NCBI GenBank assembly: GCA_043803685.1 | Contig: JAZDJU010000113.1 | Span: 1-12,964 of the forward strand | Length of the DNA stretch: 12,964 nt | Reading direction: 5' to 3' | DNA from: Candidatus Omnitrophota bacterium | Lineage (GTDB): Bacteria > Omnitrophota > Omnitrophia > Omnitrophales > Aquincolibacteriaceae | Shown: piece by piece, positions 1-12,964 of the stretch | Layout of the letters: each line of letters opens with the position of its first letter | Position numbering within the stretch: position 1 is the first letter of the stretch | Notes under the pieces: generated by a model | What the model saw: only the letters and a program-made list of their open reading frames with translations | Databases searched by the model: none | What the model was told of the DNA's origin: nothing | Made by a program: the position numbers and the translations under genes

Positions 1-73
1 CTTTCCCTTGCTGGATCTCGACCTCTCGTAATTTAAGAATGATCTCCTCGGGTTGAAGCCTTTTTCTCGCCAT
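1..73 (-). CDS. IS3-family transposase OrfA, N-terminal fragment (partial)
   Basis: Manual translation MARKRLQPEEIILKLREVEIQQGK resembles the typical IS3 OrfA N-terminus (RKR..PEEII.KLRE.E). Confidence 0.85.
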   Translation of the reverse strand, partial: MARKRLQPEEIILKLREVEIQQGK

Positions 74-140
74 CTTTTTGCCCCTTTCTGTTGCCAGAAG
101 TCTATCACAACAACTGGCTCAGTTTTCGGGGGCTAGGTCA
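1..140 (-). mobile_element. IS3-family (IS407-group-like) insertion sequence, left end; continues beyond the window
   Basis: The - strand from 140 reads TGACCTAGCCCCCGAAAACTGAGCCA, matching the TG...CCCC pattern of IS3/IS407-group terminal IRs, followed by SD GAAAGGGG (88-81) and an OrfA-type start at 73. Confidence 0.85.
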
Positions 141-142
141 AA

Positions 143-358
143 GGGGCTCATTTCAAGCCTTCATGTCCCAGCTGTGGGAAGGGAGAGCGCATGTTGTATT
201 ACCTGGTTTATGCGGCTGGGGGGAAGATGCTGCTTCGGGCGGATTGCGGTGCTTGCCGGAAGTCACATTCCTTATTCTTTCCCGGCATCCGCAGGATTTG
301 TGAGCGGTGCGGCTGGGAGGGCGATTTTTTCCTTATATTTCAAAAAAATACGTCTTGA
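143..358 (+). pseudogene. Zn-ribbon-like ORF with three CxxC motifs, probably 5'-truncated by the IS
   Basis: Frame absent from the ORF track: GAHFKPSCPSCGKGERMLYYLVYAAGGKMLLRADCGACRKSHSLFFPGIRRICERCGWEGDFFLIFQKNTS*. It is open from the IS junction; an in-frame TAG lies inside the IS end (134-136) and no start codon precedes the first CxxC. Confidence 0.55.
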
Positions 359-543
359 TCCGGTGCTTTGAGAGCTCTACCGCTTCTCGTTACCTGTACG
401 GATAGGGGGTGTACCGATCCAATTTTCGAAAAAATTCAGTCTTCGTTCCGTTTTGCTCCGATTTTACGTTTAATCTTTTAATCCCGCAATTTCCATAACC
501 CCCGATGTCATTTCAAGTTCCATCCGTTTTTTACCCGCATTTT

Positions 544-587
544 TTGACGTCCTTCCCTTACCCTGTACAATTCTGCGGAATTATACA
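544..587 (+). promoter_or_regulatory. Putative sigma70 promoter overlapped by a palindromic operator-like site
   Basis: TTGACG (544-549), 16-nt spacer, TACAAT (566-571). Dyad TGTACAATTC-tgcg-GAATTATACA (564-587, 9 of 10 pairs) covers the -10. Confidence 0.5.
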
Positions 588-588
588 T

Positions 589-642
589 CCTCCCGACCAC
601 CGTCTCTCTTCTTAGGGAAGTTTCGAGACGGTGGTCGGGAGG
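589..642. other. Candidate origin of transfer (oriT): perfect 18-bp inverted repeat with MOBC-like nic motif
   Basis: CCTCCCGACCACCGTCTC (589-606) pairs with GAGACGGTGGTCGGGAGG (625-642). The arms contain GGTGGTCGGG, similar to the CloDF13 nic GGGTG/GTCGGG as I recall it, and the site lies ~0.8 kb upstream of a MOBC-type relaxase. Confidence 0.6.
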
Positions 643-781
643 TAAAGGTTCGGGAAGGACTTGGATTTGCGGTTGGAGCGGATGGATTTCAGTGGTTGTT
701 GGTTGTTTGGAAGTGTTGTTTTTGAAGTTTGTGTTCTGGGTCGGGAAAGATTTGGTTTGGGATTTAAAGCGTTGTTCTTTG

Positions 782-859
782 GGACTAGAAAAATATTTTC
801 TATTGGGGGAATGTGCAAAAGTGACCGACAGACCCCCCTGTTTTTGCCCAATACTATAG
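782..859 (+). repeat. Direct repeat copy 1 (78 bp); putative activator-dependent promoter of the mobilization operon
   Basis: 782-800 = 8232-8250 (19/19) and 810-859 = 8260-8309 (50/50), 72/78 overall. Contains -10-like TACTAT (852-857) with a poor -35 (CAGACC). Confidence 0.9.
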
Positions 860-932
860 AGAGAAAATTAAAGTGACAAGCCCAGACAATCAACCTGGGA
901 CGATTCCAAGAACCTAGACTGGAGATAAAACC

Positions 933-1349
933 ATGAAACTGCTTGAAACGAGTGAGCCTCGCGGAAGTGGAAAGTCGTTTGTGGGTGTTTTGAAAGGTGT
1001 GTTTGTGGAGTTTGCGTGCTGGATCAGGAAGGGACTGAGTCTTGGGGTGATGCTTTTTCTGGCGTTCACCACTCTTTCTTTTCTGAACCGGGGTGCAGGG
1101 TATCTGGAAGCTTCTTTGGCAAAGACTGAGGTTAGGAAACAGTCCGAAGCGGCCGTGCCGTCGTTCTCGCGGGGAAATGTGAACGTGAGACAGGCATTTG
1201 TCGGTCAGGTGTCGGGGCGTGTTTACCGGCCAGCGGTTATTCCGGAAGCCTACAGTCCGAAAAATACCCGGGATACGCTCAGGGAGTCGGGATATCTGGT
1301 GAACGAACTGGAGTCGTTTGCCAGGACACTTGCGCGTTTCGGACGGTAA
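933..1349 (+). CDS. Hypothetical single-pass membrane protein (138 aa)
   Basis: SD GGAG before ATG; hydrophobic segment GLSLGVMLFLAFTTLSFL; first gene after repeat copy 1. Confidence 0.7.
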   Translation: MKLLETSEPRGSGKSFVGVLKGVFVEFACWIRKGLSLGVMLFLAFTTLSFLNRGAGYLEASLAKTEVRKQSEAAVPSFSRGNVNVRQAFVGQVSGRVYRPAVIPEAYSPKNTRDTLRESGYLVNELESFARTLARFGR

Positions 1350-1353
1350 CGGG

Positions 1354-1428
1354 TCTTCCGGCGTCTGAAGGGGTGATGGTCCTGCGTGTAGCGGGATCAT
1401 GCTCCTTCGGACGGAATATCCCGGAAGG
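1354..1428 (+). promoter_or_regulatory. Long G-U-rich hairpin upstream of the relaxase gene
   Basis: 1362-1385 pairs with 1391-1413 (23 bp, 5 G-U, one bulge, loop GTGTA). Outer CTTCCGG (1355-1361) pairs with CCGGAAG (1421-1427). No U-tract follows. Confidence 0.6.
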
Positions 1429-1444
1429 AACAGTAAAGGGATGA

Positions 1445-2206
1445 ATGAGCATGGAAGATATCACAAAAAACGAAACAGAACAGGGGAAGGCGTCGGAACG
1501 GGCTGCGGGTGCGGAACTGGTGGAACTTCAGGCAAGAGATATTGCGATGTTCCGGTTCATGAACGAGCAGGGGTATTTGGCGCACAGTCACCTCAAGTCC
1601 GCATTTTGGCAGACTTGTTCGGAAGAAGCCGGGGCGTGTCATCACCGGCTTGATAAGCTGGTCGCGGCGGGATATCTGGCCAAAGAGACCGGCGTGAAGA
1701 AAAAACTTTCGGTATATCGTTTGAGAGAAAAAGGGTTCGGCGAACTTCTGCGGCGAGGGTTGCGGAACGGCACGTCTCTTTTTAAATTGAACGGTTATCA
1801 CCGGACGAATATGGATCATGACCTGAAAGTAACGAACCTCCGAATCTTTTTCCGGAGGCACGGTCTTGACGGATGGACGAGTGAACGCGTTTTGAGACAG
1901 CGGGATTACTACCTCCATGTTCCGGACGGGCTTTTAACGGTGTATGAGGAAAGGATCGCGATCGAGCTTGAGAATTCGACGAAGGGACGAAAGCGTTACG
2001 AGGCGCTTTTCAAAAACTACGAGGCGTCGAAGGAGTACAGCCGCGTCTTCATGGTCCTGAATACCGAGATCATGGATTGGGTCATTGATCTTGAATACGA
2101 TCCGGCGAAGATCTGGTTTGTGGAGTATAAGACCCTTTTTCGGGAAGGTGAGAAGGCCATTTTCAGGAACAAAGCGGATACCTTCATCCTCTCCCAGATC
2201 CTATGA
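1445..2206 (+). CDS. Replication-relaxation (Replic_Relax / MOBC-type) relaxase
   Basis: N-terminal wHTH-like region (LQARDIAMF...RLDKLVAAGYL), HDLKV motif, and PD-(D/E)xK-like core VPDGLL...IAIELENSTK..KRY; directly upstream of a coupling protein. The start could be ATG 1451. Confidence 0.85.
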   Translation: MSMEDITKNETEQGKASERAAGAELVELQARDIAMFRFMNEQGYLAHSHLKSAFWQTCSEEAGACHHRLDKLVAAGYLAKETGVKKKLSVYRLREKGFGELLRRGLRNGTSLFKLNGYHRTNMDHDLKVTNLRIFFRRHGLDGWTSERVLRQRDYYLHVPDGLLTVYEERIAIELENSTKGRKRYEALFKNYEASKEYSRVFMVLNTEIMDWVIDLEYDPAKIWFVEYKTLFREGEKAIFRNKADTFILSQIL

Positions 2207-2212
2207 CGTTTC

Positions 2213-4201
2213 ATGGGAAAACCTGAAGGGGACTCGAGACAATCGCTTCTGGTGAAAGTCGTGACCGGGATCTTGATCAATATCCCGCTTACGGTCGCGG
2301 GTCTATTGCTCAAGTGGAGGAACTCTCCCGCGGGGAAAAACGTTCGTGCGTTCGTTCAAAAAAGTTTCGGGAGGATGAAGGAATTTTCCCCTTGGCGGAT
2401 CGTTTGTCTGATCGCAGGAACGGTGATTCTGATAGCGGGGCTCGCGGTCTTGGCGTGGGTGTTCTACAGGGCGGGAAATGTCCCGGAAGTTCGAAAGCCG
2501 CTTTCCGTTCGGTGGATCGTTTTAAAGGGGGCGCTCTACTACCTCTTTTATCTGGCGGCCCTGATGCCTTTTTTCCTGCCGGTGGCTTATTTTGCCTCTG
2601 CGGAGAAAGAACGGTTTTTAAAAGACGCCGGGAAAAAGCGGGAGCCAGAGCTTCTCGTGATGCGAAGAAACCGCCTGAGTTCGGACAAGTCGCGGTCCTA
2701 TCTCGGCGAGAGTTTGAGCGGCGGGGAGGCGGTTTATCTCACCTGCGAACAGCGCTCAATGCATGCCGAGGTTGTGGGCTCGACCGGGACCGGAAAAAGC
2801 GAGTCCGTTCTTTTGCCGCTCTTGGCGCATGACATCAGAAACGGAAGAGGGGCGATCGTGATCGACGGAAAAGGCGACCGCGAGCTTCTGGACCGGATCC
2901 ATTCCATTGTTGTTCGGGCGGATCGTCTCGAGGATTTTTACTTCTTCTCGCTCGCGAAACCTGATAAGTGCAACAGCTACAACCCGCTTCTAAGGGGGAA
3001 CGCTACGGAACTGAAAGACAAGATCATCGGAAGCATGATCTGGAACGAGGAGTTCTACCGGAAGATGGCGGAGCAGGCCATGCTGACGCTTTTAAAAGCT
3101 TTAAAGGAGCGTCCCTGCGAGAAAGGCTCGGACAAGCCTCCCACGATCCTGTTTAGTGAGGTTTACCGGTGTCTGACGGATTTTAAGGCGCTCCAAGAGC
3201 TCGCCAACGCGACTGTGGATCCCGAGACCAAAGGGGACCTCGGGAAAATGCTGGGCCGGTTCGATCAAAACCATAAGTTCCTCTCCGGGCTTATCGCGGA
3301 CCTTTACCTGACGTCCCGCAGCGAATTCTCAAAGCTCGTGGATACTCCTACGCCTGAGATCGATCTTCTAAAAATCTACAAAGGAAACAAGATCGTATAT
3401 TTCCAGCTCAATTTGCAGGGGTACGGAGAAACGGCAAAGCGCATGGGCCGTATGATCTTGCAGGATATCAGGACTGTTTCGGGTTATATCCAGTCCGATA
3501 TGTTGACTTCCGAGCGGCACTTTTTCCCGGTGTTCGTGGACGATGCGTCGAGCTTTCTTGACATCAATTTCATTGATTTCCTGAACAAGGCCCGCGCCGC
3601 AGGGTTCGGGATCATGTTGCTTCACCAGTCGCTCGGGGACCTCGTTGTGCGGCGCGACCCCTCGTTCCAACAACAAGTGATCGAAAATACCAATATCAAG
3701 ATCATTCTGAGGCAGGATGACCCCGATTCCGTGGAGAAACTCACGAAGATCGGAGGGACGAAGAAGACGTTGATCTCCACTTATCAAACGGAGCAGAAAT
3801 TCACCGGCAAGGATTTTACAGGGGTCGGCTCGATCCGCGAGGGGCAGGAATTCCGCATTGAACCGGACCTGATCCGGGGGCTCAAGAGAGGAGAGGCTGT
3901 TGTGATCCTCAAGAGCCCGGAGCTTTACACGGGGCACGTGAAGCTGGATTTCTTCGGGCATCCGTCGTATGTGGGGGATTTTAGGGCCCAGCATCCGCTT
4001 GTTGAGACTGCCGCAAAAAAGGAAGAACCTCCCGCAGCATTGCCGGCGGCGAAGCCTGAGGAAAATACCTCCCATGCTGTTGTGCCAGTCAGCGGCGGAA
4101 CCGAGACACCCCCGGCGACTAAAGAAAAGGAAACCAGAAAAGATCCCACAGGATGGATCAAAACCATGCAGCAGGAGAAAACAGGCGTAAAGTTACCGTA
4201 A
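2213..4201 (+). CDS. virD4: Type IV coupling protein (VirD4/TraD family)
   Basis: N-terminal TM segments; Walker A GSTGTGKS; IVIDGKGD; YNPL; Walker B FVDDAS; KARAAG, HQSLGDL and ENTNIKIILRQDD motifs; Pro/Ala/Glu-rich C-terminal tail. Confidence 0.92.
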   Translation: MGKPEGDSRQSLLVKVVTGILINIPLTVAGLLLKWRNSPAGKNVRAFVQKSFGRMKEFSPWRIVCLIAGTVILIAGLAVLAWVFYRAGNVPEVRKPLSVRWIVLKGALYYLFYLAALMPFFLPVAYFASAEKERFLKDAGKKREPELLVMRRNRLSSDKSRSYLGESLSGGEAVYLTCEQRSMHAEVVGSTGTGKSESVLLPLLAHDIRNGRGAIVIDGKGDRELLDRIHSIVVRADRLEDFYFFSLAKPDKCNSYNPLLRGNATELKDKIIGSMIWNEEFYRKMAEQAMLTLLKALKERPCEKGSDKPPTILFSEVYRCLTDFKALQELANATVDPETKGDLGKMLGRFDQNHKFLSGLIADLYLTSRSEFSKLVDTPTPEIDLLKIYKGNKIVYFQLNLQGYGETAKRMGRMILQDIRTVSGYIQSDMLTSERHFFPVFVDDASSFLDINFIDFLNKARAAGFGIMLLHQSLGDLVVRRDPSFQQQVIENTNIKIILRQDDPDSVEKLTKIGGTKKTLISTYQTEQKFTGKDFTGVGSIREGQEFRIEPDLIRGLKRGEAVVILKSPELYTGHVKLDFFGHPSYVGDFRAQHPLVETAAKKEEPPAALPAAKPEENTSHAVVPVSGGTETPPATKEKETRKDPTGWIKTMQQEKTGVKLP

Positions 4202-4226
4202 ACTGAATTCAGGATTTTAAAACAAT

Positions 4227-4267
4227 GGGGAAGGTCCGGGGCATGGCTCCGGGTCTTCCCCTTTTTT
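4227..4267 (+). terminator. Intrinsic terminator after the coupling protein gene
   Basis: GGGGAAGGTCCGGGGC-atg-GCTCCGGGTCTTCCCC (16 bp with G-U pairs) followed by TTTTTT. Confidence 0.8.
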
Positions 4268-4357
4268 ATTTTTCAGGGCTTTCAAAAAGGAGGTGATGGA
4301 AGAGAGAGGAGCGTTTTTCACGAAGTTCATTTCAAAACCAAAAAGGAGAAAAACAAC

Positions 4358-4858
4358 ATGGAAACTCAAAATACAGCTCAAGACGCGGAACAAGAGATCG
4401 TGGTCCTCGCGGATATTCCGAGATCCAAGAATGACATCTACCGGATCTCGCAAAAGAACTACAAGGGGAACCGTTACCTCGATCTCCGGATCTTTTTCCG
4501 GGCCAAGGACGGCAAGGCCATGTTTTTGCCGAGCGGAAAAGGCGTGTGTTTCGCGGAGAAATTCCGCGAAGCCATTATCGCGGGGCTCATCAAGGCAAGG
4601 ACGGCCCCTCAGGCCGTAAGGACCGAGGGCGTGAGTGTCGCAAGCGTCACGGTTTGCGATATTCCGGCTTCAGAAACCGAGATCTTCCGGATCTCCAAAG
4701 GATGCGGGCAAAGGGCCACGTTCGTGGATATTCGGAAGTTCTATAGCAAGGACGGCACGTATTTCCCGTCCAAGCGAAAGGGAGTCTCGATCCCGGAGTC
4801 CGTGCTGGAAGACGTGATCCTGGGGCTCATGCCCTCCAGCCCGGCGCGCGCCGTGTAA
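4358..4858 (+). CDS. Protein with two tandem PC4/YdbC-like ssDNA-binding domains (166 aa)
   Basis: SD AAAGGAG. Internal repeat DIPRSKNDIYRISQKNYKGNRYLDLRIFF...PSGKGVCF / DIPASETEIFRISKGCGQRATFVDIRKFY...PSKRKGVSI; both halves show the PC4 pattern (Y/F)(L/V)D(L/I)R..(F/Y)...P..KG(V/I). Confidence 0.85.
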   Translation: METQNTAQDAEQEIVVLADIPRSKNDIYRISQKNYKGNRYLDLRIFFRAKDGKAMFLPSGKGVCFAEKFREAIIAGLIKARTAPQAVRTEGVSVASVTVCDIPASETEIFRISKGCGQRATFVDIRKFYSKDGTYFPSKRKGVSIPESVLEDVILGLMPSSPARAV

Positions 4859-4887
4859 GGGGATGACGGATTCAAAAAAATCCAAAA

Positions 4888-4926
4888 GGGGAGACGGTGC
4901 TTAAACGTGCTGTCTCCCTATTTATT
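4888..4926 (+). terminator. Intergenic terminator-like hairpin
   Basis: GGGGAGACGGTGC-ttaaac-GTGCTGTCTCCCT (13 bp with G-U pairs), followed by an AT-rich tract. Confidence 0.55.
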
Positions 4927-4944
4927 TGAAAGGAGGTGAATCCC

Positions 4945-5037
4945 ATGAGGTTGATCGTTCGGAGAAGTGATTTTGAGAAACACGCCGACGTAATCGGCCG
5001 GTTCCAGAAAAACGGCTGGGAGATCGTGGTTCGCTGA
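4945..5037 (+). CDS. 30-aa small protein, below the ORF track cutoff
   Basis: Full SD AAGGAGGTGA, then atccc-ATG; translates as MRLIVRRSDFEKHADVIGRFQKNGWEIVVR*. Confidence 0.65.
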   Translation: MRLIVRRSDFEKHADVIGRFQKNGWEIVVR

Positions 5038-5066
5038 AACGAAAGAAACAAATAAACCAAACGCAA

Positions 5067-5107
5067 AAAAGAGGCGGTATTCCCGTCAAAGGGAGTCCGC
5101 CTCTTTT
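5067..5107 (+). terminator. Intergenic hairpin, bidirectional-terminator-like
   Basis: AAAAGAGGCGG-t-ATTCCC-gtcaaa-GGGAGT-CCGCCTCTTTT. Confidence 0.6.
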
Positions 5108-5132
5108 CGCGTCTAAAAAGGAGGGTGCCACC

Positions 5133-5795
5133 ATGAGACGAAAACTATCGGTTCGAGATTGGCCGGAGACCGAACGGCCTGCGGTAAGAGCGGTTGAGAA
5201 AGGGATCGAAGCATTGTCTGATGCGGAGCTTCTATCCCTCATCCTCAAGAAATGCACCTACGAGCAAACGGAAGTGGGTGTTGCTTTGGATCTTTTGAAT
5301 AAAGCCGGAGGCCTCCGGCAGCTCTTTGATCTCAGGGATGTGCCTGAATATCAGAGGGTTACGCTTCAGGCCGTGAGGGAGATCGGGCGGCGTGTCTTGA
5401 AACAGGGGGTGATCGGGCAAAACTTCGTCCGAAGTCCCCAAGCGGTCACCGATTACCTCACGGCCAGTCTCCGGGACCTTAAGCGAGAGGTCTTTAAGGT
5501 GATCTTTCTCGACAAGGGTTTAAGGATCCTGGGGGAAAAAGACATGTTCTTCGGGACGATCGATGAGGCGGCGGTGCATCCCCGGGAGATTGTCCGCGAA
5601 GCGATTTTTCAAAACGCGGTGAGCCTCGTGTTGGTCCATAACCACCCTTCGGGAAAAGTCGAGCCGAGCCGCGAGGATTACGAGATCACGCAGAAGATCA
5701 AGGCCGCCTGCCAGACGGTTTCGATCCGGATCCTCGATCACATCATCATCGGAGAGAACCAGTACTTCAGTTTCTCGGAACGAAATCAACTTTAA
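5133..5795 (+). CDS. radC: RadC family JAB/MPN-domain protein
   Basis: N-terminus VRDWPETERP...ALSDAELLSLIL; E.F.VIFLD; GTIDEAAVHPREIV; JAB motif HNHPSG...PSREDY...LDHIIIG; SD AAGGAGG. Confidence 0.95.
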   Translation: MRRKLSVRDWPETERPAVRAVEKGIEALSDAELLSLILKKCTYEQTEVGVALDLLNKAGGLRQLFDLRDVPEYQRVTLQAVREIGRRVLKQGVIGQNFVRSPQAVTDYLTASLRDLKREVFKVIFLDKGLRILGEKDMFFGTIDEAAVHPREIVREAIFQNAVSLVLVHNHPSGKVEPSREDYEITQKIKAACQTVSIRILDHIIIGENQYFSFSERNQL

Positions 5796-5809
5796 GAAAG
5801 GAGTCTGCT

Positions 5810-5977
5810 ATGACGCGCAAGGAATTATTAAAGGGACTGTTCCTTCAAATTCAGAACCTTCGAGAACGTATCTCCGTCGCGGATGAGGAATGCCCAGCGG
5901 GTGAGGATGAAAGCGAACTTCATCGTCTTGAAGAAAGGCTCGAGATGCTGACCGACGGGATGTGTGGCAGAAGATGA
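5810..5977 (+). CDS. 55-aa hypothetical helical-hairpin protein, not in the ORF track
   Basis: SD AAAGGAG just after the radC stop; MTRKELLKGLFLQIQNLRERISVADEECPAGEDESELHRLEERLEMLTDGMCGRR*. Confidence 0.7.
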   Translation: MTRKELLKGLFLQIQNLRERISVADEECPAGEDESELHRLEERLEMLTDGMCGRR

Positions 5978-5983
5978 CGAGTT

Positions 5984-6012
5984 GGGAGGCGGGGATTTTA
6001 TTCCCGCCTCCC
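5984..6012 (+). other. Intergenic GC-rich hairpin
   Basis: GGGAGGCGGGGAT-ttt-ATTCCCGCCTCCC (13 bp, one G-U); no U-tract. Confidence 0.6.
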
Positions 6013-6055
6013 GTGATTCCACTTGAACGAAATAAAAAACAGAAAGGGAAGGGTT

Positions 6056-6661
6056 ATGAACCTTAAGGAATGGATGAAACAATTTGAAGGGCAATTTGAT
6101 GACAGGGCGCTTGGCTATATGACCGTTCACAAAGCGAATATCGTTGCACAATTACAGGATTCGGAGACGCGGGAGATCCACCTGCACCAGCTGGAATATA
6201 AGGCAAAGAATGCTTATGACCTGCGTGTCGAAGGGACCAAAAGCTCCAGGGGAAAAAACGTCATGCGGGATGGGGGAGAAACCATTCGCGATTTTTTCAA
6301 GGATGTCGAGATGATCTTTGAATATTCGAGAAAACAGGCGCTTGAGGACGGAGTTCTTGTTGACATGTCTGCGGCCGCGAGGGAAGCGGGTATCCGTTAT
6401 CCGGTAGCCGTCACCCAGGCAGTGTTCACCATTTTGAACGATACCAGGGTTTCCGGCCAGGATCTGAGCGGTCGAACGTGGGATATGCTTATGATCTTCA
6501 GAACGCATATTCGTGCGGCTTCGGGGGATGAGATCCATTTCGCGCCGCTATTTTTAATGGAGGACGGCGCTAAACCCGAGCCTGTTCCGATGTGGGCGAA
6601 ATGCGGGCCGGGTGATACGGCAGATCCCGTGATCACCATCCTGCTGGAAAACCAAGATTGA
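6056..6661 (+). CDS. DUF6573-like mobile-element protein with an N-terminal extension
   Basis: Start moved to ATG 6056 (purine-rich SD). The C-terminal ~125 aa carry YSRKQALEDGVLVD..AREAG..PVAVT..GQD..GR.WD.L..CGPGD..PVITILL, a pattern I recall as DUF6573. Confidence 0.75.
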   Translation: MNLKEWMKQFEGQFDDRALGYMTVHKANIVAQLQDSETREIHLHQLEYKAKNAYDLRVEGTKSSRGKNVMRDGGETIRDFFKDVEMIFEYSRKQALEDGVLVDMSAAAREAGIRYPVAVTQAVFTILNDTRVSGQDLSGRTWDMLMIFRTHIRAASGDEIHFAPLFLMEDGAKPEPVPMWAKCGPGDTADPVITILLENQD

Positions 6662-6677
6662 AAGGAGAGATAAACCC

Positions 6678-7016
6678 ATGATCCATGCGTTCTTAAAAGA
6701 AGAACTGAAAGCGATGCTTCGGTTTCACAAGCGGGTTTTGCTTGCGATCCTGAAGGCGTTGGGTGCGTGTCTCCGTTACGGGTTATGGCTTCTACCGTGG
6801 ATCTTTTTCGCGGCCACCGTGTGGAAGCCTTTGGCCTCAGGCTGGGAAGTTCTTACCCGAGATCCTCCCTCGTCCCAGGCGATGCCGTTTTATCCGTTGT
6901 TTTATGGGGGCATGGCGGAGTCCAAAAAATCCATGGACCTGGAAACGATCCAAAACAAGATCGATTCCGGCATGAGGACTGTCGAAAGGATATCAAGACA
7001 GCTAAAGCAGAAGTAA
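6678..7016 (+). CDS. Hypothetical single-pass membrane protein (112 aa)
   Basis: SD AAAGGAG; hydrophobic segment YGLWLLPWIFFAATVW; followed by a terminator. Confidence 0.75.
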   Translation: MIHAFLKEELKAMLRFHKRVLLAILKALGACLRYGLWLLPWIFFAATVWKPLASGWEVLTRDPPSSQAMPFYPLFYGGMAESKKSMDLETIQNKIDSGMRTVERISRQLKQK

Positions 7017-7035
7017 GTAACAGTGATCGAAAAAC

Positions 7036-7076
7036 GGCGGGGGAGATACGTCTCTCCCGCCTGTTCAAATTTTTTT
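7036..7076 (+). terminator. Terminator-like hairpin ending the accessory block
   Basis: GGCGGGGGAGA-tacg-TCTCTCCCGCC (11 bp, one G-U), followed by a T-rich tract. Confidence 0.65.
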
Positions 7077-7104
7077 CTGTGTTTTATGACCATCTATCGA
7101 CTTC

Positions 7105-7133
7105 TTGACATTATAGGACGTATTGGGTAGCAT
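7105..7133 (+). promoter_or_regulatory. Putative sigma70 promoter
   Basis: Perfect TTGACA (7105-7110), 17-nt spacer, TAGCAT (7128-7133); sits right after a terminator and points to the HTH gene. Confidence 0.65.
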
Positions 7134-7572
7134 ATGTCTCGCTTATCCAGGTTCGAATAAGAGCGAATCAAGCTCACGAATGGGATTTTTTTAAAGCCGG
7201 ATCCTTTGGGATCGGGCCGTTTTGGAAATAGAAGACCTCAACCCAAGAAGGTCTCGTTTCCGCGGCTTGGCTGCCTGAATGAGCGGGAAGCATCGTCTTC
7301 CTCAATTGCTCGCCCGAGACCGCTTGAAGGTCCTGCTGCGTCACATAACTGTTTCAGACAAACCACAGAGCGGAGTTTTGTGTAAACTCCTTTGAGGATC
7401 TCCGGTGAATCTGGAACCACCATTATGCCGTGTGGTTCCGGGTTCGGATACGGCAGCGCGGAGGATCCCTTTCCTTTAGCATCTCTCTCTTTCTCCAGGT
7501 CTGGTTTCACGAGCACCCCTCTTTTCCTCATAATCTTCTCCCAGGAAATTTTTTTGTTTTTTTAGTCTTACG

Positions 7573-7606
7573 AAGCGGGTAACCCTCCGGGCTGCTCGCT
7601 TTTTTT
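7573..7606 (+). terminator. Terminator/attenuator-like hairpin upstream of the HTH gene
   Basis: AAGCGGGTAACCC-tcc-GGGCTGCTCGCTT running into a 7-T tract (7600-7606). Confidence 0.6.
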
Positions 7607-7651
7607 GTGTCCTCGCTTTGGTTCCGCATAGCGGAAAGCGGGGACACAACA

Positions 7652-8254
7652 GTGTTAAATTCAAAATCCGGGGACGAAGCACCGGATGTTTCAGGATCCA
7701 GTCATAAGCGAAGGACAAGAGTACGGGAGATCGATTTTTCGAGGGTGGAAGGAACGCGGCCCGAAGACCCCCTCCATCCTTTCGAGTTGGAGGTGCGGGA
7801 GAAATTGGCCGGTCCGGCGGGTTCTTCCGATGATCTTGCCGCGAAAGAGCACCGGGTTCTTGGGCGCAGAAAAATAACGGCAACCCATGCCCGGTTGGTC
7901 CGTCTTTCCCGGGAAGGGATGCTTACGGAAAGACAGCAAACCTATTTCGATCTCTTTTACGTCGACGGTCGTTCGGACAAAGAGATCGCCTCGCGTCTTG
8001 GCGTTTCCCGGAGCACGGTCCGCGATTTCCGTCAGGAAATTCATCGGAGGATGCGGCACTTTATTCTAGAGAAAGAATCCGTCCGGCGCATGCTTCGATC
8101 CGTGAAATCGGCGGGGTTAACGAAAAAACAGAAGCAAATTTTCAGGCTCCGGTACCGGAAAGGGCTCTCGGTGGCTCAAATTGCGCGGGTTCTCGGAAGG
8201 CGTCCTCGCGCCATTTATGCGCTTCTCGAACGGACTAGAAAAATATTTTCCTGA
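7652..8254 (+). CDS. Putative transcriptional regulator with two sigma-70 region-4-like HTH domains
   Basis: LTERQQTYFDLFYVDGRSDKEIASRLGVSRSTVR and LTKKQKQIFRLRYRKGLSVAQIARVLGRRPRAIY both fit the sigma4/LuxR-type pattern. Start placed at GTG 7652 (SD-like GCGGGGA), uncertain; the ORF is open from 7607. Confidence 0.8.
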   Translation: MLNSKSGDEAPDVSGSSHKRRTRVREIDFSRVEGTRPEDPLHPFELEVREKLAGPAGSSDDLAAKEHRVLGRRKITATHARLVRLSREGMLTERQQTYFDLFYVDGRSDKEIASRLGVSRSTVRDFRQEIHRRMRHFILEKESVRRMLRSVKSAGLTKKQKQIFRLRYRKGLSVAQIARVLGRRPRAIYALLERTRKIFS

Positions 8255-8309
8255 GGAGAAATGTGCAAAAGTGACCGACAGACCCCCCTGTTTTTGCCCA
8301 ATACTATAG
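8232..8309 (+). repeat. Direct repeat copy 2 (78 bp); putative activator-dependent promoter of the T4SS operon
   Basis: 72/78 identical to 782-859; overlaps the last codons of the HTH gene; TACTAT at 8302-8307. Confidence 0.9.
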
Positions 8310-8401
8310 GGGGAAGTGAGGCCGACCCGTCAAAACAGGATCGAGGCAATGCCTCCCAAAGGGGTCCCAGAGCCTCCTTCCCCTCAACCATGGAGGAAGC
8401 G

Positions 8402-8713
8402 ATGAAAGGTCGATTTTTAAAACTGCGGCGTGTTCTTGTGGGAGTCGGATTCCTGCTCATCCAGACCCGGCTTTGTTACGCGGAAGCGGGTTCTGAGGCA
8501 GATCTCCAGTCATTTCTTCAGCAGATCGGGGATTTCATGATCCGCTCGATCGGTCCGGGAGTTTGCGTGATCGGGGTCGCCATTGCCGGTGTGTCCATGG
8601 CGCTGGGCGATGAACAGGGAATGCGCCGGGGAGCGCTTGCCGCGGGAGGCGGGGCTCTCATCATGCTTTCGAGGGCGATCCTCGATTTAATCCAGAACGC
8701 AGCTCATTTCTAG
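8402..8713 (+). CDS. virB2: VirB2/TrbC-like pilin (103 aa)
   Basis: SD GGAGG before ATG 8402; signal peptide ending LCYA; two Gly-rich hydrophobic helices; lies before virB3/virB4. Confidence 0.8.
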   Translation: MKGRFLKLRRVLVGVGFLLIQTRLCYAEAGSEADLQSFLQQIGDFMIRSIGPGVCVIGVAIAGVSMALGDEQGMRRGALAAGGGALIMLSRAILDLIQNAAHF

Positions 8714-8723
8714 GGAGATATCG

Positions 8724-9011
8724 ATGAAACATCTTAAGGTTTACCGAAAGATTCACGAGCGAAATAAGATCCTGGGGCTTGAATTCCCGGATCTGCTCGT
8801 TTTGGTTCTGCTCTATCTCGGAGTGTTCCTTTTCTCGAAAAACCTGCTCCTGAATCTCTTTGTGGTCGGCGTTGCCTATTTCGTTCTTCGTCTCTATAAA
8901 AAGGGGAAGCCCTCGCACTGGACCGCGAGCGTCTTCCGTTTTCTTTTCAAAACCCGCTACTACGGTCAAAAACGGGAACACCCGAGGGAGCTGGATCATG
9001 AAGAGCGCTAA
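8724..9011 (+). CDS. virB3: VirB3-like inner membrane protein (95 aa)
   Basis: VYRKI...KILGLE..DL then two TM helices; between pilin and VirB4, overlapping the virB4 start. Confidence 0.75.
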   Translation: MKHLKVYRKIHERNKILGLEFPDLLVLVLLYLGVFLFSKNLLLNLFVVGVAYFVLRLYKKGKPSHWTASVFRFLFKTRYYGQKREHPRELDHEER

Positions 9012-11517
9012 CCTTCTCCGGATACGGGACCTCCTCCACTCTGAATCCCGGATCCCTTTTTACAAACAAGCGGATCTTTACTCGATCGAGGACGATATTT
9101 TGATCGGGGTGACCGGGACGATCGGCTGCGGTTTCAGGGTGCCGGGTCGCGACCTGCTCCTCGAAAGCGACGGAGCGATCGAGCATTTCGAGAGCCGTGC
9201 CCGGAAACTCTGGAACTCGCTTCCGACGGGAACCTCGCTTCATTTCATCGTTAAATCCGAGGAAGGGGATGAAGAGGCTCTGAGGTCGTTTGAGGAATCT
9301 CTTGCCGGTCAGGGGGATTTCGCTCGAAAGATCGCTCATGCGAAAGCGGCTTCTTACCGGGAGCGTCCCTTTCTCAGGCGTCAGGTGTTTCTTTTTATCG
9401 TGGTTCGTCCCGCCGCAAAACGAAATCCCCGGTCTTTCTTACCGGATCTTTTCTCGGTGTTCGGCAAAAAATCCAGACTATCCGCGCGGTCGGATTACGA
9501 GACTTCGAAGAAAGAGCTTCAGAGCCTATCCGCCCGGATCCTGGCCGGATTTTCCGATATCGGGTTCCGTCTGGAGAAAATCAGGGAGCAGGAGCTTCTC
9601 CGTTATCTTTACGAGCTTTTAAATCCCGCGTATTCAAAAGAGATCGTGCCGTTTGATAAGAGCGGGATCGTCGAAAAAGGGGAGTGGCGCGGGGAGGAGA
9701 CGCTCCGCTCCCGGCTGCTGCTTACTCCTCCCGTCGTCGAGGACCGTTTCTTTTACCTGGACCGTTATTTCCACGAAATCCTGAATCTTCGGCTGCTCCC
9801 GGATCACACCCATCTGAAAGCCATGCGAGATTTTGAGCGCGCGCTCGGCCGCAATTACTTTATTTCCATCACGCTCGAAGTCCCGGATCAGGATCGTGAG
9901 CGTGCTTCTTTGAAAAGACAGGGGAATTTCGCGAAGGCCCAGGAGTTTTTCGCGAGAACGCGGGACCATGAGGCGGGGGCCCGGGCCGTTGAATCGGACG
10001 CGCTTTTGACGGAGCTCGCGCAAACCGGGGACAAGCTCCTGAAATGTTCCATGGCGGTCATGCTCCGCGAAAAAACACGGCGTGATCTCGAGAAACGCGC
10101 TGAGGAAATACTTCGCGTGTTCCCGCGTCTTGGGGACGCTCAAGGCATCCGCGATCACATGAACCATGACCGTTTGTTTTTATCGTTCCTGCCGCTTCAG
10201 GGGCATGAGAATCCTCTCATGTTTCTCGTGCGCTCCGAGGTGCTGACCCATCTCTTGCCCTTTCAGGCGAGCTGGCGCGGGACGGAGAAGACCGGACTTC
10301 TTCTTAAAACCTGGCGGGATGAACCGCTCAAGCTTGATCTCTTCGATGACCGTCTTCAAGCCAAACACGCGTTCATGCTTGGAACGACCGGCTCCGGGAA
10401 ATCTTTTTTCACGACCCATCTTCTGCTTCATTTCTTTATCGCGTCCAAAACCCACGAAGTGATCGTGATCGATGTCGGCGGCAGTTACCGGAAACTCGCG
10501 CATCTCCTGGGAGGGTCGTATCTCGAGGTGGAATGCTCGGAGGCGTACGCGCTGAATCCTTTCCCGAGGAAGAAGGCGCTTTTCCCCGAAGGCGGGGACC
10601 CGGACGCGACTTTCCTTCAGTTTTTGAAGGAGCTGCTCCAGAAAATGATCGGCCCGGAACGGAAATGGACGGCCAGTGAAAAGATGATCCTGGAACGCGC
10701 CATTCGCGAAGTTTACGACGCGATTCCCCAGGACCGGGCTCCTCTTCTCGGAGACGTCGAAAAAGCGCTTTTCCATTTCAAGGAAGGGGATGAGGACGAC
10801 AAGCGTAAAGCGTATCAATTCGCGAAGGAGCTTTGCCTTTTCACGAAAGGCGAATACGGAAGACTTCTCAACCGGGAGGGCGTCTTCGATTTTGATTCGC
10901 GGTTCACGGTCTTCGATCTCCGGAAGATCTCCCAGTATCCCGAGCTTCAGGAAATTCTCCTTTATATTATCCCGTTCGCGTTAAAGAGAAAATTCGAGAA
11001 CATCGCGATCAAGAAAATGCTTGTCCTGGATGAATGCTGGAGACTTCTCAAGGAATCCCAGGGGAGCGATCTGGTCGAGGTGTTCTATCGCACGGCCCGG
11101 AAGATGAACGCCGGAGTCCTTTCCATCTCCCAGAACCCCGAAGATTTTCTTGAAGCGAAGATCGCGAATGTCATCATCAATAACTCTCCTGTGAAATACC
11201 TGCTCAGGCTTCATAAAGGGCATGACCAGCTCGCGCGGTTCGGTCTAAATCCCAACGAGATCCAGGCTGTCCGGGAGCTTGAGGTCAGGCCCGGTCATTA
11301 TTCCGAGGTCTTTATCAAGTTCGACGAGCAGCCCGTGATCGTGAAGCTTGAACCAACGGCTCTTGAGTATTGGATCGCGACGACGGACCCCGTGGATCTG
11401 GCTGAAGAATCAAAGCAAATGCGCCAGGGCGCCGGAGGGCTGCTTGAGACTTTGGAAGGGCTCGCCCTCGAATTTCCGCATGGCGTCAAGAAAAGCGGGG
11501 AGGTGATCCGTGCGTAA
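8998..11517 (+). CDS. virB4: VirB4/TraC-family T4SS ATPase (839 aa)
   Basis: Start ATG 8998 with SD GAGGGAG; Walker A GTTGSGKS; VIVIDVGGSY; LNPF; Walker B LVLDECW; TARKMNAG...SQNPEDF. Confidence 0.95.
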   Translation: MKSANLLRIRDLLHSESRIPFYKQADLYSIEDDILIGVTGTIGCGFRVPGRDLLLESDGAIEHFESRARKLWNSLPTGTSLHFIVKSEEGDEEALRSFEESLAGQGDFARKIAHAKAASYRERPFLRRQVFLFIVVRPAAKRNPRSFLPDLFSVFGKKSRLSARSDYETSKKELQSLSARILAGFSDIGFRLEKIREQELLRYLYELLNPAYSKEIVPFDKSGIVEKGEWRGEETLRSRLLLTPPVVEDRFFYLDRYFHEILNLRLLPDHTHLKAMRDFERALGRNYFISITLEVPDQDRERASLKRQGNFAKAQEFFARTRDHEAGARAVESDALLTELAQTGDKLLKCSMAVMLREKTRRDLEKRAEEILRVFPRLGDAQGIRDHMNHDRLFLSFLPLQGHENPLMFLVRSEVLTHLLPFQASWRGTEKTGLLLKTWRDEPLKLDLFDDRLQAKHAFMLGTTGSGKSFFTTHLLLHFFIASKTHEVIVIDVGGSYRKLAHLLGGSYLEVECSEAYALNPFPRKKALFPEGGDPDATFLQFLKELLQKMIGPERKWTASEKMILERAIREVYDAIPQDRAPLLGDVEKALFHFKEGDEDDKRKAYQFAKELCLFTKGEYGRLLNREGVFDFDSRFTVFDLRKISQYPELQEILLYIIPFALKRKFENIAIKKMLVLDECWRLLKESQGSDLVEVFYRTARKMNAGVLSISQNPEDFLEAKIANVIINNSPVKYLLRLHKGHDQLARFGLNPNEIQAVRELEVRPGHYSEVFIKFDEQPVIVKLEPTALEYWIATTDPVDLAEESKQMRQGAGGLLETLEGLALEFPHGVKKSGEVIRA

Positions 11518-12964
11518 TCACCCTGCGACTCGAAAAACGCGAGTGCTTCTCATCCTGCTTCTGGTCCTGCTGGTCGGGGCAGGACATGCGGCGTACGCCA
11601 CCATGCCGACTTTTGACGCAGTGAACGCGGCCTTGAATGAAATTCGGAACGCGGTCATGCAGTCCCAGTTCGCCCAGGATATTGTGATCGCGATGGACCA
11701 GCTCGATCGGCTGAAAGAGCAATACCAGGAGCTTCTGCGGTTCAATTCCGGGATCGACAGCGTCCTCAAAGTATTCGTTGGGGATTCTTACCGGAACCTT
11801 TTCCGATTCGGGAATACCGGTCTCCGTGACGCTTTCGGCGATTTCGGGGGGATCACACCGAGCATTGAATTTCTGGAGCAGGCAGCAAGCCCCCAAGACA
11901 TCCGGACGTCTCTGGAGGCGATCACGGGCGCGATTCCGGAGTCGAGTGAACGCCCTTACATTCCCTTTGAAGAGATGCAGGTGGTCGAGGGATTTCAGTT
12001 CGCACAGGAGATCCGGAAAGCGGGGGACGAAACCCGGAACGCAGCCCAGTCGATTTCCGAACAGGCGCAGGACGCGAGTCCCAAAGGGGCCGCCCGGCTC
12101 GGGAATGAGGCGCTGTCGCGGATGATGGTCCTCTCGCAGCAGAATCAGGAGGTTTTGGCGAAGATACTTGAACTTCAGGCGGTCCAGGTCGAACAGGTCT
12201 CCCGTGAAGAAAAACGCCTGGAATCGGAGCGTTTGAAATATCTGGAAGATGCGGGGGCGTATCTCTCCGGTCTCGAGGAGACAAGAATAACCATGCTTCC
12301 TCAAGGATTTCTCTTTACCAATACGCTTCAGATCCCCGATCTTTTCAGTGGCCCTTTCGCGATCACCTTCCACTTGGGATTTGTGATCTATTCCCTGATG
12401 CTCATCGCGGCCATTCTCCACGAAAACCTTCAGGCGTTTCGCGGGAAATCCGATTACTTGGGACTTTTCCTGAGAGCGCTGGCGGTGACCGCGCTTCTTG
12501 TGATCTATGACCGTTTTTTTAACTGGATCGTTTATGGAATGGACCTTCTCTCCAAGTCCGTGCTTCCTGAAAATGAGTTTCGGGAGGTTATTCGGGCCGT
12601 ATTTCAGGATATCGGCGGCAAGCGTGATTTCGGGGTCCTGAAATTCCTTTCCATTATCACGACGCTGAATTTCATCACCTACGCCGTGGCCCTGGCGCTT
12701 TTGGGCGTTCTCACGTGGCTTCGTTTTGTTTTTCTTTCGCTCCTTTACGTGCTCGGGCCGATCCTGATCGGGTTCGGAATCTATAAAGCGACAGCGGATG
12801 GACTGCTCTTTTGGCTGAGAAGTCTTGTCGCGGTTTCTTCCTGGACCGTCGTTCTTTCCATTCTCATGAAAGTGATCTCCACGATGAATCTGACGGCCGT
12901 GTATTTGCCGCAGGAAGCCAATAGCGCCTCAGTCCTGGCGGCCAACCTGCTTTTCATCATTCTC
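11510..12964 (+). CDS. VirB5/TrbJ-like domain in frame with a VirB6/TrbL-like polytopic membrane domain (3'-partial)
   Basis: GTG 11510 with SD GGAGGTG; manual translation shows no stop in 485 codons to the window end. Signal peptide, then MPTFDAVN and a Gln/Glu-rich coiled coil; from ATG 12293, multiple TM helices including LLYVLGPILIGFGIY...FWLRSLVAVSSW. Confidence 0.8.
   Translation, partial: MRNHPATRKTRVLLILLLVLLVGAGHAAYATMPTFDAVNAALNEIRNAVMQSQFAQDIVIAMDQLDRLKEQYQELLRFNSGIDSVLKVFVGDSYRNLFRFGNTGLRDAFGDFGGITPSIEFLEQAASPQDIRTSLEAITGAIPESSERPYIPFEEMQVVEGFQFAQEIRKAGDETRNAAQSISEQAQDASPKGAARLGNEALSRMMVLSQQNQEVLAKILELQAVQVEQVSREEKRLESERLKYLEDAGAYLSGLEETRITMLPQGFLFTNTLQIPDLFSGPFAITFHLGFVIYSLMLIAAILHENLQAFRGKSDYLGLFLRALAVTALLVIYDRFFNWIVYGMDLLSKSVLPENEFREVIRAVFQDIGGKRDFGVLKFLSIITTLNFITYAVALALLGVLTWLRFVFLSLLYVLGPILIGFGIYKATADGLLFWLRSLVAVSSWTVVLSILMKVISTMNLTAVYLPQEANSASVLAANLLFIIL

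Follow-up and report, generated by a model that had tools for sequence, protein, structure and literature searches.

The inverted repeat (IR) at positions 589-642 of a 12,964-nt contig of a Candidatus Omnitrophota bacterium (JAZDJU010000113.1, assembly GCA_043803685.1; the whole contig is called the window here) is probably a nick region, that of the origin of transfer (oriT) by which a conjugative element of the MOBC type would move. This reading draws together the IR itself, the nic core in its arms, the covariation of those arms in relatives, a gene context that includes a relaxase candidate and a type IV coupling protein (T4CP), and a core shared with known MOBC loci. To our knowledge, MOBC is the least understood relaxase family, and few of its oriTs have been mapped. 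A limited literature search turned up no account of MOBC elements or of oriTs in Omnitrophota. For annotation, the window would hold an ordinary element with its oriT at the expected place, in a little-studied phylum. The features on which the reading draws are, by position:

564-587, no strand: small hairpin of two T-R-T-A-C-A boxes (564-569 and 582-587), from the fold and the left-flank columns of alignment A1 (described below); candidate protein-binding boxes
589-606, no strand: IR left arm, CCTCCCGACCACCGTCTC, relaxase-distal; pairs with 625-642
592-602, minus: nic-like CGGTG/GTCGGG in the distal arm, opposite the relaxase coding strand; CloDF13-equivalent nick predicted at 598/597
607-624, plus: IR loop, TCTTCTTAGGGAAGTTTC, 18 nt, non-palindromic; pyrimidine tract in one orientation relative to the relaxase gene
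625-642, no strand: IR right arm, GAGACGGTGGTCGGGAGG, relaxase-proximal; from the repeat search and covariation
629-639, plus: second copy of the nic-like motif; a nick at 633/634 is possible, and less likely by CloDF13 geometry
647-771, plus: two diverged direct repeats (647-680 and 738-771), 71% alike, starting GGTYCGGGAA; lineage-specific
781-815, plus: box GGACTAGAAAAATATTTTC..GG.GAAATGTG, present also upstream of the pilin gene (8232-8265)
933-1349, plus: ORF of 138 aa with one hydrophobic stretch and no family match, kept between the IR and the relaxase gene in closer relatives
1445-2206, plus: relaxase candidate, a MobC/Replic_Relax homologue; N-terminal MarR-like winged helix, C-terminal D161..E174-x-E176..K180..R184-Y185
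2213-4201, plus: T4CP, TraD/VirD4-like, from family profile matches
8261-12964, plus: start of the mating-pair formation genes (TrbC/VirB2 pilin, TraL-like, TraC/VirB4 ATPase and VirB6-like), the VirB6-like gene running off the contig

Structure and conservation of the inverted repeat

The repeat search and shuffles confirm the perfect 18-bp IR described in the first-pass annotation: the arms (589-606 and 625-642) are 18 nt long, 100% complementary and separated by an 18-nt spacer, which makes a 54-bp hairpin present once per element. Across the whole window this is the sole IR longer than 16 nt with arms within 80 nt, and in 30 mononucleotide shuffles of the window, with loops of 3-60 nt allowed, the longest perfect IR measured 8-13 nt, against the 18 observed. 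As single-stranded DNA the hairpin forms on both strands (-24.5 and -25.1 kcal/mol; z -7.5 and -8.2), and none of 200 shuffles folded as well.

Each arm contains CGGTGGTCGGG, which is identical at 10 of 11 positions to the published CloDF13 nic, GGGTG/GTCGGG. With at most one mismatch, GGGTGGTCGGG occurs three times in the window, at 592-602 (minus), 629-639 (plus) and 5407-5417 (plus); the number expected from shuffles is 0.28, and three were reached in 0 of 200. The third match lies inside a RadC gene and is unrelated to the IR. Motif scan and shuffles together bear out the earlier claim of a CloDF13-like motif in both arms (plus 629-639; minus 602-592), and the nic sequence given there proved correct at second hand: Nunez and de la Cruz (2001), as quoted in PMC5935869, place the CloDF13 nic within 5'-GGGTG/GTCGGG-3'. 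The CloDF13 record (NC_002119) has a single exact copy of this 11-mer, at 9752-9762, in the right arm of an IR at 9680-9698/9746-9764.

The relaxase alone, used as the query, found no relative in the genome contig collection, and a degenerate IR pattern was used in its place. Alignment A1 consists of the window and 16 relaxase-adjacent loci from 15 other genomes. Of its 304 cells, 94.1% pair, compared with 82.8% in shuffles and 31-41% in slid registers, and 12 of the 18 IR pairs show changes on both sides (36 cells), counts that overstate independence because the relatives are kin. A wobble of the G-U type appears in a single one of the 304 cells, which indicates that the symmetry of the IR holds for both strands; judged from the aligned sequences, the covariation fits a palindromic site of any dimeric protein as well as a hairpin. 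Spacer length ranges from 17 to 31 nt among relatives, with the arms retained. The columns of the core G-T-R-G-T-C-G are invariant or conserved in at least 16 of the 17 sequences, the variable R being the base 5' of the predicted cut, and the same core is kept beside relaxases that are only 24-29% identical (GAGTGGTCGG, GAGTAGTCGGG, GTAGTGGTTGGG, and CGAGGTCAGG).

The first-pass annotation had proposed a symmetric oriT; computation supports the oriT part of that proposal, but the element is asymmetric in its loop and flanks. A pyrimidine tract, ..CTCTC.TC.TA (about 603-614, from the left-arm end into the loop), keeps one orientation with respect to the relaxase gene, with invariant A1 columns in the arm end and loop at window positions 604, 606-608, 611 and 613. 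In A1, conservation in a single orientation relative to that gene extends to the loop's left half and to both flanks, and in the window the covariance model R1 scores 69.4 bits in the forward direction vs 32.0 in the reverse. To the left of the IR, two ..TAC. boxes with a spacing of about 18 nt recur in relatives at the corresponding position; the only conserved element to the right is a box, CTCGG.A.G, directly beside the IR. Taken at the level of sequence, this conserved asymmetry of loop and flanks points to a preference for one strand.

Within the genome of the window there are five relaxase matches. R1 has four sites in this genome (contigs C113, C131, C77 and C31), all upstream of relaxase matches, and the fifth case, on contig C39, is truncated by the contig end. 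On C39 the remaining 43 nt of IR and loop are identical to the window, and the next 130 nt are about 88% identical with an indel. The possibility that two elements meet head to head at a shared IR was considered and rejected; with respect to its own relaxase, the C39 loop is oriented just as the loop in the window is.

Among 61 related genomes the IR was found in 29, the relaxase in 30 and both in 27; the hosts that bear the IR are uncultivated, apparently Omnitrophota bacteria. A hand comparison of two tables (IR model matches and relaxase matches) gave 63 distinct IR sites. The IR, whose absence next to relaxase homologues the first-pass annotation had held to count against an oriT, is kept there: at 43 of the 63 sites a relaxase match follows directly in the same orientation, and of these sites 17 belong to the model's training set and 26 do not. 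The remaining sites lie at contig ends (5), are without a relaxase in the fetched DNA (11) or fall outside the comparison (4), and among non-training sites with enough DNA the relaxase-linked share is only about 7 in 10. Copies of the IR also lie within contigs of 135-466 kb that are chromosomal in look. At three loci without a relaxase (L056, L059 and L060) the IR is intact at 91.1-93.6 bits and the small ORF is interrupted, a combination that fits a cis site used in trans.

The relaxase candidate and comparison with known MOBC-type oriTs

By profile comparison, the predicted product of 1445-2206 is a significant MobC homologue outside the curated subfamily. It matches NCBIfam NF041423 MobC (MobC_subf) with an E-value of 1.3e-16 and 60.6 bits over 181 residues, where the cut-off is 200, and Pfam Replic_Relax (PF13814) with an E-value of 7.7e-5 and 23.3 bits, below the 25.3 cut-off. 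Aligned by hhalign, the relaxase alignment A2 and pCRY MobC match with 95.4% probability (E 1.8e-8, 205 columns), which superposes PDG, ExE (ETE in pCRY), K and RY. Across 18 homologues there is no variation at P160-D161, E174, E176, R184 or Y185, and conservation of K180 is at least 90%; the catalytic residues of TraX reportedly form a D ... ExE ... K ... RY signature. MobC homology and the conserved signature support, from sequence, the earlier assignment to the PD-(D/E)xK MOBC/Replic_Relax type.

The structure model of the relaxase has a pLDDT of 85.2, and in this predicted model residues ~25-107 match MarR-family structures (Z 8.0-8.8, rmsd 2.4-4.3 Å, 75-85 residues aligned). Foldseek searches with the model returned weak nuclease rows (E 4e-3 to 4e-2) and no match in the PDB at E ≤0.001; the A2 profile against PDB sequences gave two winged-helix rows only, at E 0.2, and tblastn of the relaxase against the CloDF13 record found no significant similarity. 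Passages of two papers describe MOBC relaxases as having a restriction-enzyme-like active site, with no covalent DNA intermediate reported (PMC6736028, PMC12857230).

According to papers known at second hand, nic has been mapped within an IR only for CloDF13 and pAD1. The work of Nunez and de la Cruz (2001) on the CloDF13 oriT with MobC and MobB is cited in the parts seen of PMC5935869 and PMC6736028. CloDF13 resembles the window in the nic core (GGGTG/GTCGGG vs CGGTG GTCGGG here, 10/11), in the position of that core at the outer end of an arm with a near-copy in the other arm, in the location of the site upstream of the mob genes, in the adjacent coupling protein gene and in a relaxase of the same superfamily. 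However, CloDF13 has an imperfect IR (19 nt, 84%) and a 47-nt spacer, whereas the IR of the window is perfect with an 18-nt spacer; the gene order is oriT-mobB-mobC in CloDF13 and oriT-orf138-relaxase-T4CP in the window; and CloDF13 is mobilisable only, whereas the window element carries its own secretion genes. Beyond the core, no DNA or pairwise protein similarity to CloDF13 was detected, and the host phyla differ. Searched with R1, CloDF13, pCRY and a Vibrio plasmid gave no match at E-values up to 1, so the likeness is limited to architecture and core.

Plasmid pCRY has a 22-nt IR with GGTTGGTCGCG upstream of mobB-mobC, and its MobB and MobC are stated to be 99% identical to those of pMET1 in a passage of the pMET1 paper (PMC2262945). 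The oriT (IR2) of HPI-ECOR31, ICEKp1 and pMET1 is like the window in having a nic-like core on both strands; the same paper notes this for the pMET1/HPI-ECOR31 IR and suggests that either strand might transfer, so the idea of two nic sites within one IR, and with it the first-pass suggestion that either strand could be transferred or a staggered double cut made, is already published (PMC2262945, from the portion available). The pCRY-type oriT differs in its 55-nt spacer and in a core with TTGGTCGC, and pCRY-type secretion is of the VirB type (MPF_T), whereas the genes of the window include F-like TraC and TraL matches.

The oriT2/TraX system of pAD1 was read from the pAD1-like plasmid pTEF1 (NC_004669), in which a small ORF and a replication-relaxation gene come after a perfect 25-nt IR with AATGGTCAGG. 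This arrangement resembles the window in its large perfect IR with arms containing ATGGTCAGG, in having downstream, on one strand, a small ORF ahead of the replication-relaxation gene, and in belonging to a self-transmissible element. TraX of pAD1 combines a winged helix with a restriction-endonuclease-like domain, as stated in part of PMC12857230; the window relaxase likewise has a winged helix (in the predicted model) and a nuclease signature. The same source gives direct repeats beside the pAD1 IR as the TraX binding site (PMC12857230, in the section seen); pTEF1 has five 12-nt direct repeats beside its IR, whereas the window has two diverged 34-nt repeats that are unconserved. Unlike the window, pTEF1 has its coupling protein gene upstream of oriT and a Gram-positive transfer apparatus.

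The comparison with MOBC oriTs that the first-pass annotation had called for finds the same core in IR arms of all three plasmids examined, with TGGTC(G/A)G in CloDF13, pCRY and pTEF1. The usual MOBC order is given as oriT - coupling protein - MOBC (10.1101/2024.01.30.577996, as far as that preprint was available). The window departs from it, with the oriT candidate followed by the 138-aa ORF, the relaxase gene (802 nt from the IR) and the coupling protein gene; pTEF1 also has a small ORF and then the relaxase after its IR, so the usual order is not defining.

Proposed mechanism and alternative readings

In the mechanism proposed here, the restriction-endonuclease-like relaxase encoded at 1445-2206 is predicted to cut the IR 802 nt upstream of its gene. 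It would bind via its winged helix, perhaps aided by the product of the small membrane ORF, or at the flanking TAC and CTCGG boxes, and would cut within G-T-G/G-T-C-G. By analogy to CloDF13, whose geometry appears to single out one arm and one strand, the cut would fall at 598/597 in the distal arm, on the minus strand. Entry of this strand into the recipient would proceed 5' to 3' and away from the transfer genes, so that these would come last. On the transferred strand the IR hairpin would be used for recognition and termination, and mobilisation in trans would account for the movement of IR copies that lie beside recombinase genes and have no relaxase.

A bolder version, which we regard as unlikely, has a relaxase dimer on the extruded or duplex palindrome cutting the core in both arms, so that either strand leads or a doubly nicked intermediate arises. 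The near absence of G-T wobble (1/304) would then reflect a need for both hairpins, and the relaxase-less copies would let small islands hitch-hike in bacteria with very small genomes.

Read as an oriT candidate, the IR provides dozens of natural variants of one compact site with a covarying stem and a near-invariant 7-base core, the core being common to CloDF13 and its shorter form, TGGTC, to pAD1-like and pCRY-type sites. These variants would form a substrate set for how a MOBC enzyme picks its site and strand, and the IR would mark both self-transmissible elements and probable relaxase-less hitchers in Omnitrophota.

The strict Watson-Crick covariation of the arms is also what would be expected of a symmetric duplex site, and the first alternative is that the IR is a palindromic operator through which a dimeric regulator, possibly the MarR-like N-terminus of the relaxase, controls the small-ORF/relaxase operon with no strand transfer. 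The IR is intergenic and upstream of that operon, and a sigma-70-like site (544-571, 10/12 match) lies just upstream of the IR, which could accordingly be promoter-proximal; the promoter scan, however, gave 2 sites vs 1.1 in shuffles. Arm centres 36 bp apart, and arms that are retained in relatives across differing spacer lengths, are atypical of MarR or LacI operators. The separate box at 781-815, common to the pilin operon, looks like the real promoter or operator, and from its sequence and placement is likely to serve the transfer operons in this way. We consider the operator improbable, given also that the IR stays intact where the small ORF is broken and the relaxase absent, and that the core equals a mapped nic sequence. 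Many oriTs double as operators, so an operator role and the preferred reading as an oriT do not exclude one another.

Recombinase genes beside some copies raise a second alternative, a site-specific recombination site (att, res or dif-like), which is very improbable. At the 11 IR sites without a relaxase, the gene that follows encodes a large serine recombinase in four cases and is tyrosine integrase-like in three, with the recombinase confirmed by Pfam in two of each class (L056 and L059; L065 and L067). Two unrelated recombinase classes beside the same type of IR make it unlikely that the IR is the cognate site of either, and the window and the 43 relaxase-linked sites have a relaxase and no adjacent recombinase. 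Two contigs of the window's own genome (C39 and C77) end inside the IR and one of another genome (G011:C38) ends at its right edge, as a recombination site might suggest; these ends can be accounted for by the several near-identical IR copies per genome, at which the assembly graph forks.

Hardly credible is a vegetative replication origin of which the IR would be part, with the direct repeats as iterons and the 'replication-relaxation' protein as initiator. The word 'replication' does stand in the Pfam and NCBIfam family names, and direct repeats lie beside the IR both in the window and on the paralogous contig C39, where there are three units. However, comparable repeats were found in none of the 6 relatives inspected, no AT-rich unwinding block and no Rep gene were seen in the window, the gene context is one of coupling protein and type IV secretion, and IR copies occur inside the large, chromosomal-looking contigs described above.

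The least credible alternative has the hairpin working at the RNA level, where it would stabilise a 5'-UTR or serve as an attenuator or terminator. This would account for the strong fold, and the transcript could come from the upstream promoter-like site, but no T-run follows the hairpin on either strand, it is absent from the terminator scan, and the only Rfam matches are two miRNA hairpins at chance level, far below threshold. The fold is equally good on both strands, and one G-U cell in 304 stands against 36 double changes, where wobble on one strand would be tolerated by a stem in RNA.

Other sequencing runs cover the window in shares of at most 0.19, judged from contigs only, with neither joints nor pile-ups listed; gaps in their cover within 300-1400 carry no weight. 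Contigs of two other DNA runs have the block 548-675 in common and are unlike in sequence before 548. The 781-815 box is also found in several metagenome contigs with unlike flanks.

Inverted repeat and gene neighbourhood

The window, which is contig C113 of a genome bin of 133 contigs and 2.89 Mb (completeness 91%, contamination 6.6%), carries a perfect 18-nt inverted repeat (IR) with an 18-nt loop. A repeat search of the whole window returned no other IR of near length, and the longest perfect IR in 30 shuffles was 8-13 nt, against the 18 nt observed. Folded as single-stranded DNA, each strand gives an IR hairpin of about -25 kcal/mol (z about -8; equalled in 0 of 200 shuffles). Both arms, each read on its own strand, give CGGTGGTCGGG; allowing up to one mismatch, the 11-mer GGGTGGTCGGG has three matches in the window versus 0.28 expected, the third of which (5407-5417, within a gene) is presumably due to chance. 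Repeat search, motif search and shuffles thus agree with the first-pass annotation, which had described a perfect 18-bp IR with a nic-like motif on both strands. The features of the window are as follows.

564-587: small second hairpin in the single-strand DNA fold, abutting the IR
589-606 and 625-642: left (distal) and right (proximal) arms of the IR
933-1349: 138-aa ORF with a single hydrophobic stretch, no family in Pfam or NCBIfam
1445-2206, plus strand: relaxase candidate, Replic_Relax/MobC homologue (Pfam E 7.7e-5, below cut-off; NCBIfam MobC_subf E 1.3e-16, 60.6 bits, cut-off of 200 not reached)
2213-4201: TraD/VirD4-like coupling protein (Pfam/NCBIfam)
4358-8254: accessory genes (PC4-like, RadC, DUF6573, double sigma-70 region-4 protein)
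8261-8713: TrbC/VirB2 pilin (Pfam)
8724-9011: TraL-like (Pfam)
8860-11517: TraC/VirB4 (Pfam)
11510 to contig end: VirB6-like (Pfam)

Positions 1-140 are the end of a repeated element, with identical 140-nt copies at the ends of contigs C82 and C33; identity ceases exactly at 140, and 141-588 is single-copy in the genome. A minus-strand ORF that begins at 73 and leaves the contig has first residues resembling those of a putative IS3-family OrfA. The unique DNA between the repeated element and the IR holds a 55-aa CxxC..CxxC ORF of no family (191-358). Three related loci (L035, L036, and L037) instead carry, upstream of the IR, a LacI-family regulator gene, an assignment tested with Pfam in L036 only, and a cysteine-rich ORF of 131-133 aa that belongs to no known family.

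The relaxase candidate and known MOBC-type loci

In an alignment of 18 homologues of the relaxase candidate, P160-D161, E174, E176, R184, and Y185 are invariant and K180 almost so; the yardstick for this signature is the set of catalytic residues reported for TraX. A profile of the homologues matches pCRY MobC over 205 columns (95.4% probability, E 1.8e-8), pairing PDG, ExE, K, and RY. The AlphaFold model has a mean pLDDT of 85.2; its N-terminal domain resembles MarR-type winged helices (Z 8.0-8.8), and Foldseek returned only weak PD-(D/E)xK nuclease rows (Cdn1, VC1899, SdaI, FokI, and YaeQ; E 4e-3 to 4e-2). These features fit the description of TraX in PMC12857230, with a winged helix and an active site like that of restriction endonucleases. 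The first-pass assignment to a PD-(D/E)xK relaxase of MOBC/Replic_Relax type is supported by the NCBIfam MobC match, the pCRY MobC profile match and the conserved signature.

The nic site of CloDF13 was placed in 5'-GGGTG/GTCGGG-3' by Nunez and de la Cruz (2001), as quoted in PMC5935869, and the site given in the first pass matches that quotation. The CloDF13 record has the exact 11-mer once (9752-9762, plus strand), within the right arm of an IR that is imperfect (9680-9698/9746-9764; 19 nt, 84% complementary, 47 nt between arms). The large mob ORF is encoded below 9247 on the minus strand; the nicked strand is therefore opposite the mob coding strand and in the arm distal to mob, and the mob genes would enter last.

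Similar layouts are found in other MOBC-type elements. pCRY has a 22-nt, 95% IR upstream of mobB-mobC, with 55 nt between arms that terminate in GGGGTTGGTCGCGC; the same sequence, TTGGTCGCGCGTAGCGC, is present in a Vibrio MOBC plasmid. The pAD1-like pTEF1 has a perfect 25-nt IR bearing AATGGTCAGGAA, with 27 nt between arms, nested within an 18-nt outer IR; five 12-nt direct repeats lie on one side, and a small ORF and a replication-relaxation gene on the other. This layout agrees with PMC12857230, where the TraX binding site is given as five direct repeats at a distance of 70-120 bp from nic. Judged from these sequences, IR arms with TGGTC(G/A)G adjoining a MOBC gene appear to be a common architecture. 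For pMET1 and HPI-ECOR31, PMC2262945 gives two nic sites because the site is within an IR, such that either strand might transfer. A limited literature search returned no description of an oriT of Omnitrophota conjugative elements.

In one clade (L006-L012, L021, L026, and L027), the stretch between small ORF and relaxase has a conserved short hairpin, CAGGGGAGAAGCA-GGCA-TGCTTCTCCCCTG, some 50 nt ahead of the relaxase start. Locus L048 combines the commonest IR type (93.4 bits) with a relaxase homologue that shares only 28-30% identity with the usual partners, in which K-Y replaces R-Y and whose neighbours are family-less ORFs of 137 and 392 aa; this pairing may represent the exchange of a module or the border of an element.

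Conservation of the inverted repeat

Relaxase homologues are present in 30 of 61 related genomes, often several in each, and, as the first-pass reading called for, an IR accompanies them in nearly all fetched loci with sufficient upstream DNA, 630-800 nt before the relaxase start. Arm sequences vary by clade with complementarity kept. In an alignment of the window with 16 relaxase-adjacent loci, 94.1% of 304 cells in the window's 18 pairs are paired, versus 82.8% in column shuffles and 31-41% in slid registers; double-sided changes occur in 12 of the 18 pairs (36 cells), and G-U type wobble in one cell only. At all positions but R, which lies just 5' of the predicted cut, the right-arm core G-T-R-G-T-C-G is invariant or 16/17; among its variants are CGTGGTCGAG, CGTAGTCGAA, CGAGGTCGGG, and CGTGGTCAGG. 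Arm type tracks relaxase clade, an agreement that may reflect mere shared descent.

Three flanking or internal motifs have a single orientation relative to the relaxase gene: a pyrimidine tract (..CTCTC.TC.TA) spanning the left-arm end and loop start, a ..TAC. box that adjoins the IR on the left and recurs about 18 nt farther out, and a CTCGG.A.G box immediately to the right. The element as a whole is asymmetric. Block 548-675 recurs with 89-97% likeness in two other DNA runs, each from a different study, in contigs of small shares only; these contigs diverge from the window on the left side of 548, a pattern that fits a conserved module. At L058 (G017:C148) there are two tandem IRs about 900 nt apart, followed by masked DNA (N); of the two, the second IR is the one most closely related to that of the window, with arms CTCCTGACCACTGC and GCAGTGGTCAGGAG, loop TCTTCCTAGGGGAATTTC and compensatory changes.

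A covariance model was built from the IR plus closely adjoining sequence; in the window it reaches 69.4 bits in the forward and 32.0 in the reverse orientation, and it finds four sites in the window's own genome (C113, C131, C77, and C31), each upstream of a relaxase match. In a larger run over the 61 genomes, with stricter filters, 29 have an IR site, 30 a relaxase match and 27 both. Hand comparison of the two result tables gave 63 distinct sites: 43 with a relaxase match directly downstream on the same strand (17 from model training, 26 new), five at a contig end, 11 with relaxase absent from the fetched DNA (profile search, E up to 1; two with a masked downstream stretch), and four left out of the context tally. 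At many of the 26 new sites a relaxase paralogue of 24-30% identity starts only 16-100 nt downstream of the IR, with no intervening small ORF, and the core is retained (e.g., GAGTGGTCGG and GAGTAGTCGGG); across deep divergence it is thus the relaxase gene, rather than the 138-aa ORF, that stays with the IR. The commonest IR type also occurs in 10 public contigs (six titled Candidatus Omnitrophota or Omnitrophica MAGs, four 'uncultured bacterium'), with a relaxase homologue about 750 nt downstream in all eight that have enough DNA; these titles suggest Omnitrophota as the phylum of the window's genome as well.

A fifth relaxase copy in the genome, on C39 (L034), has its IR truncated by the contig end. 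C39 is a collinear transfer-cluster paralogue of window 600-11424 (84-87% DNA identity) that differs in the insert between RadC and the sigma-like gene, where 5932-7024 (DUF6573 gene and 112-aa ORF) corresponds to about 6.9 kb; the two could be two elements in one genome or, given the 6.6% contamination, two strains in one bin. C39 retains 43 nt of its IR and loop, all identical to the window, and the next stretch beyond is about 88% identical with an extra repeat unit of about 117 nt. C77 (L026) likewise ends within the IR, and G011:C38 (L025) stops at its right edge; such ends are probably assembly forks at the most conserved segment common to several elements rather than biology.

Predicted nicking and alternative readings

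The comparison of sequences supports well the reading of the IR as an oriT. The relaxase, held on DNA by its winged helix, would cut inside G-T-G/G-T-C-G; CloDF13 geometry would put the cut in the distal arm, at 598/597 of the minus strand, and transfer would proceed toward lower coordinates with the transfer genes last in. The plus-strand site 633/634 would be its mirror image. Because loop and flanks are oriented, equal use of both strands is unlikely; as the two nicks would lie 36 bp apart, a double nick alone would not break the duplex.

At least nine IR sites with readable downstream DNA have no relaxase, and recombinase genes beside such copies are the main evidence that the IR might instead be a site-specific recombination site. 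At L056, L059, L060, and L062 the IR is followed by a small-ORF homologue and a gene for a large serine recombinase (in the first three of these the small ORF is interrupted, whereas the IR scores 91.1-93.6 bits), and at L063, L065, and L067 by tyrosine integrase-like genes; Pfam confirmed two recombinases per class. The probability of a recombination site is rated low because one IR type is accompanied by two unrelated recombinase classes. The relaxase-less copies look as orphan oriTs on mobilisable islands would, for which they are candidates.

The IR, which lies ahead of a transfer operon and has a promoter-like site at 544-571, might be an operator; against this, that promoter-like site is one of two detected with 1.1 expected, IR spacing is not constant and a separate box is common to 781-815 and the pilin upstream region. 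This box, GGACTAGAAAAATATTTTC..GG.GAAATGTG, precedes the small-ORF/relaxase operon (781-815) and directly precedes the pilin start codon (8232-8265), recurs at both corresponding positions of C39 and also in several metagenome contigs whose flanks are unlike, some from an RNA library, and is likely a shared promoter or operator of transfer operons. The hairpin might also act as an RNA element, against which stand the absence of a T-run and of an Rfam family and the almost complete lack of wobble pairs. Membership of a replication origin, as direct repeats at 647-771 might suggest, is opposed by their lack of conservation in six relatives and by IR copies within contigs of 135-466 kb.

Contigs G021:C20 and G048:C48 each carry two same-orientation IR copies, 10 and 57 kb apart.

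Follow-up and report, generated by a model that had tools for sequence, protein, structure and literature searches.

Organization of the locus

The window (the whole stretch of DNA analysed, 12,964 nucleotides) carries ICE hallmarks, namely a relaxase-like gene scoring below the curated cut-offs, a coupling protein and VirB4-type mating-pair genes (Table 1). The contig ends inside the tra operon; relatives end in integrase-like or serine-recombinase genes. An Rfam search of the window returned no match. The oriT-like inverted repeat recurs at 5 of 15 ICE mob copies and upstream in four satellite loci.

A sequence-only reading of this DNA had drawn attention to a 78-bp repeat, and our comparison within the window reproduced both the 72/78 identity and the 7450-bp separation of its copies. 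Copy 1 ends 73 nt before the ATG at 933 and copy 2 ends 92 nt before the virB2 ATG at 8402. These distances stand; the gene at 933, which had been called the first mobilization gene, has no Pfam or NCBIfam match; it is the conserved first gene of its operon. TACTAT (852-857 and 8302-8307), a poor -35 and a GACC-GACA-GACC run are all present in the window element, and copy 2 does overlap the last codons of a gene with two Sigma70_r4-type stretches. Of 200 anchors placed at random in the host genome, only 5 had a second copy (at least 50 nt, at least 80% identity, within 20 kb), versus 15 of 15 related mobile elements. Sub-sites 1 and 2 lie 13 bp apart in direct orientation, sub-site 2 being the upstream one; a palindromic dimer site (TTC-N9-GAA) was discarded, as it occurs in clade 2 only and the direct orientation accounts for both clades. 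The AT-rich upstream block is almost invariant among 49 clade-2 sites, though it lies outside the search pattern, and its equivalent in copy 2 consists of coding bases for the regulator's own C-terminus.

Table 1. Features of the window
Feature	Position	Strand	Remarks
Zinc-ribbon gene (conserved), C-terminal remnant	137..358	+	5' end cut by insertion-sequence end, window 1-140
Perfect 18-bp inverted repeat, putatively oriT-like	589..642	.	Also upstream of satellite arrays
Promoter-like element copy 1, before mobilisation operon	782..859	+	Duplicated in 15/15 elements with operon start in view
AT-rich upstream block, putatively UP-element-like	782..799	+	
Sub-site 2 (TGTGC), predicted HTH2 contact, copy 1	812..816	+	
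Sub-site 1 (CCGAC), predicted HTH1 contact, copy 1	825..829	+	sigmaE -35..-31 register
Downstream conserved block with TACTAT, copy 1	840..859	+	Candidate -10/start region register; 4% mismatch between paired copies
Conserved first mobilisation-operon gene	933..1349	+	Hydrophobic stretch, no family match; in 12/14 long loci
Replication-relaxation (MobC-like) relaxase-like gene	1445..2206	+	PF13814 E 7.7e-5, NF041423 E 1.3e-16, both under curated cut-offs
Type IV coupling protein (TraD-like)	2213..4201	+	Profile matches
Double PC4-fold protein (ssDNA-binding fold)	4358..4858	+	Profile match
RadC/JAB protein	5133..5795	+	Profile matches
DUF6573 gene and conserved small membrane-type gene (6678-7016)	6023..7016	+	
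Sigma70-type promoter TTGACA-17-TAGCAT, predicted for regulator gene	7105..7133	+	Similar sites in 15/30 elements, strict threshold
Intrinsic-terminator-like hairpin and T run	7574..7606	+	Directly 5' of regulator start codon; 30/30 elements with enough upstream DNA
Regulator, 200 aa	7652..8254	+	N-terminal domain, HTH1 (R124/D125), long helix, HTH2 (Y189/A190); structure model pLDDT 85.9
Promoter-like element copy 2, over regulator's last codons	8232..8309	+	Sub-site 2 8262-8266, sub-site 1 8275-8279, downstream block 8290-8309
virB2 leader stem	8309..8384	+	3' arm can pair instead with ribosome-binding site 8392-8396
Mating-pair operon	8402..12964	+	VirB2 8402, VirB3/TraL 8724, VirB4 8998, VirB6-like 11510 off contig end

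Paired copies in related elements

The window element belongs to an ICE family of the Omnitrophota that is present in 26 of 96 genomes of one order, and the host genome has five such mobile elements with different variants of the repeat. Scans with two patterns returned 20 sites in 12/96 genomes and 66 sites in 23/96, respectively, with none in reversed controls. Among 46 distinct loci examined, 37 have a same-strand marker gene just downstream, three lie inside the tra operon and three have no marker gene downstream. In 37 of 38 main-family loci, duplicates included, a regulator homologue is the gene immediately ahead of virB2, and the 38th locus ends at a contig edge. DNA of the regulator's 3' end is repeated, in each element's own variant, before the mob operon in all 15 elements with that operon in view. 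Further copies precede xis and integrase genes (C34, C82), a serine recombinase (C54) and a satellite (C31), and the copies in the window's own genome lie before Pfam-confirmed integrases; some mobile elements carry an extra copy inside the transfer operon. The regulon is therefore not self-contained, as had been suggested, and extends to excision genes and, in trans, to satellites.

Pairs of copies on separate contigs of the host genome match at 50/58 (C77/C73) and 55/58 (C131/C23) positions. Across 20 copy pairs, mismatches amount to 8.5% at -56..-33, 27.5% at -32..-25, 4% at -24..-5 and 58% beyond, in blocks drawn post hoc after inspection of the data. The mob copies of three pairs (C39/C113, C73/L014, L013/L022) match the relative as well as or better than the own tra copy; among close kin the switches are probably not separate. 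The upstream DNA of the regulator (about 1.6 kb in 34 elements, four of them with a short upstream) contains no copy, the best alignments being 20-27/52, and a direct auto-activating loop is thus not indicated.

Satellites carry copies of the repeat without a regulator of their own. These small relaxase-recombinase elements hold tandem arrays of 2-7 different variants, found in 11 of 12 hand-picked loci, with 12-47 of 52 positions identical within arrays; the C31 satellite has three variants in tandem. Such arrays likely let many different helpers induce them.

A regulator with two region-4-like units

PF08281 (E 1.6e-19) and PF04545 each match two stretches of the regulator. Its N-terminal domain is conserved and belongs to no known family, with no family or PDB match; a motif in it looked by eye like sigma region 3.2, which hhalign, Pfam and PDB searches did not bear out. 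Sigma70_r2 has no match at the regulator genes, which are accordingly not ECF chains with regions 2 and 4 together. No Foldseek match reached E 0.001, and the top rows were sigma factors, matched via region 4; the ESM Atlas returned only small region-4-type clusters (about 0.9). The top PDB match is 2lvs, and tandem HTH proteins such as this can be plain DNA binders. PHROG matches were confined to the HTH stretch, a plasmid search found no relative and none was confirmed among viral contigs. Relatives of the regulator can carry one or three region-4 units instead of two, and the single-HTH element L040 conserves the proximal site only.

Recognition helices covary with the element

In sigmaE region 4, R171 contacts G(-31') and S172 contacts G(-34), according to the available text of the structural report (PMC1540707). 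We compared the corresponding residues of each HTH with the bases of its sub-site in a DNA register set blind to the protein. Arg at HTH1 residue 171 goes with C in 22/22 cases and non-Arg residues with C in 3/12; D/E at HTH2 residue 172 goes with C in 4/4 and R/K with G in 14/14; R/K at HTH1 residue 172 goes with G in 20/24 and D with C in 2/2. Duplicates (L008, L042, L043, L046) and a second subfamily of 11 loci (L029-L039), whose regulators precede a relaxase-like gene and not virB2, were left out, and L040 was excluded from the two-HTH counts. Four basic HTH1-172 cases lack the G in the automatic register; L020 and L021 fit only with a 12-bp spacing, which agrees, post hoc, with a shorter linker. 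Elements C113 and L001 have HTH1 and sub-site 1 in common and differ in HTH2 and sub-site 2.

Visual inspection first suggested the covarying pairs. In an MI-APC scan of 178 columns, the HTH1-171, HTH2-172 and HTH1-172 residues take ranks 1, 1 and 2 at the DNA positions concerned and 3, 5 and 14 of 5696 globally, where higher-ranked pairs without structural meaning exist; cross controls were flat or weak. Independent contrasts on supported branches number 3, 3 and 2, one HTH1-172 contrast sometimes running in the wrong direction, and no sign test is therefore significant. With that limit on the contrasts, the regulator appears to follow the region-4 recognition code (171 to -31, 172 to -34).

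The -10 region, start site and leader

The good -10 reported for the window does not extend to the family as a general property, as just 18 of 34 elements have TAnnnT with A-11. These 18 retain A-11 and T-7 but vary at -12, -9 and -8; other elements have TCCCAT, TCCTAT, CTATAT or ATCTAT, and A-11 is absent in 16/34. Likewise, GACC-GACA-GACC is not a conserved repeat, CCGAC being the window element's private variant of the HTH1 site. A sigma54-type reading was ruled out by the lack of GG at -24, and a sigma32-type reading by a TTGAA-to-CCCAT spacing of 22 nt, too long for that consensus. The FliA-type -10 consensus is GCCGATAA, and a site of this type (GCCCAATA) fits one clade only, a weak lead.

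A start near 864/8314 had been proposed. Positions around 858-862/8308-8312 are at least as likely, because RNA beginning at 864/8314 would lack part of a conserved leader stem and, when folded, would occlude the ribosome-binding site of virB2: the predicted unpaired probability of this SD is 0.83 for RNA starting at 8308 and 0.25 at 8314. Before the xis/recombinase genes of L103, L149 and L104, an SD-like purine run lies within a few bases 3' of the element.

Proposed mechanism

Taken together, the 78-bp repeat is, in our view with high probability, a private variant of a promoter-like element placed before mobilisation, mating-pair and often excision genes, to which the adjacent two-headed sigma4-type protein likely binds as a likely master activator. 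The earlier proposal that this protein reads the element and co-controls both operons is well supported on comparative grounds, by the paired copies, the covariation and the copies at xis/integrase genes and satellites, and stands with amended details of the -10, GACC run, start site and self-containment. The terminator in the leader would normally hold the regulator low. Once made, HTH1 would read a 5-mer at a -35-like position and HTH2 a second 5-mer 13 bp upstream, both heads in direct orientation and under residue-base rules as in sigmaE region 4, and RNA polymerase would be drawn to promoters that have no consensus -35 and, in roughly half of the family, no consensus -10 either. The doubled reading head could provide largely separate switches for co-resident ICEs, of which the host genome has five, and relaxase-recombinase satellites that gather rows of variants would become inducible by several helper types.

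Polymerase engagement is the weakest step of this explanation. We favor a single-chain activator working with a host sigma factor, because no sigma2 partner was found, and regard this as about evenly poised between right and wrong. Within the same explanation, a split sigma, the class that includes Sig7-8 and SigO-RsoA, is a tentative alternative of clearly lower probability: the regulator would be the region-4 half, like Tn916 Sig7, docked to the flap of the polymerase with its HTH1 placed at -35, and a region-2 partner would read the clade-specific downstream block. Sub-site 1 obeys the group-IV sigma code, and placing it at -35 puts the start at 8310-8312, which keeps the leader stem, leaves the virB2 SD open and also preserves the purine run in L103, L149 and L104; a start at the sigma70 position would, however, still transcribe part of the xis SD. 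The 16/34 elements without A-11 suit this reading, for which the available text on Sig7-8 (bioRxiv 10.64898/2026.10.01.756105) offers a precedent, whereas the 18/34 that keep A-11 and T-7 with variable -12, -9 and -8 are the expectation for a group-1/2 sigma. Searches of the elements for a region-2-only gene found none with PF04542 in 6 genomes or PF12645 in 5, although a small diverged Sig8-type partner could escape them; no conserved small helical ORF was seen among 553 ORFs of 40-230 aa in 16 elements, ORFs in the shadow of longer frames aside, and no alignment of the N-terminal domain with sigma region 3 was obtained.

Alternative explanations

The covariation speaks for binding and not for its sign, and the regulator might instead repress, or act as a roadblock, by occupying the -35 region of the transfer promoters together with the 3' end of the regulator gene. 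In the window element's clade TACTAT can serve sigma70 as a -10, and a protein bound across the last codons of its gene could curb transcription running through from the promoter at 7105. However, promoters without a consensus -35, half of them also without a -10, leave little to repress; the terminator before the gene in 30/30 elements suits an activator held off; regulator-less satellites with rows of variants would profit from helper induction rather than silencing; and several elements have distinct XRE- and LacI-type genes upstream. We thus infer activation, and consider repression improbable. Scarcely different in probability, and slightly lower, is that a different factor, either a host sigma or the zinc-ribbon protein, reads the element as a promoter and that the sigma4 protein is no more than a linked neighbour. 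In most long loci a zinc-ribbon gene (11 members aligned) lies upstream of the mob copy, five region-2 sigma factors, one of them FliA-like, are encoded by the host, and linkage alone makes neighbours covary. Here the covariation is nevertheless concentrated on two residues predicted by the sigmaE structure and is split by domain (C113 vs L001), the cross controls are flat or weak, and no zinc-ribbon gene was seen in L040 while the one in the window is truncated.

That the repeats are recombination scars of an integrated module, an alternative raised by the sequence-only reading, or neutral duplicates kept alike by gene conversion is very improbable. Copy 1 does contain apparent last codons of the regulator, as a duplication would, and close relatives have variants in common. 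Against this, copies lie 7.2 to 22.5 kb apart around differing cargo, and no recombinase gene was seen in the intervening DNA. Copies also appear on contigs that are not linked and in arrays whose variants are unlike one another, concentrate their mismatches in a spacer and have bases that follow the helix residues. We reject the scar alternative on these distances, the unlinked copies, the spacer mismatches and the helix-base tracking.

Relation to known systems

These comparisons refer to the published systems as described in the available portions of the cited texts. Tn916 Sig7-Sig8 (Orf7-Orf8) likewise pairs an ICE-encoded region-4-like protein with positive control of excision and conjugation genes that stays low until read-through (bioRxiv 10.64898/2026.10.01.756105), of which the positive control and the low expression are predictions here. 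In contrast to Tn916, the regulator has two region-4 units and a novel N-terminal domain, an adjacent Sig8-like gene was not found, the roughly 1.6 kb ahead of the regulator contains no copy of the element that could auto-activate it, and several dispersed promoters replace the one promoter that Tn916 joins by circularisation. The Ltr/RinA/ArpU proteins, especially LtrA, resemble the present system in that the gene for a small basic activator sits immediately ahead of its target, that its coding sequence ends in a direct-repeat site and that related elements show cognate specificity, which here is suggested by the covariation (PMC3753634). LtrA has similarity to Sigma70_r4 and was reported as the sole element-encoded factor needed (PMC3753634). 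That family serves a phage late operon with a single promoter, whereas here a T4SS ICE has two to three or more promoter copies and tandem HTHs; the regulator has no sequence match to it beyond the region-4 stretch.

For the activators SetCD of SXT/R391 and AcaCD of IncA/C (PMC4344509, PMC4207636, PMC8373056), too, xis, mob and tra genes are preceded by a motif that coincides with a poor -35 or lies just 5' of it, and motif-bearing mobilisable islands are induced in trans there (PMC4344509), as we predict here. Both activators are FlhD/FlhC-like heteromers; no such Pfam match was seen for the regulator, among the best 25 of 37 families, or for the zinc-ribbon family. The islands as described answer one activator family, and rows of 2-7 specificities were not found there. 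In E. coli sigmaE (group IV, ECF), residues 171 and 172 track the same bases of a GAAC-type 5-mer as in our regulator (PMC1540707); unlike sigmaE, the regulator has no region 2, uses the code twice, 13 bp apart, and has residues that are hypervariable between elements.

The regulator is a candidate master switch, with a DNA code, for conjugative elements of an uncultured phylum. Among natural variants, changes of one or two residues go with changes of one or two bases, so that helix-swap tests are immediate, and the regulator-element set could supply orthogonal activator-promoter pairs. Should there be no region-2 partner, transcription start at promoters without A-11 becomes a mechanistic question beside the Tn916 split sigma. 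A bolder interpretation, which we consider speculative and rather doubtful, is that a sigma factor minus region 2, with region 4 multiplied to one to three units, became a programmable two-address head that redirects polymerase to promoters closed to the housekeeping sigma, setting private ICE codes against satellite key rings of up to seven variants in an arms race. The open-access literature searched, bioRxiv supplements aside, contained no description of multi-specificity promoter arrays or this regulator family, nor of what the satellite arrays suggest, a helper range widened by gathering inducible promoters. The nearest likeness is with hitcher elements, satellites that gather several helper-specific cis sites in the form of multiple oriTs (PMC11389934, available text); the sites collected here are predicted promoters, and the widening of helper range would therefore act at induction, not nicking.

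Paired, element-specific sites precede both transfer operons

The sequence-only reading placed the same 78-bp promoter-like element before both transfer operons of C113, a contig of a 2.9-Mb metagenome-assembled genome. This holds: the mob and tra copies are identical at 72 of 78 positions, the match ends abruptly past TACTATAG, and a comparable nearby second copy was found at 5 of 200 random anchors in the same genome. In the suggested co-occurrence check, homologues of the regulator go together with the element: the regulator 3'-end DNA recurs just before the mob operon in all 15 elements whose mobilisation operon starts on the same contig, 7.2–22.5 kb away and with 83–96% identity; three elements carry a third copy within the tra operon. 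Each mob copy matches its own tra copy at 41–51 of 52 positions and, for distant elements, the best site of another element at as few as 25–30 of 52, while among close kin the site variants are inseparable. Across 20 copy pairs, two conserved blocks (8.5% and 4% mismatches) flank a looser spacer (27.5%), which indicates a two-part promoter and is unlike a scar; the alternative that the repeats are recombination scars did not survive this comparison and is very improbable.

Features of the window and of further contigs of its genome
Feature	Contig	Position	Context	Basis
Sequence shared with contig ends	C113	1-140	also at ends of C33 and C82	
Insertion-sequence end and zinc-ribbon gene	C113	1-358	5' part of gene truncated	
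Inverted repeat	C113	589-642	upstream of mob promoter; CGACCA...TGGTCG core	
Element copy 1 (mob)	C113	782-859	before unnamed conserved gene, Replic_Relax/MobC-like gene, coupling protein, double PC4 protein, RadC, DUF6573	
Sigma70-type promoter	C113	7105-7133	before regulator gene	predicted
Regulator gene	C113	7652-8254		
Element copy 2 (tra)	C113	8232-8309	before VirB2, VirB3/TraL, VirB4, VirB6-like gene	
virB2 leader stem	C113	8309-8400		
Single open frame	C113	11510-12964		
C73-type copy	C34		before xis + tyrosine integrase	genome-wide scan
C23-type copy	C82		before xis + integrase beside tRNA-Met	genome-wide scan
C35-type copy	C54		before serine recombinase	genome-wide scan
Three different variants in tandem	C31		before relaxase-like gene, 92-aa gene, serine recombinase	genome-wide scan

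A family of regulators with one to three region-4 units

The regulator contains two Sigma70_r4-type stretches, confirming the two sigma region-4-like HTHs ascribed to it, and Pfam matching placed no region 2 in the product. Its structural model (pLDDT 85.9) comprises an N-terminal part, HTH1, a long helix, and HTH2, and its nearest named relative lies in a Candidatus Omnitrophica bin. With an E cut-off of 1e-10, a profile search returned 70 representatives, in which a common N-terminal motif is followed by one (P0047, P0057, P0060, P0062, L040), two, or three (P0023, P0029) region-4 units; members with three or one units predict three or one sub-sites. The family occurs in 26 of 401 sampled genomes of the phylum, all within one order (26 of 96). 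The gene lies directly 5' of virB2 at 37 of 38 main-family loci, and in the second subfamily it precedes a relaxase-like gene at 9 of 11. At second-subfamily loci (L029-L039, e.g., L035 and L033/L117), the regulator gene is followed by a relaxase-like gene and by a serine recombinase. The window's own genome encodes five homologues, 32–78% identical to the window protein, together with RpoD, a group-2 sigma, a FliA-like sigma, and an ECF sigma. Its contig C110 (L074) also encodes a 400-aa sigma factor with regions 2–4 and an extra C-terminal extension.

A sigma70-type promoter like that before the regulator gene is present in 15 of 30 elements, and 30 of 30 have a terminator-like hairpin directly 5' of the start codon. 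No site copy was found upstream of the regulator gene, so a direct positive loop of the Tn916 kind is not part of this family's arrangement.

Helix residues covary with predicted contact bases

We aligned the DNA of 34 elements, 33 of them with two HTHs, blind to the proteins. Where HTH1 carries Arg at the sigmaE R171 position, the fifth base of sub-site 1, the 5-mer predicted to contact HTH1, is C in 22 of 22 elements, compared with 3 of 12 for other residues. At the S172 position of HTH1, R or K accompanies G (20/24) and D accompanies C (2/2); at that of HTH2, D/E goes with C (4/4) and R/K with G (14/14) at the second base of sub-site 2, 13 bp upstream. These covarying pairs are the contacts reported for sigmaE in passages of PMC1540707, R171 to G-31' and S172 to G-34. 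An unbiased scan by MI-APC puts two of the three code residues first, and the remaining one second, among 178 columns for the bases they pair with; globally, the same pairs rank 3, 5, and 14 or lower of 5696, with meaningless pairs higher. A tree that excludes the helices yields 3, 3, and 2 independent contrasts on supported branches, mostly in the predicted direction and none significant. The window variant is consistent with the code (R124/D125 with CCGAC); element L001 has HTH1 and CCGAC in common with it and differs in HTH2 and the upstream site, and L040, with a single HTH, keeps only the proximal part of the site. A putative two-headed regulator with element-specific predicted promoter sites finds good support in the comparison of the elements.

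Start site and mode of action

TACTAT, originally described as a good -10, is a plausible sigma70 -10 in the window's clade: A-11 and T-7 are kept in 18 of 34 elements, with other positions varying; the remaining 16 have TCCCAT, TCCTAT, CTATAT, or ATCTAT. A conserved leader stem starts at most 2 bases past the final T. Folding leaves the virB2 SD open (0.83) for an RNA that starts at 8308 and mostly closed (0.25) for one that starts at 8314, a trend of the same direction in most elements (exceptions L024, L025, L027, and L028). The leader stem, here and in homologues, competes with anti-SD pairing, a possible translational switch set by the RNA start position. At three xis/recombinase genes, the element upstream is followed by an SD-like run that starts only a few bases away.

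We see about an even chance that the regulator would act as a single-chain activator. Passages of PMC3753634 show that region-4-like proteins of the Ltr/RinA type can activate alone from a site at the end of their own gene, and in the sigma70 register the predicted footprint would be centred at about -42, as with SetCD and other class II activators in passages of PMC4344509. That the regulator is instead half of a split sigma is possible but doubtful: the open virB2 SD and the leader stem would favour the earlier start, and with it a position near -35 for sub-site 1, as expected of a docked sigma region 4; such an arrangement would require a region-2 partner of the kind that Tn916 Sig7-8 has, yet searches of family elements and genomes found no such partner. 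A repressor and the reading of the element by another factor are both quite unlikely.

Further copies and satellite arrays

The suggested scan for further copies located them before xis/integrase, serine recombinase, and relaxase-like genes, away from regulator genes. Mating-pair genes and the regulator are absent from the 18 kb of C31 read, and the C113 and C39 variants have no copies in the own assembly beyond their first two. When the order was searched, one pattern matched 20 sites, spread over 12 of 96 genomes, and a second matched 66 in 23 of the 96; reversed control patterns returned 0. All 20 loci of the first pattern and 29 new loci from the second (46 distinct) were examined: 37 have a same-strand downstream marker gene, one being a second-subfamily regulator, and the other 9 divide equally among tra operons, contig ends, and loci without a marker (3 each). 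In genome G032, a second-subfamily regulator gene on contig C20 has a clade-1 ICE site immediately before it, which suggests that an ICE activator would turn on a satellite's own activator in a relay.

Rows of 2–7 sites, each nearest a different ICE variant, occur at 11 of 12 hand-picked satellite-like loci, which outside the own genome are putative satellites, classed as such on the ~3 kb read at each. Four loci mix variants of both clades (L131, L136, L137, and L142). The minimal elements L133, L139, and L143 combine the promoter with what remains of the first mob gene and with a serine recombinase; the stretch in view gave no relaxase match.

Master activators of ICEs, region-4-like activators that have cognate sites, split sigma factors, and islands that respond to the activator of a helper are all already known. 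Beyond these kinds of control, our searches of the open-access literature found neither a tandem region-4 head whose two-address code differs among co-resident ICEs nor satellites carrying rows of sites that differ in specificity, and passages of a preprint on Omnitrophota mobile elements (10.64898/2026.05.20.726742) describe neither.

Other features of the elements

The insertion-sequence end truncates a conserved three-knuckle zinc-ribbon gene, without a Pfam family, that precedes the mob promoter in most relatives. From our reading of its ORFs, C33 presumably encodes IstA/IstB-like proteins. The perfect inverted repeat, a candidate shared oriT, is present in 5 of 15 ICEs, where it stands upstream of the mob promoter, and it also precedes several satellite arrays (L101, L128, L129, and L145). 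Most relatives have two separate ORFs, of ~255 and ~280 aa, in place of the single frame at the window's end (at least 485 aa), which is probably a fusion or lost stop in the window copy. Downstream of virB10 (L024, L028, L040, and L009), the tra operon carries further ORFs in 9–10 of 14 long loci, an unusual conserved cargo within a transfer operon that we take, by reading, to resemble an outer-membrane channel, a membrane glycosyltransferase, an HlyD-type protein, and a sugar-nucleotide transferase.
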